A stretch of DNA of 64,000 bases from Promethearchaeota archaeon (GTDB lineage: Archaea; Asgardarchaeota; Lokiarchaeia; Sigyniarchaeales; SOKP01): NCBI GenBank assembly GCA_048938005.1, contig JBHLMQ010000004.1:66447-130446 (forward strand), read 5' to 3'. Below are positions 1 to 64,000 of this stretch, in pieces. Within the stretch, counting starts at the first letter, position 1. Each line of letters starts with the position of its first letter. The notes beneath the pieces are model-generated. The model did not search any database and was not told the DNA's origin. It saw only the letters and a list, made by a program, of their open reading frames with translations. Both the position numbers and the translations under genes were made by a program.

Positions 1-213
1 TTTTTAGTTGATGCTTCATATAAGATCCTAAAAACTGAAAACGTTTACAAGGCTTTCTATAAGGAAGATAATTTTCATGATAACGATATAGAAATTGATC
101 TTAACTATGAAATAATAAGAAAAATACTATTTAATTGTATAATTAGCTTAATATCTAGAATTGAGGATAAGGTTAAAGGTATAAATAAGAAAGAATCTTT
201 TCGCTTTTCTTAA
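1..213 (+). CDS. 3' end of a hypothetical protein gene (partial)
   Basis: Frame 1 is open from base 1 (FLVDASYKILK...KESFRFS) to TAA at 211-213. Confidence 0.6.
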   Translation, partial: FLVDASYKILKTENVYKAFYKEDNFHDNDIEIDLNYEIIRKILFNCIISLISRIEDKVKGINKKESFRFS

Positions 214-252
214 AAATAAAAATTTTTATAATCGTATTTTTCTATATATTTA

Positions 253-559
253 TTGGGACAACAATGATGGACTATTTGCGTCATCGAGGGCACATATGAT
301 CAAAAATGATTATGTAGCGCATGAGTACGCTTACACTTGAGTTGATTAATCAATACTTTTCCTGGAAAAATGGGCTCTTAACATAGCAATGGTAAGTACC
401 ACAGCAATGAAGTTCGAGTCAGTACCCTAACAGGGAACATGATTATGTCCCAAAAAGGCATAGAAAGTAATGCCTAACACGAGAGAACATTTTCGATTTA
501 AAAGGTGTATCCTTAAAATGAGAATATAGTGTTAGTGTTTTTAGGCAAAATTCTATGCT
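253..559 (+). ncRNA. Candidate structured non-coding RNA of unknown class
   Basis: GC-richer intergenic island downstream of TATA-like TTTTATA. Closing stems TTGGGACA(253-260)/TGTCCCAA(446-453) and GCATAGAA(458-465)/TTCTATGC(551-558), several internal hairpins, no ORF. Strand inferred only from the promoter-like element. Confidence 0.5.
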
Positions 560-569
560 ATATTTTGCT

Positions 570-1040
570 TTATAACATACCCAAAGTATCAGATTTAAAT
601 AATTCCTTCATTTCTTCACCTAGATCTGCTTGATCGACTTGCAAGTACTGATTGAGGATTTTACTGATTTTTGGGGCCCACTTTTTCATGATGGCCCGAA
701 TAAATCCAATATGAGCATTTTTATCTGAACAAACACATAGCACACCTTTTCCAACTTTCATTGAAAAAATCATGCCTTCATAATATTCAGTAATTTGTAG
801 ATCAATCCCACCATAACCTAGAATTTGCCCTTGTTCCTCACCAGCTACAAAAACAGCTCCACCAATAGCTCCAATTTTTTCTACAGAAATCCCATTAGGA
901 TCTACAAATTTAAATTTTGATTGACTCAAAATTGTTATTCCTGTATCGTCGGTTATAAGAACATACTTTAATCCTGGAGTACTATTGATAATTGTAGTTA
1001 AAATCTTTTTTAATCTAAGCTCGTCCTCGGAATAACTCAA
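570..1040 (-). CDS. Roadblock/LC7 domain protein
   Basis: VLITDDTGITI...EKIGAIGGAVF...QITEYYEG pattern typical of roadblock/MglB. Confidence 0.75.
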   Translation of the reverse strand: MSYSEDELRLKKILTTIINSTPGLKYVLITDDTGITILSQSKFKFVDPNGISVEKIGAIGGAVFVAGEEQGQILGYGGIDLQITEYYEGMIFSMKVGKGVLCVCSDKNAHIGFIRAIMKKWAPKISKILNQYLQVDQADLGEEMKELFKSDTLGML

Positions 1041-1248
1041 ATATTTGTCAACCTATTAATTATTATATCTTTTAATCTCGGTTTTTTTAAGGTTTGAAAA
1101 TATTTATTTAAACCAAACTTTATATTTTTACCTTACACCTACTTTAATTAATGAAGAAATTATAAATATAAAAATTTAAGTAACCTACTTGTTTTTCTAC
1201 GGTACGCAATAAAAAATAATTTTAAACTTTTTTCAGTAAATTTAATTC

Positions 1249-1584
1249 TTAGAAAAGTTCCTGCGATTTAATTAAATTCTTTAATGGTTTCAATCGACTC
1301 TTATATTCCTTTGACTTTTCTAATAATATCAACAATTTATAATTTTTTGATTTATCTAAATTACGTTTGATTTGAACAAGTTTAGAATCTTGTATAAATT
1401 GTTTATTTTTTGTAATCGCAGACAATGCTAAAGTATTTTCAAGTATCCACAGTTTCTTAGAAATTTTTGACGCTACTGGGAAGCCATGGTTATCTGTAAT
1501 AATTCCAGCGACAAAATTGGGGAAATTTTTTTCTATCCTGTATAAAAAATAATTAACTTCATTTTCGTTTATTAAATTATCCAA
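1249..1584 (-). CDS. Roadblock/profilin-like small protein
   Basis: AGIITDNHGFPVAS motif; start moved to the TTG after a GGTG SD-like element. Confidence 0.5.
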   Translation of the reverse strand: MDNLINENEVNYFLYRIEKNFPNFVAGIITDNHGFPVASKISKKLWILENTLALSAITKNKQFIQDSKLVQIKRNLDKSKNYKLLILLEKSKEYKSRLKPLKNLIKSQELF

Positions 1585-1714
1585 TTTTATTGCACCTAAC
1601 CTATCAACATTATCTTTTTGATAGGTTAAAAATAATAAAAACAAGTCATTAAATGTTATAATATGAAGATATTACTATAAAATTCGAAATCTAATTTCAT
1701 AATTAGTCTATGTA

Positions 1715-2308
1715 TTAATCATTAGAGCTATAACGTTGTTCTTTCCACGGATCTGCTTCATTAGAATATCCATATCTTTCCCAGTATCCTAATTTATCTT
1801 TTTCTAAAAACGTTATTCTAACAACCCATTTTGCACTTTTATAAAAATAAAGATCTGGTATAACTGCTCGCACGGGCCCACCATGTTTATTGTCAATAGG
1901 AATTCCTTCATATGTTAATGCTAATAGAGCATTATCAGCTAATAATCTTTTTATTGGAACAGTTGTAGTAAAACCTTGATCGGCACAATAAAATTCAACA
2001 AAATGGGCTGTTTTTTTTGGCTTTACTAGGTTAAAAATCTTCTTAAAAGAGATTCCGCTCCATGTAGTATTAAACTTACTCCAAGAAGTAACACAATGAA
2101 TATCTTCTACAATTTCAAGATCTTGAAGTTCTTTCAAATCTTCAAGAGAATATGTTTTTTGATGCTCAATTTCTCCTTCCATCTTTAATTTATATTTCTC
2201 TCTATTAATATGAGCAATTCCTCCCTTTTGGAGTACAGGAAATCGTTCAGTTATATGTTGTCCAGGAGGTAATCTTGGTTTCTTGTGTAAATTAAAATTT
2301 TTTGTCAT
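1715..2308 (-). CDS. Sulfite oxidase-like molybdopterin oxidoreductase
   Basis: RLPPGQ, DIHCVTSWS, HGGPVR, KSAKW, GYWE..GY motifs. Confidence 0.9.
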   Translation of the reverse strand: MTKNFNLHKKPRLPPGQHITERFPVLQKGGIAHINREKYKLKMEGEIEHQKTYSLEDLKELQDLEIVEDIHCVTSWSKFNTTWSGISFKKIFNLVKPKKTAHFVEFYCADQGFTTTVPIKRLLADNALLALTYEGIPIDNKHGGPVRAVIPDLYFYKSAKWVVRITFLEKDKLGYWERYGYSNEADPWKEQRYSSND

Positions 2309-2361
2309 TAAATTACATTTAAAATTTTTCCTCAAATTGCAAAATATAAATATTTTTTTAA

Positions 2362-3333
2362 TTAATTATGGTTTTTCTTTAACGATATTCCCAAGTTAAG
2401 ATTTTCCACAAGCTCACTGAAACGATTTCGAACTGTAACTTCTGTTACACAACTTACACGAGCAATTTTTCTTTGAGTTCTTCGTTCATTATTCAGAATG
2501 CACGAAGCATATATAGCTGCTGCACAAACGCCTGTTGGACCTCTTCCAGAGGTTAATCCTCGTTCTTCTGCACTTCTAATTATTATTTTTGCCATTTTTT
2601 GGCATTTGGTTGTTAATCCTAATTCTGATATGAATCTTGAGAGAAAATCCATTGCTTTACTAGGATTTAATGCAAGCGATAATTCTTTTGAAATGAATCT
2701 AAATGATCGCCCAATTTCTTTCTTATCTACACGAGCCACTTCAGCAATTTCATTTAATGTTCGTGGAACTTTGAACATTCTACAAGCAGCATACAAACTG
2801 GCAGCTGCAACCCCTTCTATACTTCTTCCACGAATTAAATTAGCTTCAACAGCATCACGATATATTTTAGCTGAGCATTCTCGTAAATTTTTTTGAAGAT
2901 CAAGATTAGAAGCCATACGATCAAGCTCACTTAATGCAAATGTAAGGTTTCTCTCAGTTGCATCAGATACTCTAATACGACTCTGCCACTTTCGTAATCT
3001 ATATATTTGTCCTCTCAATTTAGCAGGGATTTCCTTTCCAAAAATATCTCGATTTTTCCAATCTATCATAGTACTAAGTCCCTTATCATGAATCATATAA
3101 GTCATAGGAGCTCCTGTTCGTGTTCTCTTTTTTTTCTGTTCAGCATCAAAAGCCCTCCATTCTGGACCACGATCAATGTGTTTTTCTGAATGAACTAAAC
3201 CACATTCTTCACATACTAATAATCCTCTATTTTCATCAAAAAAAATGTCTCGCCCGCATTCTGTACACAGATTGATTTCTGTGTTCTCTTCTGATGCGGA
3301 TTTCAGATCTCTCCGACTTGAAATAAAATACAC
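2362..3333 (-). CDS. tfb: Transcription initiation factor IIB
   Basis: Zn ribbon CxxC..Cxx[10 protein letters not shown], two cyclin repeats; exact start uncertain. Confidence 0.97.
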
Positions 3334-3378
3334 CTTTTTTTAAAAATATTCTTTTATATTTAAAGACCTTCTTAAAAA

Positions 3379-3633
3379 CTAAGTTACTTTAACGAAAAAT
3401 TTGGTATTAGGGTTAAATGTTTGATTGGGTAAGGCTTTAATTGAAATGAAAGGTGACTCTATTTTACCAAATATATCTTTTATATATCCAACCTGAGTGT
3501 ACTCTTCATTAAAAACGGGTTGTTTGAATATCTTTTCTAGTTTATTATTCCATTGTTTTGCTCTAAATATTTGATGCTTTTTATTTGATTGTCCAATATA
3601 GAATAGGTTCAGTTTAACCCAGTTCTTTTTCAA
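3379..3633 (-). CDS. gar1: H/ACA RNP component Gar1/Naf1
   Basis: VGYIKDIFGKIESPFISIK motif; usual position upstream of tfb. Confidence 0.75.
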   Translation of the reverse strand: MKKNWVKLNLFYIGQSNKKHQIFRAKQWNNKLEKIFKQPVFNEEYTQVGYIKDIFGKIESPFISIKALPNQTFNPNTKFFVKVT

Positions 3634-3791
3634 GAGATCCCCTTGTTGAGTGGATGAAAATTTAATTTAAAATAAATGATGGTTGCTAATATTTAAATAT
3701 AATGGTTTTTACTCTATTTTACTACAAAAATGGAAATGAAGGATTTATTAATCTATTTAGAATTCTATCAAAAGATCACTTAATAAAAATT

Positions 3792-4892
3792 TTAGTAGAA
3801 ATTTTTCTGTAATTGATATTTTTTTCTACAATCACATTCATGTTCATTTTGATCTAATTCCTTTAAATTTTGAGTAAGAACAAAATCTTTAAGTGTTCTT
3901 TTTGCTGAATTTTCACATTCCCTCTTTAAACAATTATGGATTCCTCTTTTTGTTCCAGCTCCTGAAGGATCTGATAATATACGCACATACTTTAAATTTT
4001 CTTGAGTTATTGACTTTTTTAGGCATTTAAATAGTGAATAAAACCAAGGGGGTCGATATCTGTTTTGAAACCATAAATATTCTACAAGGGTTCCTTTTTG
4101 AATATTTAATGGATTGATTGATATGGAATTCACGTTTAAGCCTATTAATGTTTTTATTGATTTTGAACAATCATCGATAGCAGCTTGTTCATTTAGAAAT
4201 GGTGGTTTAAGCAATAAATACACCTTTACGCCAATATTATGTTCTTTACATCTATTCAGGACTTCTTTGAAATGTTTGAATAAAACTCCTTTATTTATAT
4301 AATTATTTCTAATATAATCGTCTACAGTTTCAAGTCCAATAGCAATTTCAACATATTTTTTATCCAGAAATTCACTGATTTCTTCTAATTTTTCTGAAGA
4401 TATGTATTTTAATCGCGATTCAATCACAAACTCTTTTATTTTTTCTTCTTTTGCGATTTTTCCATAGATATATTTTCTAACTTCTTCAGGTACTTCTATT
4501 TCGTCTAAGAAACTTCCAGAATTAAATATTTTTAGAACAAAATTATTAGAATCTTGTTTAATTTCATTAATTCTATTATTAAAAGCATAATCAAATTGAT
4601 TAATAATTTCTGTAGCTGAAACATCTTCTATATTGGCATCTAGATAATATCCACACATAGAACATCCCCCTGCTTCACCTAATGCCCAACTACATCCTTT
4701 AGTTCGCAAGATAATTGTGAATTCTTTTCCTATTTCATTTATAAGTCTATCTCTTTTTATCCAAAAACTGATTGGATGGTTCAATTGCTCTTCTTCAAAT
4801 TTATTCCTATTTTTTTGAGCATCTAGTTTAATCGATTTAATTTTTCCCGCGATTATTTTATTAATCTCTCTAAAAGAACTATAACTTTTCAT
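3792..4892 (-). CDS. Archaeosine biosynthesis radical SAM protein RaSEA
   Basis: LRTKGCSW...GGCSMCGY, KIFNSGSFLD, YRPPW, HNC; overlaps arcS. Confidence 0.9.
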   Translation of the reverse strand: MKSYSSFREINKIIAGKIKSIKLDAQKNRNKFEEEQLNHPISFWIKRDRLINEIGKEFTIILRTKGCSWALGEAGGCSMCGYYLDANIEDVSATEIINQFDYAFNNRINEIKQDSNNFVLKIFNSGSFLDEIEVPEEVRKYIYGKIAKEEKIKEFVIESRLKYISSEKLEEISEFLDKKYVEIAIGLETVDDYIRNNYINKGVLFKHFKEVLNRCKEHNIGVKVYLLLKPPFLNEQAAIDDCSKSIKTLIGLNVNSISINPLNIQKGTLVEYLWFQNRYRPPWFYSLFKCLKKSITQENLKYVRILSDPSGAGTKRGIHNCLKRECENSAKRTLKDFVLTQNLKELDQNEHECDCRKKYQLQKNFY

Positions 4893-6969
4893 TGATTTTT
4901 ACAATTCTCCCGCTTTTAGAATTTCTTAAAAAATTTGAACCAACAATTAAATCCCCACTCCCTATTATTTTTCTCTTTCCCTTATCTATAATAATTACTT
5001 GATTGCGTGGGATGAGATCCGAGCTATATTCTAACACACCACTTCGAAATAATGTATTTCCTTGAATTTCTTCTCCATTAAAAACGATATAGTTTGACTT
5101 AATAGCACGAGGAGATTGAATTAACCGGCTTAATCCTGTAAGCGTTACTTCAATTTGACCGGTTGAAAATCTAAAAACTCCTAATTTTTCATGAGTTTTT
5201 AAATCTATTAAATCGATCTGTTCATTAGCTCTTACTTTAATCTGTTTTAGTCCATTAGAAATGATTTTATTACCTGAACCAGCGCCAAATTGATAATCTA
5301 AGATTTTAACAAATTTCCTAATCCAAGTTTTTAAATAATATTCGTTTTTGGAGTAGCTTGTTTTTGGTTTGAATTTACTTTTATACTTATCAACTAAGTC
5401 TTCTAATGAATTGAGCGATTTAGTAGAGGTCGTTTTTTCATGAATTTTGGATAGAATAAATTCATTAGGTAATTTTGAAGAAGCCCTCTTCACAATTTCG
5501 AGATATCCATCTTTTAAATGACAGATAATGGGTATATTTGGATCATATTTTTCTATTATTTTAACTAACATCTCTGCTGTTATATTTATTTCTTCATTAT
5601 CCCATTCCCCAGTAACAGAAATATCATAAGAATTAACAGGAAAGATATTTTCCAATTGTCTTGGTATTGCTCCCAATGGTGAAGTCAAAATAAATTCTTG
5701 AAAATTTGGAAATTCTGAAAATTTTCTTATAACATTATAAAATAATTTATGTGATTTAGATTTTGAATAAGGTTTTTTAGCAGAACATGGGAGCAAAATA
5801 ATTAACGTTGTCCAAGATTCAGGTACAAAATGTTTGATTGTTCTTTCTCTAAAATGCTGGAAATCTGGTCTATTATACGATGAGGGCCCAAGACACTTTA
5901 TTTTTTTTCTTTTTTGTATTATTGGAGTTTCGTATTTGATATAATTAAAAAAATTTTTGTCCAAGATCTTTAACATTGAAATTAAATTCATATCATCAAA
6001 AGAAGACTTTTCTACAAACGCACGAAAATCCTCATAATGTAAATATTGCTTGATCTTTTTCATATAATTATTTGCTGTAATTAAATTGTGCAAACTTAGT
6101 AAATCAATCTTCTCGGCTGAATATTTATTGTCTAAAACATTGTTCAAATTACCTTTGCACGCTAAACATGAGCAGGGCAAATATTTTAATTTGTATATGG
6201 GTAGCAAATATTCTATTGTATCATAGAAGTTTTCAGCCGATAAAAACATTAGATATGAACAATCAATTAAATCTATTCCTAAGTAAATCAACAATGGATA
6301 ATATTTTGAAATTAATCTCCCAGAAGCCATAATTATTATATTATTGTCAATTTCTTTCTTAATTTTCATAATTATTTTTAAAATACTTCTAAAACTGCCT
6401 AAATTATCAAATATATCCACTAAATTCACAATTTTTAGATTTTCAAAATGTTTAATGATAGGAATATAGAAATCTAACAATTCAGCATAATCAAAAATTT
6501 TTATTGATAAACCAAAATTTAGATTTGGATAAAGGGTTAATATTTTTTCTGCTATAACGAGATAATTTTTTATTTCTTTTATCGCAAATTCTTTACTTAT
6601 ACTGGTAGTTGGAACATTGAAAGGAATAAGTGATATTATATTATCTTCAGAGAATATCTTAAAATTTTTTGTTAATATTTCTTGAAATTTTTGTATAGTT
6701 CCATGGTGTGTAAAAATAAATCCTGTATTTCTAAATTTCTCTCTTATAAATCCAATTTTCAAGAATAATTCTTTCGTAATTATGAATAAATCATGATTCT
6801 CAAACTCTTGAATAAAATTTAATTGTTTCATTAATGCACTTTTTATAGGAATAACAATGTTGGGAGTTGTAATATACAATTTTCGTTTTTTAGAAAAGAG
6901 AATTCGCCCGATTCTAGAATAACCAATCTTGCTGTTTAAAACTTCAAAGATATAAGTCATAGTTTGCAA
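4879..6969 (-). CDS. arcS: Archaeosine synthase (TGT-like N-terminus, PUA-like C-terminus)
   Basis: LPCSAKKPYSKSKSH, TSPLG.IPR, YDISVTGEW motifs. Confidence 0.85.
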   Translation of the reverse strand: MQTMTYIFEVLNSKIGYSRIGRILFSKKRKLYITTPNIVIPIKSALMKQLNFIQEFENHDLFIITKELFLKIGFIREKFRNTGFIFTHHGTIQKFQEILTKNFKIFSEDNIISLIPFNVPTTSISKEFAIKEIKNYLVIAEKILTLYPNLNFGLSIKIFDYAELLDFYIPIIKHFENLKIVNLVDIFDNLGSFRSILKIIMKIKKEIDNNIIIMASGRLISKYYPLLIYLGIDLIDCSYLMFLSAENFYDTIEYLLPIYKLKYLPCSCLACKGNLNNVLDNKYSAEKIDLLSLHNLITANNYMKKIKQYLHYEDFRAFVEKSSFDDMNLISMLKILDKNFFNYIKYETPIIQKRKKIKCLGPSSYNRPDFQHFRERTIKHFVPESWTTLIILLPCSAKKPYSKSKSHKLFYNVIRKFSEFPNFQEFILTSPLGAIPRQLENIFPVNSYDISVTGEWDNEEINITAEMLVKIIEKYDPNIPIICHLKDGYLEIVKRASSKLPNEFILSKIHEKTTSTKSLNSLEDLVDKYKSKFKPKTSYSKNEYYLKTWIRKFVKILDYQFGAGSGNKIISNGLKQIKVRANEQIDLIDLKTHEKLGVFRFSTGQIEVTLTGLSRLIQSPRAIKSNYIVFNGEEIQGNTLFRSGVLEYSSDLIPRNQVIIIDKGKRKIIGSGDLIVGSNFLRNSKSGRIVKINEKL

Positions 6970-7125
6970 TAAAAAGCATTATTATTTGTAATAAATTTTT
7001 TATACTTCAAATAATGATATTTCCTAAAATTATTAAGAATTTAGTCATTTAGAGAAATTCGTCTGCTTGAAATTTTTTACGATTTATTATTATTATTTTA
7101 TTATAAATGGTAAAAAACACCTAAC

Positions 7126-8088
7126 CTAGAAGACTAAGAAATTAGTATATGGTTTTAACTCATCTAAGACAAAATTTGTATAGGTATCTTCAATTTCTTC
7201 TGAAATATATAGATCCCTTATAAAATTTGCATAATCTTCTATCTTTTTTACTCTAACTATAGCAAAAAGGCCATATTGTTCACCAATTCTGAAGAGATCT
7301 GTAATGAAATGACTTTCTATAAGTTTTAAAGCGAGTTTATTATATTTTGAAGGATCCTGTGGTTTTATTCTAAGAATAAATTTCCCTTCATATCCTATTT
7401 TCTTAGGAGAGAAATTAATAGAATAATTAAGTATAACGCCTTTTGCTTCCTGCTTTTTTATTCTGTTATGTATTGTTGATTGAGATAATTCAACGTTATA
7501 TTGATTTTTCATTTTATCCCGGATTTCATATGTAGATATTGGTTTCTTCGATTGTTCTTCTTGTAATATCTTTAATATTAAAAAGTCATATCTATCCATA
7601 GTAAAATCAGAATCTAAATCAGCTTCATTTATTTTGATGCCGTTAGTCTTAAACACTCGTATTGTCTCGATTATATGATACTTCTTAAAATAAGATTCAG
7701 CCATAATACTATCAATTTTCTCTAATCCTTCATAATATTCTTCAGGAGATTTAAAAACTAATAATGATATTAAAGAGAAATCACCAAAAATTCCATCAAG
7801 CATTTTTAAATACGACATGTTCAATAGTTTTTTCACTATTTGGGGTTCTCTAGGGTTAGTTTTAATTTCTAGAATCACATATTTTAAGTTATGTGGTTGG
7901 ATATAAGGGTGAATATTGATTGTAATATATTCAATGATTTCTTGCTTTCTAAGAACTCTAATTTTATTTTGAATTGTTTGTCTTGTGAGTCCTAGAGCTT
8001 GAATATTTTTTGTAATAAAAAATTTGGATCTCCCACTAAACATTTTAATTAATCGAAGGGCTGTAGCCTTTTCATTAGAATTCATCAT
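7126..8088 (-). CDS. Tandem Lrp/AsnC family transcriptional regulator
   Basis: Two HTH+RAM units; divergent from ahcY. Confidence 0.85.
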   Translation of the reverse strand: MMNSNEKATALRLIKMFSGRSKFFITKNIQALGLTRQTIQNKIRVLRKQEIIEYITINIHPYIQPHNLKYVILEIKTNPREPQIVKKLLNMSYLKMLDGIFGDFSLISLLVFKSPEEYYEGLEKIDSIMAESYFKKYHIIETIRVFKTNGIKINEADLDSDFTMDRYDFLILKILQEEQSKKPISTYEIRDKMKNQYNVELSQSTIHNRIKKQEAKGVILNYSINFSPKKIGYEGKFILRIKPQDPSKYNKLALKLIESHFITDLFRIGEQYGLFAIVRVKKIEDYANFIRDLYISEEIEDTYTNFVLDELKPYTNFLVF

Positions 8089-8232
8089 TTCATTACAATT
8101 TATTATTTTTTTGTATTGTAATTAATGAATTGTTAAATAATTATTTAAAATTTCACTTATTTAATGAAAAAAAGATTAATAAATTAATTATTACTAAAAT
8201 TAGTTATAATATAAAAAATTGTGAACTTACAA

Positions 8233-9501
8233 ATGGTAAATTATAAAGTAGCTGACGAGAGCCTAGCAGAAAAAGGTAAAGAAGCTTTATATATAGCTGA
8301 AAGTAAAATGCCAGTAACTGCAAGAGTTATTCGTGAAAGATTTCAAAAAGAAAAACCATTAAAAGGTATAAAAATTGCAGGTTGTTTACATATAACAAAA
8401 GAAACTGGTAATCTTGCTCGAACTCTTAAAGCTGGTGGAGCCGAAGTATATCTCTGTGGAAGCAATCCCTTATCGACACAAGATGATGTAGCAGCAGCTT
8501 TAGTACAGGAAGGATTTAATGTTTTTGCATGGCATGGTAATACAGATGAAGAATTCTATTGGTGTATAAGACAATGTTTGGATGCTAAACCTAATATACT
8601 AATTGATGATGGTGCTGATATGATTGTAACCGCTCATCAGAAATATGAAGATCTCATAGAATCGGGTATTATATTTGCTTGTCAAGAAGAAACAACAACT
8701 GGAGTAAAAAGATTTAAAGCAATGGAGAAACAAGGGGCTTTGAAAGTCCCATTATTCCCTGTAAATGATGCCCGTTGTAAAAATCAATTTGACAATGAAT
8801 TAGGTACAGGACAAGGTATTATTTCCGCCATTTATGGTATGCATGTCTTATTTGCAGGAAAGAATGTTGTAATTGCTGGTTATGGGCATTGTTCTTCAGG
8901 AATGGCTCTCAGAGCAAGAGGATTGGGAGCTAATGTGATTGTAACTGAAGTAGATCCAATTAAAGCACTACAAGCCAAATTTGCGGGTTTTAATGTAATG
9001 CCAATTGCTGAGGCATTACCAGATTCTGATATAATTCTTACTGCGACTGGATGCAAGCATGTAATCGCCCCAACTCCTGAAATGTTTGATAAATTAAAAA
9101 ATGGAGTAATCCTTGGAAATCTTGGTCATTTTGATATTGAAATTCCTACAAAGGAACTTTATGAATATGCTAAAGAAATTAAACCAATTCGAAAACATGT
9201 TGAGGAATTAATCTTCCCCAATGGAAAGAAGGTATACTTACTAGCAAAAGGTAGATTAGCTAATCTTGTATTATCAGAAGGACACCCTAGTGAAGTAATG
9301 GATATGTCTTTTGCCTTACAATCATTAATGTCAGAATATATAGTAAAAAATAAAGACCAACTGAAGCCTGGTATGGTCAATATTCCCATTGAGATTGACG
9401 ATAGGGTAGGATTCTTAAAACTAAAATCTATGGGCATTAAGATTGATAAACTAACAGAAGAGCAATATAATTACATCCATGGCTATGAAGAAGGAACTTA
9501 A
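8233..9501 (+). CDS. ahcY: Adenosylhomocysteinase
   Basis: CLHITKET, SNPLSTQD, DDGAD, EETTTG, GHPSEVMDMSF. Confidence 0.97.
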   Translation: MVNYKVADESLAEKGKEALYIAESKMPVTARVIRERFQKEKPLKGIKIAGCLHITKETGNLARTLKAGGAEVYLCGSNPLSTQDDVAAALVQEGFNVFAWHGNTDEEFYWCIRQCLDAKPNILIDDGADMIVTAHQKYEDLIESGIIFACQEETTTGVKRFKAMEKQGALKVPLFPVNDARCKNQFDNELGTGQGIISAIYGMHVLFAGKNVVIAGYGHCSSGMALRARGLGANVIVTEVDPIKALQAKFAGFNVMPIAEALPDSDIILTATGCKHVIAPTPEMFDKLKNGVILGNLGHFDIEIPTKELYEYAKEIKPIRKHVEELIFPNGKKVYLLAKGRLANLVLSEGHPSEVMDMSFALQSLMSEYIVKNKDQLKPGMVNIPIEIDDRVGFLKLKSMGIKIDKLTEEQYNYIHGYEEGT

Positions 9502-9577
9502 TCTATTTTTTTTTATACTATATTACTTTTTTTTCCCAAATTCCTTATGTAATTCCATTGATTTATCTAAGTATATA

Positions 9578-9611
9578 AATTTAAATTAACTTTCAATTTA
9601 AATTAACTTTC
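9578..9611. repeat. 17-bp tandem duplication
   Basis: AATTTAAATTAACTTTC x2. Confidence 0.8.
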
Positions 9612-9675
9612 AATATAGCGAAATTGCATTATTTCATTGAAATGTTTCCATAGTTTTTTCATCGTATTCATACTT

Positions 9676-9853
9676 TTAACCTTCTATATTGCGGAGGAAA
9701 TCTCCAGGGTTATTAGTTTGATATACTAATACAATTATAAACCCTGAAGCGGTTATAATTGCCTTCATAAAAAGAATCAAAAACAAGATAGATCCTTCTG
9801 ATGGAGCAATATAAACTGAAAATGAATCAATCAACCAATGGCAGATTATAGCT
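9676..9853 (-). pseudogene. Possible C-terminal remnant of a membrane protein (CPBP/CAAX protease-like)
   Basis: Open frame AIICHWLIDSFSVYIAP...ILFLILF...GFIIVLVY with no canonical start upstream of the motif. Confidence 0.35.
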
Positions 9854-9946
9854 TTATTATTAATTACTTTTAATTAAAAGAAAAACTTAAATATTAAATC
9901 AACTTAATAAAGGAAAATAGAAATCTAATGTAAAAAGGTATAGAAA

Positions 9947-12900
9947 ATGAGAAAAGAGAAATTTGTTATCGCTACTATTATTTGGATTCTATGTTTAAAT
10001 CTTCAAATAACTCTGAATTTTTTCATAATCTCACAATATGGAGCTCAAAATTATCAAATTAAAAACAATGCTGGTGAGATTTTGATTAATACGCCAGAAA
10101 ATAAAACTTATTTCGCCCCATATAGCGGTTATTATCCATCTACATATGGATTCGAAAATGATAATGAAGGTGATAACCCTGAAGGTTGGGTAATAGATGA
10201 TGAATCTGCTGGAAATATCGAGGTAATAGAAGAATTATACGGTCATAAAAATGTGCTTAAAATACCCGATGATTACCAAACTCGTGTAAATGTTTTATAT
10301 CAATCCTTTGGTAGTGATATAAGCGCTGGAACTGTGGAGTTCTGGATATTAGCGAGAGATAGTTCATTTTTTCCAGCTATCGAACCTTTGCACATACAAA
10401 TTGGAGATGAAAAAGCAGGTAATCCCTGGGAACATGCTTCTGTATTACATTTCGGATTAGATGAGGGGATATCTGTATCTGATGGCGGTACTTCAATAGA
10501 AGTTTACCCAGATTTATTGATAAATACATGGTATCATCTAAAAATAGAATTCGATTGTACAGATAATTGGCACTTATGGGTAAATGGAATTCAAACAGAT
10601 ATAAGCGGATATGATTTTAGAGGAAATCCAACAAGTATGACTCTAATAAGATTTTCAACTGGTAATTTTGATGCACCCCTTACTTTTATTGACGCACTTG
10701 GATATTCTTGGGATTCGAAATATAATATTGGAGATAATAGGTTTGAAGGATTATTTATTTCTTATGATACAATCATAAATTTCGATTGGGAAGCATATTC
10801 AATAGATGGATCTACAAATAATACTATTCTTGGAGATACAGTAATCGCTATGCCCGATTTTGGACAGCATACCATCCAAATATTTGGAAAAGATTCAATT
10901 GGAGACGTATTTGAATCCGATATTCGACATTTTAGCACCAGTCCATTGAACCTAATTGAACCAAAAAACATTACATACACAGAGCCAACGAGAAGATATT
11001 ATCCGGGCACTTATAGTTTTGAAAATGTTAAGGATGGATTAGATCCCCCAGATTGGATAGACTTAGGGGGAGAATCGTGTGTTATTAGTGAATTTGAAAG
11101 GCATAAAAAAGTCATGAAACTGTTCTATCCTGGGGGTGGAGATCATACCATCGATGTAAGAAACATGTTTGAAACCACACCAGAATCTGGTACTATAGAA
11201 TTTTGGTTAGCCCAAAAAGATGCCAATGCACCAATCGAAGCTCATTTTAGAAATTTGGGAGTTGGTATTTGTTTTTCATTAAGAATGAATAATGATGCTT
11301 TTCAGTTTTATAATGGTACATGGCATCCAGTAGGAAAGAATGCTTCAGATAGAAATTGGTACCATATTAGAATTGATTTCGAAACAACAATTGAAAGTTA
11401 TATGGGTTTATCACAATGGAAGTGGCGATTATTTATCAATAATGAGCTTTTTGGACCTTATAATTTCAATTATCAAGTGGCTCCAAACTTCTTCCGATTT
11501 TATGCGGGAATACTCGCAGATACAAGTTATGTTGACGCCATTGGATATTCTTGGGACCCTAATTATAATGTTGGATCTAATCTAAAGGAAGGTTTCCTTT
11601 TAGATTTTGAATATTCGCCTTATTTAGAGTGGATTGGCTACTCCTTAGATGGTCAAATGAATAAACAAATAAGAGGGAATACTGTAATTCCTTTACCAAG
11701 TAATAAGTCACATTCAATTCAAATATTCGGAAATGATTCTCTAGGTTATAATTATTATTCAGAACTGTGTTTTTTCACGATAGAATATCCAATAGAGCTA
11801 TTCACATTAAATCCCGGGACATGGGAAGATTTATTTAGCATTTATTTTGATAGTGACCCAAAATATGTTTTCATTGGAGATGCTGACAACGATGGATATA
11901 ATGACATTGTTGTAGGCACCTATATTACAAATAAGATTAAGATATTAACATGGAATGATACTATTAAATCTTGGAATCCGCCTATTTCCAAAGATACAGG
12001 TACTACTCCATACGAAATTAGTATTGGAGATGCTAACAACGATGGATATAATGATATTGTAGTAGCCAATTTTAAATCAGATACCATCTCAATATTTTTA
12101 TGGAATGAAAGTTTAGGTGATTGGGATTCACACATAAGATCTGCTGGTGATGGTCCATCTAATACCATTATTGGAGATGGAAATAATGATGGTTTTAATG
12201 ATATTATAATAGTAAATTATTATAGCAATAATGTTTCAGTCTTTCTATGGAACGATACTATTAGTAATTGGAATTCACCAATAACAAAAGCTATTGGTAG
12301 TTATACTAATTCACTAGCCTTAGGTGATATCAATAATGATGGTGATAAGGATATCATAACCACAAGTACGGGTGATGATAAAATACATATTTTATTATGG
12401 AATTCCAGTCTAAATGATTGGTCTCCAATTGAAAAACATGCTAATCAATATCCCACTGGTTTATCTGTCGGAGATGTTAATAATGATGGTTTTAATGATA
12501 TGATAGTAGCAGATGCTGAGGGTGAAGGTATTTCAATATTTTTATGGAATGAAAGTTTAGGTGATTGGGATTCATTCATAAAATCTACTGGTGATTATCC
12601 ACGTGAAACATTTATAGAAGATGTTAATAATGATGGATACAATGATATCACGGTTGTCGCCGGTGGTTATTTGTCCATTTTATTATGGAATAATAGATTT
12701 AATCGATGGCAAGAGGAAATAAAAAAATCAACTGGAAATAATGATAATGTGGGTGAATTATTCATCGGAGATCTGAACAATGATGGATTTAATGATATTT
12801 TAATGGGTACTCAATTTATATCCGATCATGATATAAGAATTTATCTATGGAATCGAGCTCCCATCATCACTATTAAATCCCCTCAAGAAAAAGATGCATT

Positions 12901-13513
12901 CGGAATTCAAGCTCCAAATTTTACTATCGAAATAAAAGATAATGAATTTTCCTCATTATGGTTTAAAATAAATAAAAATGAAGAAAAAATTCCTTTTAAT
13001 GGAAATGGAACTATAGATAAGACATTATGGGAAAATTTGGATGATGGGACAATAAAGTTTAAATTCTTTGCTAATGATACCTGGGGTGGAATTGGTTTTA
13101 CTGTTATAAATCTGCAAAAGGATGTTGTGAGTCCCTTAATTACCATAAAAGCTCCGACTGATGGAAATATTTTTGGAAAAGACCCTCCACAATTCAATAT
13201 TACTATTTATGAAGCAAATTCATATTCTCTTTGGTATACAATCGATAATGGAATTACAAACTATACTATTTACGAGTTATGGGGATTCATTAATCAATCA
13301 GCGTGGGATTCAGCCCTCCCAGGAGATATAATAATTAAGTTTTATGCCAAAGATCTTGCAGAAAATATTGGGACTAATGAAGTCATTATTGTAAAGGAAG
13401 ATGGTTCATCAGAATTTCCTCTTGAATTAATACTTCTTATCTCGTTTATCAGTGGAGGAGCTATTATAGGAATAGCAGTGTTTTTATTAGTTAAAAGAAA
13501 AAGAACTTTATAA
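9947..13513 (+). CDS. Large surface protein with two lectin-like repeats, FG-GAP/VCBS repeats, Ig-like domains and a C-terminal TM anchor
   Basis: N-terminal signal, seven D.NNDG..D repeats, C-terminal hydrophobic helix followed by KRKR. Confidence 0.85.
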   Translation: MRKEKFVIATIIWILCLNLQITLNFFIISQYGAQNYQIKNNAGEILINTPENKTYFAPYSGYYPSTYGFENDNEGDNPEGWVIDDESAGNIEVIEELYGHKNVLKIPDDYQTRVNVLYQSFGSDISAGTVEFWILARDSSFFPAIEPLHIQIGDEKAGNPWEHASVLHFGLDEGISVSDGGTSIEVYPDLLINTWYHLKIEFDCTDNWHLWVNGIQTDISGYDFRGNPTSMTLIRFSTGNFDAPLTFIDALGYSWDSKYNIGDNRFEGLFISYDTIINFDWEAYSIDGSTNNTILGDTVIAMPDFGQHTIQIFGKDSIGDVFESDIRHFSTSPLNLIEPKNITYTEPTRRYYPGTYSFENVKDGLDPPDWIDLGGESCVISEFERHKKVMKLFYPGGGDHTIDVRNMFETTPESGTIEFWLAQKDANAPIEAHFRNLGVGICFSLRMNNDAFQFYNGTWHPVGKNASDRNWYHIRIDFETTIESYMGLSQWKWRLFINNELFGPYNFNYQVAPNFFRFYAGILADTSYVDAIGYSWDPNYNVGSNLKEGFLLDFEYSPYLEWIGYSLDGQMNKQIRGNTVIPLPSNKSHSIQIFGNDSLGYNYYSELCFFTIEYPIELFTLNPGTWEDLFSIYFDSDPKYVFIGDADNDGYNDIVVGTYITNKIKILTWNDTIKSWNPPISKDTGTTPYEISIGDANNDGYNDIVVANFKSDTISIFLWNESLGDWDSHIRSAGDGPSNTIIGDGNNDGFNDIIIVNYYSNNVSVFLWNDTISNWNSPITKAIGSYTNSLALGDINNDGDKDIITTSTGDDKIHILLWNSSLNDWSPIEKHANQYPTGLSVGDVNNDGFNDMIVADAEGEGISIFLWNESLGDWDSFIKSTGDYPRETFIEDVNNDGYNDITVVAGGYLSILLWNNRFNRWQEEIKKSTGNNDNVGELFIGDLNNDGFNDILMGTQFISDHDIRIYLWNRAPIITIKSPQEKDAFGIQAPNFTIEIKDNEFSSLWFKINKNEEKIPFNGNGTIDKTLWENLDDGTIKFKFFANDTWGGIGFTVINLQKDVVSPLITIKAPTDGNIFGKDPPQFNITIYEANSYSLWYTIDNGITNYTIYELWGFINQSAWDSALPGDIIIKFYAKDLAENIGTNEVIIVKEDGSSEFPLELILLISFISGGAIIGIAVFLLVKRKRTL

Positions 13514-13689
13514 TTTAAAATTTTTTTTTATTAATTAATCAATTCAAAAGAAAAAATTAAGTTAAATTTATTAAATAAAATAACAAGTTTATATTGAGAT
13601 CTCTTTTTTTAGATCTCCTTTTTTTAAATTAAGAACTATATACCATAATTTAGATTTAATTATGAAAATGAGCATTTTTTTCTAATTAT

Positions 13690-14718
13690 TTATAGTTTTG
13701 GCTTCAATATATCATTAGAAGTTGCATCTCCATAGATCTCTTTAGCCAAAATTCTTAATCCTTCTAAACCAATTGGTTCTTCCCTAAGTCTATCAGACTC
13801 CCAGATTTTTAATTTTTTGAACTCATTTTTTATTTCTAATAAGTATTTTTCTTGAATAGAAGAGATTTGACTGCAAAAATTACATTTTTTTGCATGTTTT
13901 TTAGGGATTAACATGTTTATATGGATACCATCAAGCTGAATATATTTTTTTGTTAATTCTCGTGCTCTTTTAATTTCTTCAAAACTTGGTTTTTCGGCTA
14001 TAGTTACTAATCTAAGTGACCCAATATCGTGAATTAAATATGAAATTCTCTCTCCACGTTTTTCTAATTCAACTATCATATTAAAAATTTCTTTTCCTAA
14101 TTCTCGTCTTTCTTCGTAATTATTAAATGGTTTGATTATATTTCTCCACATTTTTGAAAAATGTCGAATCGCACCTTTTATGGAATTATAAAAATTTAAT
14201 GAGTACTTTAACACAACTTTGACTTGGTCTTCAGGTATCTCAAAAAGAGTAATCATATTTGCCGTTGGAGGGAAATCTGCAATTATTATATCAAATTGAA
14301 TATCTTGATTATTAATATCTTCAGCATCTAATATTTTTTGAAAAAACATAGCATTTTTTAGTGCTAATGGAATAGAATCAGCTGTAAAAGTTGTATCTAT
14401 AAATTTTTCGATTTGTGGGATCTTCCCTACAAGAGGCATTTGCTTTGTAAGAGTTTTCATTTTCTCTATCAAATCTTTAGTGTATTTCTTAGCATAACTA
14501 TCCGCATCTGGTTCAATGCCCCATAGATTTTTTGTTAATAGTGTTAACTTGTTTCCAATCTCCAATTTAAATAGATCACTAAGGTTATGAGCCATATCAA
14601 AAGAAATAAGTAGAAATTTTTTGTCCGGAAGTAATTCTGAAAGTAATACTGCTGTAGCGGCACTAATAGAACTTTTCCCTACTCCTCCTTTTCCCCCAAG
14701 AACTATAATTCTTTCCAT
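13690..14718 (-). CDS. ArsA/Get3 family ATPase
   Basis: GGKGGVGKSS, D.AHNLSD, CNFC, EPIG. Confidence 0.9.
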   Translation of the reverse strand: MERIIVLGGKGGVGKSSISAATAVLLSELLPDKKFLLISFDMAHNLSDLFKLEIGNKLTLLTKNLWGIEPDADSYAKKYTKDLIEKMKTLTKQMPLVGKIPQIEKFIDTTFTADSIPLALKNAMFFQKILDAEDINNQDIQFDIIIADFPPTANMITLFEIPEDQVKVVLKYSLNFYNSIKGAIRHFSKMWRNIIKPFNNYEERRELGKEIFNMIVELEKRGERISYLIHDIGSLRLVTIAEKPSFEEIKRARELTKKYIQLDGIHINMLIPKKHAKKCNFCSQISSIQEKYLLEIKNEFKKLKIWESDRLREEPIGLEGLRILAKEIYGDATSNDILKPKL

Positions 14719-15002
14719 GATTTGCTGTGGTTTTGAAACATCTAGCTTATTATATCAAAAATAAAAATAACATAAAAAACTAACTAAACAGAATTTTTTT
14801 TAATATTCTTACAATTAGCAAAAAATAAATTAATTAATTAATTTAATAACTCATAATCATCGTAAAAATGATGATTTCAAATTCAAAGTTATAAATCAAA
14901 AATAAAAAGTAATTATATCAAATTTATTCAAAATAATTTTTTAACTTATATAAATTAGATTTGGAAAGAAAAAATTGGAATTTAGAAAATGTAATTTAAA
15001 TT

Positions 15003-16233
15003 ATGGATGTGATCAAGATTACAAGTCAAAATGAATTTACAACTAAATATATAATAGAAGTAAAATTTACCATTAAAGGTGTTGTGGAAAAAAGCGATAT
15101 AGTCGGTGCTATTTTCGGCCAAAGATAGATTAGAAACAAGCCAATTCGGCTAATTCGGCTAAACTGAAGGTCTTCTTTTAGATCTCGATTTGAGAGATCT
15201 CCAGAAGTCTGGTCGAATTGGGCGGATAGAAGTAGAAACCGAATCTAAAGAGGGAGTTTCTAAGGGCATTATTAAAATTCCGTCCTCATTGACTAGAAAG
15301 GAGACAGCATTATTGGCAGCGACTGTTGAAACTGTTTCTCGAGTTGGTCCATGCGAAGCAGAAATTAAGCTTATTGAAATTCGAGACGTTCGTGAAAGAA
15401 AACGGAAAAAAATTATAGAAAGAGCTGCAGAACTTTTAAAAGAATGGGACCAAAAATCTCTAGAGCAAAGTGAAATAGAAGAAAAAATAGATACTGATAT
15501 AAAGCTTGGAGAAATTATTTCATGGGACTCAGAGAATCTTCCTGCGGGGCCAGAAGTAGATAATAATCCAGATTTAATTATTGTGGAAGGACGAGCAGAT
15601 ATTCTAAATTTATTAAGAATTGGTGTTAAAAACACAATTGCTGTTCAAGGAACTCAAGTCCCTAAATCAGTAATTAAATTAGCAAAACAAAAAAAATCAG
15701 TAACAGCATTCGTTGATGGTGACCGTGGTGGAACAATTATTCTTAAGGAACTTTTGCAAGTTGCAAGAATTGATTATGTAGCTAGAGCACCCGATGGATA
15801 TGAAGTTGAAGAATTAACTAGAAAGCAAATGATAAAATCCTTACAAAACAAAAAACCAGCAAAATTTTTTAAGAATATTAAAGAAAAAGAGATTACGGAG
15901 AATGATATTAGTGATATAACAGAAGATGTTCATAAAATTTTAAAGAAGATTAAAGTTAAAGATGAATCTCTAATCAAGAATGCAATTGAGAATATTGAAG
16001 CAGGTTTTGGGATTGGACTTAATAAAAACCTCGAAAAGTTGTTTGATATGCCTGTAGGTGAAATTTTTGAAAAAATTAGGGACTTTAAAGATACTCAATA
16101 TTTAATAATTGATGGAATTTTGACAAAAAGGCTTCTTTCACTTGCAATAAATATGAAAATTAAATTTATTGCATGCAAAAATAAAGAAGAAGAATTATTT
16201 ATTCCTGAACATATTCTAGTACATTTCTTTTAA
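15003..16233 (+). CDS. dnaG: Archaeal DnaG (exosome-associated), two exons 15003-15122 and 15163-16233, 396 aa when joined
   Basis: Exon 1 ...TKYII...[15 protein letters not shown] joins exon 2 [36 protein letters not shown] and DGDRGG intact. Confidence 0.9.
15123..15162 (+). other. Putative 40-nt BHB-type intron in dnaG mRNA
   Basis: GGCC(15117-20) pairs with GGCT(15157-60) and each is followed by AAA; cutting after the second bulge base restores CAA-ACT in frame. Confidence 0.8.
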
Positions 16234-16261
16234 AGTATTAATTAAATCCCATTAAGAATCA

Positions 16262-16501
16262 CTATTTTCCAAGTGGTATAAAGGAGAATATTAGTTGTAT
16301 TATATATGAGACAACACCAAGAAGCACAATTCCAATAGCACAAATTTTAAAAACTAAAAAGTAATCCTTTCTCTTGGGTTTATTTGCAATTTTAAGAATT
16401 CTTTTTGAATTTTGGAAAAAAAAGGCTAATCTTCCATATAAACCAGGTTTTTCCTTCTTGCTTTTTTTAGCATATTTTTCATATTTTGGGTATTGAGACA
16501 C
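16262..16501 (-). CDS. secE: Protein translocase SecE/Sec61-gamma
   Basis: RILKIANKP..KDY followed by one TM helix; downstream of ftsY. Confidence 0.9.
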   Translation of the reverse strand: MSQYPKYEKYAKKSKKEKPGLYGRLAFFFQNSKRILKIANKPKRKDYFLVFKICAIGIVLLGVVSYIIQLIFSFIPLGK

Positions 16502-16586
16502 AATAAAGAAAAAGTGTTGTTAGATAAAAAGTTATCTGTAAAAATAGCTATTTAAAATTAATATAGAATAAGAAAGATGTTGAGTA

Positions 16587-17477
16587 TCAATCAATATCGA
16601 GTATATTTGAAATAAATAAATCTCGATCAAACGGTGTTAAATCTTGGTAACTTTGGCCTACACCTAAAAAAATGATTGGTTTTTTTGTCTCAAACGAGAT
16701 TGATAAAGCAGCTCCACCTTTTGCGTCAGCATCTATTTTTGTTAAAATATTGGCGTCAATTCCAACATGTTTATTAAATTCTCTCGCTTGAAAAAGAGCA
16801 TCGTTTCCCGCAAGGGAATCTCCGATAAAAATAACTAAATCTGGTTGAGCTACTCTGCATATTTTTTGTATTTCTATCATTAAGTTCTTATCTGTAACTT
16901 GTCTTCCTGCTGTATCAATTAAAACAACATCAATATTTTTGGCTTTAGCGTGTTCAATAGCATCGTAAGCAACAGAGGCAGGATCAGATTTATATTCATG
17001 CTTTATAACTCTTATTCCTACTTTTTCCATATGATAAGATAATTGTTCGATTGCTGCTGCTCTAAATGTGTCTGCTGCTGCTGCTACAATTGAGAATCCA
17101 TTTTTTTTTAAAAAATAAGCAATTTTAGCCATAGTTGTGGTTTTTCCTGTTCCGTTAACTCCAAGAAAAACAAGTACATAGGGTTTCCCTTTTTTTTTAA
17201 TTTCCTCAAGTAAATCAATCTCTTCTCTGGGTGTTAAGATCTCCGTGATTGTTTCTTTTAATACTTCAAATAACATTTTTTGGGTGGATGATAGGCGCCC
17301 AATTTGTTTTCCTTTAAAAGAATCAATAATCTTATTGCATATTTCATCAGCAGTGTCAATAGCTACATCATTACTTAAAAGAAGTAATCTTAGATCATTA
17401 ATGGCATTATCTAACTTTTTTTCTGTTAAAGTTTTTTTTACAAATGATGAAAAAACGTTCTTTAATTTTTCAAGCAT
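16587..17477 (-). CDS. ftsY: SRP receptor FtsY
   Basis: GVNGTGKTTT, DTFRAAA, DTAGR, TKID.DAKGG. Confidence 0.97.
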   Translation of the reverse strand: MLEKLKNVFSSFVKKTLTEKKLDNAINDLRLLLLSNDVAIDTADEICNKIIDSFKGKQIGRLSSTQKMLFEVLKETITEILTPREEIDLLEEIKKKGKPYVLVFLGVNGTGKTTTMAKIAYFLKKNGFSIVAAAADTFRAAAIEQLSYHMEKVGIRVIKHEYKSDPASVAYDAIEHAKAKNIDVVLIDTAGRQVTDKNLMIEIQKICRVAQPDLVIFIGDSLAGNDALFQAREFNKHVGIDANILTKIDADAKGGAALSISFETKKPIIFLGVGQSYQDLTPFDRDLFISNILDID

Positions 17478-17543
17478 TTACTTCTCCATAATCATTTAAA
17501 ACTTAATTGAAAATATAACAAGATTAATACAAAAAATGTACTT

Positions 17544-17963
17544 TTATGTAGTATTTCTTTGAATAAGTTGAGAAATTTCTTGTAAGTTCACATCCACATT
17601 TTGAAGTTGTGTTCTTAAAAATTGAATTTGTTTATTGTGTTGTTCAATCATTTTATCAAGAAATTCAATGGTTCCATCCAAATCCTTCTTGATTACAACA
17701 TCCTGAGTAACAGCAAGTAGAACTTTTTCTGGTTCTTTAATAGTTGCTCTAATATTTACTAATCCTCCAATTGGAACTAAAATTTCATCATCTTCGCTTA
17801 TTCCTTTTTTTAAATTTTCTACAGTCATTTTTGTATTCATTATATTTCCTAAAGAAGCATTAATTATTTCTAATTGTCCTTGAAACATATCACGCTGTTC
17901 TTTTAAGTATCGAAATTTTATTAGTTGTTCCTGATATTCCTTAGGAGGTTCCATGTTTATCAA
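17544..17963 (-). CDS. pfdA: Prefoldin alpha subunit
   Basis: Coiled coils flanking EILVPIGG; operon context. Confidence 0.9.
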   Translation of the reverse strand: MINMEPPKEYQEQLIKFRYLKEQRDMFQGQLEIINASLGNIMNTKMTVENLKKGISEDDEILVPIGGLVNIRATIKEPEKVLLAVTQDVVIKKDLDGTIEFLDKMIEQHNKQIQFLRTQLQNVDVNLQEISQLIQRNTT

Positions 17964-17982
17964 ACCTTGTTTTTTAATTTTT

Positions 17983-18210
17983 TTACTCTGATAACTCTCG
18001 AATGAGATAATCTTGAGATTCTTCTAGAGGTATTTCTTTAATTTCTTGTATTGCAATTTGACGTCTATATATCCCAATTGAAGTAATTTGACATAATACC
18101 TTTTCAAGAGCGTCTTCTTCTTTTAAAGCTCGAACTTCTTTTCTAAATAAATACTTTTTATGATTTTTTCTGTAATTGCCAATAATTCTGAAAATTTTAA
18201 TCTCTGACAT
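17983..18210 (-). CDS. rpl18a: 50S ribosomal protein L18Ae/LX
   Basis: MSEIKIFRIIG..FRKEVRALKEEDALEKV; between eIF6 and pfdA. Confidence 0.9.
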   Translation of the reverse strand: MSEIKIFRIIGNYRKNHKKYLFRKEVRALKEEDALEKVLCQITSIGIYRRQIAIQEIKEIPLEESQDYLIRELSE

Positions 18211-18306
18211 AACTAAATGAACCCATTCTCGCAAAGCTTTTAAAATACGATAATATTTCAAAAAATATTAAATTTTTCTTTTTTCTGCCATAAGAAAGAA
18301 AAATTT

Positions 18307-18978
18307 TTAGAGTTTAAGAACAGAAGTAAGTCTCATTAATTCTGGTCCTGTAGAATCTACGCCAAATATTCCACTTTTATCGTTTACTATTGCTCCTGAG
18401 CTTAAATATGGTACTCCACGGTTAACTGTTGATACATCAACTTCATCAACCTTTAAAACAGAAGAGATGTAATTAATTTCATCATCAGTCGATAGGGGAT
18501 GCACTAAACAACCATAATTATTGGCTAATGATATCGAACCAGGAAGGTAGTAATTTGCAAATTCGTAAACTACTGCCTCCACATTCAAAATATCCTCAAT
18601 TTCAGTCTTATAAGGTTTTAAAAATGAGCTAATTATCGCACCATTATCATTACATAAAACTAAATTTCCAAATGCATTATCAATTGACTTTAGAATTCCA
18701 ATCTGAATTGATTCATTCATATATGATTTTAAATTATTAAGTTCATCCTCTCTAATAATATGTGGTACTATAATTCCATATTTATTCGATACAGAATACA
18801 CACCTAATAAATTAGAATTATTAATAGTCAGAGGGTAAAATGGTTCTTCAAAGATATTTTTGAATTTTTTAAGTAAATGATTTAGCATTGTTGGAGGATA
18901 TAGAACATAGCAATTGTTGGCAGATAAATATACACCAATCAAACTTTTCCCAAATATCTGAGCTCTAAGGATTGACAT
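18307..18978 (-). CDS. eif6: Translation initiation factor 6
   Basis: GNLVLCND.GA, GCLVHP, STVNRG, TGPEL. Confidence 0.95.
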   Translation of the reverse strand: MSILRAQIFGKSLIGVYLSANNCYVLYPPTMLNHLLKKFKNIFEEPFYPLTINNSNLLGVYSVSNKYGIIVPHIIREDELNNLKSYMNESIQIGILKSIDNAFGNLVLCNDNGAIISSFLKPYKTEIEDILNVEAVVYEFANYYLPGSISLANNYGCLVHPLSTDDEINYISSVLKVDEVDVSTVNRGVPYLSSGAIVNDKSGIFGVDSTGPELMRLTSVLKL

Positions 18979-19009
18979 TATAGAAACTTTTTTAGAGATT
19001 TAGTATGCC

Positions 19010-19471
19010 TTAACTTAAATAGACAACAACTAACCCATCGATGTTCTTGGTTGCCCTGATTTTAAGTTTCCTTGGAGGTTTTTGAATTCCTCGTTCCCAT
19101 ATTTTTTGATTTACCTCTTGAGTAATTACTAAGGATTCTGGCTTAAAATGGCGTTTTACATAATCTTTCAAATATCTAATTGCTTTTTTAGCACGTTTAT
19201 TTCTCGGACCTTTCCGCGCTTTTACGAGAGGAACAATATATATTCTCTCATCAATAATTTCTTCTTTAGGTGCCTCTATTTCCTCTATTTCTTCTTTTTC
19301 TTCAAGTTCTTCTTCAAATATTTCACTTATTTCTTCTTCTTCAGAAATTTCCTCTAAACTAAATTCTTCAATCTCTTCAATTTCTTCTTCTGATTCTTCT
19401 TCCATTTCTTCAGAATCTGTTAATTCTTCTTCTAAATCCTCTAAATTAATTTCTTTTTCTTTTTTTGCCAT
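19010..19471 (-). CDS. rpl31e: 50S ribosomal protein L31e with acidic N-terminal extension
   Basis: ERIYIVPL..RAKKAI..IWERGIQKPPRKL. Confidence 0.95.
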   Translation of the reverse strand: MAKKEKEINLEDLEEELTDSEEMEEESEEEIEEIEEFSLEEISEEEEISEIFEEELEEKEEIEEIEAPKEEIIDERIYIVPLVKARKGPRNKRAKKAIRYLKDYVKRHFKPESLVITQEVNQKIWERGIQKPPRKLKIRATKNIDGLVVVYLS

Positions 19472-19508
19472 TTTATTTCAATTTAGTATTTGATGATAAA
19501 AATATTCT

Positions 19509-19670
19509 TTAATCTCGTTTAAGTCTAGTATTCCTCCATGATCTTCTAGTATAAGGGCTAGATCTAACTCTGCGCTTTGTCTTCATAGTAATCCAACTTG
19601 GAATTGTTTGACTTTGCTTTGCTTTTTTAGCTCTTCGCAATTTGGATGGTAAATCTTTATTTCTTGCCAT
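19509..19670 (-). CDS. rpl39e: 50S ribosomal protein L39e (53 aa, below the ORF-track cutoff)
   Basis: Manual translation MARNKDLPSKLRRAKKAKQSQTIPSWITMKTKRRVRSSPYTRRSWRNTRLKRD. Confidence 0.95.
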   Translation of the reverse strand: MARNKDLPSKLRRAKKAKQSQTIPSWITMKTKRRVRSSPYTRRSWRNTRLKRD

Positions 19671-19707
19671 AAATCCTAATCTCTAAAAATATTACTAATT
19701 CTTATAA

Positions 19708-20049
19708 TTATTTTTTTATATTAAATTCTTTTTTTCTGTCTAATGAAGAAATTTGTTCTAAAAGTTTTTTAAAAGCATTATCTGGTAAAGGTGTGGCCCC
19801 TCTTAATTTTCCTGTTTGAAATAATTGAATCAATTGTAATTCTATTTGTTCTGCAAATTGGGGTTTAACAATCCTAATATTTTCTAATCTTTGCCTTCCT
19901 TCTTGGCTCAATATTTTTCTCATTAACTGATATTTTTTGGTTTCAAACTCTTTTTGCTGAGCTTCTGCTATTTGTTGTTGTACTGCCTGTTGCTTTAATT
20001 CCTCCAGCTTTCTTCTCCTAATATTTTCTAAATCTTCGTCGTTACTCAA
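19708..20049 (-). CDS. PDCD5-like DNA-binding protein
   Basis: LENIRRRKLEEL, RQRLENIRIVKP, IELQLIQL. Confidence 0.92.
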   Translation of the reverse strand: MSNDEDLENIRRRKLEELKQQAVQQQIAEAQQKEFETKKYQLMRKILSQEGRQRLENIRIVKPQFAEQIELQLIQLFQTGKLRGATPLPDNAFKKLLEQISSLDRKKEFNIKK

Positions 20050-20073
20050 TCTAAATCCCTAAATATACAAGTT

Positions 20074-20499
20074 TTAGGTTTTATGTCTTAAGATTGAATA
20101 TGCCGTTCTTTCTAACAAACTTGTTCCTTCAACAGATATTGTCCTTCCTTCTTTTTCCTTTTTCTCAACTAAATTGGCATTTTCTAATTGTTGTAAAGCA
20201 ATTCTAATAATTTTGCCACTTCCTTTTGCCGAGTGATGCAATCCTGGGCCTTTTTTGTTTCTTCCACCATAGAATTTTCTAAGTTTATTAACACCTATAG
20301 GTCCAAATTTTTTTACTTTTCTAAGAATTGAAGCACATCTTATATACCAGAACTTTTCAGAGTCCATTGGGGCTAATTCTTTGAAAAAAGCGGTCTTCCA
20401 AAATTCTAAACCTTCAGGAGGCGAAATTTCAGGATACTCCCTTAGTTTTTCCGCTATTGCTTCGACAAGTTTTTCCGGTTGAACGACATATATAGACAT
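20074..20499 (-). CDS. rps19e: 30S ribosomal protein S19e
   Basis: WYIRCASILRK, YGGR, GSGKIIR.ALQQLE. Confidence 0.97.
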   Translation of the reverse strand: MSIYVVQPEKLVEAIAEKLREYPEISPPEGLEFWKTAFFKELAPMDSEKFWYIRCASILRKVKKFGPIGVNKLRKFYGGRNKKGPGLHHSAKGSGKIIRIALQQLENANLVEKKEKEGRTISVEGTSLLERTAYSILRHKT

Positions 20500-20592
20500 G
20501 TTAATCTTTAATTCTATATTTCTTTATTAAATATGATACGTTTTAAAAGTCAGAATAAATTAAAAATTTTATCATTTTAAGAACAAAAGACG

Positions 20593-20862
20593 ATGTATAA
20601 CGAGGAGTTTAAAAAAGTAATGCTTGGAGAACCTCATGTCATTTTGGGTAAGAAGGGGATAACAGAGGAGTATATAAATCACATTCTTAAACTTTTAAAA
20701 AGATTTAAAATAATAAAAATAAAAGCTTTAAGATCCATTGCAAATAAATCAAATATAAGAGCATTAGCTTCGGAAACCTCAAAATTAACAGATTCTTATT
20801 TACTTGATGTTAGAGGAAATATTTTTGTACTTTCTTTATATAATATTAAAAAGTTAAATTAA
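20593..20862 (+). CDS. YhbY/CRM RNA-binding protein
   Basis: P..ILGKKGIT, IIKIK, DVRGN. Confidence 0.85.
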   Translation: MYNEEFKKVMLGEPHVILGKKGITEEYINHILKLLKRFKIIKIKALRSIANKSNIRALASETSKLTDSYLLDVRGNIFVLSLYNIKKLN

Positions 20863-20884
20863 AATAGCTCTCATGATTATTTAA

Positions 20885-21259
20885 ATGCCTAAAAGTAATA
20901 GAAATTATAAGTATATAGTAAAAAAAATTGCAAATTCGCGAATGCTTTATTTATTTCAAAGGGCTCATGAATTATTTCCTAAAAATAAAACTTTAGCAAA
21001 TAGATACACTTATTTAGCAAGACGTTATGCTCAAAGAGCCAAAATAAAAATCCCATTTGAGTGGAAAAAACGTATATGTCATAAATGTAAAATGTTCCTC
21101 TACCCTGGATTAAATTATAGAGTTAGAATGCACTCACATAATGGAAAGGGATCTCATATCTCCTTAACTTGTTTTGAATGCAATAAAACTACTAGATACT
21201 TCATTAAATTAAAAAATGTCTCTAATAATGATAAAAACCAACAAAAAGAAATTATTTGA
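20885..21259 (+). CDS. rnp4: RNase P protein component 4 (Rpp21)
   Basis: KKRICHKC..LYPG..CFEC. Confidence 0.92.
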   Translation: MPKSNRNYKYIVKKIANSRMLYLFQRAHELFPKNKTLANRYTYLARRYAQRAKIKIPFEWKKRICHKCKMFLYPGLNYRVRMHSHNGKGSHISLTCFECNKTTRYFIKLKNVSNNDKNQQKEII

Positions 21260-21267
21260 AATAATAT

Positions 21268-21942
21268 ATGCCTTTAATTATTATTCTTGTTGAATGTGGA
21301 GTAGAATTAATACCTAAGAAAATAAGAAATCATTCTTCAGTTAAGAGAAATCTCTCCTCTAAGATTTATTCTTCTCAACTCTTAGATAATGCACTTCATC
21401 ATACGGCAATGATCAATTTACGCAATGCTGAAAAGAGAGGACGTCCTGACATTACCCACTTATGTTTATTGAACGCTTTAGGTTCACCTCTAAATAAAAG
21501 TGGGAATTTAAAAATATTTCTCCATACAATTCATAACAAAATATTCGAAATAAATCCAAAAATTAGAATTGCAAAGAATTTCAATAGATTTAAAGGGTTA
21601 ATGGCTAAGCTGTTAATAGATGGAAATATAGTAACAGAAACTACAAATCTAATATTACCATTTCAAGGAAATTTAAAGGAACTTATAACTACATTTGAAA
21701 GTTCTGAAATTATTTTATTTTCAAGTAAGGGTAATTTAATAAAAAATTATAAAGATTTATTTAGAGAGGATTTTACAAAAAATTACATAGCAATTGTAGG
21801 CGGATTTCAAAAAACCAGTTTCTCAAAAGAGATTCTTGATCTTTCAGAAAATTTAATTTCAATTTCACATTACCCTTTAGAAGCATGGGTCGTTATAAAT
21901 AAAATTATAACCTATTATGAACTGACTTATGAAATCCAATAA
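21268..21942 (+). CDS. nep1: 16S rRNA pseudouridine methyltransferase Nep1
   Basis: RGRPDITH.CLL, R.FKGLM.KLL, VGGF. Confidence 0.92.
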   Translation: MPLIIILVECGVELIPKKIRNHSSVKRNLSSKIYSSQLLDNALHHTAMINLRNAEKRGRPDITHLCLLNALGSPLNKSGNLKIFLHTIHNKIFEINPKIRIAKNFNRFKGLMAKLLIDGNIVTETTNLILPFQGNLKELITTFESSEIILFSSKGNLIKNYKDLFREDFTKNYIAIVGGFQKTSFSKEILDLSENLISISHYPLEAWVVINKIITYYELTYEIQ

Positions 21943-21984
21943 AATAACTAAAGTTAAAAGAAATGGTGCTTTTTTTCATTATAA

Positions 21985-22087
21985 GCGTCGCTAGTCTAGG
22001 GGTAAGGATTCCGGCCTTCCAAGCCGGTGACCCGGGAAGATAATTCTGTTTCAGAATTTTTCGGGATTTCGATTCCCGGGCGACGCA
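21985..22087 (+). tRNA. tRNA-Gly(TCC) with a 31-nt intron at 53/54 (22037-22067)
   Basis: Acceptor GCGTCGC/GCGACGC, anticodon arm CCGGC-CTTCCAA-GCCGG; strict BHB CCCG/CGGG with bulges GGA and ATT. Confidence 0.95.
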
Positions 22088-22259
22088 TTCCTTCAAGGAA
22101 TAAATACTTTGTTCTAAAATCTATATGGCAGTAAATATTATGTATTAAATTTTCGTGAAAGGATGGTTTCACGATCTTTTTTTTCAAAATCTCTCAGAGT
22201 AAATTATACTTATTTTTCAAAAAGCAAAAGGTTAAATGTACATATTTGTATGTTATTGT

Positions 22260-22336
22260 TGAAAAAACGCCCAGCAAATATAAACCATTCCATATTATGA
22301 TCACTTCTTTGTTTGTATTAAAAAGGCGTTTTTTCA
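22260..22336 (+). other. 12-bp inverted repeat, candidate small RNA
   Basis: TGAAAAAACGCC...GGCGTTTTTTCA; BRE/TATA-like AAAAGGTTAAAT about 25 nt upstream. Confidence 0.4.
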
Positions 22337-22423
22337 CTTCTTTTGAAATTTTTATCTTTTTCTTTCATTAATCTTAAATTCTTTATTTTACTATTGACCA
22401 ATACTAAAATATAACTCGATATA

Positions 22424-23551
22424 ATGGTCAAATATATTTATAAAGAATTCAAAACAACTTTAAATAAATTAAAATATCCAGATTCATGGTTTTGGTCGCG
22501 ATATACTTTAAATACTTATTCTGGATGTGCTCATGCTTGTATATATTGTGATGCGCGAAGTCAGCGATATTATTTAGAAGATTTTGAAAATGAAGTTATA
22601 ATCAAAACTGATTTTGACAAAAAGTTAGATCAGAGACTTAAAAGGGCTCGAACGTTATTACCTGATGTTATTGCCCCTGGTGGAGTAAATGACGCTTATC
22701 AACCAATTGAAAAGAAAATAGAACACACTAGAAAAGTCTTTCAAGTTATCTCAAAACATAAATTTCCAATTAATATCGCTACTAAATCAAAAATAGTTAC
22801 TCGAGATATAGATATTCTTAAACAAATCGCTAATGATACTTGGTGCACGGTAGGGTTTTCCATATCAACTACAAATGAAGAATTAGCGAAGTTTTTAGAA
22901 CCATATTCATCTCCACCTTCAGAACGACTTGAAGCATTAAAAACAATAAAGAAGGATGCTCCAGAGATTCATACAGGTACATATTTCATCCCTATCATCC
23001 CATTTTTAGAAGATGATGATGAAAATTTAGAAGATGTATTTAAAAAAACTAAACAGACGGGAGCAGATTTTATATTAATTAGTCCTGGATTAACAATGAG
23101 AGATCAACAAGCAGAATATTTCATTAAAAAACTTAAAAACAGTGATTATAAATATGTGGTAAAACCCCTTCTTAATTTATATAAAGGTGAGATGCATCCA
23201 TCAAGCGGTTATTACAAAAAAATGCATTCAAAATTGCTCGATTTAGCACAGAAGTATCAATTACCTCTTCGTATAAATAGGTGGATTCCTAAAGATTTTA
23301 GACAATACAATTATAAAATTTCAGAGATTTTGTTAAATAAGGAGTATTTAGATCATATAACTGCAGGGAAATCAAATAACACATTAAAATGGGCTGGATT
23401 AAAGCTCAATAATCTCAAGGAATCAATATATAACATATATAAGAATGATAAAATTTATGAATTGGAAGGTTTTTATAAAAAGGAAATTGAATTGATTGTT
23501 CCCTATTTAGAAAAGATTGAAAAAAAAACTAATTTGGATAAATTTTTATAA
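22424..23551 (+). CDS. SplB/Rv2578c-like radical SAM protein (probable DNA repair)
   Basis: NTYSGCAHACIYC, DAYQPIE, TKS..V.RD. Confidence 0.85.
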   Translation: MVKYIYKEFKTTLNKLKYPDSWFWSRYTLNTYSGCAHACIYCDARSQRYYLEDFENEVIIKTDFDKKLDQRLKRARTLLPDVIAPGGVNDAYQPIEKKIEHTRKVFQVISKHKFPINIATKSKIVTRDIDILKQIANDTWCTVGFSISTTNEELAKFLEPYSSPPSERLEALKTIKKDAPEIHTGTYFIPIIPFLEDDDENLEDVFKKTKQTGADFILISPGLTMRDQQAEYFIKKLKNSDYKYVVKPLLNLYKGEMHPSSGYYKKMHSKLLDLAQKYQLPLRINRWIPKDFRQYNYKISEILLNKEYLDHITAGKSNNTLKWAGLKLNNLKESIYNIYKNDKIYELEGFYKKEIELIVPYLEKIEKKTNLDKFL

Positions 23552-23593
23552 TATTATATTAGTGAAATGCTTTCAAAAACAGACTGATTTTAA

Positions 23594-24343
23594 ATGGTAG
23601 AAATCGATAAAGTCATTTCAGAAATAAAAACTTCACTAGATAATCAAAAGTCTATTTTATCTGAAGATCAAATAAGTAGAATGTATAAAATAATAAATCC
23701 AGATATTAATGATTATATTATTTTAGGTGTAAGAACTGCTGAAATAGAGAAAATCGCTAGGAATGCTCAAAATAAATATAATCCTTTATTTGATGACGCA
23801 AAAGAAATATTTAAAATTCTGGCAAAATCTAATGTGGAGGAATATAAATTTGCGTCTTTTTTCTTTCTCAATAGGTATAAAAAATTATTTACTAATTCTA
23901 TCCCTGAATTTTTTAAAACTGAGTTTTACCCTTATTGTCACACTTGGAGTACATGTGACAGTAGCTGCATAAGAGTTTTAGGACCATTCCTCGCAAAAAA
24001 AAAGAATGAACAACTAGCTAAAATCACTATTAATAAATGGGCTCAAAATGAATCACTATGGATAAAACGAGCTTCTATAGTAATACTTTTGAAAATAATT
24101 ATGGTTCATAAAGAGTTTAACGAGAGATATGTGTTTCACAAAGTAGAAGAAATGCTGAATTTTTCGACCGAAAATTATATTGAAAAGGGAATCGGTTGGC
24201 TCCTAAAAACTTGTTCAAAATATAATCCTGATTCAATTTTCGATTACTTAATGAAAAATAAAAATAGATTACCTCGTCTAATACTCAGGTACGCAAGTGA
24301 AAAATTGCCAAAAGGAAAAAGAGCATTAATTTTAGAAAAATAA
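23594..24343 (+). CDS. DNA alkylation repair protein (AlkD family)
   Basis: W..CD, W..RAS, IEKGIGWLLK, RYA.EKL. Confidence 0.88.
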   Translation: MVEIDKVISEIKTSLDNQKSILSEDQISRMYKIINPDINDYIILGVRTAEIEKIARNAQNKYNPLFDDAKEIFKILAKSNVEEYKFASFFFLNRYKKLFTNSIPEFFKTEFYPYCHTWSTCDSSCIRVLGPFLAKKKNEQLAKITINKWAQNESLWIKRASIVILLKIIMVHKEFNERYVFHKVEEMLNFSTENYIEKGIGWLLKTCSKYNPDSIFDYLMKNKNRLPRLILRYASEKLPKGKRALILEK

Positions 24344-24543
24344 CAGATTCACATAAAAAAGACAAAATCCTTTTGTATATAAACCTATTAGGAATGAATT
24401 TACAATTTCTGATCTCGCAAACTTTTGGACTTTAAATACCTATAGCAGACACATATGAAAAAACTTTATATGATATTTTTTCCTTTTTAAATTACGAATT
24501 TTGATATTTTAAAATAGTTTAGCATATCAAAATTTTCATCATT

Positions 24544-24705
24544 GGCAAGGTGGCGTAGAGGTTCTTCGCTTTCTGAAGATCTGCGAAACCCGGGAACGCA
24601 CCAGATCTATCGAATAAATCGATACAGGTGATACTGAAGATCTGGGTATCGTGGGTTCAAAAAAAAAGTTCCTTTCGAGCTTTTTAGAAATTCCCACCCT
24701 TGCCA
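24544..24705 (+). tRNA. tRNA-Phe(GAA) with three introns (~24559-24588 D-loop, 24605-24632 at 30/31, ~24662-24691 T-loop)
   Basis: Acceptor GGCAAGG/CCTTGCC, D stem GCGT/ACGC, spliced anticodon arm CCAGA-CTGAAGA-TCTGG, T stem GTGGG/CCCAC; each insert has BHB-like ends. Confidence 0.88.
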
Positions 24706-24859
24706 AACTTAATAAATTTGTATATTTATTTCAATCTTTGTTTTAAATTATCTACCATTTCTTTGGCATAATTATCTTTTGATTTTTTGTAAATACCTCC
24801 ATCTTATCTTTCTAATAAAGATTTAAAAAAGACTTTTAATTTACAAGTTTAGATTTAAA

Positions 24860-26053
24860 ATGAGATATGATTTTGATAGAATAATTGACTGTTCTGAAAC
24901 TAATTCACTTAAATGGGATAAACACTCTCTTAGAGAACATTTTAAAACCGATGTGGTTTTGCCTTTCTGGGTTGCTGATATGGATTTTCAATGTCCTCAA
25001 CCAGTTGTTGATGCTGTAAAAAAGAGAGTAGTTCAAGAAATTTTTGGATATAGTTGGCATAAAACACCCTCTTATTTAAATGCCGTAGCAAATTGGATGA
25101 GACGAAGACATAAATGGGAAATTGATACTGATTGGATAGTATACAGTCCTGGCATAGTACCCGCTACTTGTATGTTAATTCAAACTTTTTCTAATATCGG
25201 AGAGAAAATAATTATCCAGCCACCAGTTTATTATCCTTTTTTTACAGCGATACAAAGCAATGGGCGTAAACTGTTAACCAATCAATTACATTATGAAAAT
25301 AAGAAATATACTATTGATTTTGATGATTTTGAAAAGAAAGCTAAAGATCCTCTGACGAAGATGTTTATTCTCTGTAGTCCTCATAATCCTGTAGGACGCG
25401 TGTGGACTGAAAAAGAACTAAGAAGGCTTGGAGATATTTGCTTAGAAAATGATATTTTGATAGTTTCAGACGAAATTCATCACGATTTAATCCTTTCAGG
25501 GTATAGACACACTCTATTTTCCACAATATCAGAAGAATTTGAGAAAAATACAATTATATGCACTGCACCAAGTAAGACATTTAATATGGCAGGATTACAA
25601 ATTTCTAATATCATAATTCCGGATGAAAAGATGAGAGCATCATTCACTAATACCATACTTAACAGGAATGGTCTGATGACTCCAAATGCTTTTGGTATTG
25701 TTGCCTTAATAGCGGCCTACAATGATGGTGAAGAATGGTTGAGCCAAGTATTGGAATATATTGAAGCTAATTTCAAGTTTCTAAAAGAATTCGTTTATGA
25801 AAACCTCCCAGACGTTGACTTTATAGATCCTGAAGGAACATATCTAGCTTGGTTAGATTTTAGTAAATTGGGAATGGATGGCCAAAATCTTCGTGAATTT
25901 ATGCTTAAGCAAGCAAAAGTTGCCTTAGATGATGGAAAAATATTTGGACCAGGTGGAGAAGGATTCGAAAGAATAAATGTAGCGTGCCCAAGATCGCTCT
26001 TAAAAGAGTGTATGATTAGAATCGTAAATGCTTTAAAAGAGAAATCTATATAA
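24860..26053 (+). CDS. MalY/PatB family PLP-dependent C-S lyase
   Basis: WVADMDF, LCSPHNPVGR, SDEIH, APSKTFN. Confidence 0.93.
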   Translation: MRYDFDRIIDCSETNSLKWDKHSLREHFKTDVVLPFWVADMDFQCPQPVVDAVKKRVVQEIFGYSWHKTPSYLNAVANWMRRRHKWEIDTDWIVYSPGIVPATCMLIQTFSNIGEKIIIQPPVYYPFFTAIQSNGRKLLTNQLHYENKKYTIDFDDFEKKAKDPLTKMFILCSPHNPVGRVWTEKELRRLGDICLENDILIVSDEIHHDLILSGYRHTLFSTISEEFEKNTIICTAPSKTFNMAGLQISNIIIPDEKMRASFTNTILNRNGLMTPNAFGIVALIAAYNDGEEWLSQVLEYIEANFKFLKEFVYENLPDVDFIDPEGTYLAWLDFSKLGMDGQNLREFMLKQAKVALDDGKIFGPGGEGFERINVACPRSLLKECMIRIVNALKEKSI

Positions 26054-26080
26054 TTCCTTACGTCAAGGATTATAAAAAAT

Positions 26081-26599
26081 CTAATAAACTGATAATGTCT
26101 GGTTCCGTCTTGAATCCTTATCTATAAAATCCTTAAATTTTTCATGGTTTTCATCTATAAATTCCCAAAATTCATCATATATTTCTTCAAGGGTCATTTT
26201 GTTTTGATGAGAAGGCTTTTTTTGATATTCATTTTTTTTGCTTTTAGTGTTTTTTGGTTTATATTCAAGGTAATTCCCTTCTAGAATTAAATTTTCATAA
26301 AGTTCATCATCATTTTGTTTGAAACTTCTGAGATTTGAAAAATCTTCTCGATTCGATTTATTTTCAATTTCAAAATCTACTCGTTGATATCCTCGAACCT
26401 GAAAATTCTTATCTACAAATGCTTGGAATTGATGTTCACATACCAATCCTCGTGCTATTGACATTGTAGTTAATTGTTTTGCTTCTTCAATAACAGATTT
26501 AGGAATTTCTAATGATTTTTTAGATTTACACACTGGACAAATAAAATGAATCTTCGAAGTGTTAATATTTACATTGCCTTCAGCTTTAGTAATTGCCAT
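26081..26599 (-). CDS. Hypothetical protein with a CPxC...CxH Zn-binding motif
   Basis: FICPVC...VCEHQFQAFVDKNF.VRGYQ. Confidence 0.7.
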   Translation of the reverse strand: MAITKAEGNVNINTSKIHFICPVCKSKKSLEIPKSVIEEAKQLTTMSIARGLVCEHQFQAFVDKNFQVRGYQRVDFEIENKSNREDFSNLRSFKQNDDELYENLILEGNYLEYKPKNTKSKKNEYQKKPSHQNKMTLEEIYDEFWEFIDENHEKFKDFIDKDSRRNQTLSVY

Positions 26600-26719
26600 T
26601 ATGACACCTTCTTGAGTTCATCTAAAATAAATAATAAAAACCCCATTTATTTCTTAAAGAAAGGGATGAGATTTAAGAAAAGAGACATTACCTATTAAGT
26701 AATTTATTAATTATCCAAA

Positions 26720-27262
26720 TTAGGTATTATTCGGATCAAATTTAATATCCATGTTTCTTTCATCCAATTCAAAATTGATTTCTAAATTTGACACTAAAGC
26801 GCTTTCAATTTTAAAATGGTGCTCGCCTTCTGTAAATTTCTTTAAAGAGTCCTCATTTAATTTTATTAAAATACTAATACTATCATTTAAATTAATGGTT
26901 CTACCACTTAATTTACCTTCCATAACATCATTTAAATTAAAGGACTCTCCTTTATGGTAAATCAATATACGATTCTTTATAATATCTAGATTTACACTTT
27001 CTTTAGAAAAATTTAATTCTATATTATCTAAGAAAAATTTAGCATATTTAGAAAAATCAAGATCATCAGGAACAAATTTTTTTGAACTGAAATCTCCTAT
27101 TTCAATTTCTTCAGGAATCACGAATGGTATAATTAGATTTAGAATTTTTATCTGAATTGAATCTGTTTTTCCATCACCAGTAGTATCTACTGTAAAAACA
27201 CTTTCTTTTGGAGGAAAAATTTTCCTTATTAATACTTTAAAAGCAGATAAGTCAAATGGAAT
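26720..27262 (-). CDS. Hypothetical protein, probable ATT start
   Basis: Frame stays open 47 codons upstream of the track's GTG, up to an ATT preceded by AGGTTGA. Confidence 0.6.
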   Translation of the reverse strand: MPFDLSAFKVLIRKIFPPKESVFTVDTTGDGKTDSIQIKILNLIIPFVIPEEIEIGDFSSKKFVPDDLDFSKYAKFFLDNIELNFSKESVNLDIIKNRILIYHKGESFNLNDVMEGKLSGRTINLNDSISILIKLNEDSLKKFTEGEHHFKIESALVSNLEINFELDERNMDIKFDPNNT

Positions 27263-27311
27263 AAGCTATCAACCTATTTTTTTTTCTATAGATATTATAA
27301 GTTTTATTAAT

Positions 27312-28334
27312 TTATTTATCTACTTCAGAAATCCTTACAGGACGGTTTTCTTCATAAGATTTCTGAGCAGCTAATGCTACAAGAACATTTTGCAAACCAT
27401 CGGCCCCATTAGGTTTAGGTTCTATATTTTTACTTAAACATTCAAGGAAATATTTCAATTCAGTCGAATATGATTCCATGTATCGTTCCATGAAAAAGTA
27501 TGGAATCTTGTCAATATTAGTACATTCCGCAGTATAAATACGGACAGTGTTAGTTGCCTCATTGTCAGCCACCACACATCCTTTAGAACCAAACACTTCA
27601 ACACGTTGGTCATAACCGTAGACAGCTTGACGAGTATTATCAATTATGCATATAGCTCCATTTCTAAATTTTAAAACGGCTACAGCGGTATCTATATCTC
27701 CTACCTTTCCAATTTCAGGATCAATAAGTACTGCTCCAGTTGCATAGACTTCTTCCACTTCACTTCCAGCTTGGAATCTTGCCATATCCCAATCATGAAT
27801 AGTCATATCAAGAAAAATTCCCCCTGAGACCTTTATATATTCTATTGGAGGGGGAGTAGGATCTCGAGAAGTAATTTTAATAATTTGAGGTTCACCGATT
27901 TGACCAGAAACAATTGCTTCATGGCATCTTATAAAATTACGATCAAAACGTCTATTAAACCCTACCATGAGTTTTATTCCTGTTTCTTTAACAATTGAAA
28001 GAGTTTCCTTTATCCGTTTTATGTCAGTATCAATAGGTTTCTCACAAAAGACCTGTTTATTTGCCTTAGCAGCTTCCTGAATTAATTTCGTATGAGAATC
28101 TGTAGGTGAACAAATAACTACTATCTCAATTTCAGGATCGTTAAATATTTCATTTACATCCGAACTGAGATTTAATACACCAATTTCTGTTGCCCATTGT
28201 CTTAATTTGTCATTTATTTTAATATCAGCTACAATTTTTAAATTAACATTAGGTATTTTGCGCAAAAGGTTTTCAATATGTATTTTGCCAATTCTACCTG
28301 CCCCAATTACTCCAATTGTAAACTTTTTAACCAA
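27312..28334 (-). CDS. iolG: Inositol 2-dehydrogenase
   Basis: GAGRIG, CEKP, GFNRRFD, SRDP, DMTIHD, YGYDQR.E. Confidence 0.93.
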   Translation of the reverse strand: MVKKFTIGVIGAGRIGKIHIENLLRKIPNVNLKIVADIKINDKLRQWATEIGVLNLSSDVNEIFNDPEIEIVVICSPTDSHTKLIQEAAKANKQVFCEKPIDTDIKRIKETLSIVKETGIKLMVGFNRRFDRNFIRCHEAIVSGQIGEPQIIKITSRDPTPPPIEYIKVSGGIFLDMTIHDWDMARFQAGSEVEEVYATGAVLIDPEIGKVGDIDTAVAVLKFRNGAICIIDNTRQAVYGYDQRVEVFGSKGCVVADNEATNTVRIYTAECTNIDKIPYFFMERYMESYSTELKYFLECLSKNIEPKPNGADGLQNVLVALAAQKSYEENRPVRISEVDK

Positions 28335-28495
28335 AATATGTCACTTAAAAACCTATAATTTATTAATTTCAGAATTTATGAGAAATTTACTATCTTCAAA
28401 GTTTTTAATGAAGAATTATAGATTTATATTTATTTAAGTCTAAATTGATTTAATTAATTAAAAATTTATTATTAAACAATAAAAGTGTTAGCTTA

Positions 28496-29701
28496 ATGAG
28501 TGAAACAAATATTCAAGTTTATAGATACCGTTGGACAGTTCTTTTATTATTTATGGTAGAAAATATTACATTACAGATGTTATGGATTAGTTTTGCACCT
28601 GTGAGAAGCCTTGCCGTAACTTTTTATGGAGTTGATGCGCTTTCTATAGATTTATTGGCAATGAGTTTTATGATTGTATATATTCCAATTACTTTCCTAT
28701 CGGCTTGGGTTATTGATAAATATGGTTTTAAAATAGGAGCAGGAATAGGAGCAATAATCGCAGGACTTTTTGGATTATTAAGATTTGTAGCATTCAATGA
28801 TTATTTACTTGCATTAATATTTCAAATAGGAATCGGTATAGGGCAACCATTTATTCTCAATGCTGTAACAAAATTATCTGCTAATTGGTTTCCTGATGAT
28901 GAAAGAACAACTGCTACTGGTCTTGCCTTAATATCACAGTTTCTCGGAATTGCGTTAGGTATGTTCATTACACCAATTCTTGTACCAACAAGTGATCTTC
29001 TACCTATGTTGCTTACGTACGGCATTATTTCTTTGATTTCTGGAGCAATATTTGTAGCGTTTGTTAAAGATAAACCACCAACTCCACCCACAAAAGCCAT
29101 CGTTGAAGAAAAAGTTTTAATGTCTGAAGGTTTGAAAAAATTATTTATAAATAGGCATTTCATTATTCTATTTATTCTATTTTTCTTAGGCCTTGGAATT
29201 TTTAATACAGTAACTACTTATATAGAAGGAATTGTAGGAGGTAAAGGTTATGGTCCTGCTTTTGCTGGAACATTAGGTGCTTTAATGTTATTAGGAGGAA
29301 TCGTAGGTTGTGTTGTAATGTCTCTTTTATCAGATAAATATAAAAAGCGAAAAATTTTACTAATAATTTCACTTTCAATAGCGGTGATTTCTCTATTCAT
29401 AATTACATTCACAAACGATGAAATTATGTTGAATACATTTGGATTTTTATTAGGTTTTGGCTTACTTTCAGCAGGACCAGTTGGTCTTGAATTTGCTGTT
29501 GATTTAACAAAACCAGTACCAGAAGCAAGCTCCACTGGAATGTTAATGATGGTTGGTCAAATAGGGGGTATTTTACTTATTCTTACCTTAGAAGGTGCTA
29601 AAATAGGCATTGATTACTGGCCTGCTTTGCTAATTCAATCAATTTTTCTTGTTATAGCTTTAGTATTAACATTCTTCTTAAAAGAGACAAAAAGTGAATA
29701 A
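28496..29701 (+). CDS. MFS transporter (FLVCR-like)
   Basis: About 12 TM helices, YRYRW, WFP..ERT.A, PPTPP. Confidence 0.9.
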   Translation: MSETNIQVYRYRWTVLLLFMVENITLQMLWISFAPVRSLAVTFYGVDALSIDLLAMSFMIVYIPITFLSAWVIDKYGFKIGAGIGAIIAGLFGLLRFVAFNDYLLALIFQIGIGIGQPFILNAVTKLSANWFPDDERTTATGLALISQFLGIALGMFITPILVPTSDLLPMLLTYGIISLISGAIFVAFVKDKPPTPPTKAIVEEKVLMSEGLKKLFINRHFIILFILFFLGLGIFNTVTTYIEGIVGGKGYGPAFAGTLGALMLLGGIVGCVVMSLLSDKYKKRKILLIISLSIAVISLFIITFTNDEIMLNTFGFLLGFGLLSAGPVGLEFAVDLTKPVPEASSTGMLMMVGQIGGILLILTLEGAKIGIDYWPALLIQSIFLVIALVLTFFLKETKSE

Positions 29702-29761
29702 ACAAATTCTTTATTTTTTTATTTTTTCTTAAATATAATTTTATTAGATTAAATAATCAAG

Positions 29762-30955
29762 GTGTTTGAATTCAAAATGAAAGCTGTTGAATTATCCGCA
29801 GAATGGGATCCAAAGCCTAATTTTAAACTCGGATCTAAAGATATTGAAGGTAGATTAACATATTTAGGTTCACAAGTTTGGAGAAGTCCATTAGTTAATG
29901 TTATTGAAAAAGAAAAACCTCAAATTAAAGCTAATGAAGTATTAATTAAGGTAAAAAGATGTGGAATATGTGGATCCGACGTACATATGGCACAATCATA
30001 TGAAGATGGATATATTTATTATCCTGGTTTAACTGCTTTCCCTGTAACTCTCGGCCACGAGTTTGCTGGTGAAATTGTTGAGGTGGGAAGTCAAGCTATT
30101 GATAAAAGAACAGGAAAGCTTTATCAACCAGGAGAACCTGTGACTGTTGAAGAAATGGTTTGGTGTGGTGAATGTAAACCTTGTTGCGATGGCTATCCAA
30201 ATCATTGTGAAAGATTGCAAGAAATTGGTTTTTCGATTGATGGGGCTTATGCTGAATATATCAAAGTTCCTGCAAAATTATGTTGGAGTTTGAAGAAATT
30301 AGAAAAAAATTATGATGACGTTTTCAAAATCGGAAGTTTAGTAGAACCAACTTCAGTAGCATACAATGCAGTAATTGAAAGGGGAGGGGGAATACGCCCG
30401 GGTGAGAATGTAATTATTTTGGGAGCAGGTCCTATTGGATTAGCAGCATTAAAAATTTTAAAAAATGCAGGAGCAGCTGTATCTATTGTTTCGGAACCTG
30501 AAGAAAGCAGAACTTCCTTAGCAAAAAAAATGGGTGCTGATTATTTGATAAATCCTTTAAAGGAAGATTTTGTAGAAAAGGTAAAAAGTTATACTGATAA
30601 TGAGGGAGCAGCATTATATCTTGAAGCTACAGGATTACCACACATTGTAACAGATGATATCCAAAATGCAATATGGGAATGCAAAGCAGTTAATAGTACT
30701 GTAGTTATAGTTGCTAGGGCAGAGCAAAAAATGCCTGTATGCGGTGAATATTTACAAGTAAGGAGAGCTCGAATTGTAGGAGCCCAAGGTCATTCTGGTC
30801 ATGGTAATTTTCCGAATGTTATAAATTGTATGGCGGCTGGGATGGATATGACTCCAATAGTCACAAAAGAAATCTCTCTTGATGAAGTTCCCAAATATCT
30901 TAAAATTTTACAGACAGATAAAGTAAACTGTAAAATTTCAGTTAAAATAGCTTAA
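29762..30955 (+). CDS. iolM: scyllo-inosose 3-dehydrogenase (Zn-dependent MDR)
   Basis: CGICGSD, YPGLTAFPVTLGHE, GAQGHSGHG; iol context. Confidence 0.85.
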   Translation: MFEFKMKAVELSAEWDPKPNFKLGSKDIEGRLTYLGSQVWRSPLVNVIEKEKPQIKANEVLIKVKRCGICGSDVHMAQSYEDGYIYYPGLTAFPVTLGHEFAGEIVEVGSQAIDKRTGKLYQPGEPVTVEEMVWCGECKPCCDGYPNHCERLQEIGFSIDGAYAEYIKVPAKLCWSLKKLEKNYDDVFKIGSLVEPTSVAYNAVIERGGGIRPGENVIILGAGPIGLAALKILKNAGAAVSIVSEPEESRTSLAKKMGADYLINPLKEDFVEKVKSYTDNEGAALYLEATGLPHIVTDDIQNAIWECKAVNSTVVIVARAEQKMPVCGEYLQVRRARIVGAQGHSGHGNFPNVINCMAAGMDMTPIVTKEISLDEVPKYLKILQTDKVNCKISVKIA

Positions 30956-31083
30956 TGTTTCTTAAAATCAGTAACCTTTTATTATTGAAAGTTTTGATAA
31001 CAAGAAACAATCAAAACTTTTTTATATCATTTTTATCTATTTTTGTTATTCAAAAATTATAATTTTGGAAGAGAGCTGATATT

Positions 31084-31677
31084 ATGAATGAAAATAATTA
31101 TGAGGAAGAAGATATTGAGTTAGAGGAAGAAACTGAAAGTAGCGAACAAATTCTTGAAAAGCAGAAAAAGCAAGAAGAAATCACTTTAAAAAGAACTGAA
31201 GCTAGTAATTTTAAAACGCAACATCCAGAATCTTTAGAGATTATGGAAATTGAACCTTTTTACAGAAATCCGTTGACTAACATTATAGAAAGTGAGGATT
31301 TATACTACGTTCTTGTCGAATTGCCAGGACTAGACAAAAAAAATGTTAAAATTTCATTACAAAAAGGAATTTTAGAATTACTTGGTGAAAAAACAATAAA
31401 ATCTAAAGAGAAAAAGGAAGAGAAAAAGGAAAAAGAAAAGAAAGAAAAAAAAGATGAAAAGAAAGATAAAGACAAGAAAAAAGAAAAATATAAGGAAATA
31501 AAAGGTAACTATTTAAGGAGAGAAATTCGAACCACTAATTTCTTTAGATGTTTCCATTTACCTGAAGATATAACTCCTGAAGAAATTGATGCAAGCTTCA
31601 AAAATGGTATCCTAAAGTTAATAATCCCTAAAAAATCAGCAGTGATTAGTGAAAAAAAAGTAATAGAAATTAAATAA
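31084..31677 (+). CDS. Hsp20/alpha-crystallin protein with a K/E-rich insert
   Basis: VELPGLDK, A.FKNGIL.L.IPK. Confidence 0.9.
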   Translation: MNENNYEEEDIELEEETESSEQILEKQKKQEEITLKRTEASNFKTQHPESLEIMEIEPFYRNPLTNIIESEDLYYVLVELPGLDKKNVKISLQKGILELLGEKTIKSKEKKEEKKEKEKKEKKDEKKDKDKKKEKYKEIKGNYLRREIRTTNFFRCFHLPEDITPEEIDASFKNGILKLIIPKKSAVISEKKVIEIK

Positions 31678-31785
31678 ATTGAAACTTTAATTATAAAATT
31701 ATTATCTTGTTTTTTTTACTTGGTTTTCTTTTTATATTCTATTTAAAAAAGATAAAGATCTGGTTTTAAAACATATTCTTTAATA

Positions 31786-32598
31786 TCATAAAATTGCTCT
31801 AAGGTATTCAGATGAATCTTTAGCAACTTCCTCGAATGAGGGTTTCATAATTGTTTCAATTGATGCAAAACCATTATAGCCAGCATTTTTAAAAATACTT
31901 AAAAATGATCTAAAGTCAAAATGTCCTGAACCTGGAGCTCTACGTGTACAATCAGCTAAATGAATATGATATACATAGTCTGTAATTTCTTCCAGATATT
32001 CCCATATAAAACCGGGATCTTCTTCCAAATAAATATGGTAAGAATCAACTAATAATTTTAGACTTTCCGAATTTAATTCATTAATCAATTCTATGGATTC
32101 TGAAATGGTATTATACGAATCTATCTCAAATCTATTAATTGGTTCAAATAATAGAGTAACTTCTTTAATTTCTGCCAATCGACAACATACTTTTAAGGAA
32201 GATTTAATATTATTAATTTCCTTTTTATGACTACTTTCAAAATTATAACGTCCTCGAATTAATCCAATTATTACTTTTGATTGGGTTTCATGTGCAAAAT
32301 CGATATATTTTTGAATTCTTTCAATTGCTTTATTCCTTATTTGATCGTTTTGGTGCCCCAAAGAATACCCAAAACGAAGGTAAGTACTTCCCGTTCCAAT
32401 AGCAGAGATTTCAAAATCATAAGTATCCTTAATTTCGTTTATTTCCTTTGTATTAACTTTTTCAGGTTCAATAAGAGATAATTCTATTCCATCATATTTT
32501 AAAGGTTTTAAAAAATCACATAATCCTGCGAAATTCTTTAATATCTCGTTTTGATTACTTTTCGTTTCACTTAATCCGGAAACAATACTTAGCTTCAT
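31786..32598 (-). CDS. iolO: Sugar phosphate isomerase/epimerase, likely 5-keto-L-gluconate epimerase
   Basis: AIGTG, IIGLIRG, EPINRFE, D.YH, H.AD..RRAPG.GH. Confidence 0.75.
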   Translation of the reverse strand: MKLSIVSGLSETKSNQNEILKNFAGLCDFLKPLKYDGIELSLIEPEKVNTKEINEIKDTYDFEISAIGTGSTYLRFGYSLGHQNDQIRNKAIERIQKYIDFAHETQSKVIIGLIRGRYNFESSHKKEINNIKSSLKVCCRLAEIKEVTLLFEPINRFEIDSYNTISESIELINELNSESLKLLVDSYHIYLEEDPGFIWEYLEEITDYVYHIHLADCTRRAPGSGHFDFRSFLSIFKNAGYNGFASIETIMKPSFEEVAKDSSEYLRAIL

Positions 32599-32731
32599 AA
32601 TGGATTAATCAAATTTTCATAAAAATATGATTAGGATAGTTCTTTATTAATATAATAATATAGATCTATCATATTTTAAAATAGTAAAAAAAGTGAGATG
32701 AATTATCTTTAAAATAAGTTAAATAAATAAG

Positions 32732-33562
32732 GTGATCTTAAAAATGAAGAGTCAAATCATGACAAAATCTATTATGTCGTCTTTTTTCTTTGAAGATCCT
32801 AAAGTTAACGTCGTTGAAAGGGAAATAGAAAGAGTAAAAGTTAAATACTACTATTTCGAGTCAGAACTAAAATTAAAAACAGAAAAAAACCAAGTTCTCA
32901 ATGGGAGTTTACTATCGGGAAATGGAATTTTGTTTTATGAAGGGAATGAATTTGAATTAAATCAATTTGACATTTTCTTAATTCCTCCCGCAAAAAAATT
33001 CATTATTAAAGGGAAAAAAAATTCAAAATATAAAATTGTATTAATTTCAAGCCCTATAAAGAAGAAAGTGGATGCAAATTTTGATATTCAACAGTATAAC
33101 TTGAATATGTTCGTAACTCGAGGTGAGCCTAGTTCAAGTGAAAAAATGTCAACGTATAGAAGTGTATGGACAGCCTTTAAAAATGGTTTCTTTATGTCCG
33201 GTATAACTAATATTCCTAATGAATCTCTGAAAACAGGAGTGCTCACAAGTGTCAATTTAGAAAAGAATAAAGAGAAAGGAAGCATTGAAATTTACTCTCA
33301 TGTTCATCCGGAGTTTCCTGAATTGTATATTTTTCTTATTGATGATGAAAATTATGCTATTACACAATACTTAATCAATTCTAAAGCTCAATCTGTTTGT
33401 AAAGATCTCTCAAATGGAGGAGGATTATTTTTTCCTGGGCATTTAGGTCATATTAATTTTGCGAAACCTTATTATAAAGATTTAAATTATTGTTCTTATA
33501 TTTGGTTCATTCCAACTTTTGGTAAAAATCAAAAAATAGAACCAATTACTTTAAGAGTTTAA
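32732..33562 (+). CDS. Cupin-fold protein (IolB/KduI-like isomerase candidate)
   Basis: HVHPEFPELY and GH metal-binding motifs; located in the iol cluster. Confidence 0.5.
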   Translation: MILKMKSQIMTKSIMSSFFFEDPKVNVVEREIERVKVKYYYFESELKLKTEKNQVLNGSLLSGNGILFYEGNEFELNQFDIFLIPPAKKFIIKGKKNSKYKIVLISSPIKKKVDANFDIQQYNLNMFVTRGEPSSSEKMSTYRSVWTAFKNGFFMSGITNIPNESLKTGVLTSVNLEKNKEKGSIEIYSHVHPEFPELYIFLIDDENYAITQYLINSKAQSVCKDLSNGGGLFFPGHLGHINFAKPYYKDLNYCSYIWFIPTFGKNQKIEPITLRV

Positions 33563-33609
33563 ACTAATGGATCATTTTAATATATGTAAATAATTTTATG
33601 TGAAGTATT

Positions 33610-34581
33610 ATGAGTAAATGGGAATTACCTCCAAAAGAATTTGGTCATATGGATAAACCAAGTGGTATTTATCTTCAAACAATGTCCATTCTTGAAATAA
33701 ATGAACGGTTAAAAAAGAATGATGTTATTATCATTCCCTGTGGTTCTACTGAAAATCACGGACCAGCAGCTTGTATTGGAGAAGATACTTTTTTAGTAAC
33801 CCGAATGGCAGAATTAATAGCGCAGAAAACTGGATGCACTGTTGCTCAACCAATTTGGTATGGTTCACATCCCTATCACCATGTAGGAATGCCAGGAACT
33901 ATCATTGTCCCCGAAGAAACTTTTAAATCTCTATTAAGATCAGTAATGGCAGGATGCTGGAATATGGGTTTTAGGAAGATGATATTATTAAACGGACATG
34001 GTCAAGAATATGTTATTCCAAGCGCAATCCATGAATTTGCGAAAAACTATCAATTACCTATGCTAGTATGTAATGTTAATTGGTACCATGCAATTCCTCA
34101 ACATTGCATGGATCAAGAACATGGTGGTCCATTTGAAACGCCCTTTATTCATGCAGATGAAGCTGAAACCTCTTTCTCAATGAATTTATTTCCTGAAATG
34201 GTGAAAAAAATAGATTCATGTGAGGATAATGTCCCTGTAGGGTGGATGCCAGAGGGACATGTTGATAAAGCTGGAAATATATATCAAAAACCAATTAAAT
34301 GGTATGGACAAGTAGGATTTGGTCCTATCGAAGTATCTGCTTATCCAGAAGGTCATGTTGGGTGTCCTAGCAAAGCAACTTTTGAAAAAGGAAAACCTGG
34401 TATGGAAGCATTATTAGATTACTTAGAAAAACTTGTTAATGATATATTGAAAACATTTCCCCCAGGAAAGCTTCCTCCAACAGAGGGAATTACTCAACGA
34501 GATCCAAAAGAAATCGAACCTTATATTAAAGGTCCTTTAAATGGAGGGAAGAGTATCTATGAATTGAGATATCCTCCTTAA
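33610..34581 (+). CDS. iolN: 3-dehydro-scyllo-inosose hydrolase (creatininase family)
   Basis: GSTENHG..GED, NGHGQE, TPFIHADEAETS. Confidence 0.85.
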   Translation: MSKWELPPKEFGHMDKPSGIYLQTMSILEINERLKKNDVIIIPCGSTENHGPAACIGEDTFLVTRMAELIAQKTGCTVAQPIWYGSHPYHHVGMPGTIIVPEETFKSLLRSVMAGCWNMGFRKMILLNGHGQEYVIPSAIHEFAKNYQLPMLVCNVNWYHAIPQHCMDQEHGGPFETPFIHADEAETSFSMNLFPEMVKKIDSCEDNVPVGWMPEGHVDKAGNIYQKPIKWYGQVGFGPIEVSAYPEGHVGCPSKATFEKGKPGMEALLDYLEKLVNDILKTFPPGKLPPTEGITQRDPKEIEPYIKGPLNGGKSIYELRYPP

Positions 34582-34641
34582 ATTCTTAATACCTTTTTTT
34601 ACTTTTTATAGATAAAATTTAAAAAAAATAATAGATATTGC

Positions 34642-35136
34642 TTATATTTGAGCACCACAATATGCACAATATTGTGCTGCTTCTTTTGTTATAGGCGTTC
34701 CACAATTAGAACAATATTTTGCTCGTTCTTCTGAAACTACTTCTTTTTGTTGTATCGATAAATGTTTAATCTGTCCTGTAGTTGTATTAAATTTACCTCG
34801 TAATTGACCAGAGGCTTTTAAGTCTAAAATTATAGCATTAATATCCTTTCGTGAAATTCCTGTACTTCTACTGACGTCATCTACAGTACACTCTGGATTT
34901 TCTTGAAATTCTGCTAAAACAACATTTCTTAGTTTACTTCTATTAGTTAATGCAAATATTTGACTAACTAAAATCGCAATCCCTATTCCAGTTGATATAA
35001 ATCCCCACCATGACCATGCATCCCAAGGGATAAATGATTGAATCCCCCAATAAAGAAAAGCACCAGCGATTATTAGCGCACAAATAGAGAAACCTTCAGA
35101 ATATTGATTTCTTTCATATTTCATATTAAATCCCAA
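34642..35136 (-). CDS. Membrane protein with HTH-like and double zinc-ribbon domains
   Basis: Two TM helices, C-terminal CSNCG...CAYCG. Confidence 0.7.
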   Translation of the reverse strand: MGFNMKYERNQYSEGFSICALIIAGAFLYWGIQSFIPWDAWSWWGFISTGIGIAILVSQIFALTNRSKLRNVVLAEFQENPECTVDDVSRSTGISRKDINAIILDLKASGQLRGKFNTTTGQIKHLSIQQKEVVSEERAKYCSNCGTPITKEAAQYCAYCGAQI

Positions 35137-35279
35137 AAATTATTGACACATATTTTAGATAGTTTTAACTAAATATTTGTTAAGATATTTATTAAAAGCA
35201 TATATTTCATATAGATGCTTATAATTTATATAAAATGCTCTTTTGAAATATAATAAAAAAAAGTACCAACCAAAATTAT

Positions 35280-35636
35280 TCAATTTGTTATTATACATTT
35301 ATTTATTATTTTAAAAATTTGAGAGAAATCGAGTTGGTCCTCTGTTAAAGTTATAATAATGTTACCCAAAATTTTAACTGAAAGTATAAAAAAGTTATCT
35401 GAATGGATTACATTAAAATCTGGGCTATGAATTCCAATTTCTGAGGCAATTTCTTCAGCTAACTCGTATAATTGGGACATATTTAATCCTATTGATGTTT
35501 TGTTGAACTCTTGATTAATATAAGATTTAATCACAGCCCCATTTTCAGAAGTAATTAAAATAAAATATAACCCAGACTCTCCGAATTCCTTAATTAAGCT
35601 ATCAAGTACTAAATCTGGGGATAAAATAACACTCAT
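35280..35636 (-). CDS. Roadblock/LC7-like protein
   Basis: ILITSENGAVIKS; size and strand/helix pattern fit. Confidence 0.55.
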   Translation of the reverse strand: MSVILSPDLVLDSLIKEFGESGLYFILITSENGAVIKSYINQEFNKTSIGLNMSQLYELAEEIASEIGIHSPDFNVIHSDNFFILSVKILGNIIITLTEDQLDFSQIFKIINKCIITN

Positions 35637-35814
35637 TATGATATAATTTATTGGTTTTTTAATATATAATTTTGGGTAAAAACTGAATTCTTAACTTGAA
35701 AGTTCGATTCTTCAAAAATTAATGTTCATCATACTAGGTCTTATAAGTTTTTTTAATTTTGATATAGAAAATTAAAAAAAGTAAAAATTCTCTCGTTTTT
35801 AAATAAAATAGGGA

Positions 35815-35889
35815 TGGGCCTGGGAGGATTCGAACCCCCGACATCCCAGTCCGAAGCCGGGCACCCTATCCAGACTAGATTACAGGCCC
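35815..35889 (-). tRNA. tRNA-Arg(TCG), no intron
   Basis: GGGCCTG/CAGGCCC acceptor, CCCGG-CTTCGGA-CTGGG anticodon arm, TTCGAAT T-loop. Confidence 0.95.
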
Positions 35890-36028
35890 TAAAATTAAAT
35901 TCTAAAAATTTGTAGATCATATTATTTTCATTCATTATTTCTAAAAAATCTTATTGTATTATGAATAGCGGACTTATTTATGATTTCTTGAATATAATGA
36001 AGAAAAAATGGGAAAAATCTTAAATAGT

Positions 36029-36457
36029 CTATTTTTTAAAACCGTTATCTAAATATTTTAAAAACATACGAAATAGTTTTGTGAATCTTAGACCTTGGGA
36101 GAGATCTCCATCAACTTTTATTTTGCCTTTCATAAAAGCATCAGTTCCGGACATCTCACGCTTAAGAATTTTTACTAATATATTATTTGGATACTTAACT
36201 CTAAACGATGCGCTTCTGTTAATTCCTTTTTTGTATAAAATTGTCCCATTATTTACTTTAAGCCAAAAATTAAAATTAATATCTTTAAGGATGATTTGAT
36301 ATATATCATCATAATCTATTATTTCTTCTCGTAATTCTTCAGTATTACTGATAATGATAACTGCAAATTTAATGACTTTATCTAAAGTATCAATAAATTC
36401 ACCCTCTTTGTTTTCTAATTCATGAATGACCGAACTGAAAGGCTTTGAATTAAGCAT
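36029..36457 (-). CDS. SCP2 sterol/lipid-binding domain protein
   Basis: AFMKGKIKVDGDL. Confidence 0.85.
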   Translation of the reverse strand: MLNSKPFSSVIHELENKEGEFIDTLDKVIKFAVIIISNTEELREEIIDYDDIYQIILKDINFNFWLKVNNGTILYKKGINRSASFRVKYPNNILVKILKREMSGTDAFMKGKIKVDGDLSQGLRFTKLFRMFLKYLDNGFKK

Positions 36458-36632
36458 AGCAATATACTTGTTAATAATTCAAATATAATATATTATATAC
36501 CTAAATATTCCTTATAATCTACATTGTCTTTAATCAATATAAATCTTTCTAATAGATGCAATAGCAAGCTATTCAAAATAAAATTTTTAAATTCTCATTT
36601 ATTCCTTTGCTTATATAAATAGTTTTTTTAAA

Positions 36633-36740
36633 GCCCACATAGTGTAGTCCGGTCTAGCATTCGGGACTGTCACTCCTGTCCGATATCAGAACCTCCGAAC
36701 GGGGAGACCGACGCGGGTTCAAATCCCGCTGTGGGCGCCA
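36633..36740 (+). tRNA. tRNA-Asp(GTC) with a 30-nt intron at 43/44 (36679-36708) and encoded CCA
   Basis: GCCCACA/TGTGGGC acceptor; BHB helix CTCC/GGAG with bulges TGT and ACC. Confidence 0.93.
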
Positions 36741-36887
36741 TTCTAACTTTAACTAACTTAAATATTAAAGTATTTACTTTTTTATAAAATTTGAAAATAA
36801 GATAACTAAATGTAAAAAATTAAAAGTTATAAAAAAAAAGAGATGTTTAAATGAAATATACTAAATAGAGAGGTTAAATTAATTTTA

Positions 36888-37334
36888 TTATAAATCTTCT
36901 ACAAGATCTTCATAAGCTTCTAAAGCTAATTCTATAATCTCCTGGAAAGCCATAGCATCTTGGAGGTTGCCCTCAACAGTGATATCTCCTGCCATATATG
37001 CAGAAGTTGCATCTACCTCCCCTAATAGAATACCTGCACCGACTTCGAGCGTCGAGGACATAGTGAATGAAGGATTATCAACATCTCCTTCTCCATAATC
37101 AAGAACTCCATCTTTAACGGTCATCCAAGTTTTCTTATCTGCGTCAGTGACTATGAGCTGGATGGCTATATCCATATCTTCAAGTTCTTCTTTTAGATCT
37201 TCATTCTCAAGAGAAATTTGTTTAATAAACTCATACATCTTCAAAAGATTATCGGCGCTAGCTGAAGCAGCTCCTGCTTCTTGAATTGCTTTTAATTCCT
37301 TTAATAAGGATTCATCAACCATTTTAATTTTCAA
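36888..37334 (-). CDS. SCP2 sterol/lipid-binding domain protein
   Basis: AYMAGDITVEGNL. Confidence 0.85.
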   Translation of the reverse strand: MKIKMVDESLLKELKAIQEAGAASASADNLLKMYEFIKQISLENEDLKEELEDMDIAIQLIVTDADKKTWMTVKDGVLDYGEGDVDNPSFTMSSTLEVGAGILLGEVDATSAYMAGDITVEGNLQDAMAFQEIIELALEAYEDLVEDL

Positions 37335-37400
37335 CCTTCTTTTATAATTTTATTGCTAATTTTAAAAATTGTTTAAGAATATATAGAATAAAATAACATA

Positions 37401-37438
37401 TATAAAAAGGTTTTATTTCTATAAAAAGGTTTTATTTC
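37401..37438. repeat. 19-bp tandem duplication in a promoter region
   Basis: TATAAAAAGGTTTTATTTC x2. Confidence 0.8.
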
Positions 37439-37641
37439 TTCTTTTTATTATACAGAATACAATAAGCTTGAATACAAGAAAGAAATGAATTTAAAACCTA
37501 ATATTGTGTTATACATGTATTATTAAACCTTAAAATCTCCTTTTAAAAAATTAAATTAGTTAATGCAAAAAATTAAATCTTGGTATTCTTTTTAATTTCT
37601 AAAATTACTATAATAACAAAATTAGGAGTTTTACCAAAGGA

Positions 37642-38259
37642 ATGATTATGGATAAATTATATATAGTAACCAGCAATTTGATTAATCAACAATTCTATAA
37701 AGCTGGGACTGACATAATCATTGGGCGAACACCTGAGGTTTCATTAAAGATAAGGAAATCTGGACAAATAATAAAAAAATTTAAAGATTTATTTAATCAA
37801 AATCTGCAATTATTCTTAGATGGCAAATATCTTAAATTTCTTAACCTGTTTAAGAAAATAAAAGGGATGGATGAAAATTATATAAGAGAAATTTATCAAG
37901 ACCTCCAGCTTAAGTTTGAAACTTTAGGAGATGCTGAAAACATTAATACTGTAATTATATACTCACTTGTTTTAAATTCTCTAATTTCAAGCATCCGAGA
38001 TATTAATTTTGGAGAATCCATCAAACAGATAAAGCAGCGCATAAAAAATAAGTCAAGAATTAGTGACAACAAGATTCAAGAGGAATTAGACAAACTTTTC
38101 ATGAAAAATGATGACAATGTTTCAATATTATATAATATTTCTTACCTCGACACCTTAGCGGAATCGTTTAATTATAAAAAGGTTGCTCACATTTGTAAGA
38201 TTCAGAAAAGTAAATACATAAACAAAATTGTAAATTTGATCCTATCTTCAAGTAAATAG
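37642..38259 (+). CDS. Hypothetical protein
   Basis: 205-aa ORF preceded by GGAG; no recognised motif. Confidence 0.7.
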   Translation: MIMDKLYIVTSNLINQQFYKAGTDIIIGRTPEVSLKIRKSGQIIKKFKDLFNQNLQLFLDGKYLKFLNLFKKIKGMDENYIREIYQDLQLKFETLGDAENINTVIIYSLVLNSLISSIRDINFGESIKQIKQRIKNKSRISDNKIQEELDKLFMKNDDNVSILYNISYLDTLAESFNYKKVAHICKIQKSKYINKIVNLILSSSK

Positions 38260-38290
38260 TAAAAAGTTTTTAACCTAAATTTTTTTAACT

Positions 38291-39046
38291 TCATACTAAA
38301 TTTTCAACTAAAATATCAGCAAGATTTATTAAGACTAAATTTCTTAATTCTTGGTCATACAATCTTACTCTATCTGATAACTCAATTTGCATCGCTTGAC
38401 TTTTAGATTTGAGATGAGAGGCACCATATCGCCGTGTTATATAACCTCCAGTTAAAACATATTCTTTTCTTCTGGGATGCCCAGGAGCAATTGATATACC
38501 TAAATTAAGAAGTTTTTGAATTATTTTTCCACGAATGTTTTTTTCCCAATCTTTTTTTGGAACTGGTTTAGGAAAAATTGAATTTAAGTTGTCCGTACCC
38601 AAAATCAATTCGACATCTCGAAAACCCGGAGGACGATCATCCTTTTCAAACCCATGTATATCAATAAGGAGCGAACAATCAAAATTCTCCAAATTATAAT
38701 TTATTAATTTTTGAATTGTATTATGGTAAAAATGATAGATTTCTCTGGCAATATCTGAAGCTTTATAATATGCTTCATTTTCATCTCTATTCAAGTCAAC
38801 TTTACTACGACGAATCTTTGAAAAAATATAAGAAGGAGATTTTAATTTTGATTTTTTTTTTTTAAATTTCATTATTATAAGTTCAATTAAATTCTTTGCA
38901 AATTCTACCGTTCCTCTATCAATTCCTAAAACACCAGTAGATCTTTCTGGAATCATTTCACACTCTAATAGTCCGCCATGAGGTACAGAAACAATTAAAG
39001 GTAGAGTGCCTTTTTCGAATTCTAAATATTCTCTAAGTTCTAACAT
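38291..39046 (-). CDS. N-formylglutamate amidohydrolase-like protein
   Basis: SVPHGG, R..VDLNR, LLIDIHG, GGYIT..Y, A.QIE. Confidence 0.85.
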   Translation of the reverse strand: MLELREYLEFEKGTLPLIVSVPHGGLLECEMIPERSTGVLGIDRGTVEFAKNLIELIIMKFKKKKSKLKSPSYIFSKIRRSKVDLNRDENEAYYKASDIAREIYHFYHNTIQKLINYNLENFDCSLLIDIHGFEKDDRPPGFRDVELILGTDNLNSIFPKPVPKKDWEKNIRGKIIQKLLNLGISIAPGHPRRKEYVLTGGYITRRYGASHLKSKSQAMQIELSDRVRLYDQELRNLVLINLADILVENLV

Positions 39047-39168
39047 ACTTTTATTAAATTTACATTAAAGCAATTCAATTTTATCAATTTTAAAATAATA
39101 ATAAAAAAATTAACATAACATTATATATTATCGGATAATTGATAATTAGATAATCTCAGGTATTATTC

Positions 39169-40455
39169 TTGAAAGAAATTGCTTTTGTAATTTATTATCA
39201 TAAACATAACTTCTATAGTCTAAATGCTATAGTAGGTGCACTTGAAACAGATAAAATATTTGAAAGTATTGATTTTCATTTTTTTAGACTTAAGAAGGAA
39301 CTTGTAAAGAATCTTGAATATATTACCCAAAATTATAATAAGATAATTGTTGGCATATCCTTTTTCACAACACAACTTTTTGAAACGTATGATTTAATAA
39401 AGACAGTGAGATCTAAATATGGTAAAAAATGCTTGTATATTGCTGGAGGATCTCATCCAACAGGAGATCCGTATGGTACTCTTAGAATGGGTTTTGATAT
39501 AGTTATGATCGGTGAAGGGGAAGAAACAATAATAGAACTCATGCAAAAACTCAAGGCTAATGAAAATCTTAGCAGTATAAAAGGTATTGCATCTATAAAT
39601 CAAGATGAAGAATATATTTTCACAGGAAAACGAAATTTAATTAATTTGGATAAATTCCCACCATTCCCTATAAAAAATACTAGATTTGGAGCAATTGAAA
39701 TAACACGTGGTTGTCCATATGTATGCTACTTTTGTCAGACACCCTATATTTTAGGTACGAGACCTAGGCATAGGAATGTTGATGTTATATGTAAGTATGT
39801 TGAAGAATTGAAAAATTATTATGGAGATTTCACAGATATCAGATTTATAACTCCAAACGCTTTTTCATATGGTTCAGAAGATGGAAAAAACTTGAATTTA
39901 GAAAAGCTTGAAAATTTACTTTCCAATATTAGAGAAATTATCGGTCAAAAAGGACGTATTTTCTTAGGAACTTTTCCATCAGAAGTACGTCCAGAGCATG
40001 TTAATAATGATACCTTAGAATTAGTTTTAAAATATGCTGATAATAACAATATCACTATTGGAGCACAATCAGGGAGCCAAAGAATTTTGGATTTATGTCA
40101 TAGAGGACATACTATTGCTGATATAAATAAAGCAGTTGATTTAGCATTTAAGAGAGACCTTAAAGCTAATGTTGATTTTATTTTTGGATTACCTGGAGAA
40201 AGAAATGAAGATGTAAAACTTACAATTAATATGATGAGAGAATTGTCTAATAAGGGTGCAAGGATACATGCTCACTCATTTATTCCTTTACCTCAAACCC
40301 CTTTTGCAAATGAATCAGTAAAAAGAATAGATGAACTTTATAATAAAGAAATTAAAAAATTAATCTCAAAAGGATTTGCATTTGGAGATTGGAAGAAACA
40401 AGAAAGAATAGCAATAAAAATTTCTAACTATATGAAAAAAATTAAATCAAGATAA
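39169..40455 (+). CDS. B12-binding domain radical SAM protein
   Basis: GGSHPT, GEGE, EITRGCPYVCYFCQTP, FPSEVRPE. Confidence 0.9.
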   Translation: MKEIAFVIYYHKHNFYSLNAIVGALETDKIFESIDFHFFRLKKELVKNLEYITQNYNKIIVGISFFTTQLFETYDLIKTVRSKYGKKCLYIAGGSHPTGDPYGTLRMGFDIVMIGEGEETIIELMQKLKANENLSSIKGIASINQDEEYIFTGKRNLINLDKFPPFPIKNTRFGAIEITRGCPYVCYFCQTPYILGTRPRHRNVDVICKYVEELKNYYGDFTDIRFITPNAFSYGSEDGKNLNLEKLENLLSNIREIIGQKGRIFLGTFPSEVRPEHVNNDTLELVLKYADNNNITIGAQSGSQRILDLCHRGHTIADINKAVDLAFKRDLKANVDFIFGLPGERNEDVKLTINMMRELSNKGARIHAHSFIPLPQTPFANESVKRIDELYNKEIKKLISKGFAFGDWKKQERIAIKISNYMKKIKSR

Positions 40456-40461
40456 AAATGT

Positions 40462-41343
40462 CTATTTAGCAAGTTTCACAGAGTCTTCCTTTATTTCAAT
40501 AAAACCTTCCTTTTGTAGTTGATAAAGAATATTTTTTATTCGCATGTGGTCATTAACTTTAAAATGTTTTTGGATTTTCGATAACTCTATCGTTCCATTT
40601 TTAATTAGGATCTCAAGAAGCTCTCCTCTAATTTGTCTTGATGATCCTTCAAAAATCGGTTGTTTTCGATAATGAGCACTTCTTTTTCTTAATTCTGGAT
40701 GAATTTTTTTAAGCATTACACCATAATCCATTAGTGCGTAATACCATTTTCGAGGATCGTTTATATCAACAGTTTTTTTTACAATTGATATAATTTCTTT
40801 ATCATTAACCTTGCTCTTATTATTAAAAAAGAAGTAAATATATACTCTTCTTACATTTGTCTCAATAAAAACCATAGGTTTATTAAAAGCAAATGTTAAA
40901 ATTGAAGAGGCTGTATTATGACCAATTTGTGGAAATAACTTTAATTCTTCAATAGATTCTGGTAATTTGCCGTTATAGTCATTAATTACAATTTCTGCTA
41001 TTTTTTTTAACGCTATTGCCCTTCTATTGTATCCTAATCCTTTCCATTCCTTAAGAATTTGTTCAAGCGAAGCTTTAGATAATGATCGAAAATCAGGAAA
41101 TTTTTTTATAAATTTCAAAAACTTTTCCGAAACTCTACTCGTTTGAGTTTGTTGGAGCATAATTTCTGATACAAGAACATTATAGGGTGTAATATTTTCT
41201 CTAAAAGGAAATTTTCTTTTATGATTTTTATAATATTCATAAATTATTTTCTGAAATAATTTGATTACTTCAGGTATTAAACCTTTTTCTTTCAGAACTT
41301 TATGAAAATCAGTTATAAATAATTCTTCACTAATTTTGAACAC
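40462..41343 (-). CDS. MutY-like HhH-GPD adenine glycosylase (short form, no Fe-S cysteines)
   Basis: VSEIMLQQTQ, W.GLGY.RRA, ETNVRRV. Confidence 0.88.
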   Translation of the reverse strand: MFKISEELFITDFHKVLKEKGLIPEVIKLFQKIIYEYYKNHKRKFPFRENITPYNVLVSEIMLQQTQTSRVSEKFLKFIKKFPDFRSLSKASLEQILKEWKGLGYNRRAIALKKIAEIVINDYNGKLPESIEELKLFPQIGHNTASSILTFAFNKPMVFIETNVRRVYIYFFFNNKSKVNDKEIISIVKKTVDINDPRKWYYALMDYGVMLKKIHPELRKRSAHYRKQPIFEGSSRQIRGELLEILIKNGTIELSKIQKHFKVNDHMRIKNILYQLQKEGFIEIKEDSVKLAK

Positions 41344-41437
41344 ATAAAATGTATAATTACTAAGTAAGTAAGAATAAAAAGACTATAAAATTGAATTTAT
41401 GGTTTTTATAATATAATTTTTGCTTACTCTTTTATTA

Positions 41438-43354
41438 TTAGGAAAGATCAAATGCAAATATGGTGACCCCTCCCTCTATTCTCTTAAGTTTAAGTAAATA
41501 TCCTGAATTATTAATAATATGAAGCATTGGTTTGTTCTCAAGCAGGATTGAACCAGTAAATGTCCTATAATTAAGCTCTCTCCCGATTTGTACTAAATAA
41601 TTTAATAAAAACTTTGTTATTCCTAACCCTCTCCACTCTCTATGAACAACAAACGCTAATTCAGCAATAGAGGGTTGATGTGCTTTGAAAAAAGCCCCTA
41701 AAGCAATAACCTGGTCTTCTTTAGTTCCACTAAATTCCCCTACAAGGATCATATCTGTTGAATAATCAATATTAACCATTGGTTGGATTTTTTTATGCCG
41801 AAAATCTTTGACAGGAGTAAAAAATCTTAAATATCTATCTTCTTCATCTAAGGAATAATGAAGTTCTTGAATCATTCTTTCATCTGTAGGTTTAACAGGG
41901 CGTATTTTTATAGTTTTTCCATTTTTAAGTTTTAAGAGAGTTTCATACTTTTCTGGATAAATACTAATTCTCCCATCAATAGAAATGGGTAATTTTTGGT
42001 CTGAATACGCATACTTCCATTTTTTTGCTTGGTCTAGTAATTCTTCACGAAAATCTGGATGCGCAATATTAATCATTTCAAGGACTCTTTCTCTAATACT
42101 TTTCCCATAAAGATAAGCAATACCCCATTCAGTTACTACATAATGAATATCTCCTCTCGTTATTACTACACCCGACCCAGATTGAAGATAAGGAACGATT
42201 CTAGAAACTCTAGTTCCATCTTTTAATGTTGCAGTAGAAGCTAAGGTCATAATTGGCTTTCCGTCTATTGCTCTTCCAGCACCTCTAACAAAATCAACTT
42301 GACCTCCAATGCCGCTATAAAAGCGGTGGCCTAAGGAATCTGAATTCGCCTGTCCTGTTAAATCAACACTGAGAGCAGCATTTATAGCTACTTGTTTATT
42401 ATTTTGGCTAATTATAAAGGGATCATTTGTATAATCACAAGGATGGAATTCTACCATTGGATTGTCATCTACAAAATCATAAAGCCTTTTAGATCCCATT
42501 ACAAAAGAACAAATAATCTTATCTTTATGTAAAGTTTTTTTTTTACATGTTATTACTCCTTCTTCCACAAGATCTACTATCCCATCTGAGAATACCTCAC
42601 TATGAACTCCTAAATCCCGTTTTTCCATTAGTTCTCGTGTAACTGCATTTGGAATTTGACCTATTCCCATCTGAATTGTAGATTCATCCTCAATTAAAGA
42701 TGCAACAAATTTCGCTATTCTAGTAGAAACATCATCAGGCTCACCATAATAAAATTCGATAATGTCATGATCACTTAAAACAAAAGCATCAATATCATTC
42801 ATATGAATAAAAGAATCACCTAAAGTACGCGGCATTTTTGGATTAATTTCAGCTACCACATATTCAGCTGATTCTGCAATTGGTTTGACAATATCCACAT
42901 TAATCCCATAACTACAAAATCCATATCTGTCTGGGGGACTCACTTGAATTAATGCCGTATCTAAATGCATCTTTCCAGATTTGAATAACTTTGGAATTTC
43001 TGAAAGAAGCATTGGGGTATAATCTGCCTGCCCTCCCTCCACATATTTACGTAGTGATTTACCGATAAAAAATGCGTTATGCCTAAATAAATCTTCAATG
43101 CCACCAGCAGTTTCATAATAATCTAAATCACTAAGGCTAAGAAAATGTAAGATTTCAATATCAGGAAGTTTTAATCCGAGTTCAATTAATTTCTTGGTAA
43201 GATCAATAGGTTCTGAACAACCAGAATCAATAAAAATACGATTTCCTGGTTTGACAAATTTACTTATTGCTGTATCAAATGATACTTGCTTCTGATTATA
43301 TTCTTTCAATAAGTTTAACAAATTTTGATTAGAGTTAAATGGCATAAAAATCAC
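41438..43354 (-). CDS. Acetyl-CoA hydrolase/transferase fused to a GNAT domain
   Basis: QMGIG.IP, HSE, SGIGGQVDF; C-terminal IRP...RYLRFF GNAT. Confidence 0.92.
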   Translation of the reverse strand: MIFMPFNSNQNLLNLLKEYNQKQVSFDTAISKFVKPGNRIFIDSGCSEPIDLTKKLIELGLKLPDIEILHFLSLSDLDYYETAGGIEDLFRHNAFFIGKSLRKYVEGGQADYTPMLLSEIPKLFKSGKMHLDTALIQVSPPDRYGFCSYGINVDIVKPIAESAEYVVAEINPKMPRTLGDSFIHMNDIDAFVLSDHDIIEFYYGEPDDVSTRIAKFVASLIEDESTIQMGIGQIPNAVTRELMEKRDLGVHSEVFSDGIVDLVEEGVITCKKKTLHKDKIICSFVMGSKRLYDFVDDNPMVEFHPCDYTNDPFIISQNNKQVAINAALSVDLTGQANSDSLGHRFYSGIGGQVDFVRGAGRAIDGKPIMTLASTATLKDGTRVSRIVPYLQSGSGVVITRGDIHYVVTEWGIAYLYGKSIRERVLEMINIAHPDFREELLDQAKKWKYAYSDQKLPISIDGRISIYPEKYETLLKLKNGKTIKIRPVKPTDERMIQELHYSLDEEDRYLRFFTPVKDFRHKKIQPMVNIDYSTDMILVGEFSGTKEDQVIALGAFFKAHQPSIAELAFVVHREWRGLGITKFLLNYLVQIGRELNYRTFTGSILLENKPMLHIINNSGYLLKLKRIEGGVTIFAFDLS

Positions 43355-43511
43355 ACATAATACATCATAAATACATTTAATTTAGTACTTACATGATTTT
43401 AAATATAATTATGAATGAAATTTACTAATTCCTGTTAAATAAACAATAATAAATATTTGATTTCTTTCTAGAACTTATATTCTCATAAAAATCGATCTTC
43501 TTAGATTACAC

Positions 43512-43850
43512 ATGGTAAAAGATAAAGTTGATATTGAAGATTTAGAAGCTTTCATTAATGGTTTAAAGGATTCTTTTGATACATTAGAAGGTCTTGATCC
43601 TACAAAATCAAGAGGATTCCAAGCACAATTAGCAAAGGCAATATCAGATTTAAGGTTAAAAAGAGCAGCGAAAATTGAACCTCTTCCAAAACATATTGGC
43701 CATTTTACAAAAGAAGATCTTAAAAATTATTTATTAAAGGAATTAGAATCTTTACAAAATCTTTTAGATTCTTCTGACTATAATCGCAGAAGAAAATTTG
43801 ATCTAGTAATGAAAATTACTAAATTAAGAGAGCAAGTAAATAATATGTGA
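43512..43850 (+). CDS. Hypothetical protein
   Basis: 112-aa helical ORF. Confidence 0.65.
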   Translation: MVKDKVDIEDLEAFINGLKDSFDTLEGLDPTKSRGFQAQLAKAISDLRLKRAAKIEPLPKHIGHFTKEDLKNYLLKELESLQNLLDSSDYNRRRKFDLVMKITKLREQVNNM

Positions 43851-44653
43851 ACACTTCATTTTTTTTAAATCTTAAAAGAAATCTAGAGGTTTTGAAGACG
43901 TTAATAGATATCCATTGCCACGCTAATCTTTATTTAGTTATTGATGAAATCATTAAAGAAGCAAAAAAAGTAGGCGTCGAGAAGATAATCTCAGTTGGGA
44001 TGAGTATTCTTAGTTTAGAAAGGATATTAGAAATTTCTGGCAATTATAGTATAATATATCCTGCATTAGGTATCCATCCAGAAGAAATCAAGATGAATAA
44101 AAATGTTGAAAAACAATTAAATTCAGCAGTTAATTTAATTAGAAATAACAAAGAAAAGATTTGTGCTATTGGAGAGATCGGATTAGATCACCATTTTATC
44201 AAAGAGCAGGAATTATACCCACTTCAAAAAAAAGTATTTGAAAAAATGCTTTCATTAGCACAAGAATTAGAATTACCTGTTAATTTACATACAAAGGGAG
44301 CAGAGAAAGAAGTTTTTGATGTTCTTCCCTCTTATAAAATCCCCTACGTGAATATTCATTGGTATTCTGGACCTGAAGAATTTTTGAATGCTGGAATTGA
44401 TAGAGGATATTATTTCTCAATTAATCCAGCAATTAGTTATTCTCCAGCAGTTAAGAAGACTGTTTCAAAAGTTAATAAAGAATTTATTTTACTTGAAAGC
44501 GATGGTCCTGTTAAATACTCGGGAAAAATTGGTACTCCTGCAATGATTAGAGATGTGTTAAATACAATCTCTAAAATAAAAAAAATTGATACTAAAGAAT
44601 TAGAAAAACAAATAGAAAATAATACTAAATTAGTTTTCCCAAAAATCTTTTAA
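43847..44653 (+). CDS. tatD: TatD family hydrolase
   Basis: DIHCH, GIHP, GEIGLD, LH, HW, ESDGP; true start probably a downstream TTG. Confidence 0.93.
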   Translation: MNTSFFLNLKRNLEVLKTLIDIHCHANLYLVIDEIIKEAKKVGVEKIISVGMSILSLERILEISGNYSIIYPALGIHPEEIKMNKNVEKQLNSAVNLIRNNKEKICAIGEIGLDHHFIKEQELYPLQKKVFEKMLSLAQELELPVNLHTKGAEKEVFDVLPSYKIPYVNIHWYSGPEEFLNAGIDRGYYFSINPAISYSPAVKKTVSKVNKEFILLESDGPVKYSGKIGTPAMIRDVLNTISKIKKIDTKELEKQIENNTKLVFPKIF

Positions 44654-44752
44654 GAAATAATAATAAAGTTCAATTCAATCAATTATTAAGATTCCAACAT
44701 CAAAAATATGGTAATAAAAGTTATTTTATTTCTTTTCTAATTTTATATTTAA

Positions 44753-45628
44753 CTAATTAAGTTTGTCAGCGATAATAAATACATGATGTTCTGGTACAGC
44801 GGGTTCATCAATTCCAACATATTTAGTTTCAATCACATCAAATCCATATGATTTCAGGAGTTTTTCCCAATCTTCTATTTTAAGAAAATTAAGAGGTACA
44901 TTGATATCTTCGTTCCCAATTACTCGATTATAGAACCAATCAACAAAGCTATTAGTAATCCTAATATAATCTTTCTCAATATAAGCTTCTTTGATCAACA
45001 AGCGTTGTTTAGTTACTCTTGTTGCTTCTTCCAATAGATGTTCTGGGTCACTCGCATGATGTAACACAGTATATAGAATGGTAGTGTCTACTTCCTCATC
45101 TGCTAGTTGTATCTTACCTTCTGGTTTATATAATAATAGTGGAAGGTCTGTATAATTATAATCTACAACATCAACTAATACTACTTCTTTATTAAGCTGT
45201 TCCTTTATTTCTAATGCTAAAAGGCCATTTCCTGCACCTAGATCAAGAATTTTATTACCTACGATATAGTCTTTTATATAATCAAATCTTATTTTTGTAT
45301 TTTTCAATTCGGTAGCCTTTATATCTTTATCAGTATCAACATGGTTCCTAATAAAATTTCTCAGTGTTTTTTCAACTTCAATAAGAGGTAATCCTTTTTT
45401 CAAACCCTTTGAAATAGTTCTATTTACATATAACCAAAAAACATTTCTTTTAAAAGAATTCACTTTAACACTTTTCATAGCAGAAAATAATAAAGATCGG
45501 ATTTCATTCAAATATCGTCTATTTTCTTCATCTTTTTTAGTAAATATAGGATATATGATGCTTTCCACTATATCAATATCATTTTGATTAGCAGGTTTGT
45601 AAAATTTAATTCTTTCTTCTTGAATCAT
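44753..45628 (-). CDS. Class I SAM-dependent methyltransferase
   Basis: ILDLGAGNG, VLHH...LLEEA.RV. Confidence 0.88.
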   Translation of the reverse strand: MIQEERIKFYKPANQNDIDIVESIIYPIFTKKDEENRRYLNEIRSLLFSAMKSVKVNSFKRNVFWLYVNRTISKGLKKGLPLIEVEKTLRNFIRNHVDTDKDIKATELKNTKIRFDYIKDYIVGNKILDLGAGNGLLALEIKEQLNKEVVLVDVVDYNYTDLPLLLYKPEGKIQLADEEVDTTILYTVLHHASDPEHLLEEATRVTKQRLLIKEAYIEKDYIRITNSFVDWFYNRVIGNEDINVPLNFLKIEDWEKLLKSYGFDVIETKYVGIDEPAVPEHHVFIIADKLN

Positions 45629-45657
45629 TTACTTTTCACATTCATAAAATTTTTAAG

Positions 45658-45704
45658 TAAGTGAGTATTTACTCACTTATAAATTTAATGAGTAATTACT
45701 CATT
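45658..45704. promoter_or_regulatory. Two palindromic operators, likely TetR binding sites
   Basis: TAAGTGAGTA-TT-TACTCACTTA (45658-79) and AATGAGTAATTACTCATT (45687-704) between divergent methyltransferase and TetR genes. Confidence 0.8.
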
Positions 45705-45717
45705 TATTATTTTTATA

Positions 45718-46332
45718 ATGTCAAGCAAAAAATTTTCTCGAAATAAACAAGAAAAAATAGAATTAATTTATAAAACATTTTTTAATCTAATATTAAAAAG
45801 GGGATATCATAAGACAAGCACAAATCATGTTGCAAAATCAGCTAAGATCAGTATAGGTACGATTTACAAATATTTTCCAAAAGGGAAAGAAGATATTATA
45901 AGAAAATATTTTGAGGAATCAATGAAAGATTTTTTCAATCGAATAAACTTGATAAATATAAATAACGAAAATATTAGAGAATTTCTAAAACATTTTATTT
46001 TAGAATTATTTAAGAATCACGTTGAAAATAAAGGATATATTTTAGCTTTTAGATCTGCTATACAGTCAGATAAAAGACTGCTTGATTTACACATTGAGAG
46101 AATTTTTATTTTTTTCCAAGATACGGCGCAAAAATTAAGGAAGACAAACGAAAACTTTAATCAAATTCCCGAAGAAAGATTGATTGAAATATTTATCTTT
46201 ATTTATAATCTTATCAATGCAATTTTATATCATCATTTATTTCTAATGAAATTATTTGATACAGATGACAAATTAGTTGATTATTTATCGAATTTATTAG
46301 TTTTCTCATTGAAATATTTACTTACAATTTAA
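45718..46332 (+). CDS. TetR/AcrR family regulator
   Basis: GYHKTSTNHVAKSAKISIGTIYKYF HTH; start moved downstream of the operators. Confidence 0.92.
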   Translation: MSSKKFSRNKQEKIELIYKTFFNLILKRGYHKTSTNHVAKSAKISIGTIYKYFPKGKEDIIRKYFEESMKDFFNRINLININNENIREFLKHFILELFKNHVENKGYILAFRSAIQSDKRLLDLHIERIFIFFQDTAQKLRKTNENFNQIPEERLIEIFIFIYNLINAILYHHLFLMKLFDTDDKLVDYLSNLLVFSLKYLLTI

Positions 46333-46422
46333 AGATAAATTAGAAAATATATTCTATGATTTTTCTTCTCTTTTCATTATTTTAATAATTTCTTAGTTTA
46401 GATCTCCCGATAGGGATAAAAT

Positions 46423-47475
46423 TTATTTGCCTTTAATAGTTTTTTCTATTCCTTCCCATAAACCTGATAAATAAATTGAACCAAGAGCTCGATCATATAA
46501 TCCATATCCTGGTTTTCCATGCTCTCCCCAAATCATTCTACCATGGTCAGGGCGGATTGCTCCCGTAAATCCTACTTCAATGAAAGCTTTTATGACTTCA
46601 TACATGTTAACATCACCGAATTCAGTAGGATGTTCAACTTCATAAAAACTATATTCACCAGTGCGTTTGATGTTACGACAGTGAGCGAATGGAATGCGAT
46701 CCATAGCCCCATACTTTCGAATACTTTTAACTAAATCTACTTTTGGATTAGCACTAAGAGTTCCTGTACAAAAAGTTATTCCATTTGATGGGCTGTCAAT
46801 TAACTTTACAAAGCGATCCAATGCTGCCTCTTCGGTAATTATGCGTGGTAAATTAAATATAGACCATGGAGGATCATCAGGATGAATTCCCATTTTTACA
46901 CCACATTCTTCTGCAACTGGAATAACTCTTTTTAAAAAATATTCTAAATTTGACCATAATGTTTCTTCATTTATTTTAGAGTAAGCATCTAAAAGCTTTT
47001 CTAATTCTTTTTTGGTATATTGGGTTGCCCAACCAGGAAGCTCTAATGATTCTTTCCCTAGATCAATATTCTTTACCTGTTTATGATTGTAACTAAGGAC
47101 ATTTGATCCATCTGGAGATTTCATAGCAAGATCAGAGCGCATCCAATCAAATACAGGCATAAAATTATAACATATTATTTTTATTCCAAGCGAACCTATA
47201 TTTCGGATGCTTTGACTATACTTGTCTATAAACTCATCACGAGTTGAACTTCCAAGCTTTATATCTTCGTGAACAGGTAAACTTTCGATTACAGAAAATT
47301 TCAATCCTACAGCTTCAATCTTCTTTTTTACCAAATTTAATTTTTCAATAGGCCATATTTCACCTATTTGTACATCATATAAAGCAGAAACAATCCCGGC
47401 TACTCTCGGGATCTGTTTTATATACGCAAGTGGTATTGGATCATCATCTCCATACCATCTAAATGTCATTTCCAT
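46423..47475 (-). CDS. uxuA: Mannonate dehydratase
   Basis: MTFRWYG, CYNFMPVFDW.R, HPDDPP, RPDHGR, GYGLYDRALG. Confidence 0.96.
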   Translation of the reverse strand: MEMTFRWYGDDDPIPLAYIKQIPRVAGIVSALYDVQIGEIWPIEKLNLVKKKIEAVGLKFSVIESLPVHEDIKLGSSTRDEFIDKYSQSIRNIGSLGIKIICYNFMPVFDWMRSDLAMKSPDGSNVLSYNHKQVKNIDLGKESLELPGWATQYTKKELEKLLDAYSKINEETLWSNLEYFLKRVIPVAEECGVKMGIHPDDPPWSIFNLPRIITEEAALDRFVKLIDSPSNGITFCTGTLSANPKVDLVKSIRKYGAMDRIPFAHCRNIKRTGEYSFYEVEHPTEFGDVNMYEVIKAFIEVGFTGAIRPDHGRMIWGEHGKPGYGLYDRALGSIYLSGLWEGIEKTIKGK

Positions 47476-47527
47476 TTTTCTTCACCTAAATGTAAGATTT
47501 ATGGGAATAATATTTTTTTTTTAATAA

Positions 47528-48409
47528 TTAGACTCCAGAATAAGCTGAAAAACCTCCATCAACAGGGATTACCACACCGTTAACAAAGCTAGATGCTTTT
47601 TCATCTATTAGCCATAAAAGTGTGCCTAACAATTCTTCAGGCTCACCAAACCGCCCCATTGGAGTATGATTGAGAATTTTTTCTGCTCGAGTATTAAATG
47701 AACCATCGTCATTGGTTAAAAGTGAACGATTTTGTTCCGTTAAAAAGAATCCCGGTGCGATTGCGTTAACTCGAATATTAACTTTAGACATATGTACCGC
47801 TAACCATTGAGTGAAATTACTAACGGCTGCTTTTGCTCCACTGTAAGCTGGTATTTTTGTTAAAGGACGATAAGCATTCATTGAAGAAATATTAATAATT
47901 ACTGCACCCTGTACATTTACCATTTTTTTAGTAAATACTTGAGTTGATAAAAATGTTCCAATAAAATTCAAATTGAATATAAATTCAATACTTTCCCTTT
48001 CTAAATCAAAAAAAGTAAAAACCCCATCATTTTTACTTATTAAATCTTCTTTCATCAGATATTCTTTTGATGTCGTCCCGTTTGGATGATTCCCACCAGC
48101 ACCATTTATTAATATACTCCATGAACCAAATCCATCTGAAATAACCTTTTCAGCTTTCTGTAAACTTTCTAGATCTAAAACATCAGCTCTAATTGCTATA
48201 GCAATTCCTCCGTTTGCTTTGATCTTTTCTGCCACTTTCTCAGCTGCTTTTTTATTTAGATCAATAATAGCGACTTTAGCACCACATTTTGCTAAAGCTT
48301 CTGAAAAACATCCACAAATTACTCCACCACCACCAGTTATTACAGCAACTTTATCTTTTAAATTAATCTTCAATGGTATTTTCATATTATTCTCACTAAT
48401 TTTTATCAA
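47528..48409 (-). CDS. uxuB: SDR family D-mannonate oxidoreductase
   Basis: TGGGG, NGAGGNHP, PLTKIPAYSGAK; adjacent to uxuA. Confidence 0.88.
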   Translation of the reverse strand: MIKISENNMKIPLKINLKDKVAVITGGGGVICGCFSEALAKCGAKVAIIDLNKKAAEKVAEKIKANGGIAIAIRADVLDLESLQKAEKVISDGFGSWSILINGAGGNHPNGTTSKEYLMKEDLISKNDGVFTFFDLERESIEFIFNLNFIGTFLSTQVFTKKMVNVQGAVIINISSMNAYRPLTKIPAYSGAKAAVSNFTQWLAVHMSKVNIRVNAIAPGFFLTEQNRSLLTNDDGSFNTRAEKILNHTPMGRFGEPEELLGTLLWLIDEKASSFVNGVVIPVDGGFSAYSGV

Positions 48410-48474
48410 AATTTAAATCTTTTAAAGAAAAGAGTAAAATAATGTATCTTAAGAAAATATTATATATTCAAATA

Positions 48475-49479
48475 TTAGTCTTTTTCCATTAAGTTAATAA
48501 TTTCTTCCGGAAGTTCTCCTTTATTCTTCATGCGACTTAGCATATCTTTTACTTCACGGATCGTATTTCCATATATATGGAGAGAATTACTAAAATCTAA
48601 ATAATGACCAATTTCAACATCTAATTGCTCAGCAACATATTTTTGAATTCTAATCATACCATTTACATTAGCTTCCCATGCTCTGAAGAGATCTCTGCTT
48701 CTCCAAGTAGTTTGCATTATTAATTTGGTATCCTTTATTCGCATATAAATTCTCTGAAGACATGGAGGATCAATATGAAATGGATCTGCTAGTGGTCTCC
48801 AAGTTATTGCTTGTGCTCTGCGTGAATATGGTTTCTCTCTTAATTTCTGTACAATATAATTCATTTGATTAATTCTTGGAAAGTCAATAACTCCAATAGG
48901 AATCTGTTCATTTCCGATTTGTTCTGAGATTTTTTTATCCAAATCAATTTCAACACCATTTTTCAATTTCCAGATAGTAGCATCATGAGTACTTTTTACT
49001 TTTTCAGCTTTCAATAACTTTTGATGACTTTTTACATACTCATTATTCACAATTTTTAAATTATAATTTTTATGAATGGTATCTTCAAGAGAGAATGGAG
49101 CGTAATTGAAAATTCTATCATGATAAGAGTATGGGAAACTCACACCCGATTTATATATCAAATCATCATTTATACCATCTATAATTTCTTCAATATAACC
49201 ACTCTGAATAGAACCGATTAAGTAGGTATCTGCCATACTACCATATACTTCATAAGAATTACCATATTTTGATCTAATTTTCATAAGCTTATTGTTTCGC
49301 CTGATAGGGTCGCTAAAAGGTTCGGTTATCTCAACTAACACTGTTGCATCTTTAGAAGGGGGATCCTCCAGTTTGTCATATTCTGTTTTTATCTCATCAC
49401 CGTTATAAAGTACTTGTCCAACAGCAGAGAGCCAAGCATCTCTAACATTTTTTTTTGAAATAAAGAAAACTTTTGCCAT
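48475..49479 (-). CDS. thyA: Archaeal-type thymidylate synthase
   Basis: YSYHDR, SRRAQAITW, PPCLQ, WRSRD, SLHIY. Confidence 0.85.
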   Translation of the reverse strand: MAKVFFISKKNVRDAWLSAVGQVLYNGDEIKTEYDKLEDPPSKDATVLVEITEPFSDPIRRNNKLMKIRSKYGNSYEVYGSMADTYLIGSIQSGYIEEIIDGINDDLIYKSGVSFPYSYHDRIFNYAPFSLEDTIHKNYNLKIVNNEYVKSHQKLLKAEKVKSTHDATIWKLKNGVEIDLDKKISEQIGNEQIPIGVIDFPRINQMNYIVQKLREKPYSRRAQAITWRPLADPFHIDPPCLQRIYMRIKDTKLIMQTTWRSRDLFRAWEANVNGMIRIQKYVAEQLDVEIGHYLDFSNSLHIYGNTIREVKDMLSRMKNKGELPEEIINLMEKD

Positions 49480-49764
49480 TTCTGAACGTTCTAATAAATT
49501 ATTTTAAACTCATATTGATATAGAGATTCTTTCTTTACAAATATTAGTATTTATCTGTTAAATATTTAATAAACCTTAATCGAATTTTGTAAAAATTCAA
49601 TTTAAATTTATTTAATTAGTTTTTTTGACGAAGTACAATCCAAATATTTATAAAACCTAAATTTACATTATTTTATTATAAGAATATATTAATTATCTTT
49701 CAAAATTCATTCAAAAATATAAATAATAGGAGTATAAGAATTATATAATTTTAAAGGTGATATT

Positions 49765-49938
49765 ATGGGTGGTTTCGGCAAAAAATTAAAGAAAGGATTT
49801 GCTAAAGTGGCTGGTGGCTTTGTAGAGGATATCACAGGTTCAGAAGCAGCAGGTAAAGGTGTGAAAAAAGCAGTAAAAAAAGGTAGCGTTAAAAAAGGCG
49901 TTAAGAAAGCATTTAAAGAAGCCACTGAAGATGATTAG
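49765..49938 (+). CDS. 57-aa Lys/Gly/Ala-rich peptide (not in ORF track)
   Basis: GGTGA SD then ATG; MGGFGKKLKKGFAKVAGGFVEDITGSEAAGKGVKKAVKKGSVKKGVKKAFKEATEDD; T-rich tract downstream. Confidence 0.75.
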   Translation: MGGFGKKLKKGFAKVAGGFVEDITGSEAAGKGVKKAVKKGSVKKGVKKAFKEATEDD

Positions 49939-50058
49939 ATATAATTTAAAATTTTAATACATCTTTAAATTCTTTTTATTTTTTATTAACATTAAATTTT
50001 TAATAATTTGTTTCCTTTAAATTCTTAAGTTAATTGAGCTGAAGGGTTTGCTTGAAAT

Positions 50059-50349
50059 ATGAAACTGAATCTTGAATTTTCTCCCCCTTTTAACGAAGTA
50101 ACTAAAAATCTGTTTGAAACACTTGAATTCGAAAAAGAATTAACATTAAAAGAACTAATAAATTTCTTTGGAAAAAAATATGGAGATTCGTTTAGCAATT
50201 TAGTATGGGAAAATGGAAAGGAGGGGGAATTCAACAAACTTCTTTCTATAATTATTAATGGACGGAGTTATCGAGATGATAATTTTCTAGAAACCGAACT
50301 GAAGGATGGAGACCAAATTGTTTTTATTTACATCTATTTTGGTGGATAA
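50059..50349 (+). CDS. MoaD/ThiS/SAMP ubiquitin-like protein
   Basis: IIING, LKDGD, C-terminal GG. Confidence 0.88.
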   Translation: MKLNLEFSPPFNEVTKNLFETLEFEKELTLKELINFFGKKYGDSFSNLVWENGKEGEFNKLLSIIINGRSYRDDNFLETELKDGDQIVFIYIYFGG

Positions 50350-50392
50350 GATCTATTAATTTTTCATGATTCATTCTAAGCATTTTATTCCT

Positions 50393-51436
50393 TTAAAGTA
50401 AAAAAATTATCCACATTCCAAATCCAGTCAAAAAAGGATTTAAAATGTTATCTGAAATATTTTTCGCAAATGCATCTACCAGTAAGAATAAAATAGTAGC
50501 AATTATTCCCATAAAAAGAATTTTCTCAATTCTCACAGGCATCCAGGGATGATATAATAAAGAGATTATAATTACTATCATAAAGGTTGTTAAGCCGCCA
50601 GCGATAAATCCTTCTAAAGTTTTTTTAGAATTTGTTTTAAGGCTATGTTTTCCATATTTTTTACCTATAATGCAGGCTACAGCATCTGCTGCTGTAGTTA
50701 TTAAGGCAACAGCTGCGAAGATAGGAAATGGCGCGAATATAAAAGGCGAAAAAGATAAGACCAATGGTGTAGATGCTATAAAAGTATCTAATTCGCATTG
50801 TTTCATATCCATATACCAACGCTTAGCCCATTTTGGGATCATATAAAATTTATTTAATCGAGCCAGGTCTGCCACTTGAAACATAATTACAAAACCATAA
50901 CCAATAGTGATTATCAACCAGAAAGAAAAACTGTAATTATCTAAACCCCACTGAGTTAAAATACCAAGATCATCAAGAATCAATCCTAATGTCCAAAAGA
51001 AAAAAATTATAAAGCAAGTAAATAAATGTAAAAATTTTCTTCCTAATTCGCTTTTTAAATCATCTACCCAATTTTTATTAAATTCTTCACAAAATTTGCT
51101 ATAATCCCTTCTTGCCATAATCTCAGGATTCCTTTTTGAAATAACATTATTATGTATTAATGTTATAATAAAAAATCCCATTTCAATTAAAAAGAAGATA
51201 GACGTAAATAACCATAAAAAATTTAAAGTAATTTGGCTCAAATAAGGTGAATGAAAATTATACATAAAAGGATATAAAACTCCTGCCATTAAAAATAATA
51301 AAGCAATTAAAAGTTCATTCGCAAATAAATGCTTTTCAATTTTAATTTTTCTATTTTTTATAATATAAATTAATGTCAATAAAAAATAACCAATTAAAAT
51401 TATGCTCGTAGGTAAAAAATACATATTGTTAAGCAT
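50393..51436 (-). CDS. Dolichol/phytol kinase-like membrane protein
   Basis: RKFLH, AD..A..IGKKYG, KKTLEG, SDN. Confidence 0.8.
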   Translation of the reverse strand: MLNNMYFLPTSIILIGYFLLTLIYIIKNRKIKIEKHLFANELLIALLFLMAGVLYPFMYNFHSPYLSQITLNFLWLFTSIFFLIEMGFFIITLIHNNVISKRNPEIMARRDYSKFCEEFNKNWVDDLKSELGRKFLHLFTCFIIFFFWTLGLILDDLGILTQWGLDNYSFSFWLIITIGYGFVIMFQVADLARLNKFYMIPKWAKRWYMDMKQCELDTFIASTPLVLSFSPFIFAPFPIFAAVALITTAADAVACIIGKKYGKHSLKTNSKKTLEGFIAGGLTTFMIVIIISLLYHPWMPVRIEKILFMGIIATILFLLVDAFAKNISDNILNPFLTGFGMWIIFLL

Positions 51437-51493
51437 TAAAGCTGAATTATTTAAAAATTTTTACTGCTATAACTCCAATATCCTCCTTCAAAT

Positions 51494-52597
51494 CTAAACC
51501 CAACTTAAAACAATAGAATAAAAATTGAAATTAAAAATAAATCTGATAAATATATAGGTCAGACTACAGCTAATCGGGATTAAGAGATTATCTGAAACAT
51601 TAATAGGTTTGCTTGTAAAAATATCTATTATTAAAAATACAGCAGCAAATAATAAAGCCCAAAAAACACCAATAAAAAAAAAGCAAATAAGAAAAGTTGT
51701 TATCAATCCAGCTATTGTTCCTTCCCAGGTCTTATCTTTATTCCATAATATATGTTTTTTTCCAAATCTTATACCAACTTGACTTGTCATCAAATCACTA
51801 ATCGAACTAATACCCAAAATAGCAAAAAATACCATTGGAGAACAGGTAAATGCTGCAAACATATGCCCAATCGCAAAATAGAGATAAGTGCCATAATTTA
51901 GTTTTTCCCTTTTAGAAAGGAATAATCTTGGAAAAATATTAAAAGGAAAATTGAGAAAACGAGATTTTCTAGTAAACTCATTAGCAAGTATAAATAGGCA
52001 TAAAACATAAAACGAGAAAAATAAAAGATAATAAAACCATCCTAATGATAAAAAAACATCAGCAATTGAATTTGGTTCGGTTATAATTCTTAAATACAAT
52101 AAAAACATATTATTTTCTTCAGGAATCATTCCAGCTGAGGTACCCGTATAAAATCTAACAACAGAAAGTCCAATATACCAAACAATTAGAAGACCCACAA
52201 AGATTAATATATGATTGAGCTTTCGAAGAGTATCTGTTTTAGCTTTGCTCCAAATTTCAAGTTTTACTTCAAATTCAATAGTGAATTTTGAAAAATCTTT
52301 TTTAAAAATATTTTTATATAAATACGCTATTACTGTAGTGATTATAATTAAGATCCCTATAATAATTAATGGAATCAATAAGAACATAATCCATAAAGGC
52401 ACGAAAACTGATTGAAGTACTATTTCCTGATTCATCAATAATAGAAATTGGGTTATATGAATAAAAACAAAAAATAAGGCATTAAACCCAAAAAAGTTAT
52501 TTAAAATATCTGATTTATGTGAGAAATATAAATAATTGAAAAGAATAAGAGAAAAAGAAAATATAATTATTAAATACCAAATAAGAAAGAATTCCAT
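51494..52597 (-). CDS. Dolichol/phytol kinase-like membrane protein (paralog)
   Basis: RKLNH, D.....G..FG, KTWEG, SDNL.IP. Confidence 0.8.
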   Translation of the reverse strand: MEFFLIWYLIIIFSFSLILFNYLYFSHKSDILNNFFGFNALFFVFIHITQFLLLMNQEIVLQSVFVPLWIMFLLIPLIIIGILIIITTVIAYLYKNIFKKDFSKFTIEFEVKLEIWSKAKTDTLRKLNHILIFVGLLIVWYIGLSVVRFYTGTSAGMIPEENNMFLLYLRIITEPNSIADVFLSLGWFYYLLFFSFYVLCLFILANEFTRKSRFLNFPFNIFPRLFLSKREKLNYGTYLYFAIGHMFAAFTCSPMVFFAILGISSISDLMTSQVGIRFGKKHILWNKDKTWEGTIAGLITTFLICFFFIGVFWALLFAAVFLIIDIFTSKPINVSDNLLIPISCSLTYIFIRFIFNFNFYSIVLSWV

Positions 52598-52761
52598 AAT
52601 TTTGATGATTTATTCGATAATTATTATATATTTGGTCATAAAAATTAATTAAATCTATGTGTTGCAAACTCTAATGAAATTATTAATTTCAAAATAAACC
52701 ACATCAAAAAATTTACAACGAAATTTATCTTATAATAAGTTAGTTTTCAAATTCCAACAGT

Positions 52762-53385
52762 GTGGAACGAATTTTGAAAAAAATTATTCTAGCTTCAAAG
52801 TCAATTGATCGAAGTGAAATCCTTAAGCGGGCAGGGATTCCATTTGAAACATGTATTACTAATATTGATGAGGAGAAATATAAAACTAGTATTTCAAACG
52901 CGGTTGAACTTGTACAAGAACTTGCTAAAGCAAAAGCTTTATTCGCAAAAAATAAATTGTCCAAGAATAACTTAGATGCGATAATTATCGCCGCGGATAC
53001 TATAGTAGAGTTAAATAGAGAAATTATCGGGAAAGCATATCATGAAGAACAAGCATTTAAGATTCTTAAAAAATTAATGGGAAAGACTCATAAACTTATA
53101 ACAGGAATAACTATCACTGAAACTAAAAACCCAAAAATAATAATCGATTCAGACACCACAATTGTTGAATTCCTTGAACTTTCTGACGAAGAAATATGGG
53201 AATATATTAAAACTAACGAATGGAAAGAAAGAGCTGGAGCTTATTCAATAATGGATAAGGCAAGTTTGTTTATAAACAAAATAAATGGTTCATCCTCCAA
53301 TGTAATAGGTTTACCTATGCATAAAATTTATAAAATTTTAAGAAAAGAATTTGGATTAAATTTATTTCAAATCGAGAGTATGTAA
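52762..53385 (+). CDS. maf: Maf family nucleoside triphosphate pyrophosphatase
   Basis: ILASKS..R, AKAK, ADTIV, AGAY, NVIGLP. Confidence 0.93.
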   Translation: MERILKKIILASKSIDRSEILKRAGIPFETCITNIDEEKYKTSISNAVELVQELAKAKALFAKNKLSKNNLDAIIIAADTIVELNREIIGKAYHEEQAFKILKKLMGKTHKLITGITITETKNPKIIIDSDTTIVEFLELSDEEIWEYIKTNEWKERAGAYSIMDKASLFINKINGSSSNVIGLPMHKIYKILRKEFGLNLFQIESM

Positions 53386-53393
53386 TTTAAACT

Positions 53394-53972
53394 ATGGTTA
53401 AACTCAATATTTGTGTGGGTTCTTTAAACCCTACGAAAGTAAATGCCGTAAAAGCAGCATTTAGTAGATATTTTAAGAATTTTAAGGTCTATAACATTAA
53501 AGCAGATTCAAAGGTACCGAATCAACCAATTGGATTAAAAAGTATCATTGAGGGAGCAATTAGCAGAGCCACACATTCACTAAATTATATTATTTGTAAA
53601 AAAAGGATTCTACATAATATATTTGGCGTTGGAATTGAAGCGGGACTTGCAGAGGTACCCTATACTAAAACAGGGTTTATGGATTTCCAATTTTGTGCTA
53701 TTATTAATGAAGGAAAAAAAATTTCTTTAGGGGCCGGTGTTGCATTCGAATATCCAAAGTTTGTGATAGATCAAATTTTAAAAGATCAAAATAAAGAAAT
53801 TGGTGAAATTATAGGAAAGTTAGCAGGAAATGAAAATTTAAAAAACGAATCAGGAGCTATCAGTTTTTTAAGTAAAAATAACATTACAAGAACAGAAATC
53901 CTAACTAAAGCCATTATTTGTGCATTACTTCCCTTTATTAACGAAGATTTGTATAATATTACCGAAAAGTAA
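53394..53972 (+). CDS. yjjX: Inosine/xanthosine triphosphatase
   Basis: GSLNPTK, S.VP.QP, GVGIEAG, GAI.FL. Confidence 0.9.
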   Translation: MVKLNICVGSLNPTKVNAVKAAFSRYFKNFKVYNIKADSKVPNQPIGLKSIIEGAISRATHSLNYIICKKRILHNIFGVGIEAGLAEVPYTKTGFMDFQFCAIINEGKKISLGAGVAFEYPKFVIDQILKDQNKEIGEIIGKLAGNENLKNESGAISFLSKNNITRTEILTKAIICALLPFINEDLYNITEK

Positions 53973-53992
53973 AAAGAGAAAAATAATTGAGC

Positions 53993-54163
53993 TTAATCTT
54001 CTGAAAACGCCTTCCAAACTTTTAAATCTTCATAAAATTTTAAGATTTTCTCAAATCTAGAAATCAAATTATCATAATAATCATGATCAGCATACTTCCT
54101 CTTAGACAGCTCTTTTGCGATTGCAATTCCATTTTTATAACGCGATATTTTTTCCTCAATCAC
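53993..54163 (-). CDS. Small hypothetical protein (56 aa, not in ORF track)
   Basis: GTG start; MIEEKISRYKNGIAIAKELSKRKYADHDYYDNLISRFEKILKFYEDLKVWKAFSED. Confidence 0.55.
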   Translation of the reverse strand: MIEEKISRYKNGIAIAKELSKRKYADHDYYDNLISRFEKILKFYEDLKVWKAFSED

Positions 54164-54237
54164 ATTTCTTTTTCATTTATATTGTTATATAAAACACAAA
54201 AATATCGCGGTAATATCACTAGGTAAAAAACATTTTA

Positions 54238-55182
54238 TTATTTTAATGAGAGAATTTTATCCAAATCCACTTTTTTTACATTTAATAACTCTGATTCTGG
54301 TAATCTTTCTGTAAGTAAGCACCAATTTTTATCTTTCTTAAATATTTCTTTAAATATTTCTAGCGCTTCATCCATTCTATTATTATTTGCTAATGATATA
54401 GCTGTCCAATACCTCATTTCAAGATTTTCTGGAAACATTTCCATGGAAGCATTGTATTCTTCAAGTGCCTTACTCATATCACCTTGTTCAATAGCAAGAT
54501 CACCATTATTCATATGCTCATAGGCACGCCACACTTTCAATAATCTACCAATTTCTTTTAATGGTTCTAAATGATCCTCTACTCTAAGATCAATGATAGG
54601 ATCATCCCATTTATTTTCTGGTGCCTCACCAGCAACCACCAGCAATGCAGCAGATTGTTTACCTCTTATATCTCCACCAACTGATTCAGCAGCTTCTAAG
54701 CATTTGATTATACGTTCTGGTAAAGGTAAATTTTTAAAATTTTTATAAGCATCTGCCATAGCGGACCATACTTTATCAGAAAGCATCATATTTGCTTGAA
54801 CAGAAAAATTCTCGCCTTTTATGTGACCAGCATGCTTTATACATTTTGATCCTGTATGTGTAGCCACCCTTCCTTGAGTATCCAAAATAGAAACTTGTCT
54901 TACATCTCTCCCATCATCATCTGAGAGAAGTATGTCTATAGCTTCTTGAGGTGATTTACCTTGCCTTAAGATATCAAGTCCTCGTAGTCCAAAAGATTTA
55001 TTAACAAGCGACTGGGTAGCGACTACTCCAATCCCTGCCTCTCCCCATGAAACGACACTCCCCACAGAAAACCAATGACTTTGTACACCAACACCCATTT
55101 TTCCAGTTTCAGGGTCTCTAGCAACAATAGAGTAAGTATTAGCGAAAATGTTATAATTGGATTGATTAAACTTTGGAATCAT
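54238..55182 (-). CDS. DUF1028 (Ntn-hydrolase-like) protein with TPR
   Basis: TYSIVARD, VATQS, GGD.RG.QSAA, DLRV.DH. Confidence 0.9.
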   Translation of the reverse strand: MIPKFNQSNYNIFANTYSIVARDPETGKMGVGVQSHWFSVGSVVSWGEAGIGVVATQSLVNKSFGLRGLDILRQGKSPQEAIDILLSDDDGRDVRQVSILDTQGRVATHTGSKCIKHAGHIKGENFSVQANMMLSDKVWSAMADAYKNFKNLPLPERIIKCLEAAESVGGDIRGKQSAALLVVAGEAPENKWDDPIIDLRVEDHLEPLKEIGRLLKVWRAYEHMNNGDLAIEQGDMSKALEEYNASMEMFPENLEMRYWTAISLANNNRMDEALEIFKEIFKKDKNWCLLTERLPESELLNVKKVDLDKILSLK

Positions 55183-55322
55183 AATTAGAGATTGGTTTAA
55201 ATGTTAATTAAATTTTTATAATTCGCTTTTATTACTATTGATATTTCTAAACGAAAAAAATTAAATTCTTTTATAATTTAAAAACTTAATAAAAATTATT
55301 ACTTCAATTAAGATGATAAAAA

Positions 55323-55661
55323 ATGGCTAAAAAATACAAAAATGAGCAATTAATGAAGTTCTTGGTTATAATCGGCGCCATTGTAGGTTTAATTACATTA
55401 ATCTTAGGGCTCGCTCATATCCAGAATTATGCATATGTTGATCCAGTATTTACAACACTAGGTGAAATTGTTAATTTCATAATTGGTTTGGTAATAGTTG
55501 TTTTAACATTTTTGGTTGCACTAAGACCAAACAACCCAATCCCATTTCATTGGCTTGTTTTCATTATATTAGCAGTTTTATTAGTACTGTTTGGTGCAGG
55601 AATTTGGGCGTGTGTTTTATTAATTATTGCTGGTCTAATTGGGATAATAGAAGTTTTATAA
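55323..55661 (+). CDS. Small multi-pass membrane protein
   Basis: Mostly hydrophobic 112-aa ORF. Confidence 0.7.
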   Translation: MAKKYKNEQLMKFLVIIGAIVGLITLILGLAHIQNYAYVDPVFTTLGEIVNFIIGLVIVVLTFLVALRPNNPIPFHWLVFIILAVLLVLFGAGIWACVLLIIAGLIGIIEVL

Positions 55662-55708
55662 GAAGTAGATTCTAAATCAAAATTTAATTTATAATTTTTT
55701 TTACTTTT

Positions 55709-56581
55709 CTAAGATTCTGCATTTTCAAGAAAGTATGCAATAATTTCCTCAGCAATGTTAATATCTGTAACTTTTTGTAATGCAGTAAATCCAGGTATGG
55801 AATTAACTTCCAATACAGTAAATCCCTTTTCACTCTCAATTATATCCACTCCAGCAATTTCCGTTTTAGTGATCTCTGCTGCTTTAATAGCAAGACTTTT
55901 TATTTCATTGGTTATTTCTATGGGTTCTGCTCTTGCACCAGCATAGATATTTGTTTTCCAATCGTTGCCCACTCTATACATACCGGCAACAACTTTATTT
56001 CCCAATACTAAAATCCGAATATCTCGATTGTAATGCTCAACAAATTCTTGCAGATAAAAAATTTGGTTTACCTGACTTAATGAATAAATAATATTTTCAG
56101 CAAAACCTTTATCATTCAATCTAGTTATTCCTATTCCCTTTGAACCATATAGGGGTTTTAGGACACAATCTCCTCCTAATTCATCAAACGCTTCTAAAGC
56201 TTTATGGGGATCTTCGCATATTACTGTTCTTGGAGTAGGTATTTGGTATTTTTCCAAAAATATTGATGTTAAAAATTTATCACTTGCGATTTCTAACGAT
56301 TCTCTCGAATTAATCAGTTTTACATCATATTCTTCTATTGCTCTTAAAATATCTAATCTAAAAAAGATTTTCTGAGTAGCTGCTGCTCCAAACCCTCTTA
56401 CAAGAGCTGCTTTGGGTTCAAGTGCCTCAAACTGTTCGGAAAATTTATGTTGGAAACCGATTCCCACTTTAACGGTTGAGGGAATGAAGTATTGAACCTT
56501 GTATCCACGTTTTTTAAACTCATTGGAAAGAATTTGGATTTCTGGGTCTTTTGAATAAGGAGTTATTATCATCGATTTCAT
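55709..56581 (-). CDS. RimK/MptN family ATP-grasp alpha-L-glutamate ligase
   Basis: KPLYGS.G, QEF, DIR, WKTN, GVD, EVNS.PG. Confidence 0.9.
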   Translation of the reverse strand: MKSMIITPYSKDPEIQILSNEFKKRGYKVQYFIPSTVKVGIGFQHKFSEQFEALEPKAALVRGFGAAATQKIFFRLDILRAIEEYDVKLINSRESLEIASDKFLTSIFLEKYQIPTPRTVICEDPHKALEAFDELGGDCVLKPLYGSKGIGITRLNDKGFAENIIYSLSQVNQIFYLQEFVEHYNRDIRILVLGNKVVAGMYRVGNDWKTNIYAGARAEPIEITNEIKSLAIKAAEITKTEIAGVDIIESEKGFTVLEVNSIPGFTALQKVTDINIAEEIIAYFLENAES

Positions 56582-56662
56582 CTTAATTTCACTTTAAAAT
56601 AAATTACTTAATTACTCTATAGCACTAATTTTTAAATAAATTTAAGTTCTTATAAAATATAT

Positions 56663-57292
56663 ATGAAATCAATGGATCCTAAAGACACTGAAAATGAAAT
56701 TGAGAAATTATCACATATGTTAAGTAAGATACAAAATATATACTATAAAAAAAACGAACAACTTGAAGAATTACAATCAGAAATAAGTGAATTAAGAGAA
56801 GTGTTAAATTTCTTAAACTCACTTATATCAGGTAAATCCTTTCATAGTGCAGATGAGGTTTATTCAAAAACATTGTTTAAAAAAACAGTTCCTTCCCTTG
56901 AAGAACAATATTTTGTAGAAGAACTTCCTAAAGAGAGAGTTGAAGGAACAAATATCAAAAGAAAAATTTATTCTAAAAGCACGGATAAAGATGAGGAATT
57001 ATTATCCATCTTGAATTTTTTTGATATGAATAGAGTTGAGATTAAAATTATTAACCCAAAAAAGATATCATTGAAAGAAACATCTGAAGATTTCATACGT
57101 ACTTTTATAAAGGGAGCCTTAATTAAAATTAAAGAAAATAATCCTAATATGAATCTGAAATATGATTATTTTAAGGATTCAGAATATATAGAGAAAATTA
57201 CTATAACTCAACTCACATCAATAAAAGAATATGATATAATTACTTCAAAAATGAGAGAACTCTTAGCCAAAGAAATCAAATCGGATGGTTAA
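56663..57292 (+). CDS. Hypothetical protein with N-terminal coiled coil
   Basis: 209-aa ORF with a heptad pattern. Confidence 0.65.
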   Translation: MKSMDPKDTENEIEKLSHMLSKIQNIYYKKNEQLEELQSEISELREVLNFLNSLISGKSFHSADEVYSKTLFKKTVPSLEEQYFVEELPKERVEGTNIKRKIYSKSTDKDEELLSILNFFDMNRVEIKIINPKKISLKETSEDFIRTFIKGALIKIKENNPNMNLKYDYFKDSEYIEKITITQLTSIKEYDIITSKMRELLAKEIKSDG

Positions 57293-57459
57293 ATTTTATA
57301 TTAAATCTTAGAATTATGAGAAGGATTCATATAAACTGATTCTATTTAGAACCAAAATATTATATTGAGATAATATATTGTTTAATTAAAATAGGAAAAA
57401 TTAATTATTCAAAAATTCTTATTTATTTTAACATATCTACCATAAGAAGTGTAATAATT

Positions 57460-58272
57460 TTGGCAAAGAAAAAATCTTGGCTACAAATGCCAATTGTCCA
57501 CTCGAAATTTCACGATGAAAAATTAGAGAGCGTTTTGATTAAGAAATCTATAGATTTTTTAACTGGTGAAAAAGGTGAAGCACCATCTTTTTTATTCCTT
57601 TCAGGAGCTTTTTTTGATGTAAAATCATTCGCTTACTCTGGACTAAGAGCTTGGAAAGGTGCTGTAAAGCCATCAGAAGATAATGGAGGGAGAAGGCCTG
57701 TTTTAGAAGCTACTTTTGCTTCTTTATCTGTTTATTTAAGCTCATTATTAGCGCTTCAAGCAGATTTTTATTTTGCGTATGATGAAATTAAAGATATATT
57801 ATTAGAAAAAAAAAGAGAGGATCTCTGGACTATTGTCTCAGAAAAATTACCATTCATTTCTATACCTCCAAAAGAAATGTATGGGTCCCAAGTATCTCCA
57901 ATCTCACCTTATTTCGTAATTAAACAAGATGAAGATTTAACACTAGGAGAAATTTACCCATCAACATATTTATCTCAAATAATTAAGAACATTAAAACGA
58001 GATTTTTCGTTTTCTTCCAATTCCAAGGTTACTCTGCTTTTGGATTTTTTAATGCATTACCAGAACTTTCAAAATTTGGGTTTGAGGAGCACGCAAGAGA
58101 TTTTAATGAAGACCCCACAGCAGAAAATTTAATAAAATATTCAAAAAATGCAAAAAATGTTAAAGAAATACTAATAGCACTTATACATTCTCATAATAAT
58201 GCTTTACTCGAACAATTTCTAATACCTGATTATGAATTATTGTTAAATAAATTATTAGAAGGTGAAGCATAG
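57460..58272 (+). CDS. Hypothetical protein, operonic with the GTPase gene
   Basis: 270-aa ORF ending 3 nt before the GTPase start. Confidence 0.7.
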   Translation: MAKKKSWLQMPIVHSKFHDEKLESVLIKKSIDFLTGEKGEAPSFLFLSGAFFDVKSFAYSGLRAWKGAVKPSEDNGGRRPVLEATFASLSVYLSSLLALQADFYFAYDEIKDILLEKKREDLWTIVSEKLPFISIPPKEMYGSQVSPISPYFVIKQDEDLTLGEIYPSTYLSQIIKNIKTRFFVFFQFQGYSAFGFFNALPELSKFGFEEHARDFNEDPTAENLIKYSKNAKNVKEILIALIHSHNNALLEQFLIPDYELLLNKLLEGEA

Positions 58273-58275
58273 AAA

Positions 58276-58911
58276 ATGGTAAACATTGGGCTTTTGGGTG
58301 ACGTAAGTGTTGGAAAAACAAGTATCCTTAGATTATTCGTTAGATATTTAAAAAAGGGTGACATTGAAAAGGTTAAAGGCGGAACAAAATGCTCAGTTGT
58401 TAAAGCTGATTTTTCTGGAGAGGCGACTGTTCCTGGAGGTGAAAAAGAAGATACACTAGATGAAAAAGAAACAAAAACAATTCATCCAAATAGAATTGTT
58501 TTTAGGGAAGATGCAACAAATAAAGCACATACTATTTTTGCGCCAGGTGGTGACAGATCTAGGGCTGTAGTAAAGATGGGAATCATTACAATATCCCGTA
58601 TCGCAACACAAATAATAGCTGTTTTCTCATGTGATAGAGATTTAAAAAGACAATTTGAGTTCTTTAATGATGTACGATTTTTTCCTGACAAAATCTATGT
58701 CTGTATCAATAAAGTTGATCTGGTTGAAGGGGATAGAGATAAAACACTTGAAGAGGTAAAGTCACAGATTAGTGATTTTTTTGGAGCTAGGAAAATAGCT
58801 ATTAATGACACTTTTATTACTTGCGGTGAAACGGTTGAGGGATTTGAGGATGTTGAGACATTTAATAACCAAGTTGCAGAAATGATTTTAGAAATTACTA
58901 CAAAACATTAA
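58276..58911 (+). CDS. Divergent small GTPase-like P-loop protein
   Basis: G1 GDVSVGKT, G4 INKVD, G3 position reads APGG. Confidence 0.8.
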   Translation: MVNIGLLGDVSVGKTSILRLFVRYLKKGDIEKVKGGTKCSVVKADFSGEATVPGGEKEDTLDEKETKTIHPNRIVFREDATNKAHTIFAPGGDRSRAVVKMGIITISRIATQIIAVFSCDRDLKRQFEFFNDVRFFPDKIYVCINKVDLVEGDRDKTLEEVKSQISDFFGARKIAINDTFITCGETVEGFEDVETFNNQVAEMILEITTKH

Positions 58912-58956
58912 AATTTTTATGCTTTTGCTTTTCAGAAATATATATTGACTTATTTT

Positions 58957-59472
58957 TTAGTTTTTCAATTTTAAAGCAATTTTCAAAAATAATTTTTCTA
59001 AATCTAATAAGTATCCAATTAATGGCGTCAAACTGACTCTATTCGAAGTCTTTTCAAAAGTAACAAAACCCATTTTTTTTAAATCTTTGAGATCTTCAAT
59101 CACACCTTTTTTTTTCCTTATTTCTTTTATTTTTTTGATAGTTGTTTCACCAGAACTATTAAAGCAACATATCAAGGTACAATATAGAGTTGCTGCTAAT
59201 CTAGGATTTCCCTCAAATGGATTTGCTGAAATGATTTCAGTAGTTTCGGGATCAAAAGATATATACCAATAAGAATTCAGGGGATTAAATCTAACTTGAA
59301 GGCCCAAGGGCTCAAGATAATTCGATAAGTTATTAATTAAATTTTGAAAATAAATTGATTTATTCCTATTTTTAACATTTAACGCATTAAGGATCTCTTC
59401 TTTAGTAGCGCCTATTTGAGAATCATTTGATTTTTTACCTAGAAAATGCATCAAAACGGTTAATTCATTCAC
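58957..59472 (-). CDS. KITE-like (ScpB/Nse1/Nse3-type) tandem winged-helix protein
   Basis: Two wHTH-like segments; third gene of the smc operon. Confidence 0.55.
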   Translation of the reverse strand: MNELTVLMHFLGKKSNDSQIGATKEEILNALNVKNRNKSIYFQNLINNLSNYLEPLGLQVRFNPLNSYWYISFDPETTEIISANPFEGNPRLAATLYCTLICCFNSSGETTIKKIKEIRKKKGVIEDLKDLKKMGFVTFEKTSNRVSLTPLIGYLLDLEKLFLKIALKLKN

Positions 59473-59488
59473 TTTTTAATCAACTCTT

Positions 59489-60136
59489 TCATAAATATAA
59501 AAAATTTGTTTCTTTTTGATATTTTATTTTACCTAACTGAAGAAGGTGTAAAAGATATACAAAATTTTCAAAAATTTTTATTTGATCATACTCATCTTCG
59601 AAAATCTCGTCATATGAACACGGTAATTTATTTTTAATTATATTGAAGAATAACATCATTTTTTCAGTAAATTTCTTTGTAGGTATTTCTAATAAAAAAC
59701 TTTCTTTTGAAACTATTTTATCAATGGATTCAATAATAAGGGGTTCCCCTTTTGGGGTAACCAATTTATCTTTCGAATATTCAAGAAATTTCAAGGAAAG
59801 AACATCAATGATAAATGGTTCTCTCCAACAATCATCAAATAATTGATAAATTTCTTTATCTTTTGGATTTGTCTTTATAAGGTCAAAGAATTTCTCTTTA
59901 TTATCTAAGTAACTGAGGAATATTTTTAATTCTTCAAATTTTTGGTATAGTAGTTGAAATGCATCATTATATGTCATGGAATACTTATTTATATTATATA
60001 TATTAAGAGAATCTTTCAAATCCTCAAAAATTGAAACTAGTTCTATATCTAACAATGAAACCTCTCCTGAAAGGACTTTATTTTTAATGCTTTCAATCTT
60101 TTTATTTATTTCTTCAGAGAAATCTTGATATTCCAT
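59489..60136 (-). CDS. Kleisin (ScpA/Nse4-like)
   Basis: C-terminal FENFVYLLHLLQLGKIKYQ resembles the kleisin winged helix; follows smc. Confidence 0.7.
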   Translation of the reverse strand: MEYQDFSEEINKKIESIKNKVLSGEVSLLDIELVSIFEDLKDSLNIYNINKYSMTYNDAFQLLYQKFEELKIFLSYLDNKEKFFDLIKTNPKDKEIYQLFDDCWREPFIIDVLSLKFLEYSKDKLVTPKGEPLIIESIDKIVSKESFLLEIPTKKFTEKMMLFFNIIKNKLPCSYDEIFEDEYDQIKIFENFVYLLHLLQLGKIKYQKETNFLYL

Positions 60137-60149
60137 TATATATCATAAA

Positions 60150-63100
60150 TTATTTCTTTTTTACAATTTTTGGTCTAAATACTGAGGAAATCTCATTCTT
60201 ACCTACTCTTGCAATTCCGATTAGTTTTTCTGCTAATAAAAATAATGAATTTGAAGATTTTGGTAAGAACATGAACATTTGTATTGGATTCTGCTCGAGA
60301 GTTGATTTAATTAATTGATATACCACTTCGGAATTTTTTTCATCCAAAAACATTCCTGGTTCATCGAGCAAACAAAGTGAAGATGGTTTAATCTCTTGAA
60401 GAGATAGAATTAAACAGATTGATATCAAAGAAACTTGGCCACCGCTTAGAGCACTAAATGATTTCAATTGTTCTTTTGAGGTGGCTGCTTTAATATTGAC
60501 CCCTAAATCTTCAAAATTGCTTGTTAATTCAAGTGAACAATAAGATTTAATCTGGGAATCTTGGAATTTTTGATTAACTCCGTTTTGAAGATTTTCAAGT
60601 AAAACACTAAATTTTTCATAATATGTTTTTTCCATCTTATTTTCCGTTTTAATTGCTGCTTTCACATCTTTTTCCAAATCTTTTTGATTTTTAGATATTT
60701 CGTTAAGTGTTACCAATATCTGATCTTTTTCAATCAGAATTGAGTCATCAACATCCAAATATTTGATTAATTCTTTATCTATTTCTGAAATATCTGCTTT
60801 AATATCTTCTATGGGACGAATTTTAAATATTTCTTCTGAAACTAAAGGACTTATTTCAGAATTAATTCGAGCTAAATCATTTCTTTTTAATTCCAGCTCT
60901 TGATTATAAGCATTTAATTTGATATTTTCTTGTTCAAATTTTATTGTTATTTGGATATTCTTTCTTTCTAATTCACTTTTTTTATTTTGTAGTTGTAACA
61001 TTTCTTCTTTTAAATCTGAAATCTCGTTTTCAGTGATTTTAAGTTCTTCTTCCACATTCTCTAGTTGTCGATACACTTCGAACGCTGTTTTATCTGCTTT
61101 TTGAAAATCCTCTTTCTTTGTTTCGAATTCCTTCTGTATTGAATCCTTTTCATAAGTATGCTTATTTATTTTATCTTTTACTTGTTTTAGAATATCATCA
61201 TTCTCACTTAATTTTGTGTCCCATTTTTTCTTTTCTTCATTAAGTTTAATTAATTCATTAGGAATTTCTTTTATCCTATCACTCCACTTGAAAAATTCGG
61301 GATCTGTTTGAGATTTTAAATCTTTAATTTGAAGCTCTAGTTCTGTAATTTCATTTTTTATTGCTGTATTAATCTTCTCTAATTCATGCATTTGATCATA
61401 TAATTGATTTTTTTTAGAGGTAATTCTTTGTTTTTGGTTAAAATTATAGAGAAGATCATTAAAAGATTCTTTCTTTTTAAATATTGATTGTTGGATAGTA
61501 TCAAATTTTGATTGCTTAACTCTCAGTTCTGAAATTCTATCATTCAACGATTTGATCTCAGCCTCTAATATATCAGATTGCTCCTTTTGTGTACCAGCAC
61601 TTAATAATCCTTTCAATCTTTTAAGATAAGGTGTTTCATATACATATTTATAAGAAATTATTTGTTCTCCTTTTAATGTAACACATTTTCCTTTAAAGTC
61701 ATGTGTACTATAAAGTTCTCTTCCAGAACGATAATCATTTACAACAAGACAATTCTTAACCTTTGAATAAATTACTTTTTTAATATCAATATCATCATTG
61801 ATGATTTCAATCAGTTCTGCTAAATAACCAAGGACGCCGCTAGCAGAAATTTTTAGCATAGGCTTAAGAGTGACATTTTTAGGTAAATAAATATTACAAT
61901 ATGCTCCATATTTTTCTTTTAATCTTTTTAATAAGTTTAAAGTGTCCCAATCTCTAGCTACAAAGCTGTAAAGTAATTTTTCACCTAGAACTGATTCGAT
62001 AGCATAGCTTAATTGATCCTTATATTTCAAATAATCGATAATTGGTCCTTTTACTTTTAAACCTCTTTTATTTATTTCATCCTTGAGAATAGTTATATTT
62101 GAAGGAAGAACTACACGCCGTTCTCTAAGTGAAGCCTGTAAGACTTTTAACTTTTTGAATTTTTTAGATATAACGATTTCTAATTGTTTTATCTCTGAGT
62201 CTATATCATATACTTTTAACGAGGTTCGTTTAAGTTCCCTATCAAGCTGAGTTAGTAAATCTTTGGTCGGATTTTCTAAGAACCATTTATTTTTTTCCAA
62301 TTTATGTTCAATATCTTTAAAACTTTGAAATAATTGATTAATCTCATTATTGTATGCTTTTATTGAGTTCTCATTCTCTTGAATTTTTGCTAATCTCTCT
62401 TCTTTCTCAAGATTTAATTTATTATAATTATCCAAAAGAGTTTTATTCTGTTTTATTTTTTTTATTAATTGGTCCTGCTCTGTTATTAATTTATCAATTA
62501 GCAGTCCAGCATTTTTGCTTTCTCTTTTTATTATTTTTATTTCGTTATCTAAGTTATCTTTCTGTTTCTCAAAATTAATAATAACTTCTTTAAGCTCATC
62601 AATCTTATCTGATAACTTATCTAGCTCTTGCTTTGCGGATATTTTTTCTTTTTGCCAATTTTGAATTTTAGCGATTAAATCTTGCTTTTTATAACTTAAT
62701 TCTCCTACTTGCTTTGAAAGTTCATTTATATTTTTTTCCTTATGTGAAATTTTATTCAATATGGTAGTTATTTCTTTATCGGAACTATCCTTTTTTTTCT
62801 TGATTCCTTCAATAACTAATTTAACGTTTTTGATTATCTCTTCAAAATTAATGATTTCTTTTTCTAATTTATCCCTATTTGCCCATAAAAGTTCATCATT
62901 GAATTTATTCCTTATTTCTAACAATTTGTTCTTTTGTTTTAAACGCTCAAGTTTTGGGTTTAATAATTCCAAGCTAATATTTAATGTGTTTTTTCTACTT
63001 TTTAGTGATTGAAGATCATTATTCAAGTTTAATACATTGCTTTTTTGCTGTAATATTTCATCTCTCAACTCTCTTAGTCCAATACCTTCTTCTAGAAATG

Positions 63101-63578
63101 AACATAATTCTGTTGGTCTTAAACTTTTAATTGCATCAATTTTTCCTTGGCTAACAAAAGCAAACTGATTATCTGGATTAATATTTAAATCAGAAATTAA
63201 TTTTTGAATTTCTTGAGCTGGGATTTTTTTAAAGTCAGGATCTCCCATTTTTTGAATTTTGAAATATGGAGATTGCCCTCTAATAACATATCTTCTTATT
63301 TTTATTATTTCTTCTTCAATTTGAATATGAATTTCAACCATAGCATGATTTTGTCCAGTTCTAATGAAATTTGACCATTTCTTGTATCGTTCATCTCTTT
63401 CATTACTACCTAAAGCAAATTTAATCGCTTGAAATACTGAAGTTTTTCCACTCCAATTTGGCCCTACAATAATCACGAACTTAGATTTCCCGAAATCAAC
63501 TTCATCCTTCTGGAATGATAAAAAATTTTCTAAAATAACTTTCCTAATGAATACCCTTTTATTTCTCATTGAATTCAT
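60150..63578 (-). CDS. smc: SMC family ATPase, SMC5/6-like
   Basis: LENF.S, GPNWSGKT, FVSQGKI, hinge, LSGGQ, LLDEP; H-loop position reads FLPK. Confidence 0.9.
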   Translation of the reverse strand: MNSMRNKRVFIRKVILENFLSFQKDEVDFGKSKFVIIVGPNWSGKTSVFQAIKFALGSNERDERYKKWSNFIRTGQNHAMVEIHIQIEEEIIKIRRYVIRGQSPYFKIQKMGDPDFKKIPAQEIQKLISDLNINPDNQFAFVSQGKIDAIKSLRPTELCSFLEEGIGLRELRDEILQQKSNVLNLNNDLQSLKSRKNTLNISLELLNPKLERLKQKNKLLEIRNKFNDELLWANRDKLEKEIINFEEIIKNVKLVIEGIKKKKDSSDKEITTILNKISHKEKNINELSKQVGELSYKKQDLIAKIQNWQKEKISAKQELDKLSDKIDELKEVIINFEKQKDNLDNEIKIIKRESKNAGLLIDKLITEQDQLIKKIKQNKTLLDNYNKLNLEKEERLAKIQENENSIKAYNNEINQLFQSFKDIEHKLEKNKWFLENPTKDLLTQLDRELKRTSLKVYDIDSEIKQLEIVISKKFKKLKVLQASLRERRVVLPSNITILKDEINKRGLKVKGPIIDYLKYKDQLSYAIESVLGEKLLYSFVARDWDTLNLLKRLKEKYGAYCNIYLPKNVTLKPMLKISASGVLGYLAELIEIINDDIDIKKVIYSKVKNCLVVNDYRSGRELYSTHDFKGKCVTLKGEQIISYKYVYETPYLKRLKGLLSAGTQKEQSDILEAEIKSLNDRISELRVKQSKFDTIQQSIFKKKESFNDLLYNFNQKQRITSKKNQLYDQMHELEKINTAIKNEITELELQIKDLKSQTDPEFFKWSDRIKEIPNELIKLNEEKKKWDTKLSENDDILKQVKDKINKHTYEKDSIQKEFETKKEDFQKADKTAFEVYRQLENVEEELKITENEISDLKEEMLQLQNKKSELERKNIQITIKFEQENIKLNAYNQELELKRNDLARINSEISPLVSEEIFKIRPIEDIKADISEIDKELIKYLDVDDSILIEKDQILVTLNEISKNQKDLEKDVKAAIKTENKMEKTYYEKFSVLLENLQNGVNQKFQDSQIKSYCSLELTSNFEDLGVNIKAATSKEQLKSFSALSGGQVSLISICLILSLQEIKPSSLCLLDEPGMFLDEKNSEVVYQLIKSTLEQNPIQMFMFLPKSSNSLFLLAEKLIGIARVGKNEISSVFRPKIVKKK

Positions 63579-63633
63579 TTTCTTTTATCTCTGATCTTAA
63601 TCTAGACGCCAAATTACTTCACCCAATAATATA

Positions 63634-64000
63634 TCATTTACCAAATGCTTGTTTTATAAGATCTACTCGTTTTTTAGCCTTTTCTAAGTTTATTTGTGCC
63701 CTATTTGGAGGATCATTTAGGATGAATGGAAATTCAGCTAACATTTTCATCTCATTTTCTTCTAAGGGTTCTTTTTTAGCTAATTTATCAATAATAAGTG
63801 TTAGTTCAGTATAATTCTTAGAAGCAGCATTCTCATATAATTGATTTAACATAAAATCGGAAATTCGCGATTCACGAATTCCATTAACAATGCCAGTGAT
63901 ATCTTTGAGATTGCCAAATTCCTTAATCTCTTGAGGTGGAATTACTGTTTTATCTTGATAATATTCTTCATTTACTTCGATTTTAGAGTTTTCTTCTGAA
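63634..64000 (-). CDS. 3' part of a hypothetical protein gene (continues beyond the window)
   Basis: Frame of the 72-aa track ORF stays open to the window edge (SEENSKIEV...ISDFMLNQ...). Confidence 0.65.
   Translation of the reverse strand, partial: SEENSKIEVNEEYYQDKTVIPPQEIKEFGNLKDITGIVNGIRESRISDFMLNQLYENAASKNYTELTLIIDKLAKKEPLEENEMKMLAEFPFILNDPPNRAQINLEKAKKRVDLIKQAFGK

Follow-up and report, generated by a model that had tools for sequence, protein, structure and literature searches.

The window analysed here, a stretch of 64,000 nt of DNA, carries an archaeal dnaG gene whose coding sequence lies in two pieces in different frames of the forward strand (Table 1). The frame read from position 15003 to 15128 begins with MDVIK and passes through the codons CAA (15120–15122) and AGA (15123–15125) into a TAG stop, and the remainder of the protein is encoded by a single open frame of 356 aa that begins 40 nt after the CAA codon. 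The preliminary description of this DNA had placed the N-terminus in another frame and proposed that removal of exactly these 40 nt yields a 396-aa protein free of other lesions; we reproduced this result, the first piece through its glutamine codon (40 aa) and the second (356 aa) joining to give a DnaG of that length. When compared with the NCBIfam profile for archaeal DnaG (NF003108), exon-1 residues 15–40 matched profile positions 1–26 and exon-2 residues 1–255 matched positions 27–282, so that the two pieces abut exactly and no part is absent. An intact second dnaG had been named at the outset as an argument against an intron, but the genome, which is 95% complete, holds dnaG in a single copy. 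In relatives, the start codon of DnaG is a GTG equivalent to position 15009.

Table 1. Features of the dnaG locus and its putative intron, in window coordinates
Feature	Position	Strand	Remarks
dnaG exon 1 (M1–Q40)	15003–15122	+	NF003108 match; conserved in 52 intron-bearing loci
Exon-exon helix, exon-1 strand AUUUUC	15111–15116	+	Partner GAAGGU 15166–15171; offset 2 nt from canonical position
Central helix H, 5' strand GGCC	15117–15120	+	In exon 1: Gly codon GGC and C of CAA; paired in 52/52 loci
5' three-nt bulge AAA	15121–15123	+	Predicted cut 15122/15123
Putative dnaG intron, 40 nt	15123–15162	+	Missing from 70/125 family loci, with coding sequence otherwise collinear
Intron-side helix h', 5' strand GA	15124–15125	+	Pairs with U15155 and C15156
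TAG stop of the exon-1 frame	15126–15128	+	Two codons into the intron
Distal intron hairpin AGCC-AAUUC-GGCU	15139–15151	+	96% paired in alignment; in MFE of minimal substrate
Central helix H, 3' strand GGCU	15157–15160	+	Inside the intron
3' bulge AAA	15161–15163	+	Predicted cut 15162/15163
dnaG exon 2 (T41–F396 and stop)	15163–16233	+	Holds the Toprim domain

The RNA motif at the junction

The GGCC strand at the end of exon 1 and the GGCU strand at the end of the insert pair at four of four positions and each is followed by AAA, exactly as had been described. The intron-side stem of the preliminary description was upheld in part: its GA strand forms two contiguous pairs (G15124–C15156 and A15125–U15155), while the extension AUUAG/CUAAU (15129–15133 with 15150–15154) is an alternative to the distal intron hairpin. 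The displacement of the exon-side stem by 2 nt, on which the description of the motif as a relaxed BHB had been based, was likewise found, and no helix abuts the 3' bulge, which consequently sits in a 5-nt loop (AAACU). When the 40-nt insert was shuffled, 12 of 20,000 sequences reached four central and at least two intron-side pairs in the frame-restoring register, and the same motif was obtained with 19 of 3,751 arbitrary combinations of start and length for an excision within 60 nt on either side. Folding of an 86-nt sequence from the window gave z = -0.84, and the BHB was absent from the fold. Motif searches for further copies of the intron in the same genome returned the dnaG copy alone, apart from hits resembling those expected by chance, so that it is not a multi-copy element there.

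Distribution among relatives

The junction was read in 125 dnaG loci from 124 genomes of a Lokiarchaeia-like family (f1). An insert is present at this codon boundary in 51 of these loci, 70 have no insert at all, and the other four, each from a different genome again, carry an insert 18 nt upstream of the main site that is related to the main intron. One genome of a sister family (G026) has an insert at the same boundary, making 52 genome loci in total. In an independent metagenome set, 48 of 54 contigs showed the junction, with the insert in 18, the upstream insert in four and none in 26. In a phylum-wide search of 400 genomes, 23 of the matches listed lay outside the order, and among them none had a stop or a match start near residue 37. 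We also looked for a cDNA-like or recently polymorphic contig, but intronless and intron-bearing contigs shared at most 91.3% identity in the initial 600 nt of exon 2. The intron seems to predate the family. It has been lost cleanly many times, and a few lineages have a related copy at the upstream position.

The inserts are 29–43 nt long, too short to be group I or group II introns. Both classes were considered and rejected, the catalytic core of such introns occupying hundreds of nucleotides, and the region drew no Rfam match at gathering score. A stop lies within zero to two codons of the intron start in all 52 loci, and the inserts occur in all three phases (phase 1, n=30; phase 2, n=18; phase 0, n=4).

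A conserved and covarying helix

Inserts with compensatory helix changes in related genomes had been suggested as a way of checking the intron, and this is what the comparison revealed. The central helix is fully paired (4/4) in every one of the 52 genome and 18 metagenome loci, in seven combinations of strands, and on 45 distinct sequences all 180 of 180 alignment cells are paired. The Gly codon changes at its wobble base in concert with the intron, giving GGCC/GGCU, GGAC/GUCU, GGGC/GCCU and others; the two alignment columns concerned (15, which holds the wobble base, and 57) contain CG 28 times, AU seven, UG six, GC two and GU two. None of 500 shuffles matched this covariation, slid registers pair in only 24–52% of cells, and RNAalifold recovered the same central helix unaided.

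The cut register is unique. Cut positions were taken from the coding sequence, and cutting after the second base of each bulge restores the sequence FGQTEG in 52 of 52 loci, as against 50 when the cut is placed at base 0, 51 at base 1 and 42 at base 3. The bulges themselves vary between loci, the 5' bulge being AAA, AGA, AAU or AAG and the 3' bulge AAA, AUA, UAA or AGA. The intron-side helix h' has at least two contiguous pairs in 50 of 52 loci (3 bp in 35, mostly GAU/AUC), with 93% of its alignment cells paired. A canonical exon-side helix abutting the 3' bulge, as in the strict hBHBh' form, was found in none of the 52 loci, and the motif is therefore of the relaxed HBh' class rather than canonical; an exon-exon helix of 3–6 bp offset by 2 nt is present in all 52.

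Thermodynamic prediction is less favourable. Among 42 minimal substrates, 25 have a minimum free energy structure that keeps the central helix and leaves the bulges free, and when flanks of 6, 12 or 20 nt are included the helix is present in 22/44, 5/45 and 3/46 structures, respectively, the average cost of forcing it being approximately 2.3, 4.5 and 6.1 kcal/mol. In context, then, thermodynamics do not favour the motif, and this counts against the BHB reading, as do the missing exon-side helix and the short h' (2 bp) of the dnaG in the window.

A bypass of the insert during translation, in which ribosomes would hop the gap in the style of phage T4 gene 60 or would shift frame, could call on the stop just past the take-off point and on the hairpin within the gap. 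Bypass of the gene 60 type needs matching take-off and landing codons, yet the last codon of exon 1 is CAA or CAG whereas UAA precedes exon 2 in 49 of 52 loci, where the 3' bulge AAA follows a strand ending in U. Furthermore, the covariation follows antiparallel pairing and not codon identity, and no single frameshift would work for inserts in all three phases. We find this explanation scarcely credible.

Selection on the exons

Purifying selection acts on both dnaG exons. Pairwise codon differences in the first 15 codons of exon 2 are synonymous in 8339 cases and nonsynonymous in 922, the corresponding counts for the last 27 codons of exon 1 are 13700 and 6893, and both exons are free of in-frame stops in 52 of 52 loci. 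An in-frame stop accompanied by a change of frame is what a decaying or non-functional gene, or an error of assembly, would produce. However, the insert is shared by 52 genomes assembled independently and by 18 contigs from metagenomes, and it interrupts exons that have no other lesion, in which synonymous changes dominate and which form the only dnaG of the genome, so that decay or artefact is extremely improbable.

The same data bear on the idea that the insert is never removed and that dnaG is a split gene, expressed as an N-terminal peptide of 41 aa plus a C-terminal protein initiated within exon 2, the two perhaps associating. Gene callers would indeed see a 41-aa ORF and a 347-aa ORF starting at TTG 15190. 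Nevertheless, no conserved start codon was found in exon 2 across the 52 loci, the first ATG, GTG or TTG falling at codon 4, 5, 7, 9, 12, 42, 50, 69 or 70, or being absent from the first 80 codons, and the residues encoded ahead of any such start (TEGLL) are invariant in the protein although each uses two to five codons. A split gene would also leave unexplained the helix that pairs and covaries in 52 of 52 loci between the end of exon 1 and the end of the insert. A search of the PDB by sequence found no solved archaeal DnaG N-terminal domain. In a structure predicted with AlphaFold for a relative whose dnaG is intact (mean pLDDT 81), the junction is placed inside a structural element, at the end of helix 26–37, within the N-terminal strand-helix-strand region and not at a domain border. 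We consider a split gene very unlikely.

Splicing enzymes and other candidate introns in the genome

The genome encodes two EndA-domain paralogs (198 and 205 aa, both above the Pfam cut-off) and one RtcB. The best PDB matches of the EndA-domain ORFs are chains of splicing endonucleases, the first protein being most similar to 3p1z_B and 3ajv_B. One account (PMC5829648) describes Asgard EndA as an (alpha-beta)2 enzyme with a broad-specificity L1 loop and the relaxed HBh' motif as a target of broad-specificity EndA.

Two tRNA genes of the window, located with Rfam rather than ARAGORN, also contain inserts, at non-canonical places. In the tRNA at 21985–22087, 38 nt replace the 7-nt T-loop, and our reading by hand places there an intron of 31 nt, with CCCG/CGGG as its helix and the cuts behind the second bulge base, bearing out for this tRNA the rule that had been proposed for those of the window. 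The tRNA at 36633–36737 has an insert of approximately 31 nt in the variable region. ARAGORN reported one intron-free tRNA in the window, and the way it reads the tRNA at 36633 with the -i option is doubtful.

A genome-wide scan for motifs joining two broken ORFs (4-bp helix, 3-nt bulges and 3-bp intron helix) gave 8559 matches against 9634 for a complement decoy, with no excess at any stringency; dnaG itself was missed because its h' has only 2 bp. The cbf5 gene was inspected and is uninterrupted.

These observations also bear on whether the insert might be removed from the RNA by another nuclease-ligase pair, or by an unknown ribozyme, that uses the conserved helix. This would be in keeping with a motif from which the exon-side helix is missing and which minimum free energy folding does not predict in context. 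Against it, the geometry is exactly that of an EndA substrate (four base pairs in the helix, bulges of 3 nt, and each strand cut behind the second bulge base), in an organism that has EndA, RtcB and non-canonical tRNA introns, and we therefore judge removal by other means to be very unlikely.

DISCUSSION

The 40 nt that interrupt dnaG are very probably a BHB intron of the relaxed (HBh') class, which EndA and RtcB would splice out of the mRNA and which is old in this Lokiarchaeia-like family and has been lost many times. The preliminary proposal of an EndA-type intron in an Asgard dnaG mRNA thus gains support from comparative sequence evidence, namely 52 loci with a covarying helix, inserts in three phases, selection on the exons, a single dnaG, and the presence of two EndA paralogs and RtcB. 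We infer from the same evidence that the dnaG mRNA is cut and joined and that EndA and RtcB are the agents. A tie between RNA decay and EndA/RtcB activity, which had been raised as a possibility, is purely speculative. Our current working model is that the pre-mRNA would fold with the GGCC of the exon-1 end paired to the GGCU of the intron end, leaving an AAA bulge after each strand and the intron hairpin abutting the 5' bulge. A two-subunit EndA would then cleave both bulges behind their second base, and RtcB would join the exons so that the message reads ...GGCCAA/ACUGAAGG... (the slash marking the junction) and encodes the 396-aa DnaG, with the intron released, probably as a circle. Translation of unspliced message would end at the stop two codons into the intron. 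As regards annotation, any dnaG that carries the intron will appear in gene calls as an orphan of 41 aa and a DnaG truncated at its N-terminus.

A bolder, tentative and rather doubtful possibility is that protein-spliced introns of Asgard messengers are both old and mobile, the dnaG intron having predated the family, been erased often and moved to a site 18 nt upstream, where its guide strand was altered to match the new exon sequence (GGCU to GUUU, GUCU or AUCU opposite AGAU). If true, this would mean that, in the prokaryotes most closely related to eukaryotes, introns relocate at the RNA level, for example when reverse splicing or ligation is succeeded by a copy back into DNA, and would suggest that more such introns lie behind ORFs called as ‘truncated’. 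The dnaG case offers a concrete instance of intron loss and relocation that bears on intron behaviour near the root of eukaryotes.

Introns of the tRNA (BHB) type are very rare in protein-coding genes. A broader parallel is the unconventional splicing of HAC1/XBP1 mRNA, a regulatory, stress-induced process in which IRE1 cuts and RtcB or Trl1 ligates. There too, cutting by a protein endonuclease at paired stem-loops is followed by joining of the exons with a tRNA ligase, and the reading frame changes, but the nuclease and the motif differ from those proposed here and no homology is implied.

Our literature search, which covered the main text of articles, found no dnaG intron, and crenarchaeal cbf5 was the only coding-region precedent that it returned; dnaG would be a second coding gene with a BHB mRNA intron and the first in Asgard archaea. 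As of 2020, the archaeal BHB-type mRNA introns named in one report (PMC7714728) were only that of crenarchaeal cbf5, in coding sequence, and one in a haloarchaeal 5' UTR. The cbf5 pre-mRNA intron, described from the Desulfurococcales and Sulfolobales (PMC2738675), resembles that of dnaG in being short, protein-spliced and located inside the coding region, where it causes mis-annotation, as well as in its tie to a hetero-oligomeric EndA and its ancestral presence followed by loss in some lineages. The two differ in gene and in phylum, dnaG of Asgard archaea as against cbf5 of Crenarchaeota, and in evidence, since splicing was demonstrated by experiment for cbf5 whereas for dnaG it is deduced from sequence; in the dnaG case, moreover, there is a related intron at another site close by. 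The haloarchaeal example, HVO_1309 of Haloferax volcanii, has a 46-nt BHB intron which the same 2020 report describes as proven by circRNA-seq and in vitro cleavage (PMC7714728). It too makes an mRNA the substrate of the tRNA splicing endonuclease, and its size is similar, but it lies in the untranslated leader and leaves the reading frame intact, whereas the dnaG intron interrupts the frame.

There is also a likeness to the non-canonical introns that interrupt tRNAs in Asgard archaea and in Thermoproteales and are cut by broad-specificity (alpha-beta)2 EndA (PMC5829648; 10.64898/2026.10.13.758758). They belong to the same HBh' class, with four central pairs and one outer helix, and share with the dnaG intron the enzyme set and repeated gain and loss. 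Here, in contrast, the host RNA is a messenger, so that codons constrain the half of the motif that lies in the exon and the intron must track the Gly wobble base. The approximately fifty related species constitute a well-replicated natural experiment, in which the guide strand of an intron follows a synonymous codon position, and the dnaG intron provides a precise target for studies of Asgard EndA specificity.

The dnaG gene and its insert

In the window, the dnaG frame that begins at 15003 on the forward strand reads MDVIK... and then runs into AGA TAG, and translation from 15163 gives a second, different frame that is open for 356 codons and carries the Toprim domain. The NCBIfam equivalog model of archaeal DnaG, NF003108, matches the first piece with positions 1–26 and the second with positions 27–282, so that exact excision of 15123–15162 restores a DnaG of 396 aa (40 + 356) in which no residue is missing and none is extra. 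The 40-nt insert and 396-aa product proposed in the preliminary description are thus borne out, the two model segments abutting across the insert, and an intact second dnaG, which that description held would count against an intron, was looked for in the genome (3.72 Mb, 101 contigs, 95% complete) and not found. A gene caller would be expected to report a 41-aa ORF and a 347-aa ORF with a TTG start at 15190.

The start of the gene drew separate observations. In two loci from different genera (L084 of G082 and L094 of G121) the third dnaG codon, directly after the presumed GTG start, is TAG, as against AAG or AAA in relatives, and in L069 (G085) the presumed GTG does not share the reading frame. 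In the family of the window's genome, dnaG may therefore really begin downstream of the GGAAGTGA box, a sequence resembling a ribosome-binding site.

Features of the dnaG insert, the interrupted tRNA genes and the candidate splicing enzymes (C-numbers are contigs of the window's genome, G000)
Feature	Sequence	Position	Strand	Detail
dnaG exon 1	window	15003–15122	+	
dnaG insert	window	15123–15162	+	40 nt
dnaG exon 2	window	15163–16233	+	
Central helix	window	15117–15120 with 15157–15160	+	GGCC with GGCU; AAA after each strand
Intron-side pairs	window	G15124–C15156, A15125–U15155	+	further pairing on intron side
Distal intron hairpin	window	15139–15151	+	AGCC-AAUUC-GGCU
Exon–exon helix	window		+	AUUUUC/GAAGGU; 2 nt off canonical place
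tRNA gene	window	21985–22087	+	38 nt replacing 7-nt T-loop
tRNA gene	window	36633–36737	+	about 31 extra nt in variable region
EndA paralogue	G000:C26	1893–2117	−	
EndA paralogue	G000:C56	18923–19171	+	
RtcB	G000:C57	59968–61275	+	

Inserts in related genomes

When exon 2 was compared with 41 relatives, the open frame ended exactly at the start of the exon-2 match in several of them. A genus-wide search covered 54 genomes and an order-wide search 154 (query, the intact relative DnaG P0003 from locus L003), and dnaG was fetched from every member of the window's family that has the gene, the junction being readable in 125 loci from 124 genomes (one with two copies). In 51 of these loci an insert separates the Gln codon of FGQ-TEG from the Thr codon (site A); four others have one 18 nt upstream of that point, where it separates Ile from Val in SDI-VGA (site B); the remaining 70 had none. 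Within the window's own genus (53 genomes read) the corresponding numbers were 15, 1 and 37. A 29-nt site-A insert was also found in one genome of a sister family of the same order (G026), and the dnaG matches of families f2 (12 matched genomes) and f4 (four) were uninterrupted. Metagenome contigs, scanned independently, yielded 54 dnaG loci, 48 with a visible junction, of which 18 had a site-A insert, four a site-B insert (after two false regular-expression hits were discarded) and 26 none. One bin, G129, holds two dnaG copies (L063 and L114), one intronless and the other with a site-A intron and almost the same as the G117 copy; a mixture of strains and a genuine duplication are equally likely here.

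A conserved, covarying helix at the junction

The coding join fixes the register, and in this register the 4 nt ending two before the 5′ cut were set against the 4 nt ending two before the 3′ cut. This central helix was paired in all 52 site-A genome loci, in seven combinations of exon and intron strand: GGCC/GGCU (28 loci), GGUC/GGCU (9), GGGC/GCCU (5), GGAC/GUCU (5), GGGC/GUCU (2), GGAC/GUUU (2) and GGAC/GUUC (1). Variation on the exon side falls at the wobble position of the Gly codon, and the intron strand tracks it. Across 45 distinct aligned junctions, 94% of the cells of the named structure were paired (100% for the central helix), and the variable central pair occurred as CG (28), AU (7), UG (6), GC (2) and GU (2), types that are spread over separate clades. 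The observed covariation score was reached by 0 of 500 shuffles, a count that is no probability, the junction sequences being related; sliding the partner by 1–3 columns left 24–52% pairing. RNAalifold returned the same four central pairs without a supplied structure. The alignment of relatives suggested in the preliminary description hence shows inserts recurring at one site (51/125 family loci and G026) with compensatory helix changes.

Base 2 of the bulge is the canonical EndA cut position. Cutting after base 0, 1, 2 or 3 restored FGQTEG in 50, 51, 52 and 42 of the 52 loci, the value for base 2 holding by construction, as boundaries were taken from the coding join; in loci whose two bulges are unlike in sequence, the cut position ceases to be ambiguous. 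The informative point is that the helix lies at a fixed distance from the coding-join cut in every site-A locus. An intron-side helix with two or more contiguous pairs was present in 50/52 loci and a canonical exon-side helix in 0/52, in keeping with the earlier label of a relaxed bulge–helix–bulge (BHB).

In the window itself, GGCC/GGCU and the intron-side pairs were found as first described, and the exon-side stem is present but offset by 2 nt, as had also been stated. Having four central pairs and a single outer helix, the motif belongs to the HBh′ class; its inferred 3′ cut site lies in a 5-nt loop, with no clean bulge. The motif arose in the frame-restoring register in 12 of 20,000 shuffled inserts and was satisfied by 19 of 3,751 arbitrary nearby excisions. 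A minimal substrate folds into it (−7.8 kcal/mol), but an 86-nt fold does not contain it (z = −0.84). The central helix appeared in the predicted minimum-free-energy structure of 22/44, 5/45 and 3/46 sequences with flanks of 6, 12 and 20 nt, respectively, and forcing it in flanked context cost about 2–6 kcal/mol on average. The motif is not favoured in longer context, and this, like the lack of a clean bulge at the 3′ cut site, counts against the BHB reading. A genome-wide motif scan for BHB joins between two ORFs gave 8559 hits against 9634 for a decoy, no excess.

The need for exact removal

The site-A inserts measure 29–43 nt (phase 1, 30 loci; phase 2, 18; phase 0, 4), and in 52/52 loci a stop follows in the exon-1 frame within 0–2 codons of the 5′ splice site. 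These stops read GAUAA, GAUAG or UGA (15126–15128 in the window) and may follow incidentally from the conserved GAU helix, or may be under selection for stopping translation of unspliced message. Both exons are open and conserved: pairwise codon differences were 8339 synonymous and 922 nonsynonymous over codons 1–15 of exon 2, where T-E-G-L-L is invariant in protein yet written with 2–5 codons per residue, and 13700 and 6893 over the final 27 of exon 1. Exon 2 has no conserved start codon across these loci, the first candidate ranging from codon 4 to none in 80 codons. Taken together, these observations rule out a decaying gene and make separate translation of the two pieces very unlikely.

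The exon boundary does not coincide with a domain boundary. In an AlphaFold model of an intact relative (44 aligned sequences, mean pLDDT 81, pTM 0.38), strand 12–20 and helix 26–37 precede the junction, and helix 46–52 and strands 59–77 and 100–111 follow it, with site A at the end of helix 26–37 and site B inside it.

History of the probable intron

We placed the introns on a maximum-likelihood tree built quickly from the exon-2 proteins (129 rows, with two short ones excluded, SH-aLRT support only, outgroup not on one clean side). All early-branching lineages of the family (g12, g17, g14 + g20 and g23 + g16) have the site-A intron, as does the sister-family genome, and intronless genes are nested higher; at least 11 state changes are required, six of them forced by well-supported branches. 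The simplest reading, which a gene tree cannot prove, is that the site-A intron is older than the family and was cleanly lost many times.

The site-B introns (L039 of G053, L072 of G107, L092 of G101 and L096 of G145; metagenome loci L242, L245, L246 and L253) are 30–31 nt long and have their own 4-bp helix, a strand altered to GUUU, GUCU or AUCU pairing with AGAU at the new exon position (by hand reading, all four pairs form in three genomes and three of the four in the other). The four genomic examples occupy four separate places on the tree, and three are similar to the 3′ portion of site-A introns (e.g. 22–23 of 27 bases; 0/200 shuffles reach the score). They look like relocated site-A introns.

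Putative splicing machinery and comparison with known introns

Two EndA-domain proteins and a single RtcB ligase are encoded in the genome. The closest PDB chains to the first EndA are 3p1z_B and 3ajv_B, the catalytic subunit of a crenarchaeal heterotetramer. In the window, two tRNA genes are interrupted at non-canonical positions; ARAGORN either overlooks or misreads each of them, and the intron of the first begins AAGAUAA, reminiscent of the dnaG intron start. Asgard archaea are described as having an (αβ)2 EndA with an L1 loop linked to broad substrate range (Kaneta et al., PMC5829648), and a 2026 preprint (10.64898/2026.10.13.758758) gives a two-subunit EndA in 44/60 Asgard genomes, with heavily interrupted tRNA genes.

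We consider the dnaG insert real, and its interpretation as a probable EndA-type BHB intron stands, on unusually rich comparative sequence support; the core proposal of a relaxed BHB intron in an Asgard dnaG is supported by the covarying helix and the encoded enzymes. Archaeal DnaG is an RNA-binding exosome subunit, according to PMC7667871; the intron's regulatory significance, if any, is speculative. In a literature search that covered few subscription journals, neither a dnaG intron nor any BHB intron in an Asgard protein-coding gene came up. Schwarz et al. (2020, PMC7714728) describe a 46-nt BHB intron in the 5′ UTR of a haloarchaeal gene and name cbf5 as the sole other mRNA example known by then. 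The closest case is the crenarchaeal cbf5 intron, which PMC2738675 presents as ancestral to a clade and lost in some lineages, as the dnaG intron also seems to be.
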